Shown here: piece by piece, positions 1-40,138 of the stretch | How the letters are laid out: every line of letters starts with the position of its first letter | Numbering within the stretch: position 1 is the stretch's first letter | From: a virus | Lineage: Duplodnaviria > Caudoviricetes | Virus record (IMG/VR): IMGVR_UViG_3300037440_000207 | Location: 1 to 40,138 of that record | Strand: one strand, 5' to 3' | Length of the DNA stretch: 40,138 nt | Notes under the pieces: generated by a model | Databases searched by the model: none | What the model was told of the DNA's origin: nothing | What the model saw: the letters and a program-made list of their open reading frames with translations, nothing else | Program-made: the position numbers and the translations under genes

Positions 1-127
1 GCACGAGTCGCACGAGTAGCACGAGGTGCACGAGTCGCACGAGGTGCACGAGTCGCACGAGGTGCACGAGTCGCACAAACGGCACGAGTTGCACGAGTTG
101 CACGAGTTGCACGAGTTGCACGAGTTG
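1..127. repeat. Terminal direct repeat (left copy), identical to 40012-40138; circular assembly overlap
   Basis: 1-127 matches 40012-40138, including the distinctive agtagcacgaggtgcacgagtcgcacgaggtg units; 127 is a common assembler k-mer size. Confidence 0.9.
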
Positions 128-156
128 CACGAGGTGCACGAGGTGCACGAGGTGCA
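1..156. repeat. 9-bp tandem array (gcacgagtt-type), left part of array B
   Basis: Tandem gcacgagtt/gcacgagtc/gcacgaggt units read directly. Confidence 0.95.
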
Positions 157-294
157 ATTCCAACAACTGAAATTTGTCACATTCATTTTTTCCCAGTTTG
201 GGTATTTTTCCGCGAATTCTGGGGAAACGCCATTTGCGCTTTTGTCTTCGCGGTTTAAAAATGCTTCGTGAGTGTTAAATATTTGAGTTTTCAT
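1..294 (-). CDS. 5' part of Cys-x-x repeat protein, paralog B; continues across the circular junction into 40011..39355 (about 316 aa in total)
   Basis: ATG at 294 reads MKTQIFNTHEAFLNREDKSANGVSPEFAEKYPNWEKMNVTNFSCWNCTSCTS..., nearly identical to the N-terminus of 2515..3402; joined length 294+657=951 nt stays in frame. Confidence 0.85.
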   Translation of the reverse strand, partial: MKTQIFNTHEAFLNREDKSANGVSPEFAEKYPNWEKMNVTNFSCWNCTSCTSCTSCNSCNSCNSCNSCNSCRLCDSCTSCDSCTSCDSCTSCYSCDSC

Positions 295-297
295 TTT

Positions 298-594
298 TCA
301 CCTTTCAAACATTGAGTTAGAGATTATCGTTAAAATTCTATCGCGAATAAGTTTTGGCGAACGCGTTTCTGTTTTCAAAACGTCGATAATTCCATCAAGC
401 AATTCTCGCGCAAAATAGATTTGCTCACCTAGTAATTCCTCGCGGCGCTCTTGCGTTTCTTCCGCCGCGCTGGTGATCATAACTTCATGGTCTTCGTTAA
501 AAAACCTCACTTCCAATTCGCGCGCGAATTCCTCGGCACCAGCGGGGGCGTGATACGTTAAGACTTCTTGAAATGTAGCGTTGCTTGGTATCAT
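298..594 (-). CDS. Hypothetical acidic protein (98 aa), first gene after a predicted early promoter
   Basis: ORF with AGGAG RBS upstream (plus-strand ctcct at 604-608). Confidence 0.75.
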   Translation of the reverse strand: MIPSNATFQEVLTYHAPAGAEEFARELEVRFFNEDHEVMITSAAEETQERREELLGEQIYFARELLDGIIDVLKTETRSPKLIRDRILTIISNSMFER

Positions 595-627
595 TTTCGC
601 GACTCCTGAATCTGGTGGGCCTTTTCC

Positions 628-688
628 TAAACAACGAAATCAGTATAAGCGAACGAAACGGATAATGTAAGCCTTTTTGCAAATAAAA
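628..688 (-). promoter_or_regulatory. Sigma70-like leftward promoter (TTACAT-17bp-TATACT) with A/T-rich upstream element
   Basis: -35 at 670..665, -10 at 647..642; flanks tttatttgcaaaaag and tttcgttgttta recur at 32989-33050. Confidence 0.65.
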
Positions 689-706
689 AGGCGCCCAAAG
701 GCGCCA
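683..706 (-). terminator. Rho-independent terminator after the DUF2815 gene
   Basis: Minus strand ggcgcc-tttg-ggcgcc followed by ttttta. Confidence 0.6.
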
Positions 707-719
707 AAACGGTCAAATT

Positions 720-1274
720 TTAATCAAGATCATCGAATTCGTCGTCTGAATCCCCGTCCTCGGTGAATTCCGCAAATTCGCTGGCCGCTGACTTGCGGCC
801 GTCCATCCGCTCCCCTTTTCCGCCGCGTAGCATCAGGTTATTGAAACCGGCCGCGACCCCTGGTTTACCGCCATCTTTGCTGTCGAAGGAGTAAAGCGAT
901 ATCGACACAGTGAAAACCGCGCCGCTGTAGCACTGTTCGTCAATTTCAACATCAGTGGCGGCCTTACCGAATCGGTTTACAATTCCAGGTGGGTTGCCAG
1001 AATTGGCGTTTAGAAAATACATCCCTTCGTATTCGTCACCGTCGCGTTCTTCATCACCGTCGCGTAACGGGAGTTTGAGGCGCGCCGCTTTCACTGCATC
1101 CCCAAAAGCTGCCTTAGCAATTCGGGTTTGCGCGGCTTTAAGTTTTTTAGCTAATTCGCTATCCTTGGGGATTAGCGGTTGAATTTGGTATTTTTCATGC
1201 TTATTCGTTTTTGTCGCAAATACAAAAGAGCAACGAACGTTATTTAAAATAATAGTTTCAGATACGCGTTTCAT
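720..1274 (-). CDS. DUF2815-family single-stranded DNA-binding protein
   Basis: NVRCSF, LPLRDGDEERD, YSGA, GVAAGFNN, GERMDG motifs; acidic C-terminal tail; next to DUF2800. Confidence 0.9.
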   Translation of the reverse strand: MKRVSETIILNNVRCSFVFATKTNKHEKYQIQPLIPKDSELAKKLKAAQTRIAKAAFGDAVKAARLKLPLRDGDEERDGDEYEGMYFLNANSGNPPGIVNRFGKAATDVEIDEQCYSGAVFTVSISLYSFDSKDGGKPGVAAGFNNLMLRGGKGERMDGRKSAASEFAEFTEDGDSDDEFDDLD

Positions 1275-1276
1275 TT

Positions 1277-2518
1277 TTAAAGTTCCTCGGTTTCGATATA
1301 ATTTTCAAATTCAGTTTCTGCGTTTGCTCGCGCTGGTGGTCGCTTATCGGACACTGGTACAAGTGTTAATTTTCCGTCTGGTTTTTCGGTGATTTCCTCC
1401 ATTATGGTTGCAAATAGTTTTTTGTCTGACAATTTTGATTTTAGCGTTTTTTCAATGGCGCCTAGTCCTTTTGGTTTCCGCTCATATAAATCATTTTCTT
1501 CTAAATGGTCTAACAGCGGCGACGTTATTTCATCAAACGCATTCGCAGTAAATCGGCGGGTTGCTCGCCCGTTTACTAACTTGTAATCACTGGTAAATTC
1601 ATCACTACCGCTAATTAATGATTCAAAAATGTAATGTTCAACCGCTGCTAAAAAATCAATGATTAGTTTTTTGTTATGCATTATCTGCAATTTTTGCTTA
1701 GCAGTTGTTGCCTCCAGTTCCACACAAATAAAATCGGCAAATTCACTCATTAAAGTTTCTTCCGCTTTTTTCAACATTTGCGGGCAATGTGCTTTTGCGG
1801 GACAAAAGCGGCACCCTTCTTCGCTAACTTTTAGCGGCGCGTCTGGTTCCAACGTTGCACGCGCTGCTGGCAATAATTCGTTATTTTCCCAATCTTGTAA
1901 ATCATCCAACGATATTTGCCAACTATCAATGTGATGTAATCTCGGTTGCGCAATGGTGATTTTTATTTCTGCGTATTTGTCCTTATCTTTTATCATGTAC
2001 GCAGTTGCAGCGGCATAGCAAAGCGCTTGAAAATTGTCAGCCGCATCGACCTTAACGCCTCGCCCATGCTTGTAGTCGATTACCTCAATTTTAACAATTT
2101 TGCCAGTTTTAATATCTCGAAATATTAAAATCACGTCAGCAGTGCCACCGTCTAATCCTGGGATTTTATGGTGTTTTAGACTGACTTTTTGCTCAACAAT
2201 TATTTCGCAAGTTTGACCGCTAAACGCCGCGCACTCAATTTGTTCGCGCACATAATCAAGCGACTGCTGTACCGCGTTAGTCATTTCCTCATTAACGATA
2301 AAAGTAAAACCTTCTTCGATAAAAACTGCACCTATAAAGCTGTCCGCGTTTTTGGCAGTCACTAAACACTGTTCGTGGATGTGATGCGCTACAGTGCCCT
2401 CAGCGGTGTATCTATTTGGTTTTTCAACTTTGCGGAATTTATCTATAAACGCAACACTACCTGGACAAGTTGCCCAGCGCTTCCCGCTGGATGGGGATAA
2501 TTTAGCATGACTGCTCAT
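1277..2518 (-). CDS. DUF2800-family Cas4-like PD-(D/E)XK nuclease
   Basis: HAKLSPSS..RW..CPGS, EGTVAH, GTAD, IDYKHGRG, QPR, CRFCPAK..C motifs; ATG at 2518 overlaps the upstream stop (ATGA). Confidence 0.9.
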   Translation of the reverse strand: MSSHAKLSPSSGKRWATCPGSVAFIDKFRKVEKPNRYTAEGTVAHHIHEQCLVTAKNADSFIGAVFIEEGFTFIVNEEMTNAVQQSLDYVREQIECAAFSGQTCEIIVEQKVSLKHHKIPGLDGGTADVILIFRDIKTGKIVKIEVIDYKHGRGVKVDAADNFQALCYAAATAYMIKDKDKYAEIKITIAQPRLHHIDSWQISLDDLQDWENNELLPAARATLEPDAPLKVSEEGCRFCPAKAHCPQMLKKAEETLMSEFADFICVELEATTAKQKLQIMHNKKLIIDFLAAVEHYIFESLISGSDEFTSDYKLVNGRATRRFTANAFDEITSPLLDHLEENDLYERKPKGLGAIEKTLKSKLSDKKLFATIMEEITEKPDGKLTLVPVSDKRPPARANAETEFENYIETEEL

Positions 2519-3402
2519 TTCTGTTCTTTCTCCCATCCAGCAAACTCAAGAATTGATTTCTTCGCAATTTCGTTATCGGTATAAAAATCGCGAAACTCAG
2601 GGAATCGAGCAGATGACACTTTATAAATACACATTGCGGCGAAAGGTGTTGACGTTGCTTTTTCAAGCGCTTTGCCTTGTTCTCCTGCTAATTCGACAAC
2701 CCATCCTGCGCGGCAATGCGTTGTGCCGCACGGGGAATGCCATTGTGACATTTCCAGAGCATTTATTTGCTCTGCTATTTTTTGATGAATATTTTCAATA
2801 ACTGGAACTTCCGGCATATTTTCGCCGGTTTTGTTTTTGCACAAACGGCACGAGTCGCACAAACGGCACGAGTCGCACGAGTCGCACGAGTTGCACAAAC
2901 GGCACGAGTTGCACGAGTAGCACGAGCGGCACGAGTTGCACGAGTCGCACGAGTCGCACGAGTCGCACGAGTAGCACGAGTTGCACAAATGGCACGAGCG
3001 GCACGAGTTGCACGAGTCGCACGAGTCGCACGAGTCGCACGAGTTGCACGAGTAGCACGAGCGGCACGAGTTGCACGAGTCGCACGAGTTGCACGAGTTG
3101 CACCAGTTGCACCAGTTGCACCAGTTGCACCAGTTGCACGAGTTGCACGAGTTGCACGAGTTGCACGAGCGGCACCAGTTGCACGAGTTGCACGAGTTGC
3201 ACGAGTTGCACGAGCGGCACCAGTTGCACGAGTTGCACGAGTTGCACGAGTTGCACGAGGTGCAATTCCAACAGCTGGAATTTGTCGAATTCATTTGCTC
3301 CCAGTTTGGGTATTTTTCCACGAATTCCGGGGAAACGCCGTTTGCGCTTTTATCTTCGCGGTTTAAAAATTCTTCGTAAGTGTTAAATATTTGAGTTTTC
3401 AT
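2515..3402 (-). CDS. Cys-x-x repeat protein, paralog A (295 aa): 43-aa N-terminus, about 49 Cxx triplets, 105-aa C-terminal WH..CGTTHCRAGW domain
   Basis: ATGA coupling at both ends; unique N- and C-terminal regions are in frame across the array and conserved in paralog B. Confidence 0.9.
   Translation of the reverse strand: MKTQIFNTYEEFLNREDKSANGVSPEFVEKYPNWEQMNSTNSSCWNCTSCNSCNSCNSCNWCRSCNSCNSCNSCNWCRSCNSCNSCNSCNWCNWCNWCNWCNSCNSCDSCNSCRSCYSCNSCDSCDSCDSCNSCRSCHLCNSCYSCDSCDSCDSCNSCRSCYSCNSCRLCNSCDSCDSCRLCDSCRLCKNKTGENMPEVPVIENIHQKIAEQINALEMSQWHSPCGTTHCRAGWVVELAGEQGKALEKATSTPFAAMCIYKVSSARFPEFRDFYTDNEIAKKSILEFAGWEKEQK
2839..3264. repeat. 9-bp tandem array A (coding unit TGC AAC TCG and variants), about 47 units
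   Basis: Read directly; higher-order 45-bp blocks (CNS CNS CNS CNW CRS). Confidence 0.95.
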
Positions 3403-3596
3403 TTTTCGTTTCCTATTTTCATTAAATATTTTTGGTTAACAGCGCGATTGAAATTTGCAATTATCCAATATGTTTCATTAGCGTGGCCCGATTCGTATTT
3501 TTTCACTACTGTAACAACCATGCCTATCATATCTGAATTTCCAATAATCATGCAAATGGAACCAATACCTATTGGTAATTCTCTAAATGGTTCCAT
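3399..3596 (-). CDS. Hypothetical protein (65 aa, MEPFRELPIG...)
   Basis: GGAGG RBS upstream of ATG 3596; ATGA coupling to the gene starting at 3402. Confidence 0.65.
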   Translation of the reverse strand: MEPFRELPIGIGSICMIIGNSDMIGMVVTVVKKYESGHANETYWIIANFNRAVNQKYLMKIGNEK

Positions 3597-3933
3597 TTTG
3601 TATCGCCTCCAAAATTTCACTCTTTTGTTCTTGCGTGAATTGATTCCAATCTCTAATTTGCTCGACTGTTCTGCCACATCCCCTGCAAATGTTATCGCCG
3701 GTCGAAGTGGTACAAATACCCACGCATGGATGCGCATTCGGTTTCTTCCAGATCAAATATTCCCGCGTTGGATTTTCAGTTAATAATTTTGCTATTTTGC
3801 AAGACAAGTCGTTCAATGAGATTTTTTCAATGTTAATGCAATACCGCCGTTGGTCTAAGTTGTAGACAACATATTCGTCTTTCAAAACTGCCGCGTATTT
3901 GTAGCAAACAACGGAATCGCGCGGCTCACTCAT
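3583..3933 (-). CDS. DUF1289 domain protein (Cys cluster, putative metal or Fe-S binding) with N-terminal extension
   Basis: PCVGIC...ICRGCGRT..QI.DW....QEQK motif; ATG 3933 overlaps the upstream stop. Confidence 0.8.
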   Translation of the reverse strand: MSEPRDSVVCYKYAAVLKDEYVVYNLDQRRYCINIEKISLNDLSCKIAKLLTENPTREYLIWKKPNAHPCVGICTTSTGDNICRGCGRTVEQIRDWNQFTQEQKSEILEAIQNGTI

Positions 3934-4115
3934 TTCGGCGAGTTCCACTTTTCAGTATTTTTCGGATTTATTTTTAACTTTTCGCGCAACACGTCAAAAT
4001 CTAATTCGCGGCTAGGGTTTTGAATTTTTCCGCCGCGCGCTAAAAATTCTCGCGTTTGAATTTCAATTTCACGCTGTTGTTTAATGCGTTCGGTAGGAAT
4101 TGTTGGGCGGGACAT
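3930..4115 (-). CDS. Small protein with SutA-like RNA polymerase-binding motif
   Basis: REIEIQTREFLARGGKIQ resembles the conserved SutA core (EFLARGGKV); AAGGA RBS. Confidence 0.65.
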   Translation of the reverse strand: MSRPTIPTERIKQQREIEIQTREFLARGGKIQNPSRELDFDVLREKLKINPKNTEKWNSPK

Positions 4116-4140
4116 TTTTCGTTTTTCCTTTTGCAGTTTA

Positions 4141-4345
4141 GAATGGCCGTTTCAACAGCAAGGTGGCCAGCCTTGTTTGGGGAGGCGTAGGGGTTTCGCC
4201 CTCTGTCTATCCTTACCAGCGGAGAAAGGCACGCTGGTGATGGAATTCAGTGGACGTTTACGCTTCCGTGCGAAGGTGCCCAACCTTTTACATCAAAATT
4301 AAAACGCGTTTTCCCCATCCATGGGCGCGGCCGCCGCCTTAGTCC
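4141..4345. other. GC-rich structured intergenic region (candidate ncRNA or cis-regulatory RNA)
   Basis: Consecutive hairpins: caagg/ccttg, aggcgtaggg/ccctctgtct, ttaccagcg/cgctggtga. Confidence 0.4.
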
Positions 4346-4349
4346 AATT

Positions 4350-4919
4350 TTAGATTACCGCTTTGAACAATCCCGCTAGGGATTTTGCGTCCAATTCTTC
4401 GAGAGTAGATAACGCCTCAGCGCCGAATTTGTCCATTACTTTTTTCGCAGCTTCGCGGCCATGCTCTTTGGCGTAGGCGCGAACGGCAGTTTTTACAGCT
4501 TCCGGGTCAACTTTAGCGGGTGCGGTTTCTTCTTCCTCGTCGTCGTCCCAGTCGTCGACGTCTTCGTCTGGTGCGGCAGCCACAGGCCCGGCCGCCCATG
4601 CGCGCAGCACATCCTTATATTTCGCCTCGGTAATGTTTTTGAGACTGCCGCGTAGGGTTTTGGCAGTTTCGATACCTAGGGTGTCCAGTACGGAGAGGCA
4701 GAATTCCTCACCATGTTCGGCTTTATTGGCCGCCGCTGCGCGCTTCACCGCAGCCGTGTAATCGTCAGTTGACGTGGGCGCAGCTGTTGGGGTTGACACG
4801 GGCGCAGCTGGCGTGCCAGCGCATCGGCCGTAGTCTCCGCTAAGTAAGATTTTGTTTATGGCGTCAATAGCAGGCGCATTTTCAGGCGTCAGCGCAACAG
4901 TATAAGTGACTGAATTCAT
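4350..4919 (-). CDS. Ala/Pro-rich acidic protein of the type usually encoded upstream of DUF2800-DUF2815
   Basis: C-terminal KEHGREAAKKVMDKFGAEALSTL motif, partly duplicated internally (KAEHGEEFCLSVLDTLG); acidic linker. Confidence 0.7.
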   Translation of the reverse strand: MNSVTYTVALTPENAPAIDAINKILLSGDYGRCAGTPAAPVSTPTAAPTSTDDYTAAVKRAAAANKAEHGEEFCLSVLDTLGIETAKTLRGSLKNITEAKYKDVLRAWAAGPVAAAPDEDVDDWDDDEEEETAPAKVDPEAVKTAVRAYAKEHGREAAKKVMDKFGAEALSTLEELDAKSLAGLFKAVI

Positions 4920-4964
4920 TGTTGATTTTCCCCTTCTTGAAGGTTTTCCGTTTAATTTTCGCGT

Positions 4965-5050
4965 GGGGAATTCCCCGGCACAGTTGGAACTTTAGCTGAT
5001 GAATTTTTATTTTGCAACCCCTGTTGTAAAAAATTTGTCAAGCTATACTA
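4965..5050. promoter_or_regulatory. Divergent control region: leftward promoter TTGCAA-17bp-TAAAGT, palindrome GGGGAATTCCCC, rightward -10 TATACT
   Basis: Minus -35 at 5017..5012 and -10 at 4994..4989; palindrome 4965-4976; plus TATACT 5044-5049; lies between divergent gene blocks. Confidence 0.55.
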
Positions 5051-5087
5051 TGGGACACCTTTACCCATCACGAGAGCTTATATCCAA

Positions 5088-5324
5088 ATGTTAATGACAC
5101 TCCCAGAACTGAAGAACGTCCAGCGCGGCGCCTTGGCCGCGCTCATTGATCACGCGGGCGGCCCTGCCCATCTGGCACTGATGCTAGGGCTTAGCTGCTC
5201 TACTATTAGCTGCTGGACAGTGCGCGGCGCTATCAGTCGCCCCGGTGCGCGCATGGTGGCCGCGCATCCCACACTGGGGAAAACCTTCAAACTGCAAGAC
5301 TTGCGCCCGGAACTGAAAGCCTAA
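5088..5324 (+). CDS. Cro-like helix-turn-helix regulator
   Basis: GG.AHLALMLGLS.STIS.W..RG.I HTH pattern and C-terminal DLRPE typical of Cro/YdaS-like proteins. Confidence 0.75.
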   Translation: MLMTLPELKNVQRGALAALIDHAGGPAHLALMLGLSCSTISCWTVRGAISRPGARMVAAHPTLGKTFKLQDLRPELKA

Positions 5325-5339
5325 AATAAGGGGTTCGCT

Positions 5340-7922
5340 ATGGTGTTCGATAATAGGCAACTTCGCGCCTACGCTAAACTGTCCCCGAAATTTGTGCCAG
5401 TGCACCCGTGGAACAAATCCATTAACGGCAAACCCGCAGGGAAAATGCCCGCTGACGCAGATTGGCAAAATAAACGTTACGCGCCGGATGCGTATAAAGG
5501 ATGGGCATCCAAAGGGTATAATCTCGGCTACCGCGTTAAAGATGACGAGGTTGTCATTGACCTTGATCCGCGAAACTACGCGGGGATTGACGTTGAGCAA
5601 CTAATCGCAGAAGCCTTTGGGTTTTTCGATTTTGAGGAATTAGAATGGGAAGTGCCGATTGTTCGTACTGGTGGGGGTGGCTACCATATTTATTGCACTT
5701 TACCAGATTGGGAATTGATTTCTGGTTTGCGCGAAACAATCCCTGAACTTCCCGGAGCTGAATTCAAGAAAAAAGGCCGCCAAGTGTTAGCTGCCGGTAG
5801 TAAACATCCAAATGGAAACTTTTACAAATGGTTAAATGATTCCCCTCGCGTCCCGCTACCAGAAGAACTACTGCGAAAACTAGAATTCACAAAACCCGCT
5901 AAGACCGGGGCAAATCAAGGGGTTTTGACGGGCGAGCAACTGCGCGAATTGGTATTAGATAAACTTAACCCATGTTTATATGACACCAACGACACTTGGT
6001 TTCCGGTTTTGTGCGGCGCGCATCATGCGACTGATGGCGCAGGCTCTGATGTTTTTGTCGAATGGTGCTTGCGTGATGAATTTTTTGTTGATGATGAAAA
6101 CAGTATACGGGCGCGTTGGGATTCTCTTAGCGGAAAAGAAAATAGCATCACTGTCGGAACGCTGATTAACGAATTGAAGAAAAGTGGGGAAGATACGCGC
6201 AGCGTAAAGGCGGTTTTGCAATTTAACGAAGCTGGCACGTTTGATGACTCGAGTGAAGATGAAAGCGAGGAAGGCGACGGCGGCGACGACGCAATAATCA
6301 AAAACGCAAAGAAAGTCGCTTCTTCCATAGATTTGGGTGATTTTTTTGATGAACCTGGTGAGGATTTTTCTAATGGTGTTGATGGTAAAGCGGTCGAGTT
6401 CGCTAAAAACTTAAACGCCGATTGCTCAGAAGATGATTTGATAAAATGCCTTCGCCTGATTAAAGCAGCGTCTATTATTGAGGCCGGGCGCGCGGAAGAT
6501 ATTCTCGTTGCTAAGAAATTAGTGTCTCGCAGCAAATTGAGCAAGCTTTTAGCGAAACTTGACGCGCAGATAAATACCGACCTTGCGCGAGTTATTGCAG
6601 ATAAAGCGTTATCAGAAATATTCAACAACAAAAAACACATTACATATACGCCGGGCGGCATATGGTATATGTACTCTAAAACCCACTGGGCGCCCATTAG
6701 TGAGGCTTTTTTAGGAAGAATGACGTTAAGCCTCATTGATGAATTAAAAAAGAAAATAGATATAAAAGTAAAGGAGGCTACCTTAGTTAGCGAAGTTGTA
6801 AAATTGATACAACTGCAAATCGCTACAAAAACCGACCTTTTGCACTCTCCCAAAGATTTACCCGCGAGCGTCATTAATTGTAAAAATGGCGAGTTGTGGA
6901 TGAATAATGATGGTTCTCATAAACTGAAACCGCATAAATTCAATAGCTATCAACTGAATTGTTTAGGTGTTAATTACTCTCCCGATGCAGAGTGCCCACT
7001 TTTCATGCAAACACTAAAGGAGATATTTCGCGACTTCTCTGATACGGACGACATTATCCGCCATATCGGTGAAATTATGGGGTATATCGCACAACCTAAA
7101 AAAAATATTGCCGCATGGTGGTTATTAAAAGGCCCAGGTGGTGATGGAAAATCAACATTACTTAAAATTTTAGGCGGAATTCTGGAAGATTCGCAAATGA
7201 TGGGAACCGCTAGTATGTTGGATATTGGTAGTTCTATCGGCGATTCTCACTTAAGCCATTCTTTTATAGGTAAACTTAATATTGTCATTGAAGAATTGCC
7301 CGCGCGCTTTACGCTAAACGATGCAGGGTTAAAAATGATGAGCGAAAACACCAAAATGACCGCTAACCCAAAGGGGCGCGACCGCTTCCCTTTCCAGTAT
7401 TGTGGTAGCTTGGTGATGTGCGCAAATCGCTACCCAGCATCCCGCGACTTCACCCATGCCATGATGAGGCGGGCAAATGTGATCCCTTTTAGTCGGCAGT
7501 TTACCAATTCAGGTGAGCAAGATTTAGACCGCGCGGAAAAAATCCTAAATAGTCCGACGGAAATGGCCGGGATTCTTAATTTCATGCTGGAGGGGTTGCA
7601 GCGATTACGCCAAAGGGGTGGATTTCTGGTACCGGAAACTTGCGAAAAAGCCAAATTAGAATGGATTGGCTGCGCGAATAATGTCGTTAAGTTTACTCAA
7701 GATGTTATTTTTAGAGGGGACGCTGAACAATTTATCGGAACTCTAGGTGACTTACATGGAATACACTATCAGCTATGGTGCCAGGAAAACGACATTGAAG
7801 AAAAATTAAGATTAGGAAAAAAGAATTTTTCCCTTGCTTTGCAAGAACTAGGGTTTGTTGTTAAAAAAGCGGGAAAAAATATTACCAAAGTTTTCGGCGG
7901 GGAATTGTTCGAGGATGATTAG
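5340..7922 (+). CDS. Primase-helicase (Prim-Pol, PriCT-2, D5_N, SF3 helicase; P4 alpha-like)
   Basis: VIDLDPRN, RTGGGGYHIY, GSKHPNG, INCKNG, Walker A GPGGDGKST, Walker B IVIEE, RRANVIPF. Confidence 0.92.
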   Translation: MVFDNRQLRAYAKLSPKFVPVHPWNKSINGKPAGKMPADADWQNKRYAPDAYKGWASKGYNLGYRVKDDEVVIDLDPRNYAGIDVEQLIAEAFGFFDFEELEWEVPIVRTGGGGYHIYCTLPDWELISGLRETIPELPGAEFKKKGRQVLAAGSKHPNGNFYKWLNDSPRVPLPEELLRKLEFTKPAKTGANQGVLTGEQLRELVLDKLNPCLYDTNDTWFPVLCGAHHATDGAGSDVFVEWCLRDEFFVDDENSIRARWDSLSGKENSITVGTLINELKKSGEDTRSVKAVLQFNEAGTFDDSSEDESEEGDGGDDAIIKNAKKVASSIDLGDFFDEPGEDFSNGVDGKAVEFAKNLNADCSEDDLIKCLRLIKAASIIEAGRAEDILVAKKLVSRSKLSKLLAKLDAQINTDLARVIADKALSEIFNNKKHITYTPGGIWYMYSKTHWAPISEAFLGRMTLSLIDELKKKIDIKVKEATLVSEVVKLIQLQIATKTDLLHSPKDLPASVINCKNGELWMNNDGSHKLKPHKFNSYQLNCLGVNYSPDAECPLFMQTLKEIFRDFSDTDDIIRHIGEIMGYIAQPKKNIAAWWLLKGPGGDGKSTLLKILGGILEDSQMMGTASMLDIGSSIGDSHLSHSFIGKLNIVIEELPARFTLNDAGLKMMSENTKMTANPKGRDRFPFQYCGSLVMCANRYPASRDFTHAMMRRANVIPFSRQFTNSGEQDLDRAEKILNSPTEMAGILNFMLEGLQRLRQRGGFLVPETCEKAKLEWIGCANNVVKFTQDVIFRGDAEQFIGTLGDLHGIHYQLWCQENDIEEKLRLGKKNFSLALQELGFVVKKAGKNITKVFGGELFEDD

Positions 7923-8225
7923 TAGGGGTTATGTTTAGGGGTTTAAGGGTTACTTTTTAAATAATTAGATAAAAATATGGTGAAATAGGCCTAAAACAGG
8001 TAAAAATATAGGTGATTGGGTTAGCTTTTACTTTTATAACACCCTAGGGAAGAAGAATATTAGTTACAAATGTAACTAATTATAAATAAAATATATTGTA
8101 CATGTAGAGTAAGTAGAAAGTAATAACTAACCTAACCCCTGGAAAAAAATTGGAAAATTGGAAAATTTAATTTATTGAGATTTTGGGTTAATGCTTGATT
8201 TGAAAAGTAACTAAGTAACCATAGA
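7923..8225. other. Putative replication origin
   Basis: Non-coding, AT-rich, directly after the primase; several GGGTT(A/T) and TAACC motifs in both orientations; palindrome tagttaca-aa-tgtaacta at 8061-8078. Confidence 0.6.
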
Positions 8226-8239
8226 AGGAATCGGCGACA

Positions 8240-8761
8240 ATGGACGCAATGATTGATTTGGAAACAATGGGAACTACCGTTGGCGCGGCGATAGTGTCAA
8301 TTGGAGTAGTTTTATTCGATCCGCGAAAAGGCCGCATAACGGACAAAAATTTTTACGCTGAACTTGATTGGAAAAATCAAGAGCGAATTATTGATCAGAA
8401 ATGCATAGAGGAATTTTGGAAGAAACAGCCAAAATCAATACGACAACAATTGAATGGTAAAAAAGAGCTTCCTGATGTTTTAGAGGATTTACAATTCTTT
8501 TTGCCAAATGATGTAATTGTGTGGGGTAATGGGCCGACTTTTGATATTTCTAAACTCGAACATGCTTACGGAAGCTATAACCTAGAAATACCGTGGAAGT
8601 ATTATAATATTCGAGATTGCAGAACTGTACGGGATTTATATGATACGAAGCGAAATGCAATAACACGCGGGAAGGTCGGTAGCGGGAATCATAACGCGCT
8701 GGGGGATGCAAAGGCACAATGCGAGTATATTTGTAAAATGTGGAAATCAATCCTTAGTTAA
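8240..8761 (+). CDS. DEDDh 3'-5' exonuclease (DUF5051-like)
   Basis: MIDLETMG, VWGNGPTFD, RDCRT, HNALGDA motifs. Confidence 0.9.
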   Translation: MDAMIDLETMGTTVGAAIVSIGVVLFDPRKGRITDKNFYAELDWKNQERIIDQKCIEEFWKKQPKSIRQQLNGKKELPDVLEDLQFFLPNDVIVWGNGPTFDISKLEHAYGSYNLEIPWKYYNIRDCRTVRDLYDTKRNAITRGKVGSGNHNALGDAKAQCEYICKMWKSILS

Positions 8762-8770
8762 AACCCGCAA

Positions 8771-8832
8771 CATTGCTTACGCGCTGCAAATCGCCGATAC
8801 TTGTGGAAACTTTTAACAGCGCGTAAGCAATG
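8771..8832 (+). promoter_or_regulatory. Perfect 16-bp inverted repeat covering the start codon of the putative small terminase
   Basis: cattgcttacgcgctg (8771-8786) and cagcgcgtaagcaatg (8817-8832); ATG at 8830. Confidence 0.7.
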
Positions 8833-9231
8833 GCCGCCGAACTTTCAATAAAACAACTTCGAGATAAGATATATTCGGGAGAAGCGAAAGACCCGCTTAT
8901 CTTCTTGGAAGCTGTTATGAGCGGGCAGGATTTGAGCCAATTTTCCAAAATATACAAAATGATTTTGGAAATTGAGGAATTTACAAACGGAGAACCCACG
9001 AAGGAGGATTGGCAGGAGTTGGTAAATTTCGCTTTTGAACACTGTAAATATAAAGAAACTACTTCTGCGGAAAGGCAAGCGTCAGCTAAAACGTTAATGG
9101 AATATCTACACCCCAAACGAAAACAGATTGATTTATCAGATTCAACAAACGCTGATGGAAATATTGCGCCGATATCAAAAGAGGATATTGATTGTTTTAT
9201 AGAACGGTATGAGGAATTCGTGAGCTTATGA
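8830..9231 (+). CDS. terS: Putative terminase small subunit
   Basis: Directly upstream of terL with ATGA coupling; PLIFLEAVM and R..SAK.L..YLHPK motifs. Confidence 0.65.
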   Translation: MAAELSIKQLRDKIYSGEAKDPLIFLEAVMSGQDLSQFSKIYKMILEIEEFTNGEPTKEDWQELVNFAFEHCKYKETTSAERQASAKTLMEYLHPKRKQIDLSDSTNADGNIAPISKEDIDCFIERYEEFVSL

Positions 9232-10049
9232 GTGATTGGTCGTATACCGATAAGCGATTGCTAAAGCACATGCTGGAAACTGACGGTTTGCAGTTTATGC
9301 GGTATTTCTTCAAAATTAGAGAAGGAAACCCAATGCTGTTAAACTGGCATCATTTCGCGATTGAATCAGTTTTGCAAAAAGTTATTGAATTGGAAATACC
9401 TAGATTAATTGTGAATTTAGCTCCTGGGTATACTAAAACCGAGCAAGCGGTTATTAATTTTGTTTCGCGCGGATTAGCGTTAAACCCCAGAGCCAAGTTT
9501 ATTCACAGTTCTTACTCTGGCGCTCTAGCGGAAGAAAACTCAATGAAGATACGGGAAACTGTAACTTTCCCCGAATATCAAGAATTGTGGCCAATGAGAA
9601 TTAGAGTAGATACAAAAGGTAAAAAACGTTGGTATACGGAAAACGGCGGCGGTTTGATGGCTGCGCCAGCAGGGGGACAGATAACGGGTTTCCGTGCGGG
9701 TAGAATGGAAAAAGGGTTTTCGGGTGCGTTTATTATTGACGATCCGGTAAAACCCGATGAAGGCTACTCTATTGTGGCAAGGGAAAGAATTAACAATCGC
9801 TTCAATAACACAATGCGTTCTCGTTTGGCCGTTGAGTCCGTACCAATGATCGTTATTATGCAAAGAATACATGAGAATGATTTAACGGGGTTTTTGTTAA
9901 AAGGCGGTTCCGGTGATATTTGGTATCATTTAGTGATTCCAACATTGTTCACCGAAGAGGTGTTGAATGCTAAATATCCAGAGGATTACACGCATGGTAT
10001 CCCGATAAATTTAAGCGGGATTTTGGGGGAATTAACCTGTGGACTTTAG
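9228..10049 (+). CDS. terL: Terminase large subunit, N-terminal ATPase part
   Basis: NWHH, LIVNLAPGYTKT (Walker A), GQITGFRAG, IIDDPVKP (Walker B), IVIMQRIHENDL. Confidence 0.9.
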   Translation: MSDWSYTDKRLLKHMLETDGLQFMRYFFKIREGNPMLLNWHHFAIESVLQKVIELEIPRLIVNLAPGYTKTEQAVINFVSRGLALNPRAKFIHSSYSGALAEENSMKIRETVTFPEYQELWPMRIRVDTKGKKRWYTENGGGLMAAPAGGQITGFRAGRMEKGFSGAFIIDDPVKPDEGYSIVARERINNRFNNTMRSRLAVESVPMIVIMQRIHENDLTGFLLKGGSGDIWYHLVIPTLFTEEVLNAKYPEDYTHGIPINLSGILGELTCGL

Positions 10050-10785
10050 CCGGGCTATTGCCCGCACCCTTTGCCCGGCTCAGATCGCGGCAGGTGAAGC
10101 CCTGTGGGGTGCTAAACACAACCCTGAGCAGCTAAGGATGCTAGAATTGGGTGATCCGTATACTTTTAGCAGCCAATACCAGCAAAACCCGTCACCCATT
10201 GGTGGCTCAATGTTCAAAGACAGTTATTGGAAATATTACGATGTATTGCCGCCTTTGGATTTGATCCGCATTTATGGTGACACTGCGCAAAAGACAAAAG
10301 AGCGCAATGACTACAGCGTTTTTGAATGTTGGGGAAGAAACCGAGATTCAGGCATCTTTCTGATAGATTTGGTCAGGGGTAAATGGGAAGCGCCGGAACT
10401 GGAATCGGTGTTAGTTGAATTTTGGAATAAACATAAGCCTAGTTTAAAAGTGCCGCGCGGTGCGCAGATGATTAAAATTGAAGACAAGAGCAGCGGCAGT
10501 AGCCTTATTCAGTCAATTCGCAAAGATTATTTTATTCCGATTGAAGGGATACAAAGGCACACAGATAAAGTTTTGCGGGCGATGGGGGTAGTTAAGTATT
10601 TTGCGAGCGGTTACGTTCATGTTCCGCGAAACGCAACTTGGTTGCATGATTTTAAAGATGAATTCAGAAAGTTCACACCAATGATGACTCACGCGCACGA
10701 TGACCAAATTGACCCAGCAATGGACGCGGTGGAAGATATGATTGTTTTTGAAGGTTTCGGATACAGCGAGAGCGCGTTGAAATGA
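10039..10785 (+). CDS. terL: Terminase large subunit, C-terminal nuclease part (+1 frame relative to the N-terminal part)
   Basis: FSSQYQQNP, DTAQKTKERNDYSV, IEDKSSGSSLIQ, DKVLRA, HDDQIDP motifs. Confidence 0.9.
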   Translation: MDFSRAIARTLCPAQIAAGEALWGAKHNPEQLRMLELGDPYTFSSQYQQNPSPIGGSMFKDSYWKYYDVLPPLDLIRIYGDTAQKTKERNDYSVFECWGRNRDSGIFLIDLVRGKWEAPELESVLVEFWNKHKPSLKVPRGAQMIKIEDKSSGSSLIQSIRKDYFIPIEGIQRHTDKVLRAMGVVKYFASGYVHVPRNATWLHDFKDEFRKFTPMMTHAHDDQIDPAMDAVEDMIVFEGFGYSESALK

Positions 10786-11312
10786 GCAGCTTGAGAAAAT
10801 CGTACGGGAAGCTCACAGGAGAAGGTGGGATTTTAAGTCGCAATTGTTCTTCCAATGGTGTTTTAGGCGGCCCGTCCGAAATGAATGTGAATGGTAGTGT
10901 TATACCTGTTGATTTTTGGATTGAACCATTAGAAGGGCAACAGTTTTTAATTAAATATATCTCCCTAGCGCTCAATGACTCGGGAAACTTTAACGCTGGT
11001 GGGTATGGTGGAATTGAAACACAATTGGTAAACGGTATTGATTTTTTCATTGAGATTAGCGGGAATCGTGTTAATTTTACAGCCGTACCGATAACCAGAA
11101 ACGAGCAATTGTTGTCAATTTCAAGTGAATCGCAATCATACTTATTAACTGGAAATGATAGAATTATTGTTTTTAGGGAAATATTGACAGATTTCGCCGA
11201 CCCGCTTTTGTTGAAAGCAGGTGATAAATTCGGGGTGGAAGTTAAGGATAACTTAACAGCATTAAATCACCACAGTTGCCGAATAAAAGGCGCAATTTTG
11301 GCTGAGGCTTAA
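10782..11312 (+). CDS. Hypothetical virion-associated protein (beta-rich)
   Basis: ORF coupled to terL; N-terminus MSSLRKSYGKLT is shared with the next two genes. Confidence 0.7.
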   Translation: MSSLRKSYGKLTGEGGILSRNCSSNGVLGGPSEMNVNGSVIPVDFWIEPLEGQQFLIKYISLALNDSGNFNAGGYGGIETQLVNGIDFFIEISGNRVNFTAVPITRNEQLLSISSESQSYLLTGNDRIIVFREILTDFADPLLLKAGDKFGVEVKDNLTALNHHSCRIKGAILAEA

Positions 11313-11313
11313 A

Positions 11314-11877
11314 ATGAGTTTTTTAAGAGATTTTTACGATAGAATTACTATGATCTATCCGCCAGTTGAGCAGATAATACAAACGTTTATTATTGAGACG
11401 CAACAGGAATTTAACAATCTTTTACAGATGTTAGAATATAATTTACAAAATAATATAGACGCAGCAGTATTAGACTTACAAGGGCAATTAGATCAAGAAA
11501 TCTTGGATAGAATTGACGGTGATCAAAGCGTATTAGATATTGTTAATAGTCTCAATTTAGCATTAGCGCAATTGATAGAAGATTTTAATAACCACGATCA
11601 TCCTGATAAATACAAAACTTTCCTAGGGCCTACAGATTCTAACGGAGAGTTTTCCATAACCTACCTGGAAGAAATAACCCCAGCACCTGTTGTTGTTCCG
11701 GCTATTATGGGGGACAACAGCGGCCGGTATATTTATGTTGTATCAGCGACAACAATAGGGTTTACAGTAAAAGTACAACACAGAGAATCAATTTCAATCC
11801 TAACTATAAACGTTCCGGTAACGTTAACAAATTCAAACGCAATACCCGTTGGGGTTTTGATAATCCGGCAAAACTGA
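11314..11877 (+). CDS. Putative fibre or appendage protein (coiled coil plus C-terminal beta domain)
   Basis: GAGG RBS; heptad-rich middle with QEILDRIDGD; N-terminus MSFLRDFYDRIT. Confidence 0.65.
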   Translation: MSFLRDFYDRITMIYPPVEQIIQTFIIETQQEFNNLLQMLEYNLQNNIDAAVLDLQGQLDQEILDRIDGDQSVLDIVNSLNLALAQLIEDFNNHDHPDKYKTFLGPTDSNGEFSITYLEEITPAPVVVPAIMGDNSGRYIYVVSATTIGFTVKVQHRESISILTINVPVTLTNSNAIPVGVLIIRQN

Positions 11878-11886
11878 GGTTTTGAT

Positions 11887-12126
11887 ATGAGTTCGCTCCG
11901 AGATAGTTACGATAGAATCACAGAGCCTTACCCGCCTTCGGAAGCGGGGGATATTGAAGATTTGCAAACGCAAATTGACGACGAAACCGCGGCCCGAATC
12001 GCGCAGGATGCGAATATCATTGGTATAACGAATGATATGCAAGGTGAAATTAACAATGAAACAGCCGCGCGGATCGCGGCTGACGACGCGCTAGACGTTC
12101 GCGTTACAGATTTGGAGAATGCATAA
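11887..12126 (+). CDS. Short coiled-coil protein with ETAARIA.D repeats (fibre-like)
   Basis: GAGG RBS; two ETAARIA(Q/A)D repeats; N-terminus MSSLRDSYDRIT. Confidence 0.7.
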   Translation: MSSLRDSYDRITEPYPPSEAGDIEDLQTQIDDETAARIAQDANIIGITNDMQGEINNETAARIAADDALDVRVTDLENA

Positions 12127-12127
12127 G

Positions 12128-13549
12128 ATGAGCGTTAGAACAGTGAAACTTTCGACTATTGAAGAAGAAAGGAAAAATTTACAACAAGGCGATGGCTTGG
12201 AAAACCTTGTCGCGAGTTTGGGAACAAAAGGTGACAAGCGGCATCATACAACCTTTGTTAATAAAATTAGACTTTCCGATAACGAGCAAGAATTAAATGC
12301 GCTTTATCGTACAGACTGGTTGGCGGGGAAAGTTGTAGATATTATTCCCGACGATATGACACGGGAATGGATTTCTATAATTGGGGACGAGTCTCCTGAT
12401 GAAGTTGCGGAAATAAACGACACTTTAGAGAATTTGGATGTTCGCGGCGCGTTCAATTTTGCTAAGAAATGGTCGCGGCTTTATGGCTCTGCGCTTATTA
12501 TACTTATTGTCGATGATGGGCAAACCCCAGATAAACCTTTAAATTTTGATGCTATAAAAGCGGGCGGGCTGCAACATATTAAAGTTATTGATTCGACACA
12601 GTTTGAAAATGATAATGTTGTGCCTACAACTAACCCGCTTAGTGCAAATTATGGTTTCCCTGAGTTCTACCGCTTTAACGAAACGGCGGTAGTAATTCAC
12701 CATAGCCGCGTATTGCGTTTCGACGGGGTAATGTTGCCATATCAGGAATTCCGCCGAAACAATTGGAAAGGCGATTCGGTTTTAGATCGCGTTTACGAAT
12801 CTTTGCTAAACATGAATATCGCGGCGAATTCGTCAGCGAGCATGATTTTTGAAACCAACGTTGATATTGTACATGTTAAAGGTTTGATGAATTATTTAGA
12901 ATCGCCGAACGGAGAGGAATTAATTCGTAAGCGCTTTGCTTTGGCAAACTTGCTAAAGAGTTTTAACAATGTGCATTTGCTAGATCAAGACGAAACTTTC
13001 GACACCAAAAATAACACCTTTTCAGGCTTGCCTGATTTAATTGACCGTTTTGCACAATTGTTATCAGCAGCAACAGATATTCCCGCGACACGATTGCTAG
13101 GGGTTTCTGCAAGTGGGTTTAATGCAACCGGCGAAGGTGATTTGAAGAATTATTATGATAAAGTGAAGTCTTTGCAAATTACAGACTTTAAGCCAAAACT
13201 CGATTATCTATTCAAAATTATTCAGAAGTCGCTACAGTTGCCTGATGAATTTAACATTGAATATGAATTCAATTCTTTGTTCCAAATGACCCCTGGAGAA
13301 GAAGCGGAAATTCAATTTAAAAACTCCCAAACTGCAAGAACCTATTGGGATATGGGAGTTTTAGATGCGGTAATTATTGCTAAAGAATTGCAGCAAGACC
13401 GAATTTATACAAATATTACACCTGAACATATTAAAGAGTTAGAAGGTGCGTTAGATGACGATTTCTTTACTTCCAATCCCGAAACAATTAGACCAGAAGA
13501 ACAAGCAACAAATGCGGGAGAAGAAACAGAAAACAGCGCCGCCAGTTAG
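12128..13549 (+). CDS. Portal protein (DUF1073 family)
   Basis: DGLENLVASLG, YRTDWLAGKVVDIIPDDMTREW, IHHSRVLRF, AATDIPATRLLG.SASGFNATGEGDLKNYYD; start chosen by GGAG spacing (alternative 12119). Confidence 0.93.
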   Translation: MSVRTVKLSTIEEERKNLQQGDGLENLVASLGTKGDKRHHTTFVNKIRLSDNEQELNALYRTDWLAGKVVDIIPDDMTREWISIIGDESPDEVAEINDTLENLDVRGAFNFAKKWSRLYGSALIILIVDDGQTPDKPLNFDAIKAGGLQHIKVIDSTQFENDNVVPTTNPLSANYGFPEFYRFNETAVVIHHSRVLRFDGVMLPYQEFRRNNWKGDSVLDRVYESLLNMNIAANSSASMIFETNVDIVHVKGLMNYLESPNGEELIRKRFALANLLKSFNNVHLLDQDETFDTKNNTFSGLPDLIDRFAQLLSAATDIPATRLLGVSASGFNATGEGDLKNYYDKVKSLQITDFKPKLDYLFKIIQKSLQLPDEFNIEYEFNSLFQMTPGEEAEIQFKNSQTARTYWDMGVLDAVIIAKELQQDRIYTNITPEHIKELEGALDDDFFTSNPETIRPEEQATNAGEETENSAAS

Positions 13550-14279
13550 CAGCCCGAAAACGCCGGAAGTTGTTTACAGAAAGAAGCTCTTAGCACTTGT
13601 CAAAAGTCTTGAGAAAAACACCAATGAATTGATTTTGCCGCTGTTAGTGCAATTAGAGCCTGAATATGTACAAGATCAGTACGCGCAGACGTTAGAAGAA
13701 GCTTTCAACAATTTACGCAATTTGTATATCGGAATACGCGCGCCTGCTAAAATCATATCTTCGGCATTTGTTTCGGTAACAAATGCCGTAAATCGCGAAC
13801 GCTTCAACAAATCAATGCAATCGGCTATTGGCGTTAGTCTTCCAGATATTCTATCAAATGAGGGAATCGGAGATATTATAGTAGGGAGTGTTGCGGAAAA
13901 CGTTTCTCTAATTCAATCAATTCCAGAAGAATATTTCAAAAAACTTGAAGGTGTTGTGTTTCGCGGCACAATGTCAGGTGAAACAAGCAAATCGCTTATT
14001 GAAGAAATACGAGCTATTTACCCTGTAACAGAAAATAGAGCTAAATTAATTGCCCGCGATCAAACATCAAAAGTTAATTCGGATTTAAATCAGACTCGGC
14101 AAACCAATTTGGGAGTCACAGAATATATTTGGCGAACAGCGGAAGACGGGCGAGTTAGAGAAACGCACCGGGAAAATAACGGTAAAACTTTCAGATGGGA
14201 TAAGCCGCCAGCAGCAACCGGGCACCCCGGCAATGATGTTAATTGCCGCTGTGTTGCACAAGCCATAATTCAGTTGTAA
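13455..14279 (+). CDS. Minor head morphogenesis protein (Mu gpF / SPP1 gp7 family)
   Basis: RAKLIARDQTSK, YIWRTAEDGRVRETH, HPG.DVNCRC. Confidence 0.92.
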   Translation: MTISLLPIPKQLDQKNKQQMREKKQKTAPPVSSPKTPEVVYRKKLLALVKSLEKNTNELILPLLVQLEPEYVQDQYAQTLEEAFNNLRNLYIGIRAPAKIISSAFVSVTNAVNRERFNKSMQSAIGVSLPDILSNEGIGDIIVGSVAENVSLIQSIPEEYFKKLEGVVFRGTMSGETSKSLIEEIRAIYPVTENRAKLIARDQTSKVNSDLNQTRQTNLGVTEYIWRTAEDGRVRETHRENNGKTFRWDKPPAATGHPGNDVNCRCVAQAIIQL

Positions 14280-14318
14280 ACTAAAGTCAATTCAATCATT
14301 TGCGTGGCGTTTCTAATT

Positions 14319-15446
14319 ATGTTTTTTCGTGACCGCCTGGGCATTAATTCAAAGCGCACATACACCGACGAAGGTTATTTGGTTGTTCCGGGCAGAATCG
14401 GCAGAATTGGGATTCAGGATTATTTAGCTTCTGAAATGGGAGTGAGCGATAGAAATCCAACGGATGTTATACGGGTTTACCGCCCGCAAGAAGAAGTATT
14501 TAAAGATGATTCCATAAACTCTTTTGCAAATAAACCTGTAACCGATAATCATCCCCCTGAACTGGTTAACGCCAATAATGCCAAACAGTACAGCGTTGGC
14601 CATAGCGGCCCGGAAATAACCCGCGATGGCATGTTTGCGGAAGCACTCCTATATATCACTGATGCTAATTCAATTAAAAATATCGAAAGCGGTAAAGTTG
14701 AATTGTCAAATGGCTATTCGTGTGATATAGAATGGAAATCCGGTATTACCGAAGATGGCGAGAGTTATGATGCTATTCAGCGGAATATAAAAGGCAATCA
14801 CATTGCTATTGTTGCAAAAGGCCGCGCTGGTCCATCTTGCAAATTAGCGGACAATTCACCAGAAACCGAGGCAAAACAAATGCTAATCACCATTGATAGC
14901 GTGCAATACGAAGTGTCGGAACAAGTCGCGCAAGCGCACCAAAAAGTGCAGGCGCGACTAAATGACGCGGAAGCGGAAGCAGAAAAGAAAGACGAAGAGC
15001 TAAAAGAGAAAGACGAAGAAATGGCAAAAAAAGACGAAGATCTAAAAGAGAAAGAAGAAGAAATGGCAAAAAAAGAAGAGGAAATGAAGGTTGCAACTGA
15101 TTCCGCCATTGAATATCGAATCACTTTGATTGCAGATGCTCAAAAACTCATTTCTAATTTTGACTGGAAAGGTAAAACCAATCAAATCATTATTAGCGAA
15201 GTTGTTTCCGCTAAATGCCCAGCTATTCAAATGGATTCCGCTTCTCCTGATTATTTAAAAGCTCGATTCGATTTGCTTGTCGAAAATGTTACTAATGACT
15301 CGCAAGCAGATATAAATAACCATTTTCGCAAACAAGCATCAAAAGTAAACGACGGTAACGTCGTGGATACACGTTCGCCCAGCGTTATTGCTCGGGATGA
15401 AATGATCGCTCGCAATAAAAAACTTTGGAAAAAGGAGGCTAACTAA
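14319..15446 (+). CDS. Prohead protease/scaffold (DUF2213 family)
   Basis: RIGIQDY, VYRPQEEVF, PVTDNHP, ELSNGY, NHIAIVAKGRAG; C-terminal KDEE coiled-coil repeats (alternative GTG start 14304). Confidence 0.9.
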   Translation: MFFRDRLGINSKRTYTDEGYLVVPGRIGRIGIQDYLASEMGVSDRNPTDVIRVYRPQEEVFKDDSINSFANKPVTDNHPPELVNANNAKQYSVGHSGPEITRDGMFAEALLYITDANSIKNIESGKVELSNGYSCDIEWKSGITEDGESYDAIQRNIKGNHIAIVAKGRAGPSCKLADNSPETEAKQMLITIDSVQYEVSEQVAQAHQKVQARLNDAEAEAEKKDEELKEKDEEMAKKDEDLKEKEEEMAKKEEEMKVATDSAIEYRITLIADAQKLISNFDWKGKTNQIIISEVVSAKCPAIQMDSASPDYLKARFDLLVENVTNDSQADINNHFRKQASKVNDGNVVDTRSPSVIARDEMIARNKKLWKKEAN

Positions 15447-15910
15447 TGGCTGCTCAACTCTCATACGACATTAATCAACCTCTCGGCTATCCGGGTTTGA
15501 TTTATGCACAAGCTCCGCATGATATTGTTTCGATGCTTGTCGAAACTGTTGCTGGCATTCCTTTTGGTGTGGCTGTTAGTCGTGGTACTGACCCCGCAAA
15601 TCAAGTGGTTGTGGGCGGTGCGGATTTTCTCGGCGTTACCATTCGCTCGCTTGATAAAGAGGGCGCCATTAACACTGGTGCGATTCAATGGAACGAAACC
15701 GAGGCGGCTGGCGTTATGCGCTCGGGCTACATTCACGCGCTTTGCACTGCCGGTTGTGTTCCGGGTGACGATGTATTTTATGCAACCGCGACCGGGCTGC
15801 TTAGCACAGCGGGCGATACGCAAGTATCTGGAACGTGGGAAACAACAACAGCGGCGGGCGAACTCGGCGTAATTCGATTGACTGGACTCGGCGAGGTGGT
15901 TGCACCATGA
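15446..15910 (+). CDS. Capsid decoration/cement protein
   Basis: Between scaffold and major capsid genes; IPFGVAV, GVMRSGYI motifs; AGGAGG RBS. Confidence 0.8.
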   Translation: MAAQLSYDINQPLGYPGLIYAQAPHDIVSMLVETVAGIPFGVAVSRGTDPANQVVVGGADFLGVTIRSLDKEGAINTGAIQWNETEAAGVMRSGYIHALCTAGCVPGDDVFYATATGLLSTAGDTQVSGTWETTTAAGELGVIRLTGLGEVVAP

Positions 15911-16950
15911 AAACTTTCAAACTTAAAGACGGTTCGGCTGTTACTTTCGACGGCGCCGCTATGGTTGCTGTCGATAACAGCGGGCAACACTTAACCCTTG
16001 ATGCTGCTATCGCAACGGGTATTCAGAACGCATACTGGGACGCTGACGGCGCATTCTTTTTTGCCCGCCAGTTGGAGCACATTAAAGCCCGCAGCTACGA
16101 TGTGAAATACGCGGAACTTAAAGCGCGCATGTTGTTTCCCGTCAGCAACGATGGCGGCCATGGTGTAAACCATATCACCTATCGCACCTATGATCAGGCG
16201 GGCGCGGCGCGAATTATCAACGCTTACGCAGATGATTTGCCGCGCGCTGATGTTGCCGGACAAGAAACCACTATTCCGGTGCGCTCAGTTGGTATTTCCT
16301 ATGGATACAATCTGGATGAAATCCAATCTTCACAGCTTACCGGCGCTGGTCTTGATCAACGGCGCGCGAACGCTGCTCGGCGTGCAACAGAACAGACTGT
16401 AAATAGCGTCGCCTTCTTCGGTGATGGTGCTTCTGGTTTGCCGGGTTTGTTCGATAACCCAAACATTCCTACCGGAACTGTTGTTGATCCGGGTTCCGGT
16501 ACTGAGTGGGTAAACAAAACCCCTGATCAAATTCTCTTTGATATTAACGACTTGTTCGCTGATATTTTCGAGACAACAAACATGGTTGAACAAGGGGACA
16601 CTCTGCTTTTGCCGCCTGCACAGTGGGCATACATTATGAGTACTCCGCGAGCAACTAATAGCGATACGACTATTGGCCAGTATGTTGCGCAAAATAGCCC
16701 GTTCCTTAATTCCATTGACGATATTATCGCGGTTAACGAATGTGCCGCAGACAATAACCCGGAATTTGCGAATGACGTCATGGTCGCGTATCGCCGCGAT
16801 CCTGATGCGTTGCAACTTGAAATTCCGGTTGAATTGGAATACATGGCGACGCAACAGAAAAATCTGGAATTCATTATTCCGGGTCGTTTGCGCCTTGGTG
16901 GTTTGAATATCTATTACCCGCTTTCACTAGCAATTGCAGAAGGAATCTAA
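15907..16950 (+). CDS. Major capsid protein (DUF2184 family, HK97 fold)
   Basis: FFARQLEHI, DDLPRADV, YGYNLDEI, VAFFGD...GLPGLFDNPN; ATG 15907 with GAGG RBS and ATGA coupling. Confidence 0.92.
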   Translation: MKTFKLKDGSAVTFDGAAMVAVDNSGQHLTLDAAIATGIQNAYWDADGAFFFARQLEHIKARSYDVKYAELKARMLFPVSNDGGHGVNHITYRTYDQAGAARIINAYADDLPRADVAGQETTIPVRSVGISYGYNLDEIQSSQLTGAGLDQRRANAARRATEQTVNSVAFFGDGASGLPGLFDNPNIPTGTVVDPGSGTEWVNKTPDQILFDINDLFADIFETTNMVEQGDTLLLPPAQWAYIMSTPRATNSDTTIGQYVAQNSPFLNSIDDIIAVNECAADNNPEFANDVMVAYRRDPDALQLEIPVELEYMATQQKNLEFIIPGRLRLGGLNIYYPLSLAIAEGI

Positions 16951-16954
16951 CAAA

Positions 16955-17257
16955 ATGGCCGGAATCATTAACACAACTGCGCGTCAATTTAACGTGAAAG
17001 CAGTAGCAAATGGGCGGCGCGTTTGCGTTCGCCTATCGCCTGGATTCAACGTTGTTGACGACGCTATCTGGAATGTTTTTGTTCCAAAAGGTAAAGACGC
17101 TAAAGTCGATGATTATGTTGCCCGACTGCAAAAAGAAGGTAAGTTGCGTTTCGGCGGAGAAGTTGATGATTTGGAACTGGAGCAAAAACCAGATACCAAA
17201 ACGAAAACCTCTACCGCCGAATTGCCCAAAAAGAAAAAAGCTATGGTAGAAGATTAA
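16955..17257 (+). CDS. Hypothetical protein after the capsid gene
   Basis: AAGGA RBS, L.PG.N.V motif, followed by a terminator. Confidence 0.7.
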   Translation: MAGIINTTARQFNVKAVANGRRVCVRLSPGFNVVDDAIWNVFVPKGKDAKVDDYVARLQKEGKLRFGGEVDDLELEQKPDTKTKTSTAELPKKKKAMVED

Positions 17258-17265
17258 AAAGCAGT

Positions 17266-17297
17266 TCGCAACCCACGCAATGCGGGTTGCGATTTTT
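17266..17297 (+). terminator. Rho-independent terminator ending the head operon
   Basis: tcgcaaccc ... gggttgcga followed by ttttt. Confidence 0.8.
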
Positions 17298-17323
17298 ACT
17301 ACACCTTACGCTATGGGGGCAAT

Positions 17324-17731
17324 ATGCAGCAGACTAAAGAGTCGCAGCACATGAGTGAGTTTAGCGAAAAACGATTGTGGGCAACATTGGACGCAATAAG
17401 CGCTGATGTAAAAACTATTCAAAACGACTTAAAGGAAGTTGTTAGAATTGGTGAGAGAGTGAACAGCCATCACGATGTTTTGACGCATCACACAAAACAA
17501 CTAGATACACTAGATTCCAGATTACGCGAAAATGAGTTGTGGCAAGCTAATTTCGGCGATAGAAAAACAGCAGAATCAACAGTAAGTGAATTACGAAATA
17601 AAATTCGTGAGTTGGAATTAGGCGCTAGAAAATTTTCAGGAGAAAAAGCAGTAACAAAATCCGTTGCGTTTTGGTGCTTTTCACTTTTGTCAGCGTACAT
17701 AATTTTTAAAATCACAGCCCCTGGGATATAA
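17324..17731 (+). CDS. Coiled-coil protein with C-terminal membrane anchor (possible holin or antiholin-type)
   Basis: Heptad-rich body; hydrophobic VAFWCFSLLSAYIIF tail; start could be 17351. Confidence 0.6.
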   Translation: MQQTKESQHMSEFSEKRLWATLDAISADVKTIQNDLKEVVRIGERVNSHHDVLTHHTKQLDTLDSRLRENELWQANFGDRKTAESTVSELRNKIRELELGARKFSGEKAVTKSVAFWCFSLLSAYIIFKITAPGI

Positions 17732-17732
17732 A

Positions 17733-18131
17733 ATGTGTAATACGCCGGAAGAATTCAGAATTAGATTTCCAGAATTTTCGGATGATCAAGAATATTCTGA
17801 CGCGCGTATTACTCTATTTTTAGACGACGCGATTTGTTTTATTGGAAATAGCGCAGCCCGGTGGTGTAGTCAATGCTTGTTCGACAAAGCTAAATGCTAT
17901 TTGGCCGCGCATTTGTTATGGAAAGCAACATTAACAGAAGCTGGTGACACAACTTCTAGTTTAGGTTCAATAACAACTAAAACTGCTGGTGGCGTTTCTG
18001 TTACCAGATCAGCAGGAACAACAGACAGATCATTGAGTGATGATTTTTATGCATCAACACCTTACGGAATACAATATATGAATATTCGCAACCGGTGCTT
18101 TGTTGGTGTGTTAACTGCGCGGTTTTGCTAA
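17733..18131 (+). CDS. Head-tail adaptor (DUF4054 family)
   Basis: FRIRFPEF, YLAAHLL, GGVSV, STPYGIQY motifs. Confidence 0.88.
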   Translation: MCNTPEEFRIRFPEFSDDQEYSDARITLFLDDAICFIGNSAARWCSQCLFDKAKCYLAAHLLWKATLTEAGDTTSSLGSITTKTAGGVSVTRSAGTTDRSLSDDFYASTPYGIQYMNIRNRCFVGVLTARFC

Positions 18132-18589
18132 TGGCAAAACCAACTGTTAAAATAAAGGGTGAAGCGAAAAAAGCATTAGCGGCTTTAGAAAAAATCAATA
18201 TAGAATTTTCTAAAGGTTCTGACAGGGTAAAAATAGGTTTGCCGAAAGGCTCGAATAATTATCCAGACGGAACCAGTGTTATTATGGTTGGCGCGGTACA
18301 TGAATTCGGTTCACCTTCTCGCGGTATTCCTGAGCGCAGTTATTTGAGAACATCTTTAAGTGATAATAGAGCTAAATATAAAGGACTATTCCGCAAACTC
18401 AGTTCGCAAATTGTAGATGGCGTTAGATCAAAATTGGAAGCATTGCAAATTATTGGTTTATCGGCGCAACAGGATGTTTTTGCAAAAATTACCGATATTA
18501 AAACACCGGAATTGCTACACAGAGAAGGGAACCCGCTTGTTGACACTGGCCATTTACGGCAGTCAATAACGTTCATTGTCGAGGATTAA
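18131..18589 (+). CDS. Neck / tail completion (virion morphogenesis) protein
   Basis: AVHEFGS..RGIPERSYLR, PLVDTGHLRQSI. Confidence 0.85.
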   Translation: MAKPTVKIKGEAKKALAALEKINIEFSKGSDRVKIGLPKGSNNYPDGTSVIMVGAVHEFGSPSRGIPERSYLRTSLSDNRAKYKGLFRKLSSQIVDGVRSKLEALQIIGLSAQQDVFAKITDIKTPELLHREGNPLVDTGHLRQSITFIVED

Positions 18590-18955
18590 ATGCCGATAAA
18601 TGTGAGCGAAGCGATAGACGGAGAAACTGCGCAAGTCGTTTCTTTTTTGCGTCAAGTTGGCGGGAGTTATGTCAATGGGATATGGGTTCCACCAACAAGC
18701 GAATCGTTTAAATCAATGTGTAGTGTACAACAACCTACACCACAACAGCTGCTTGTTATACCGGAAGGGGAAAGAAATAAGGATATTAGGCTTTTTATCT
18801 CAAAGAAACCGCTTAGAACTACGGATGATAAAGCGGGCACAATAGGGGATATTGCTCTATACGCGGGTAAAAGGTTTCGTATGATGTGGGAAGGGGATTG
18901 GAATGCATACGGCCATTCAACAATGTTAGGCGCTGCTGAAAATGATCCCGAATGA
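18590..18955 (+). CDS. Head closure protein
   Basis: G.YVNG.WV, SVQQ, IPEGER, W.AYG motifs; synteny. Confidence 0.75.
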   Translation: MPINVSEAIDGETAQVVSFLRQVGGSYVNGIWVPPTSESFKSMCSVQQPTPQQLLVIPEGERNKDIRLFISKKPLRTTDDKAGTIGDIALYAGKRFRMMWEGDWNAYGHSTMLGAAENDPE

Positions 18956-19475
18956 AATTATAAACGCGTTTTTGCGCAATGTGATTAATTTATCAGTCGC
19001 GCAACCCGCATTTGCAATTCGGGGAAAACAATACGGCGCCCCTCGCCCTATAGGCGCGTATGCTTCCGTTGATCTACTCACCGACACTAGTGTTGGATGG
19101 GAAGAAAGCGGTTATACTAACAACGATTTAGACCCAGATGTTACTGAAACAATCAGGGGCGCCCGTAGAATTGGGTATTCAATTAATTTTTTCCGACAAA
19201 ATGCTGTTGATAATTGCCGCCATTTCCGCACATTTTTGGCGCGGGAAAATATAAGACAGCTTTTTGTCGAAGCTAATTTAGGACTATTGACACGCTCGGA
19301 AGTGCGCGATTTAACCGCAGCGTTAGAAGACGGATTCGAGGAACGGGCGCAAGTTGATATTTTCCTTTCCGCAGTTGGTAGTGATGCGGACATTGTTACC
19401 GCGATCGAAACAGCCTCGCTTAGCGGTACATTTGAAACACGAGGATTAATTTTTGAAATTGAAGCGGAGATTTAA
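18942..19475 (+). CDS. Tail terminator / neck protein
   Basis: Directly before the sheath gene; APRP...YA and EERAQVD motifs. Confidence 0.72.
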   Translation: MIPNEIINAFLRNVINLSVAQPAFAIRGKQYGAPRPIGAYASVDLLTDTSVGWEESGYTNNDLDPDVTETIRGARRIGYSINFFRQNAVDNCRHFRTFLARENIRQLFVEANLGLLTRSEVRDLTAALEDGFEERAQVDIFLSAVGSDADIVTAIETASLSGTFETRGLIFEIEAEI

Positions 19476-19478
19476 TTT

Positions 19479-20981
19479 ATGAGTATCCCAGTTGAGAGTA
19501 TTGTTTCGGTCGATATTGTCATATCGCCAGAATTCCCGGCGCGTTTCGGGTTTGGTATTGCGACCGTGGTTTCAACAACCGCAGGGCTGCAACCTGCTGT
19601 AATTGATCAATATACCGCAGATAGAATTCGCACTTATTCAACAACTGATGAGGTTGCGGAAGATTGGCAAACAACCTCGCAATCTTACCTCGCGGCACAA
19701 AGTTATTTTTCACAGCGGCCCCGGCCCTCAACTTTAAAAATTGCGTTGCGATTTGAAAGTAACACTTCTGGCAGTTTGATCGGCGGAACAATTGTTGATC
19801 CGGTGACAACTCTAGCAGACTTACAATCGTTCGCAGATGGCGCGTTTATAATTTCAATAGACGGCGATGAACAAGAAATTGAATCATTAGATTTTACCGG
19901 CGATTTAAGTTTATCTGACGTTGCACTCACAATCGAATTGGGGTTGCAAGCTGTAGCAACTGGAGGTTATACAGCTGCGCAAGTGGCATATAATTTAACT
20001 AGCAACACCTTTGTAGTAACATCCGGCACAACTGGGGCAACGTCTTCTGTTAGTTTTGCTTCTGCGCCAACTGGGGGAAGCGACATTAGCGACCTTACTG
20101 GGCTAAGCCAAGATGAAGGTGCAACGCTCAGTGCAGGCGTAGACGGCGAGACGATTACCGAATCATTAGACGCAATTGAGCAAACTGACTCCAACTGGTA
20201 TGGATTAGCGTTCACAAACGAAGTTCGAGATTTAGTACAAGTTAACGGTGAAGACGCTATAGAAGCCGCCGCAGCCTGGGTTGAAGCAAGAACTAAAATT
20301 TTGTTCACAGTTACAAATGATGAAAACGCACTAATACTAGCATCGACTACTGACATAGGCTCGGTGTTACAGGCGGGAAGTTTCACGCGCTCATTAGTGA
20401 TGTACAGCAGTTCGCCCGCGCAATATCCTGATTTATCGGCACTAGGCCGCGCGTTTACTACGAATTTCACTCAGCCCGACAGTGTTATAACGCTGAAATT
20501 TAAGCAATTGCCCGGAATCACATTTGAGACTATTTCGTCAAACCAGTACTCTGTTTTGCGGTCAAAGCGTATTAATAGTTATGTTGATGGTACTGCCATT
20601 TTTGCCGAATCAACAATGGCCAGCCAATTTTTCTTTGATGAAGTGTATGGGGTTGATTGGCTAACTGATGCAATTCAAACGCAGATTTTCGGTTATCTAG
20701 TCACCCGCCCGACTCGCGTACCGTACACTGATAAAGGTGCGGCGGCATTAGAACAGCAATTGATTTTTGTTTTAGACGAAGCGGTTAGAAATGGGCTTGT
20801 TGCTCCTGGTACGACGCAAGAGGGGGATTTCCTTTCTACAGGTTATCGCGTAACGACTATTCCAGTTGCGGACATTAATCCTTCTGATAAAGTAAATCGC
20901 CATTATCCAGGTCTATCGTTTATCGCACTTGGCGCGGGCGCAATTCATAGTGTGCAAATTAATGGAGTGTTTGAACGATGA
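19479..20981 (+). CDS. Tail sheath protein (DUF3383 family)
   Basis: IVSVDI, YLAAQSYFSQRPRP, TLKFKQLPGI, FFDEVYGVDWL, VPYTDKG, GAIHSV.I.G. Confidence 0.92.
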   Translation: MSIPVESIVSVDIVISPEFPARFGFGIATVVSTTAGLQPAVIDQYTADRIRTYSTTDEVAEDWQTTSQSYLAAQSYFSQRPRPSTLKIALRFESNTSGSLIGGTIVDPVTTLADLQSFADGAFIISIDGDEQEIESLDFTGDLSLSDVALTIELGLQAVATGGYTAAQVAYNLTSNTFVVTSGTTGATSSVSFASAPTGGSDISDLTGLSQDEGATLSAGVDGETITESLDAIEQTDSNWYGLAFTNEVRDLVQVNGEDAIEAAAAWVEARTKILFTVTNDENALILASTTDIGSVLQAGSFTRSLVMYSSSPAQYPDLSALGRAFTTNFTQPDSVITLKFKQLPGITFETISSNQYSVLRSKRINSYVDGTAIFAESTMASQFFFDEVYGVDWLTDAIQTQIFGYLVTRPTRVPYTDKGAAALEQQLIFVLDEAVRNGLVAPGTTQEGDFLSTGYRVTTIPVADINPSDKVNRHYPGLSFIALGAGAIHSVQINGVFER

Positions 20982-21397
20982 AAGATTATAGTTTTCTAAA
21001 CACAATTTTGCTTGTCAACGGTGTTCCGATTTCGGGATTTGACGAGGGTGACGATGTTATCGCGCTTGATCGTTTGGACGATTCCGCATTTAGTATGGTT
21101 GGTGCCGATGGTGAAATGGTCGTCTCTATTAGTGCGGATCGTCGCGGCTCGGTAACTTTTCGACTGGAACAAACGTCGGATAGCAACGCCTATTTGTCCG
21201 GGCTAATTTCTGCGCAAGAGAATGGGGCGTTTGTTCCTATTTTTGTGCAATTCCGCGATACGCGCAGTGGCGATTTGGGCTCTGGCACACAAGGATTTAT
21301 CCCTCGCCCAGCAACAATGACGCGCGGCACAAATCAGAACGGGCAAGAGTGGATGATTGTTGTCGAGCGGCTTGATTTGCTGCACATGGGCGGCTGA
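20978..21397 (+). CDS. Tail tube protein (DUF3277 family)
   Basis: YSF, VGADGE, G.VTF.LEQTSDSNAYL motifs; follows the sheath gene. Confidence 0.88.
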   Translation: MKDYSFLNTILLVNGVPISGFDEGDDVIALDRLDDSAFSMVGADGEMVVSISADRRGSVTFRLEQTSDSNAYLSGLISAQENGAFVPIFVQFRDTRSGDLGSGTQGFIPRPATMTRGTNQNGQEWMIVVERLDLLHMGG

Positions 21398-21402
21398 CGA
21401 TT

Positions 21403-21489
21403 TCCGCGCGGGAGTCCCGCTTACAGTGGCCCGGCCCCATTGTAAGCGCCCGCGCGGATTCTAACAGGCCGGGTATATTCTACCGGGAG
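21403..21489 (+). other. Structured RNA element (long stem-loop with potential pseudoknot) between tube and chaperone genes
   Basis: Stems 21403-21412/21449-21458 and 21418-21429/21437-21448; loop cccggcc is complementary to ggccggg at 21467-21473. Confidence 0.6.
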
Positions 21490-21497
21490 TTTATATA

Positions 21498-21929
21498 ATG
21501 GCGTGTAAAACAGAAAGCAAGACTATTGGTGATACTGAATTTAGTGTTACACAATGGCCTGCTGAAAAATCAATGTTGATGAAAATGCGATTAGCCAAAG
21601 CTGTTGGGCCTGCTTTGGCTAAATTAGCTGCGTTTGATGATAAAAAAACAAACAAAAATCAGCAGCTAACTGGCGCGTCTGATGCTATTTCAATTTTGTT
21701 CAAAGACAATTCACCAGAAGAAGTCACCAAACTGATAAAAGATTGCGTTGTCGGTGTTTCCAGAAATGGTGAAATTGTTACAGAAAGCGGATTTAATCAG
21801 CATTTTTCAGGTGATAGTCTTTCGGATGTTTATAAGGTTTTCTTTTTTGTAATCTCGGTTAACTATCGAAATTTTATCAAAGGCCAGTATATAGACAAAA
21901 TGCTGGCCAAAGTGAATCTAAGCGGTTAG
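21498..21929 (+). CDS. Tail assembly chaperone (G-type product)
   Basis: Between tube and tape measure genes; GGGAG RBS; contains slippery heptamer AAATTTT at 21869-21875. Confidence 0.85.
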   Translation: MACKTESKTIGDTEFSVTQWPAEKSMLMKMRLAKAVGPALAKLAAFDDKKTNKNQQLTGASDAISILFKDNSPEEVTKLIKDCVVGVSRNGEIVTESGFNQHFSGDSLSDVYKVFFFVISVNYRNFIKGQYIDKMLAKVNLSG

Positions 21930-22111
21930 ATATTAAAAAGTTTCCGAATATTAACCCTGAACTACATCGACCTTTATTCAGCGACCCGCCGATGTGTACA
22001 TTGGGCGAATTGCAAAATGGCACTTACTCAATAGAGGATGTTTACTTAATGAATGAAATACTCGACTTGAAAATTGCCATGGCGCCTAAGCCTAAACGCG
22101 GGAATCGGTAA
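21869..22111 (+). CDS. Tail assembly chaperone -1 frameshift extension (GT-type product)
   Basis: -1 frame is open from 21863 to TAA 22109-22111 and encodes ...HRPLFSDPPMCTLGELQNGTYSIEDVYLMNEILD...; not in the ORF track. Confidence 0.8.
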   Translation, partial: KFYQRPVYRQNAGQSESKRLDIKKFPNINPELHRPLFSDPPMCTLGELQNGTYSIEDVYLMNEILDLKIAMAPKPKRGNR

Positions 22112-23530
22112 ATGGCAGTTCTTGATGAGCTATTAGTCAGCTTAGGTTTTGAGTATGACGATGCAGAATTAGAAGAATTTCAGCGGGATTTAGATAAATC
22201 AATCGGCTTATTGAAAACCATTGCAAAAGCGGCTGTTGCCGCCGCTGGCGCTCTCGTCACTTTTACGGTTGCCAGTACGCGGGCGACCGACGAACAGGGG
22301 AAACTCGCTGACGAGATAGGGGTTACTATCTCCGAATTGGACGCGCTACAGTTTGCCGGAAGCCGCGCGGGCGCGTCTGTTGATGGTGTCAATTCATCAT
22401 TACGCGGATTGCTTGAACGCGCTGGGGAGGCTGCCAGAGGGGTTGGCGCAGGTGTTGAAATATTCGGCATCCTGGGCGTTGAAGTACAGGGTGCAAACGG
22501 GCAACTAAAAAGTGCAACGCAACTTTTTACAGAAGTTTCAGGGGCCATTTCTGATTTAGATCGCGGGTCGCAAATTGAAATGGCCAAAAAACTTGGCCTT
22601 GAAGGTGCAATCCGATTATTGCAGCAGGGGCCCGGTGCTATTCGCGAATTGGTGGGAGAAGCGAATGCACTGGGCGTAGCCACCGCAGAAGACGCAAGGA
22701 TTTCCGCGGATTTTCAAGACTCATTAACTGATTTGTGGGCAATTGTTCGTCAACTCGGCAGAACACTTTCCCGCGAAGTTGCGCCAATTCTAACAAAAAT
22801 TGCAAACACAGTTTCTGAATGGTGGAAACAAAACCGAGAAGTGATTGAGCAAAACCTGCCGAAATGGATTGATGGGTTAATGCGATCTTTGAAAATTTTA
22901 GCAGTAATTATCGCGTCTGTAATTGCTGCTAAATTTCTAACTTTTTTGGCAACATCTATAAGTTTGACCAAAACGTTAACAACAACAATGTTAGCGTTTA
23001 ATGCCGCAGCGCTATTAATTCCAATTTTAATGGGGGCCGCAATCCTATTGTTGATAGGCTTGATTGAAGACGCGGTAGTTTTCTTTCGCGGTGGGGAAAG
23101 TGTATTCGGCGACCTCATTGCTAAATTCCCCGAATTTGAAAGAGAACTAACAACTGTAGCGGGCATTTTCAATGCGATGTGGGAAACTGTAAAGTTAATT
23201 GCGGAAGGCTGGGGTTTAATTTTTGAGTTAATTGGAAAAATAAAAATCCCAGAATTTAGCGGTATAGGTACAGCCCAACAGGGGGAAGCGGCGAGAGAAG
23301 CGCGGGAAAATTTCCAATTCGGCGATCTACTTTCTATATTTTCGACAAGGGGTTTTGATTTACCACCTGAATTTCAAACGCAATCAGCAACAAACAATGC
23401 TGCAACAAACAATATTGATAAGATAGAAATTAATGTAAATGGTAGCGGTGATCCGCGTGAAATTGCAAACGAAACGTTTAAAATGTTCATGCAAGCAACA
23501 CAAGATTTAGAAACTCCGGTAGATATATAA
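22112..23530 (+). CDS. Tape measure protein (472 aa)
   Basis: VLDELLVSLGF N-terminus, Ala-rich helical body, hydrophobic segments; position. Confidence 0.88.
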   Translation: MAVLDELLVSLGFEYDDAELEEFQRDLDKSIGLLKTIAKAAVAAAGALVTFTVASTRATDEQGKLADEIGVTISELDALQFAGSRAGASVDGVNSSLRGLLERAGEAARGVGAGVEIFGILGVEVQGANGQLKSATQLFTEVSGAISDLDRGSQIEMAKKLGLEGAIRLLQQGPGAIRELVGEANALGVATAEDARISADFQDSLTDLWAIVRQLGRTLSREVAPILTKIANTVSEWWKQNREVIEQNLPKWIDGLMRSLKILAVIIASVIAAKFLTFLATSISLTKTLTTTMLAFNAAALLIPILMGAAILLLIGLIEDAVVFFRGGESVFGDLIAKFPEFERELTTVAGIFNAMWETVKLIAEGWGLIFELIGKIKIPEFSGIGTAQQGEAAREARENFQFGDLLSIFSTRGFDLPPEFQTQSATNNAATNNIDKIEINVNGSGDPREIANETFKMFMQATQDLETPVDI

Positions 23531-23531
23531 A

Positions 23532-24146
23532 ATGGCATTTGAAAATTTATTTATTCGGAGTAAGCGAACATTAGGAGGGATACAGCTAGACGCTGTTATT
23601 TCTGAAAGCCACAATAATACCGTCAGAGTGACGACAAATCCTGTTGAAGCGGGATTCGAGATTGCTGATAACGCGGTAAACGATCCTAAGCAAATTGCGA
23701 TTGAAGCGGTTATTTCAGACTCACCGCTAGGAGTTGCAGCGTTTGGGCAAATCATTGATTTGATAACCGGCTTATTCGGCACAGCCACTGCAAGAAATCT
23801 GACCCGCAGTAATGCCGCGTATAACGCGCTGGTGCAATTGCAAGAGGCCCGGCAACCTATAACGATTCAAACACGATTAACCGAATATGAAGATATGGTT
23901 ATAACGTCTATTCAATGCACACAAAACGCGCAAACTTCGAGAATAACCCGGCTTTTTATAACCGCGCAACAATTAATAATAACCCAATCAACATTAATCG
24001 GCTTATCTCGCGAACAATTATTCCCTGGGTCGCCAACTGAACAAGGACAATCCCCAGAAAATATAGGGCGAAAGGAACCTACACCACCAAGCTCAGCAAC
24101 AGATAGGTCAACCCTTAAAACTTTATCGGATTTTATATTCGGATGA
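23532..24146 (+). CDS. Baseplate / tube initiator (Dit-like) protein
   Basis: DAVISESH, VTTNPVEAG..IADNA, YEDMVITS motifs. Confidence 0.82.
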   Translation: MAFENLFIRSKRTLGGIQLDAVISESHNNTVRVTTNPVEAGFEIADNAVNDPKQIAIEAVISDSPLGVAAFGQIIDLITGLFGTATARNLTRSNAAYNALVQLQEARQPITIQTRLTEYEDMVITSIQCTQNAQTSRITRLFITAQQLIITQSTLIGLSREQLFPGSPTEQGQSPENIGRKEPTPPSSATDRSTLKTLSDFIFG

Positions 24147-24484
24147 TTGAAATACCATTAGACAATTCGCCTGAACAAGTTTTTTCAATTAGATTGGAAA
24201 ATTTAGTGTATCGCTTACGCGTAACGCTTAATTCGAGGTTAGCAGTTTGGGACATTGGTTTTTGGCGTAACGATATTCCTGTTGTTACCGGGGTTGCTTT
24301 ATTGGGTGGAATAGATATTCTAAACCAGTATAATTTAGCACTTAAAAATTTATTTGTTGTAAATACAGAAGGTGAACCGTTGGACCCCACAAAAGAAAAC
24401 CTCGGAACTGGTAACAGGTTAATTCTAATTCCAGAAGATGAGTTTATAGAATTAGAGTTTTTGGATTCTATCGGCAATGGCTAA
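24143..24484 (+). CDS. Baseplate plug-type protein
   Basis: IEIPL..SPEQ.F.I.L, NSR..VW, G.DIL.QY motifs; synteny. Confidence 0.78.
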   Translation: MIEIPLDNSPEQVFSIRLENLVYRLRVTLNSRLAVWDIGFWRNDIPVVTGVALLGGIDILNQYNLALKNLFVVNTEGEPLDPTKENLGTGNRLILIPEDEFIELEFLDSIGNG

Positions 24485-25361
24485 TCAATATTTAAGAGAT
24501 TATGATTTTACAATTGTGCCTGTGGAAGGTGATTCTAAAATTATTTTAGATTTGCGAATTTCGTTTGAAATTACAAAAAGTGTTATTAGTTTTCCGAATT
24601 TAGCTAGAATCTCAATTTATAATGTCAATTCTGAAACTTTGTCATTATTGCAAACACAAGGCACTTTGATTGTCTTAAACGCGGGCTATAGTGGGAATAA
24701 GCGCGTTATTTTCAGAGGGGAAATTAGAAATATATTTCAAGCTAAACAAGGTGTCGATAGAATCGTAACAATATATGCGGCGGATGGCGACCGAGATTTT
24801 AGGCGGGCGATTTTCAATAAAACATTTACCGAAAATGTAACGATAAGCGCCGCTATTCAAGAAGTGTTAGAATCATTTAAAGATGTTGCTATAGGAACCA
24901 TTCAAGGATTGCCCATGGTTGCGGATAAATTGCGCGGGCAAACTCTGACTGGTAAATCGGCAGATATACTAGACCAATTCGCTGATGAATATAATTTCGA
25001 TTGGAATATATTAGACGGTGAAATTGTAATAACTCCAAATGATTCGCCCATAGAAGGTATTGAGGCAGTTTTAATTAATTTTGCTACCGGGATGATCGGT
25101 TTACCGACTATTACAGAATCGCAATTAGGCGTAGGTGGTGTTGAAGTTACAAGCTTATTAAATCCGCTACTAATTCCTAACGGAGCGTTTATAGTCGAAG
25201 CCAGCGGAACAGAAGTACAAGTCGGTAATTTATTTTTCAGACAATTAAAACGAACATCCGCAAACGGGTTATATAAATGTCAGGAAGTGACATTTAGAGG
25301 CGATAGCCGCGAAGGAGAATGGGTATCTATTGCAAAAGGGAAGGCGATAAGCAATGGCTGA
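24477..25361 (+). CDS. Baseplate hub protein
   Basis: LRISFEI.K, N.A.I.IYN, L.AGY, IF.GEI, TGMIG.P, LLNP, GDSR..EW motifs. Confidence 0.85.
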   Translation: MANQYLRDYDFTIVPVEGDSKIILDLRISFEITKSVISFPNLARISIYNVNSETLSLLQTQGTLIVLNAGYSGNKRVIFRGEIRNIFQAKQGVDRIVTIYAADGDRDFRRAIFNKTFTENVTISAAIQEVLESFKDVAIGTIQGLPMVADKLRGQTLTGKSADILDQFADEYNFDWNILDGEIVITPNDSPIEGIEAVLINFATGMIGLPTITESQLGVGGVEVTSLLNPLLIPNGAFIVEASGTEVQVGNLFFRQLKRTSANGLYKCQEVTFRGDSREGEWVSIAKGKAISNG

Positions 25362-26076
25362 CAAATCGGAAAAGTTAGCAACATTACCGTCAACTATTAA
25401 AGTTGCATTAGAATCTCGACTTTTAGATTTACATACCGCATTGCCGGGAATAATTGAAGAATTCAACCCAGTAACACAAACAGCAAGCGTTCAGCCGACT
25501 GTTAAACGAGTATTCAAAATACAAGATCAGGATACGGAAGAATTGGTGCCGGAAAATTTGCCGCTTTGTATTAATGTGCCAGTTGCATGTTTGCGGGGCG
25601 GCGGGTTTTCAATTACACTCCCGGTAAAGCCGGGCGATGAGTGCTTATTAATATTTTGCGAAAGGGCGTTTGATAGCTGGTTTCAAACCGCAGAAATACG
25701 ACACCCAAATACAAAACGGAAACACTCTCTAAGCGATGCTATTGCAATTGTTGGTATTTCATCATTACCCAATTCTATTCCAGATTACGACCCCGACAAT
25801 TTGGAAATAAAAAAAGACGACAATAGCGTTTCAATAAAATTAACCGCAACAGGCTTGGAAATAAATACCAGTGGCGATATAAATGTAAGCGCAGGTGGGG
25901 ACGCAAATATTACGGCCAATAACGTCAACATTGACGCGAGCGTTACAAATTTAGGAGTTGGCGGAGAACCTATAGCGCGGGTAGGCGATGAGGTTCAGGT
26001 TATAATTACTAGTGGGAGCAGTGCTGGAACATGGGACGGCACAATAACATCAGGCGGAGATAATACCTCTATATGA
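25354..26076 (+). CDS. Baseplate spike (Gp138-type N-terminal domain, PAAR-like C-terminal tip)
   Basis: LHTALPGII, PVKPGDECLLIFCER..D.W, RKHSLSDA; C-terminal PIARVGD...GTITSG. Confidence 0.88.
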   Translation: MADKSEKLATLPSTIKVALESRLLDLHTALPGIIEEFNPVTQTASVQPTVKRVFKIQDQDTEELVPENLPLCINVPVACLRGGGFSITLPVKPGDECLLIFCERAFDSWFQTAEIRHPNTKRKHSLSDAIAIVGISSLPNSIPDYDPDNLEIKKDDNSVSIKLTATGLEINTSGDINVSAGGDANITANNVNIDASVTNLGVGGEPIARVGDEVQVIITSGSSAGTWDGTITSGGDNTSI

Positions 26077-26438
26077 TAGGTAGAGCGCTAAATTCAAGTA
26101 ATGACCTTATAATTGAAAACGGGTCTTTTAAATTGGTTTCTGATGCAGCGGAAGTTATTCAGCATGTTAGAACGCGTCTTCTGTTTTATATGGCAGAATG
26201 GTTTTTAGATACAAACGCTGGCGTACCTTGGTTGCAACAGATTTTTATTCGCCCAACTAATTTAGGAAATATCGAATCAATTTTGAAACAAACTATATTA
26301 CAAACTCCGGGCATTTTACTGTTAAGCGAATTTGAAATGGATTACATTGGCGGTAATGATAGGCTACTACACGTTATATTTTCCGCTGAAACGGAATTCG
26401 GACAAATAAACCGGGAAGAGGTTACAGTCAATGCCTGA
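26073..26438 (+). CDS. Baseplate wedge / sheath initiator (gp25, DUF2634-like)
   Basis: QHVRTRL, EWFLDT.AGVPW, ILQTPG, TEFG motifs. Confidence 0.82.
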   Translation: MIGRALNSSNDLIIENGSFKLVSDAAEVIQHVRTRLLFYMAEWFLDTNAGVPWLQQIFIRPTNLGNIESILKQTILQTPGILLLSEFEMDYIGGNDRLLHVIFSAETEFGQINREEVTVNA

Positions 26439-27606
26439 TTTTGGAATAACAGAAACCGGTTTCAATCGAAAGCGCCTAGACGTTATTTTAGAAGAACTAA
26501 ATAACGAAGTGCGGGCCATACTCGGAGAAAATGCGAATCTATCCCCGGAATCACCTGATGGCCAAATAAATGGTGTGTTGTCTGAAAGTTTCGCAAACCT
26601 GTGGGAAATAGGCCAAGCGGCATATAATTCTTTCAATCCGTCAGCCGCAACAGGCGCGGCGCTTTCAAATTTAGTTCAGCTGAACGGAATTACTCGCCTC
26701 GCTGCAAGTGCATCTTTTGTAGATTTATTTTTAACAGGAACCCCAGGCGCATTTATTCCGGCAGGCAGTTTGGTTAGCGGCGCAGGAGTTCCTGTGTTTT
26801 TTCAAACTGTGACCGATGTAACACTAGATGGTAGTGGTGAAGGGGTAACAGAAGCAATAGCACAACAAACTGGTCCAATAATTGCGAACGCGGGGACATT
26901 AGTAAACATTGAAACCCCAATAACAGGTTGGCTCACTGTTACAAATCCAGATAACGCAACTATTGGGCGAAATGAAGAAACGGATTTAGAATTGCGTGCA
27001 AGGCGTCAAAAATCAACGGCGGCCGCATCGCAATCAATTATTGATTCAATTTTTGCAAACGTGGCGGATTTACCGGGCGTTGTTCAAGTTGCTGTTATTG
27101 AAAATGATACGGACGCGACTGTCGATAGTCAGCCGCCACACTCTTTTCACACTGTAGTTTTAGGTGGAGATAATCAAGATATTGCAAATGAAATATTTTT
27201 AAGAAAACCAGCAGGAATTCAAGCTTTTGGAAGTATTACAGAAGTTGTAAACGATATTCAGGGATTCCCACATAATATCAGCTTTTCCAGACCTGTTGAA
27301 ATTCCAATTTTTGTTATTGTTAATACCAGTGTGGGTACCATGTATCCTAGTAATGGTGATGATCTGATAAAACAAAACATTGTTGATTACTCAAACGGTA
27401 ATTTAGTCGAGGGGCAAGGGTTCTTTTTGGGTGACGATGTTATACAATCGCGCCTATATACGCCAGCTAACCGCGTTCCAAACCATGACGTTATAGAAAT
27501 ACTGATCGGTACGAGTTCCCCGCCTACATTAGAAGACAATATAACAATTGGCAATGATGAATTGGCGGTATTTACTGTCGATAATATTGAAGTTAACCAC
27601 GTATGA
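26431..27606 (+). CDS. Baseplate J-like wedge protein
   Basis: SPDGQ, FNPSAATG..L, GRNEETD.ELRAR, ENDT, PPHS, KPAGI motifs. Confidence 0.92.
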   Translation: MPDFGITETGFNRKRLDVILEELNNEVRAILGENANLSPESPDGQINGVLSESFANLWEIGQAAYNSFNPSAATGAALSNLVQLNGITRLAASASFVDLFLTGTPGAFIPAGSLVSGAGVPVFFQTVTDVTLDGSGEGVTEAIAQQTGPIIANAGTLVNIETPITGWLTVTNPDNATIGRNEETDLELRARRQKSTAAASQSIIDSIFANVADLPGVVQVAVIENDTDATVDSQPPHSFHTVVLGGDNQDIANEIFLRKPAGIQAFGSITEVVNDIQGFPHNISFSRPVEIPIFVIVNTSVGTMYPSNGDDLIKQNIVDYSNGNLVEGQGFFLGDDVIQSRLYTPANRVPNHDVIEILIGTSSPPTLEDNITIGNDELAVFTVDNIEVNHV

Positions 27607-28283
27607 TTGAGCCTATTGATCATCAGGATTTAGCGATAAGTCGATTAGCGACGCAGTTTCGAGAATCGGCTAATTTAATTGCATATATCCGCGCACTGGT
27701 TGTTGAATCAAACAACCTTGAAGAAATGTTTAACTCGCTTCTAAATGATCGTTGGATTGATACCGCATTTGGCGTACAGCTTGATATTTTAGGTGCGATT
27801 GTTGGGCAACCGAGAACATTAATTGAATCAAGTACAATCGTATATTTTGGATTTGATGGTGATATAGGTTCGGAAGGGTTCACAGATTTAAATAATACCG
27901 CGCTTGGCGGTAGATTTATCGGATTGAATGAGCCTGCAACCGGGTTTAGAGAATTAGACGACGAAGAATATAGAATATTCATTCGTTTTCGTATTCTTAA
28001 AAATATAACGAAAGGTACAATTAACGAGGTTATTGAACAAATTAGACAAGTTTTCGATTTTGAATTCGTTATATTAACCGAGTTGCCTAATGCGAAATAC
28101 AGAATTGAATTTGATCGCGAACTAACTTTAAATGAATTTTTAGTATTGACACAATCTGGACTAATTATAAAACCTGTTGGTGTCGGTGTGGAATATATAA
28201 TGGTTCCATTTGAACCGCTTGTAACCGAAAATGGTGATTTTATAGTTACCGAAAACGGTGATTTTATTGGAGTATACCCATAA
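27603..28283 (+). CDS. Baseplate wedge protein (DUF2612 family) with C-terminal VTENGDF repeats
   Basis: IDTA.GVQLDILGAIVG..R, YFGF, LDDEEYR, KPVGV motifs. Confidence 0.88.
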   Translation: MIEPIDHQDLAISRLATQFRESANLIAYIRALVVESNNLEEMFNSLLNDRWIDTAFGVQLDILGAIVGQPRTLIESSTIVYFGFDGDIGSEGFTDLNNTALGGRFIGLNEPATGFRELDDEEYRIFIRFRILKNITKGTINEVIEQIRQVFDFEFVILTELPNAKYRIEFDRELTLNEFLVLTQSGLIIKPVGVGVEYIMVPFEPLVTENGDFIVTENGDFIGVYP

Positions 28284-28816
28284 TGGCAAATTTTGAAATT
28301 AACGATTTACCGCCAATTGTTCCGGCGCCTGATACAAATTTAATGGGTCAAACAGCTGGTGGCGCAACGGGTAAATTCCCGTTTAGCGCAATAAGTAATA
28401 ACAGAGTTTTAGTTAGAAAAACTGCCGGACAGAGTATTCCAGCAGCGTCAATAACAACATTGACATGGCAAGCAGTTGAGCATGATCCACTAGGCGCGTT
28501 TAGTTCGCCATCAACTATTATTGTGCCCGCTGGGTTTTCTTTCGCTAGATTTACAGCGTATGCTGATTGGGATGATGACGATGGTGGCTCATATTTACTG
28601 CTACGCGTGTCCGATGTACTAACGCCAAATAATGTTTATTTTGGCGCGACTGATTCTAAAAATCCTACTGGAACTGCTGATACAGATATTACGCAGAGTT
28701 TGATTTCGGTATGGGCGCCCGTTACACCGGGGCAAGAATTTATATGTAGAGCCGAACACAACAATACCAGCCAAAATGTTAATACTAATTCGTTATTCCA
28801 AGTGGAGTTTATATAA
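28283..28816 (+). CDS. Small tail appendage / accessory receptor-binding protein
   Basis: MANFEINDLP N-terminus; beta-rich body; between wedge and fibre genes. Confidence 0.6.
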   Translation: MANFEINDLPPIVPAPDTNLMGQTAGGATGKFPFSAISNNRVLVRKTAGQSIPAASITTLTWQAVEHDPLGAFSSPSTIIVPAGFSFARFTAYADWDDDDGGSYLLLRVSDVLTPNNVYFGATDSKNPTGTADTDITQSLISVWAPVTPGQEFICRAEHNNTSQNVNTNSLFQVEFI

Positions 28817-29865
28817 TGGCGATAGATAAACCGACAGATTTATCGAGAATCTGGGCCGAAGGCGCGCCCGGTGGAAATGTTGTCGATCCGGGCGATGTTA
28901 AATTTGATGCGGGATGGATTGCCGAAAAGCCGCCGTTCCAATCATTTAATTTTTTGCAGCAGTTATTTACGCAAGCAATTGGGCACAATAACGAACAGGG
29001 TATAAACCTTTGGGATAATCAAACAGTTTATCCCGTTGGTGGATTGACAAAACTAGCAAGCGGTGTCGTTTATACTTGTATTCAAGAAAGCGAGGGTAAC
29101 GAGCCGACAGCGTCACCTTTGTTTTGGCAACCGTTTATTCCACCCGCTCCTGATTTGTCGAATTTTTTAGAAAACGTAGATATGCAAGTGTTTAACGCCA
29201 ATGGCACTTTTGCAGCAAACGCAAACCGCGCGGCGGTTTTGTTTATTGGCATTGGTGGCGGTGGTGGTGGGGGTGGCGTGGATATTAGCGGCCCCGTTGT
29301 CGCTGCTGGCGGGGCCGCTGGCGCATTTGGCCTAACGCTATTGACGGGCGCTTCCGCGACAGCATCGCGCGCGATAACAATAGGTAGCGGCGGCACAGGC
29401 GGCACAGTTGCTGGCACAGCGGGGACCACTGGCGGGCAAACCTCTATAGCCTCAGTGCTGACCCTGCAAGGCGGCGGGGGCGGTTCCGGGAGCATAGGTG
29501 GAACAGGCTACACGATAGGAGCTGTTAATAAAGTGCGGCAAGGCGGCACGGGTAATGGGGGAGCCCTAAGCCTTGGCGTGGGTTTTGTTGTAAATGGCGC
29601 GAGCGGCGATCCTGGAATTGCGTTCAGCTTCTCCGTAGGCGAAGATAGCATGACGGGGCACTCTAACTTAGGCAATGGCGGTGGAGGAATGCTATTTGGT
29701 CGCCCATCTGTGGGTATATTGGGTTCCTCGAATTCAGCAGGTGCCGCTGCTGTTTCTAACAGCGGCAGCGGGGGCGGGGGGGGTCGCACAGTCTCCGCCG
29801 CTTTTAATGCCGCAGGCGGGTCAGGCGGATCAGGCCGCGTCATTGCACTGAGCTTTTTACGGTAA
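28816..29865 (+). CDS. Tail fibre protein with glycine-rich C-terminal domain
   Basis: IWAE, GW..EKPPFQSFN.L N-terminal motif; W....YPVG...VY.C....GNEP....FWQ module; GGGGGGG and GGSGGSG motifs. Confidence 0.82.
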   Translation: MAIDKPTDLSRIWAEGAPGGNVVDPGDVKFDAGWIAEKPPFQSFNFLQQLFTQAIGHNNEQGINLWDNQTVYPVGGLTKLASGVVYTCIQESEGNEPTASPLFWQPFIPPAPDLSNFLENVDMQVFNANGTFAANANRAAVLFIGIGGGGGGGGVDISGPVVAAGGAAGAFGLTLLTGASATASRAITIGSGGTGGTVAGTAGTTGGQTSIASVLTLQGGGGGSGSIGGTGYTIGAVNKVRQGGTGNGGALSLGVGFVVNGASGDPGIAFSFSVGEDSMTGHSNLGNGGGGMLFGRPSVGILGSSNSAGAAAVSNSGSGGGGGRTVSAAFNAAGGSGGSGRVIALSFLR

Positions 29866-29869
29866 TTTC

Positions 29870-30400
29870 ATGAAACAAAAAATTGTAAATTCGATTATTG
29901 CCCGCGAAGGTGGTTACGTTAATGATCCTAACGATTCCGGCGGGGAAACGAATTTCGGTATAACGGTTAAAGTTGCAAGGGAAAATGGATACACCGGTAA
30001 AATGATTGATATGCTGCGCGCTGTAGCCGAAGAAATTTATGGTAAACAATACTGGGACGCGGTGCAAGGCGATCAGTTAGTTTTCCTTTCCGAAAAAATC
30101 GCGGACGAAGTTACAGACACTGCTGTAAATATGGGTGTACACCGTGCGGCGACATTTTTGCAACGCGCATTAAATGTGTTAAACGATAACGGAAAGCATT
30201 ACGAAAATGTAACTGTTGATGGAAATATAGGTGCGAAAACTCTAGATGCTGTTTACCAATATTTGTTGCGTCGAGACGAAATTGTTTTGTTGCGCGTACT
30301 AAATTCCTTACAAGGCGCATTTTATGTTGATCTGGCAGAAAGGCGCGAGAAAGATAAATCTTTCATTTATGGATGGTTTAAACATAGGGTTATAATATGA
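29870..30400 (+). CDS. Endolysin, glycoside hydrolase family 108 with peptidoglycan-binding domain
   Basis: REGGYVNDPNDSGGETNFGIT, DTAVNMG, LQRALN, VDGNIG.KTL, FIYGW..HR. Confidence 0.93.
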   Translation: MKQKIVNSIIAREGGYVNDPNDSGGETNFGITVKVARENGYTGKMIDMLRAVAEEIYGKQYWDAVQGDQLVFLSEKIADEVTDTAVNMGVHRAATFLQRALNVLNDNGKHYENVTVDGNIGAKTLDAVYQYLLRRDEIVLLRVLNSLQGAFYVDLAERREKDKSFIYGWFKHRVII

Positions 30401-30981
30401 AACTTGGCGACCTAATTAAAAAAGTAGGCGCGGGCATTATAAAAAATACAGTGCCCGGCGGCGCGCTTGTTGTGGATATTGTTAACGATTTGCTCCCCGA
30501 TAAATATAAATTGCCGGAAGATGCCACAGGTTCAGATTTAGAAAAAACAATAAAAGGTTTGCCAGCAGAGGCGCAAGCCGCAATTTTTGAAAAAGAATTA
30601 AATATTCAACAAATTGAAATTCAAGAAAACCATTCTACATTGCGGGCTGCTCTTGACTCGGATGCAAAAAATCCACATTCGACGCGGCCATATATTGCAA
30701 AGCATAGCTTCCACGTTATCGGTGCAGCCATATTAATAACAGTCAGCGCGTGGGCTTACGGTGTAATCGTTGGAAACGCTGAAATTGTGCGGTCGGTAAT
30801 GGATGGATGGCCGTTTATTTTGGCGGCTGTCGGCCCTCTGGTGTATTTGTTACACGCATATTTCGGTATATTGAAAACAGAGCATAGAAATAAATTGGAC
30901 GCGGCAAACGGGAAGCAGGCACAATCCGAAGGCATCGCCGGGATTATTTCAGCTATAGTGAGGTCTCGCGATAAATCTTAA
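30397..30981 (+). CDS. Putative holin (membrane protein coupled to the endolysin)
   Basis: ATGA overlap with endolysin; TRPYIA motif then two hydrophobic helices and AYFG. Confidence 0.65.
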   Translation: MKLGDLIKKVGAGIIKNTVPGGALVVDIVNDLLPDKYKLPEDATGSDLEKTIKGLPAEAQAAIFEKELNIQQIEIQENHSTLRAALDSDAKNPHSTRPYIAKHSFHVIGAAILITVSAWAYGVIVGNAEIVRSVMDGWPFILAAVGPLVYLLHAYFGILKTEHRNKLDAANGKQAQSEGIAGIISAIVRSRDKS

Positions 30982-32365
30982 TCGCCGCTCTAAAGTCAAT
31001 TTGCTGTTGTGCATTATCACCTAATCTGGAAAATATGGCTTCGTCAATAGTGTTTTTTGCGATTAGATGATGTATACGCACTTGCCCCGAAACCCCTTGC
31101 CTGTAAATTCTACGGACAAATTGTAAATAATTTTCAGTGCTATAGCTCAAACTATAAAAACAAATATCATTTGCGCATTTTTGCAAATTTAAACCATGCG
31201 CGCCGGTATCCGGGTGCAATGCTAAAACTTGAATCTCGCCGCGATTCCAAGCGGCTTCAATTTTAGCCGCGTCTGCGTCACTAACTCCGCGACCAATATG
31301 CGGTAAATCCGCGCCGAAGGTTTCGCGCAGCCCTTCTAAATCATGCTGATAATAATACGCCACCAGTAGGGGTTTTCCCGCCAGTTCTTCGACTAAATCC
31401 GCTATCGCCTGCTGTTTTTCCCGGTGAACCAGTAAAGCCTTGCGCGAGCGTATCCAGCGGCGCGCCTCCACATCGTTAAGCCTGTCTGGCGTCGCCTCAT
31501 ATATTCTACCGTTCGCGATCTGGTGGCATTTGCTGGCCGCGCTTACCGCAGCTTTTGCAGTTATTTCCTGATCATCAATCTGAATAAAGAATTCGCGCTC
31601 CATTTGGGAATATTGCTTTCGCGCTTTTTCTGGTAAATCAATATAAATTTGATTATATAAAATTTGTGGCATATCTAGGTAATCTTCTGCGGACATTTCT
31701 AAAGTAACGGGAGCGACGCGCTTTTTTATTTCTTCTTCCGCACCATCATTCAAAATATATTGGTATTCATTCCAGTCGGGTGAATGGAAATATTTTGCGC
31801 GGAATTTATAGAAATTGTTTCCCAGCGCTTCCCCTTCGTCTAATAAGAAAAATTGCGCCCACAAATCCTGTAAACCTTTACTAGCTGGCGTCCCGCTCAT
31901 AATATGGCGGCGAGTGAATAGCGGGAGCATTTGCGCGAGATATTCAAACCGCTGAGCTTTATGGTTTTTGAATTTTGTACTTTCGTCAATCCACAATGCC
32001 GAAAAGGGACATTTTTTACCCGCTTTTAAACCTATTAATAATTCTTTAAATAACCATTTCAAACCTTCGGGATTTATTAGATAAATATCTTTCTTTTTAC
32101 CCCATAAATCAACTTTACCTTTACCATGTAATATGCAATAACTAAGCTTAGTGAAATTGCGCCAGTTTTCTATTTCTTTTGGCCAAGTTAAATACATAGG
32201 CCGCTTAGGTACAACAACCAAAACGCCGCCGCCGATAATTTTTATTGTACAAAGACTGGTTGAAGTTTTACCTAAACCGGGGTCAAGAAACAGCGCCGAT
32301 TTTGGATTGGTCAGTAAAAAACTAACCGCCTCCAGTTGGTAGTTATGAGGTTGCCAGATATTCAT
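30953..32365 (-). CDS. SNF2-family helicase
   Basis: PHNYQ, LFLDPGLGKT, IDESTKFKN, SGTP, HGLNLQ, RIYRQG. Confidence 0.93.
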   Translation of the reverse strand: MNIWQPHNYQLEAVSFLLTNPKSALFLDPGLGKTSTSLCTIKIIGGGVLVVVPKRPMYLTWPKEIENWRNFTKLSYCILHGKGKVDLWGKKKDIYLINPEGLKWLFKELLIGLKAGKKCPFSALWIDESTKFKNHKAQRFEYLAQMLPLFTRRHIMSGTPASKGLQDLWAQFFLLDEGEALGNNFYKFRAKYFHSPDWNEYQYILNDGAEEEIKKRVAPVTLEMSAEDYLDMPQILYNQIYIDLPEKARKQYSQMEREFFIQIDDQEITAKAAVSAASKCHQIANGRIYEATPDRLNDVEARRWIRSRKALLVHREKQQAIADLVEELAGKPLLVAYYYQHDLEGLRETFGADLPHIGRGVSDADAAKIEAAWNRGEIQVLALHPDTGAHGLNLQKCANDICFYSLSYSTENYLQFVRRIYRQGVSGQVRIHHLIAKNTIDEAIFSRLGDNAQQQIDFRAAIKIYRETSL

Positions 32366-32717
32366 TTAATAATTGTTCGGCTTGCGCGGCGGTATAGCAA
32401 ACATAATAGCGAAATCCCAATTCTATTATTTGTTTTCTAACTGCCTTTTGCGGCGCAGATAGTTTACCCTTTTCAGCTTTGAATTCAATAAATAGCATTT
32501 TTCCATTTGGGCACAATATTGTGCGATCAGGAAATCCCCGCTGATTTAGCGTGATTAACTTTAGCGGTAAGCATCCGCGCCGTTTAGCATAACTGCAAAA
32601 AGTTTGTTCAATTGTCTTTTCACTGGTGCTGGCCGTTTTCTTTGTCAGCTTTTCGGCGTTGTTTATGAAATTTTCAATCGCCCCCATAAAATAGACCCTT
32701 ATAAAAATGCGCCCCAC
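32343..32717 (-). CDS. VRR-NUC domain nuclease
   Basis: EKTIE, GFPDR, FIEFKA..GKLS..Q motifs; start may be about 10 codons downstream. Confidence 0.9.
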   Translation of the reverse strand: MGRIFIRVYFMGAIENFINNAEKLTKKTASTSEKTIEQTFCSYAKRRGCLPLKLITLNQRGFPDRTILCPNGKMLFIEFKAEKGKLSAPQKAVRKQIIELGFRYYVCYTAAQAEQLLNEYLATS

Positions 32718-32731
32718 AGTGGGGGCGCATT
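32703..32731 (-). terminator. Rho-independent terminator
   Basis: aatgcgcccc/ggggcgcatt stem followed by a T-run on the minus strand, just after 32737..32961. Confidence 0.7.
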
Positions 32732-32736
32732 GCGTA

Positions 32737-32961
32737 TTAGCAATACTGCAAAAAGGCGGTCAGTAACCCATAGACCGCCTTTTCGCCGCACTTATCACAT
32801 TCGTATTTTTCCGCATCAGGCTCGCACTCCCAGCGAGCAGCGCCGCAATTGAAACAAACCCCTTCGCCATGGTGTTCTTCCATAAATTCAAAGTGGCCGA
32901 TTTCATTTGCTTCGTCCAGCAATGCGTTTAGTTCGGTTTGGCACGCTTTTGACATTTTCAT
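32737..32961 (-). CDS. Small acidic zinc-ribbon protein
   Basis: GVCFNCG...CEPDA..YECDKCGEKAVYG (CxxC...CxxC); bounded by its own promoter and terminator. Confidence 0.8.
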   Translation of the reverse strand: MKMSKACQTELNALLDEANEIGHFEFMEEHHGEGVCFNCGAARWECEPDAEKYECDKCGEKAVYGLLTAFLQYC

Positions 32962-32988
32962 TTTTCAGTTTCTCGCTTTCGGGTTCCT

Positions 32989-33050
32989 TAAACAACGAAA
33001 CCACTATACACCACCTGAAATCAACAGTGCAACGCTTTTTGCAAATAAAA
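32989..33050 (-). promoter_or_regulatory. Sigma70-like leftward promoter (TTGCAC-18bp-TATAGT)
   Basis: -35 at 33032..33027, -10 at 33008..33003; flanks shared with 628-688. Confidence 0.65.
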
Positions 33051-33077
33051 AAAAAGACGCCCCACAATGGAGGCGCC
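33047..33077 (-). terminator. Rho-independent terminator
   Basis: Minus strand ggcgcctcc..ggggcgtc then nine T. Confidence 0.75.
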
Positions 33078-33088
33078 AAAAACAACAC

Positions 33089-33517
33089 TTACAGGGTATT
33101 GATTGTATTTTGATGCGTTGAGAACTGGCGAACAGCGGCAGCAAGCGCCGTGGCGTCTTCGACAATAGCGTCCGCAAGTTCTTCGATAGCGAAGGTGTCC
33201 GCGCTCTGAAACACGCTAGGAACGATAACCAGCGCCTTGTGTAGTGCCTTCTTAGCGGCAAATGCTGTGGCACGCACTTCTGCCCGTTCCTTGCGAGCTT
33301 CTGCGCGTTCTTCGGCGCCTTCATTTAGTTTTTCGCGCAGTACTTTTTGCTCATCAGCGATGCGTTTTTTCTCAGCTTTCAGCGCGTCCAGCTTTTGACG
33401 TTCCTCGCTTTTTGGTTTTTCAGCGCGCGGCTTACGCGGCTTCTTCACTTTCACTTCGACAGTTTCGGCGTCTGCAACGAGTTTTGCCACTGGTGATTTT
33501 TTAACTTTACCGGCCAT
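33089..33517 (-). CDS. Lys/Ala/Glu-rich coiled-coil protein, possibly nucleic-acid binding
   Basis: AGGA RBS, own promoter and terminator; KKPRKPRAEKPK basic segment. Confidence 0.75.
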   Translation of the reverse strand: MAGKVKKSPVAKLVADAETVEVKVKKPRKPRAEKPKSEERQKLDALKAEKKRIADEQKVLREKLNEGAEERAEARKERAEVRATAFAAKKALHKALVIVPSVFQSADTFAIEELADAIVEDATALAAAVRQFSTHQNTINTL

Positions 33518-33567
33518 TTTAAAATTCCTGTGTTATGTGTTAAAGCAGCACTATTACTGCAAGTACA

Positions 33568-33595
33568 ATTATAACGCGTGAAAGGCGTAATGCAA
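33568..33595 (-). promoter_or_regulatory. Sigma70-like promoter (TTGCAT-16bp-TATAAT)
   Basis: Consensus -10 at 33573..33568, -35 at 33595..33590. Confidence 0.65.
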
Positions 33596-33605
33596 GCGAT
33601 TTTAA

Positions 33606-35378
33606 CTATTTATACCCTAAACTTTTCAGTTGTTTTTCAGCCTCTGCGATGTACCAATTTAGGTCTAAATCTGCGGGAATGAAATCCGGCAAATTCATAA
33701 CCGGAATAGCCCCGTCGCTTTTGGGAACCTTGTTACCGTTGGTTTTGTAATGGATAGCTCCCGATTCCCCAGCCCCATAATACCAGCGGACAATTGTCCC
33801 CAGCGTTCGCCCGTTTTTAACCGCTTTACCATTGACAGTGCGAACGCTTATGAATTGGCGAATATCATTACACGCGGCAATAGTGTCGGCGATCCGCGTG
33901 CCGGTTTTCAAAAATTCAATAACAGCATCCGCACAAATATCAGCGGCAGGGTTAGTTTTTAATATTGTCGAATCTAATTGGCTACTGGCGAACGCACCTT
34001 TAGCTTTAGCGCCGTCCGAATATATGGCAATGTAGTTATTAACGTCGCGACTATTTAGGCTTAAATAATCTTTTGACTCCATCATATAGCCGGTGTCTTT
34101 TTCCCATTGGGTTATAATCGGCTCGATCCCGAATTCCATATAATCGGCTTTTATTACAATACCGTCAGTGTTAGCGCTAACTACCGGAATGCCTGCTAAC
34201 TCCAGTCTTTCAATTAGCATCAAAAGTGACAATTGACCAATTACAGTGACTTGCATCATGAGGTTAGGGGAATATAAAAAACTCCACTTGCTCGCCAATT
34301 TGCCGAAACACCCATTAATAGTAATTTTTAGGCTTTCGCTTGTCACGTTATCTTTTGCAGCTTTTGCTTTCAACCGGCGGTCAACGATTGATTTATAGAT
34401 TTTCAGGAACGCGGGGCCAATGTGTTTAGGGAATAGTTTATTATTCAAAATTATTGACGGGTAATAACTGGTAACATCATAATCGCGCAATAAATGGTTT
34501 TCGTTTGTGTGTCGAGTTGATTTTTCGCAAGAATGAAGGCCCCCGACTCCAACTTTATACGTTGTTCCGCCGATTTTGAATTTTCGATTTTTAAGTTTTG
34601 CTGGCAATTGAATGTGACCCGCAGCGTTTAAAGTGAACGGGTTTGAAATAAAATCATGTTGTAATTCTTGCAATAATGGGGTTTTGAATTTTATATATTC
34701 CGGGCATTGGAAACTAAACGAATCTTCTTTTAAATTCGGGCGAGTAACGTCAAGATTGAATTGCCGCCGCAATTCAGCTTTCAAAACTGCTTCCGATATT
34801 TGCGCGTCAGATTTAGAACGCAAATCAACTTTATATTTTTCGCTTAATGATTCGCGAAGAGCAATTTGCGGTTTTAATTTTTCATAAAGTAATTTTGTAT
34901 CGACGTTATCCTTTTTGCAATATTCGCGCAGTAGTGGTAAATCAAATTCATCTATTATCGCATCAAAGCGAATAGGTAAATCTTGCAGTTCCGGGGCGTG
35001 AATGCGCGCGGCATATAGTTTCAACCCGCCGCGCAGCGGGGCGACTTCAATTAGGTCAATATGGTCAACCTGAATTTGCGGAAAGCCGAAGCGCTTGCGC
35101 ACTTCCCACGGTTGCAATTTTTCCCCAATTATAGCTTGACTAACTGAGTACAACATTTCATTTGTAAAGCCCGAAAGCGCTCCTTCAATTATCAATTGGT
35201 CGTATTTGAGTCCATTGAAAGTCACAATTTTGAATTTTTGCAACAGCTTTAAAATAGCATTGCGGTCTAATTCAGAATTGTTCAATTTTTCAAAATATAA
35301 AACTTTTCCATTATCAATGCGCATAAACATTAATAGGAAATAATTTTTATAGCATTCAATGTCACAAGTAACTACCAT
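33606..35378 (-). CDS. DNA polymerase, family B-like, with 3'-5' exonuclease
   Basis: Exo DIE and FNG..YD; motif A DYDVTSYYP; motif B KITINGCFG; motif C SANTDG; DVNNY. Confidence 0.9.
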   Translation of the reverse strand: MVVTCDIECYKNYFLLMFMRIDNGKVLYFEKLNNSELDRNAILKLLQKFKIVTFNGLKYDQLIIEGALSGFTNEMLYSVSQAIIGEKLQPWEVRKRFGFPQIQVDHIDLIEVAPLRGGLKLYAARIHAPELQDLPIRFDAIIDEFDLPLLREYCKKDNVDTKLLYEKLKPQIALRESLSEKYKVDLRSKSDAQISEAVLKAELRRQFNLDVTRPNLKEDSFSFQCPEYIKFKTPLLQELQHDFISNPFTLNAAGHIQLPAKLKNRKFKIGGTTYKVGVGGLHSCEKSTRHTNENHLLRDYDVTSYYPSIILNNKLFPKHIGPAFLKIYKSIVDRRLKAKAAKDNVTSESLKITINGCFGKLASKWSFLYSPNLMMQVTVIGQLSLLMLIERLELAGIPVVSANTDGIVIKADYMEFGIEPIITQWEKDTGYMMESKDYLSLNSRDVNNYIAIYSDGAKAKGAFASSQLDSTILKTNPAADICADAVIEFLKTGTRIADTIAACNDIRQFISVRTVNGKAVKNGRTLGTIVRWYYGAGESGAIHYKTNGNKVPKSDGAIPVMNLPDFIPADLDLNWYIAEAEKQLKSLGYK

Positions 35379-35379
35379 T

Positions 35380-35655
35380 TCAATTATTCCGCAGAATATG
35401 CGCGTCTAGCGTGCCGACTTGCTTTCGGTAAGGCAAGAATTCTTTTGATGTAATTATATTCTTTCGCCCGTCTTTGCATGTGGATACGGCTGTGCCGTCC
35501 ATTAAAATTTCAAGCCGTTTAAATTCACCGTCGCAAACTTTTTTCGCCCATTCGATCAACGCCGGATTTATTGAATATTTTTCGGCGCTTTGCGCTTGGC
35601 ATTTATAATACCCGCCGATAATCGCTAACATTATAACACATATTGTTATTTTCAT
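35380..35655 (-). CDS. Small exported or membrane-anchored protein
   Basis: N-terminal hydrophobic signal-like segment; tightly packed with neighbours. Confidence 0.65.
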   Translation of the reverse strand: MKITICVIMLAIIGGYYKCQAQSAEKYSINPALIEWAKKVCDGEFKRLEILMDGTAVSTCKDGRKNIITSKEFLPYRKQVGTLDAHILRNN

Positions 35656-35656
35656 A

Positions 35657-36196
35657 TTATCGCAATCCCTTAGCCGCCGTTACGCTCGCCTGATTATTGT
35701 ATTGTCCGCGCTTGTCATACGCCGCGCCTTCTGGAACCGGTTCGCATTCCCAGAATACCATTTGCCCAATTTTCATTCCGGGAGTTAAAGTTAGGCAATG
35801 GTGCTGTGTCACGTTTTTTAATTCTAAAGTTAAGCGCGAATTGGTCCAACCTGGATCACACCAACCCGCCAATAAATGCTGTAATCCATTGCGCGCAAGC
35901 GATGATTTAAGTTTGTATTCCGCAGCAATATTATTAGGTAGATTAAAAATTTCACGCGATGACGCAAGAATAAATTCACCCGGTCGCATTTGGTAGTTAG
36001 TGTGAATGTTGCAATTTGTAGTTGTTACTGATTTCCTACGCATTAAATCCACATTAAAATACGCACTTGTAGATTCAATTAAAATTTCATCGTGCAAAGT
36101 TATGTCAATAGACGCTGCGTTTACGTTTTCCATTGGCGCGTTAATTACGCCGCGCTCTACTAATTCGCAAAGTCTGTTGTATGATAAAAGGCCCAT
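35657..36196 (-). CDS. dcd: dCTP deaminase
   Basis: NAASIDITL, PGEFILA, KSSLARNGL, AGWCDPGW, LTLEL, PGMKIGQ, Y...GQYNNQ; GAGGG RBS before ATG 36196. Confidence 0.92.
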   Translation of the reverse strand: MGLLSYNRLCELVERGVINAPMENVNAASIDITLHDEILIESTSAYFNVDLMRRKSVTTTNCNIHTNYQMRPGEFILASSREIFNLPNNIAAEYKLKSSLARNGLQHLLAGWCDPGWTNSRLTLELKNVTQHHCLTLTPGMKIGQMVFWECEPVPEGAAYDKRGQYNNQASVTAAKGLR

Positions 36197-36197
36197 T

Positions 36198-36335
36198 TTA
36201 TTTCCCCTCGATTTCATCAAGTATTTGTTGCACTTTATCGGTACTGTTGTCGTTTATCCATTTTGCAGCTTCGTAACTACAAAAAGAAAGCGCGTAAGTT
36301 AAAAGTGCAATATACAGTAGCAGTAAAATTTTCAT
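36198..36335 (-). CDS. Small membrane protein (45 aa)
   Basis: ATGA coupling to the methyltransferase stop; MKILLLLYIALLTYALSF hydrophobic helix. Confidence 0.6.
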   Translation of the reverse strand: MKILLLLYIALLTYALSFCSYEAAKWINDNSTDKVQQILDEIEGK

Positions 36336-36880
36336 CCCCATTGCTCCGCGAATGCTTCCGCTATTCCAGCGTAAGTGCGCGAACGCTCTTTCCATCTTAG
36401 CGGACTAGGTGCCATTTTATGAATTCGATCTGCGCGCCCATCCACAATACGAGATGGGACTAAATCCGGCAAACCTCTTTTCCATAATCCTGTTTTTTTA
36501 GTTTCACCGTGGCCAAACATCCAAGGTTGAATATACTGCGGACGCGGCAGTTCCGGCAATAGCGTATTGATAACCCCGACCGGGTTTTCAATACATAATT
36601 TGGCAATTGGGATTTCCCATATTCGTCTAATAAATTTAGCAGCGTCCGCGCGCTGTTGCGTTCCAGAATGCCACCTATTGCCACTGACGCAAAGATGCGT
36701 GCATGGCGGATGTGCAATAATTAAATCAAATTTTTGCAGCGGCAACGAAAACATATCTCGTTCAAAATGCCTTCCGGGTTTTTCTGTCGGCAAATAGTCA
36801 CAGCTCCAGGCATCATGCCCGCGCGCTGCAAACGCGTCTCTAACTATTCCGCTATATTCGCACGCTACTAAAACTTTCAT
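36332..36880 (-). CDS. Short phage C5-cytosine DNA methyltransferase
   Basis: VLVACEYSG, DLIIAHPPC (catalytic PC), IENP, QPW.FG, K.T.LW, RSRT..GIA.A.A.QW. Confidence 0.88.
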   Translation of the reverse strand: MKVLVACEYSGIVRDAFAARGHDAWSCDYLPTEKPGRHFERDMFSLPLQKFDLIIAHPPCTHLCVSGNRWHSGTQQRADAAKFIRRIWEIPIAKLCIENPVGVINTLLPELPRPQYIQPWMFGHGETKKTGLWKRGLPDLVPSRIVDGRADRIHKMAPSPLRWKERSRTYAGIAEAFAEQWG

Positions 36881-37236
36881 TGTTGATTTACCAAAATAGC
36901 TAATAATCGCTGCGCAACCGCATAATCACCCGCAATGATTTCTGAAAAAATATCCTGCTCATCTGGTCCCAATGTTGCGCGATACTTTGCCACATTTTTC
37001 TTTTTGAAAAATAACCATTTGAAATAAACGCCGCATTCTTCGGCTTTTGCGATATAGTGTGAGCATTTACGCAAATCTTGCACGCCGCCTTTTTCTCGCC
37101 AGCGAACAAGGTATTTTATCGCATTGCCTAGCAAAAAATGAATATTCGTATCTGTACAAAAATCCCAATGTTGATAGGCCGTGCGATAATCCGTGCGATA
37201 ATGTTTGCCGCCGATTTGGTACTGGTTTACGTCCAT
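36877..37236 (-). CDS. DUF3310 protein (T7 gp1.7-like nucleotide kinase family)
   Basis: QIGGKHY, GNAIKYLVRWREKGGVQDLRK..HY. Confidence 0.88.
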   Translation of the reverse strand: MDVNQYQIGGKHYRTDYRTAYQHWDFCTDTNIHFLLGNAIKYLVRWREKGGVQDLRKCSHYIAKAEECGVYFKWLFFKKKNVAKYRATLGPDEQDIFSEIIAGDYAVAQRLLAILVNQQ

Positions 37237-37733
37237 TATAGCTCGCCTTCAAAATATTCTACAATTTGGCTAACGCCAATTAACGATGTATAAATATCGC
37301 ACTTGCTGGTAACAACTCGCAAAATTCCCATTAGATTTATATTGCCCAGTTTCTTTTCCTTGATGCAATAGAAACCCAATTCAGCAAGATCGCAAAATTT
37401 AGCAACATTGCATTCAATATATGATAATACGGGTAAATCTATTTTGTGCGACGATTCGATGTGCATCTCAAGTGCATGAATTGCATCACCAAGCGGTTGG
37501 TTATCTGTTTTTACATACGCGGGGATATCGCCAGTGTAAAATTCATGTAAATCATGTTTTAGCATGTACAACACGACCGCCGCGCTGTTTATATCGTTGG
37601 CTACGCATATTTCATGCGCGAGTAGTGCGGCATTTGCACTGTGAGATCCATTATCATAGTGTGAAATATGCGGCATATTATGCAAGCGCGTAACTCCTAA
37701 ACCCGCGCGATACATTTTAATTTTATCTAACAT
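37236..37733 (-). CDS. HD-domain phosphohydrolase (YfbR-like deoxynucleotidase)
   Basis: VTRLH, HS, HDLHE.YTGDIP..VK, K.CD..E motifs. Confidence 0.88.
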   Translation of the reverse strand: MLDKIKMYRAGLGVTRLHNMPHISHYDNGSHSANAALLAHEICVANDINSAAVVLYMLKHDLHEFYTGDIPAYVKTDNQPLGDAIHALEMHIESSHKIDLPVLSYIECNVAKFCDLAELGFYCIKEKKLGNINLMGILRVVTSKCDIYTSLIGVSQIVEYFEGEL

Positions 37734-37966
37734 TTTTCCAATTCTCCGAATTCAAATTTTAGCATTTCCCACACTTCGACAATTAAGTCAATACAGTTTT
37801 GTTTTAGGTTTCCTCCCAAATTAATATACAAATTTACAAGCTGTTTCAGTGTTAATTTTTGGGCAACGTCCGCGATAGTTTCAATTTGCACAACTTCGTT
37901 TTGCCGCAATTCGCCCATTTCGGTAATAGGTTTTGCTGTTGCTGCGTTTATCAAATATGCAAACAT
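37727..37966 (-). CDS. Hypothetical protein
   Basis: ORF with TAATG coupling in the operon. Confidence 0.65.
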   Translation of the reverse strand: MFAYLINAATAKPITEMGELRQNEVVQIETIADVAQKLTLKQLVNLYINLGGNLKQNCIDLIVEVWEMLKFEFGELEKC

Positions 37967-38250
37967 TATTTCAGTTCCGCAATGTATTGTTTCCCGTCAA
38001 CGGTCGTTAGCTTCATATTCATAAAATGACAATTTGAATAACTCCGCCTAGTTGCGAATTTACAAAGCGCATCAATAGGTGAATAACCTTTTTGTGTTGT
38101 CACATAAATCAAATTTTTACCGTTTACTCGTTTTATATAATAAAGTTTAGCTTTGGATTTTATAAACGCAGTTATGTAATCCAAAATAATTATAGTGGCA
38201 AGCGTGGCAGTTCCCATCCATACAATGTTTTCAAGCGCTTCAACATTCAT
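37966..38250 (-). CDS. Hypothetical membrane-anchored protein
   Basis: GAGGA RBS before ATG 38250; hydrophobic IVWMGTATLATIIIL. Confidence 0.6.
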   Translation of the reverse strand: MNVEALENIVWMGTATLATIIILDYITAFIKSKAKLYYIKRVNGKNLIYVTTQKGYSPIDALCKFATRRSYSNCHFMNMKLTTVDGKQYIAELK

Positions 38251-38404
38251 TTTTAATTTCCTCTTTTTCAAGTTGTTTCGTTAGATATGTTGCAATATTC
38301 GGGCAAAATAACCATTGCTTGCGAATTACGCTAGACGTTGGCACAAACACTGGGATTGGTAATTCATCTTCACCATATAGCATTTCAAAAACTAGACTAT
38401 TCAT
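38240..38404 (-). CDS. Hypothetical protein (54 aa, MNSLVFEMLYGEDELP...)
   Basis: Manually translated; TAATG coupling to the upstream gene, AAGGA RBS; fills the operon gap. Confidence 0.55.
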   Translation of the reverse strand: MNSLVFEMLYGEDELPIPVFVPTSSVIRKQWLFCPNIATYLTKQLEKEEIKNEC

Positions 38405-38724
38405 TAGTGGGTTGTCCTTTTTACATTTTGCTCTAATTTGTATGTTTCAAAACTTAGCACAGCTGATAAACAAATTTCCCTGCTGATTTGCACAAATTGT
38501 TTAGATAATTCAATATCGCAAGTTTTACCGACCATTTCACACAAATACTTCGCATTTCTATAATACGCAACGCTCATATTTGCGCGAACATCAGCTAAAA
38601 CGTTGTCGCAATGATCACAGCACCCCTTGCGCACATTTACAAAATCAGGGCAAAAATCTTCAAGCATTTGATACGCTAAATCAAATGTCGCGTCCTCCAG
38701 CTTTTGAAATGATGTTAATTTCAC
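38404..38724 (-). CDS. Hypothetical Cys-containing protein
   Basis: ORF with GTG start in the operon; CCDHC motif. Confidence 0.6.
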   Translation of the reverse strand: MKLTSFQKLEDATFDLAYQMLEDFCPDFVNVRKGCCDHCDNVLADVRANMSVAYYRNAKYLCEMVGKTCDIELSKQFVQISREICLSAVLSFETYKLEQNVKRTTH

Positions 38725-38726
38725 TG

Positions 38727-39185
38727 TTAAAACCTATAGCGCAAGCCGATCATATCTAAGCCATAATTCGGCGAATGAATTCCAGCGCTTGAAAAGTGCA
38801 TATATTCTATTTGTACTTTTCCCAGTTCAATGCCCGCGCCAAGTCTGAAATTAACAGCGCCGCCAACCAAATGTTCGGCACCCCAAACGTGCGCAATACC
38901 GGTTCGTGCATAAACGTTTTTAAATTGAAATTTTCGCGATAGTGACGCAATCTGGATTGTTTCTCGCCGATAGGTTTTTGTATCAGGTTGCGTAAATGCG
39001 AGCTGTACTTCCCATTGATCTTGTTGTAATCCAATTTCAATGCCAGGGTTGTCAAGATTTACGCCATGTTTATATACGCCAATAAACGGTTGCGCGGCTT
39101 CGGAAAATCCGCACCATAGAACGGAAGCGCTTATAATCACGAACAATATCGTATTGATGATTATTGCATTTTTAACAATTTTCAT
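38727..39185 (-). CDS. PagL-like lipid A 3-O-deacylase (outer-membrane beta-barrel)
   Basis: Signal peptide; amphipathic beta strands; C-terminal YMHFSSAGIHSPNYGLDMIGLRYRF matches the PagL HxS(N)AG..PN.G motif with terminal Phe. Confidence 0.8.
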   Translation of the reverse strand: MKIVKNAIIINTILFVIISASVLWCGFSEAAQPFIGVYKHGVNLDNPGIEIGLQQDQWEVQLAFTQPDTKTYRRETIQIASLSRKFQFKNVYARTGIAHVWGAEHLVGGAVNFRLGAGIELGKVQIEYMHFSSAGIHSPNYGLDMIGLRYRF

Positions 39186-39200
39186 TTTTAAAGTTTCCTT

Positions 39201-39296
39201 TTACAGTGGGTATAGCCAATTAACGAAAGATTCAGCAAAAATAATAATGCTAAAGGCGAGTAGTATACAAATTGTGTGGAATTGTTTGTTGCTCAC
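39201..39296 (-). CDS. Small hydrophobic peptide (31 aa, MSNKQFHTICILLAFSIIIFAESFVNWLYPL)
   Basis: Manually translated; GAGGA RBS, GTG start, single transmembrane-like helix. Confidence 0.5.
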   Translation of the reverse strand: MSNKQFHTICILLAFSIIIFAESFVNWLYPL

Positions 39297-39354
39297 ATTA
39301 TTCCTCGCAAACTAATGAGTATTACCCAAACAATTGTGGTTCTGGCTTCAGGAT

Positions 39355-40138
39355 TCATTTCTGTTCTTTCTCCCATTCAGCAAACTCAAGAATTGATTTC
39401 TTCGCAATTTCGTTATTGCTATAAAAATCGCGAAACTCGGGGAATCGCGCAGATGACGCTTTATAAATACACATCGCGGCGAAAGGTGTTGATGTTTCTT
39501 TTTCAAGTGCTTTGCCTTTTTCTCCTGCTAATTCAACAACCCATCCGGCGCGGCAATGCGTTGTGCCGCATGGGGAATGCCATTGTGACATTTCCAGAGC
39601 GTGTATATTATTTGCAACTTTTTGATGAATATTTTCAATAATTGGAATTTCCGGCATATTTTCGCCGGTTTTGTTTTCGCACAAATGGCACAAGTGGCAC
39701 AAACGGCACGAGTCGCACGAGACGCACGAGTTGCACGAGTTGCACGAGCTGCACGAGCTGCACGAGTCGCACAAACGGCACGAGTCGCACAAACGGCACG
39801 AGTCGCACGAGTCGCACGAGTTGCACGAGTTGCACGAGTTGCACGAGTTGCACGAGTTGCACGAGTTGCACGAGCTGCACGAGCTGCACGAGTCGCACAA
39901 ACGGCACGAGTCGCACAAACGGCACGAGTCGCACGAGTTGCACGAGTTGCACGAGTTGCACGAGTTGCACGAGTTGCACGAGTTGCACGAGTTGCACGAG
40001 TTGCACAAACGGCACGAGTCGCACGAGTAGCACGAGGTGCACGAGTCGCACGAGGTGCACGAGTCGCACGAGGTGCACGAGTCGCACAAACGGCACGAGT
40101 TGCACGAGTTGCACGAGTTGCACGAGTTGCACGAGTTG
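39355..40138 (-). CDS. 3' part of Cys-x-x repeat protein, paralog B (starts at 294 across the junction)
   Basis: 39355-39680 differs from 2515-2840 at about 25 of 326 positions by manual count; same CGTTHCRAGW domain. Confidence 0.88.
   Translation of the reverse strand, partial: NSCNSCNSCNSCNSCRLCDSCTSCDSCTSCDSCTSCYSCDSCRLCNSCNSCNSCNSCNSCNSCNSCNSCDSCRLCDSCRLCDSCSSCSSCNSCNSCNSCNSCNSCNSCDSCDSCRLCDSCRLCDSCSSCSSCNSCNSCVSCDSCRLCHLCHLCENKTGENMPEIPIIENIHQKVANNIHALEMSQWHSPCGTTHCRAGWVVELAGEKGKALEKETSTPFAAMCIYKASSARFPEFRDFYSNNEIAKKSILEFAEWEKEQK
39679..40138. repeat. 9-bp tandem array B (right part)
   Basis: Read directly; duplicated higher-order block CDS CRL CDS CRL CDS CSS CSS CNS CNS. Confidence 0.95.
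40012..40138. repeat. Terminal direct repeat (right copy of 1-127)
   Basis: Identical to 1-127. Confidence 0.9.

Follow-up and report, generated by a model that had tools for sequence, protein, structure and literature searches.

Two copies of a cysteine-every-third-residue gene in a circular phage genome, and the family of the His/Cys domain to which the array is fused

What a phage might gain from a protein in which every third residue is cysteine is the question raised by a gene in the viral record IMGVR_UViG_3300037440_000207 (Duplodnaviria; Caudoviricetes), whose 40,138 nucleotides constitute the window analyzed here. The record represented a complete circular 40-kb phage genome with direct terminal repeats (127-bp terminal overlap). 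The runs carrying contigs of the phage were sediment metagenomes according to their run labels, and its capsid protein was approximately 39% identical to capsid proteins of enterobacterial phages. Features of the gene, its second copy, and the genes between them are listed in Table 1.

Table 1. Positions in the window of the two gene copies, their parts, and the intervening genes
Feature	Position	Strand	Type
Copy A gene, 295 aa: cap, 49 Cxx triplets, and His/Cys domain	2515..3402	-	ORF
Copy A N-terminal cap, 43 aa, family cap type 1 (conserved), confidently folded	3274..3402	-	
Copy A array, 49 nine-base units, rare C-x-S register	2833..3273	-	
Copy A linker and conserved helical C-terminal domain (phrog_31265)	2518..2832	-	
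W-H-x2-C-G-T-T-H-C-R-A-G-W motif, residues 221-234, candidate His/Cys metal site	2701..2742	-	
Copy B 5' part: cap (166-294) and first 18 triplets	1..294	-	
Copy B 3' part: remaining array (including the 127-bp terminal duplicate) and C-terminal domain (39358-39672)	39355..40138	-	
DUF2800 Cas4-like exonuclease, start overlapping the copy A stop	1277..2518	-	
Enc34-type ssDNA-binding/annealing protein, between copies A and B	720..1274	-	
98-aa gene without assigned function, directly upstream of copy B	298..594	-	

The original prediction described about 49 consecutive C-x-x triplets between a unique N-terminus and a domain rich in His and Cys. Exactly 49 triplets were found in this gene (copy A), at residues 44-190, with 43 aa preceding the first Cys and 105 aa following the array. 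They comprised CNS (18), CDS (10), CNW (6), CRS (5), CYS (3), CRL (3), and one each of CWN, CTS, CHL, and CKN. Every triplet type was encoded by one fixed 9-mer, with TGC in 48 of the 49 Cys codons and TCG in all 37 third-position Ser codons, and a 9-bp tandem array was detected by TRF at 2848-3264 (score 547). Cys made up one third of the array and 17.6% of the whole protein; Trp and Tyr were also present in the array. The whole protein had no match in Pfam, including the pentapeptide repeats (PF00805), which sister proteins do match.

In shuffled windows, the longest Cxx run was 2-3 triplets (50 of 50), and the rest of the real window contained no run longer than 3. That the Cys frame is the real one was borne out across the family, in which the cap and the C-terminal domain share it; the domain lay in another frame in 2 of the 132 closed cap-bearing ORFs of relatives, and in the phage FL-1 besides. 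No frame-breaking indels were listed in the contigs of 4 runs, nor in those of 3 runs, where the contigs do not span the arrays. The exact triplet counts of both copies likewise derive from a short-read assembly, as no public contig spans either array.

The second copy (copy B), absent from the original prediction, was found across the origin of the circular record (294->1/40011->39355, minus strand), and TRF detected a second 9-bp array crossing the window ends. Closure of the circle gave a 316-aa paralog with 56 triplets as assembled. Compared with copy A, 37 of 43 cap residues and 93 of 105 domain residues were identical. The two copies formed direct repeats, with identity at 117 of 129 bases in the caps and 294 of 318 in the domains, and flanked the genes for the DUF2800 exonuclease, the ssDNA-binding protein (SSB), and the 98-aa protein. 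In a sister phage (L001), copy B was present in the same place and gene order. In addition, one sequencing run (X1) contained two distinct domain contigs at depths of 35.2 and 35.9, the single-copy flanks having depths of 33.6-39. An assembly artefact was ruled out for copy B by these two contigs at single-copy depth and by the copy in L001, although the pairing of cap to domain across both arrays rests on the assembly and not on spanning contigs. As a separate observation, the 3-kb cassette between the direct-repeat copies could in principle loop out.

These data also bear on a role at the DNA level, in which the arrays would serve as a recombination hot spot or contingency locus and the copies could excise or amplify the exonuclease-SSB cassette. 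The direct repeats around a 2.2-kb cassette and the highly homogenized units agree with such a role, and a second run (X2) listed one domain contig where X1 had two, as gene conversion would give. However, unit DNA differed among lineages with the cysteine frame kept, most loci had a single motif copy, and both copies stood at single-copy depth in X1; we consider this role quite improbable.

The original prediction held that the 9-bp unit would allow the array to change length in frame. Array length was indeed variable and in frame, with 49, 56, and 29 triplets in copy A, copy B, and L001, respectively, and 4 to 53 triplets in closed arrays of the family, with no preferred length modulo 2-6. 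Triplet order was not periodic, the values at lags 1-12 being 0.99-1.02 of those expected (156 arrays). Because order is aperiodic and length has no preferred modulus, a precise binding surface fits poorly with the array.

Units were homogenized at the DNA level, each array using a single codon for Cys and a single one for Ser, and several amino-acid variants persisted at the two non-Cys positions. Differences between units at the two non-Cys codons comprised 770 amino-acid-changing and 23 silent ones, compared with an expectation of 26% silent; the count covered 173 homogenized arrays of 203, with 30 diverged arrays left out, and its bias is inflated by related arrays and by counting multi-base codon changes once. 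Ser and Cys codons differed by lineage, and a palette of Asp, Gly, Arg, Ser, and Tyr was common to lineages. In the simplest reading, slippage and gene conversion would sweep silent changes through an array, and selection would keep a mixed surface. Most of the variable codons were one or two changes from AAC, from which the idea of a diversity-generating retroelement target arose; this was ruled out by the absence of PF00078 (reverse transcriptase) matches in the complete record.

Across 231 arrays, Cys occupied 5,549 of the 5,591 positions in register, by a method that favors high values, and Ser was its commonest substitute (23 of 42). The C-x-S register of the window was found in 7 of 203 arrays, compared with 160 of 203 for C-S-x. 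The lineage of the window was therefore unusual in that Ser and Asn/Asp were swapped in order relative to most of the family, and turn geometry is probably only loosely constrained, because this order is reversed in the window's array.

The original prediction left room for the C-terminal domain to be a family already characterized. Its only match was phrog_31265, to which no function is assigned (E 8.6e-26 for copy A and 3.1e-27 for copy B); no match was found in Pfam, NCBIfam, or PADLOC, and a domain profile found no PDB sequence with E < 0.4. The domain had 1,283 relatives among 50%-identity representatives, including 417 at E 1e-10. The motif W-H..C-x-T-T-H-C-R-A-G-W was near-invariant, occurring in 312 of the 318 proteins collected, with the locus searches themselves selecting on part of it and the search giving 1,283 relatives free of that selection. 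With two His and two Cys in a nine-residue stretch, the motif may form a zinc site. AlphaFold2 predicted a confident small helical fold for the domain (pLDDT 90). Comparison of this fold with 48,161 PDB chains gave no clear match (best Z 4.1, rmsd 3.4, 80 aligned), the best Foldseek E value was 2.4, and the viral structure library contained one close relative of the domain (A0A1P8VWG3, no name). Fold searches with the full-length model were dominated by the C-terminal domain and gave nothing clear.

The original prediction tentatively placed a similar C-terminal domain behind pentapeptide repeats in other phages, and this was found to hold when the domain was searched for and the preceding repeats were catalogued. 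Among the best 80 of 390 viral loci, some of them near-duplicates, the domain followed Cxx arrays in 48, pentapeptide repeats in 28, and other or truncated N-termini in 4; among genome loci, which came from many phyla, the corresponding numbers for the best 80 of 95 were 32, 40, and 8. DUF4116, a YdcK solenoid, and further repeats likewise preceded it. The closest known systems were proteins of the Ralstonia phages RSK1 (ORF34; BAO04699.1), RsoP1IDN, and RpY1, which have the same His/Cys domain (50-54% identical; phrog_31265), the same cap-repeat-domain layout, and a location in an accessory region of small genes, but carry pentapeptide repeats instead of Cys-x-x and are annotated as 'putative pentapeptide repeat proteins'. 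In the searches made, no function was found for these relatives beyond that annotation. Some proteins (P0306-P0312) showed a three-part fusion of Cys_rich_CPCC (PF14206), pentapeptide repeats, and the family C-terminal domain. Further unrelated repeat types preceded the domain at L143, L155, L135, P0128, and P0316, including 12-residue helical-looking and leucine-rich-like repeats.

A quickly built tree of 167 domains, based on 93 columns and with many weak forks, required a single change between Cxx and pentapeptide repeats (140 rows) and seven changes between the two types of cap (54 rows). Rampant swapping of rod types was ruled out by the single change, because of which the main rod swap appears to be old and not frequent.

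In searches based on the cap, the domain ended 46 of the 69 closed ORFs with cap type 1 and 59 of the 63 with cap type 2; another 30 cap-bearing ORFs, outside these counts, ran off their contigs. Most of the ORFs without the domain consisted of a cap, an array, and a short tail. The rod may work alone, because the domain was missing in 23 of the 69 closed cap-1 ORFs. Stand-alone cap-plus-Cxx genes without the C-terminal domain occurred as tandem pairs at two loci (L175 and L235), and at another (L301:1501-2040) cap type 2 and a Cxx array were joined to a different, unnamed C-terminal domain. The cultured Vibrio phage 1.238.A encodes the same cap and Cxx array but no C-terminal domain (NVP1238A_68; AUR97317.1). 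The cultured Flavobacterium phage FL-1 (KY421186.2; L083:3497-4313) also has the same cap and array, with a frameshift within the C-terminal motif and the array annotated in an Ala-Pro frame. No study of the family members in 1.238.A or FL-1 was found.

The exchange of rods bears directly on whether the array is merely an inert module for spacing, stability, or solubility, with only the C-terminal domain functional and the residue mix simply preventing the aggregation of perfect repeats. Unrelated repeat types substituting for one another, lengths of 4 to 53 triplets in closed ORFs, and a small polar palette (D, G, R, S, Y) in random order are all compatible with a spacer, but it does not explain why stand-alone cap-plus-array genes are retained, sometimes as tandem pairs, and we regard it as unlikely.

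Alternatively, the array may act as the metal or thiol sink that the original prediction raised, in which the 49 cysteines would bind Zn, Cu, or Fe in bulk in the manner of metallothioneins, folded or not, and would buffer metals or oxidants or starve metal-dependent host enzymes during infection. Metallothioneins are small and lack aromatic residues. The phage array resembles them in that one third of it is Cys; the phage protein differs in being much longer (295 aa) and strictly periodic and in containing aromatic residues as well as a folded cap and a globular domain. Capacity-driven selection would be expected to maintain Cys in register, as counted above, and to tolerate any length and a seemingly random order, and stand-alone arrays exist, one of them in a cultured phage. 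However, approximately half of the family has cysteine-poor pentapeptide or DUF4116 repeats on the same domain, and the conserved caps and the lasting variety at non-Cys positions point to a folded surface, which leaves a sink doubtful.

As for the fold, the array probably forms a cysteine-cored beta-solenoid with a period-3 geometry like that of insect antifreeze proteins. In the AlphaFold2 model, the cap and first triplets had pLDDT > 85 up to residue 50, and residues 69-173 had pLDDT < 50, the rod not being modelled; AlphaFold2 is reported to over-predict solenoids for repeats (PMC11795689). In each 12-residue coil of the beetle antifreeze beta-helix, every third residue (C, S, C, and A) points inward (PMC8038014). 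It is this pattern, together with the replacement of Cys by Ser, the exchange of solenoids before the same domain, and an alignment with PDB entry 1EZG, that argues for a solenoid; in the alignment, the protein of Vibrio phage 1.238.A matched 1EZG ungapped over 64 residues and in register, at a non-significant E value of 0.23. The likeness to TmAFP (PDB 1EZG; InterPro IPR016133) lies in a small inward residue at every third position (PMC8038014). In contrast to TmAFP, the phage array is built on a 9-bp unit rather than on a 12-residue repeat, uses Cys at every inward position, and lacks both a Thr ladder (one Thr, no TCT) and a four-triplet periodicity, and the phage protein has no evident signal peptide, because of which disulfides are unlikely in the array. 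The likeness is best taken as an analogy of geometry rather than as demonstrated homology.

DNA mimics such as Ocr, MfpA, and Qnr have a strongly acidic surface. The suggestion in the original prediction that the array might mimic DNA was not supported, as 10 acidic and 9 basic residues were counted in the array of copy A. A role in DNA mimicry, as for Ocr, MfpA, or Qnr, or in ice binding might be proposed on the grounds that sister proteins have pentapeptide repeats, that gene 68 of the cultured Vibrio phage 1.238.A is auto-annotated as 'insect antifreeze protein', and that the top ESM Atlas cluster is automatically named insect antifreeze (score 0.88, a lead only; all ESM Atlas matches scored < 0.9). 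Given a net charge of about -1, one Thr and no TCT motif in copy A, and a family median charge of -0.12 per triplet, both roles are very improbable.

The three-part anatomy, the two copies in this genome, the family-wide exchange of rod types, and the in-frame change in length are features of the sequences themselves. The reading that we prefer, at a rough probability of 0.45, is that of a host-directed accessory protein, in which a likely zinc-binding effector domain is carried on a stiff, cysteine-cored, reshuffled rod. In this mechanism, a small cap would be followed by Cys-x-x triplets wound into a narrow beta-solenoid rod with the cysteines inside, and the conserved helical C-terminal domain would likely bind a metal ion and act on a host target. 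Slippage and gene conversion would reshuffle the units, selection would preserve both the register of the cysteines and a polar surface of mixed residues, and the composition of the rod, rather than its exact order, would matter. The domain together with the stiff, variable rod would form the working part, directed during infection at a host protein or defense system. An improbable extension is that the Cys-x-x rod is itself a metalloprotein, whose hollow beta-solenoid core would hold a continuous metal-thiolate chain, extendable triplet by triplet and sequestering metals or redox equivalents from host defenses, with the zinc domain of unmatched fold as effector.

Nucleotide-sponge anti-defense proteins of the Tad1/Tad2/Acb2 type are homo-oligomers with the ligand pocket between subunits. 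The family described here belongs with phage repeat-rod-plus-domain proteins. Another protein of that kind, the pentapeptide protein 24_60 of Vibrio phage 24, counters the Sucellos defense (10.1101/2024.07.02.601686). This probable anti-Sucellos protein also joins a phage repeat rod to a small C-terminal domain, its rod being of pentapeptide repeats (same source). Its C-terminal domain is unrelated to the one described here (hhalign probability 1.5%; phrog_37032, not phrog_31265), and the alternative C-terminal domain at L301 did not match that of 24_60 either. The anti-defense phenotype of 24_60 thus lends support to the proposed role by analogy alone.

Regarding the neighborhood, the stop of copy A overlaps the DUF2800 start (ATGA), which the original prediction took as translational coupling. 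The start of copy A overlaps the stop of the preceding gene, and the stop of copy B overlaps another short ORF; because two other junctions of these genes also overlap, ATGA overlaps reflect operon packing. A specific partnership with DUF2800 or with the Cys-rich DUF1289 gene was not supported, since neither was detected at any of 159 related loci by tblastn, a search of limited sensitivity over many short loci, and the ATGA overlap is not special. The DUF1289 gene, predicted to be close, was two genes upstream but not adjacent. Recombination genes (YqaJ, RecT, ERF, SSB, and similar) were found near 55 of the 159 loci, as in the window, including 34 of 77 loci of >= 8 kb and 17 of 79 Cxx-type loci; these counts come from family loci alone, with no random-phage control set. 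The neighborhood fits an accessory gene of a recombination or early region.

A promoter and terminator scan of the window gave totals near chance. Within it, a terminator-like hairpin followed the SSB gene and a promoter-like site preceded the 98-aa gene (642-705, minus strand), an arrangement which suggests, with scan totals near chance, that copy B may start its own transcription unit. In run X2, the SSB gene of a related strain was densely substituted at 784-955, with many changes three bases apart, which suggests an exchanged allele. Shortly downstream of copy B, a PagL-like outer-membrane barrel gene was identified (38727-39185, minus strand; PF09411, E 1.2e-8); it was kept in L001, and its product might modify lipid A or the surface receptors of the host. 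A 61-aa protein encoded in the operon of copy A (3930-4115, minus strand) matched the SutA RNA-polymerase-binding domain just below the cut-off (26.5 vs 29.3 bits) and is a possible host transcription modulator. Elsewhere in the genome, 33606-37733 (minus strand) encoded a dCTP deaminase, a YfbR-like HD nucleotidase, DUF3310, an unnamed 182-aa gene, and what we take to be a divergent gene of the DNA-polymerase type, whose sole Pfam match was weak; judged from these matches, it is a putative nucleotide-metabolism or DNA-modification block. Further, a 21/42-bp lysine/glutamate-rich tandem repeat was present in a 380-aa head gene (14984-15086, plus strand).

Overall, the domain and its rods form a large, apparently undescribed phage family, with no curated model and no clear fold match; no description of it was found in the literature searched, most subscription papers being outside reach. 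Annotation tends to hide the family. The database entry for the gene of copy A (P0046) comprised only the last 100 residues, the array of FL-1 was annotated in a different frame, and the 85 of 318 collected proteins shorter than 135 aa have possibly lost their arrays in gene calling, as P0046 has. A pure period-3 cysteine solenoid, if true, would be a new natural scaffold. The combination of silent uniformity and amino-acid variety suggests ongoing selection during infection, and, as members of the family occur in cultured phages whose hosts are harmless, the questions of structure and metal can be tested now.
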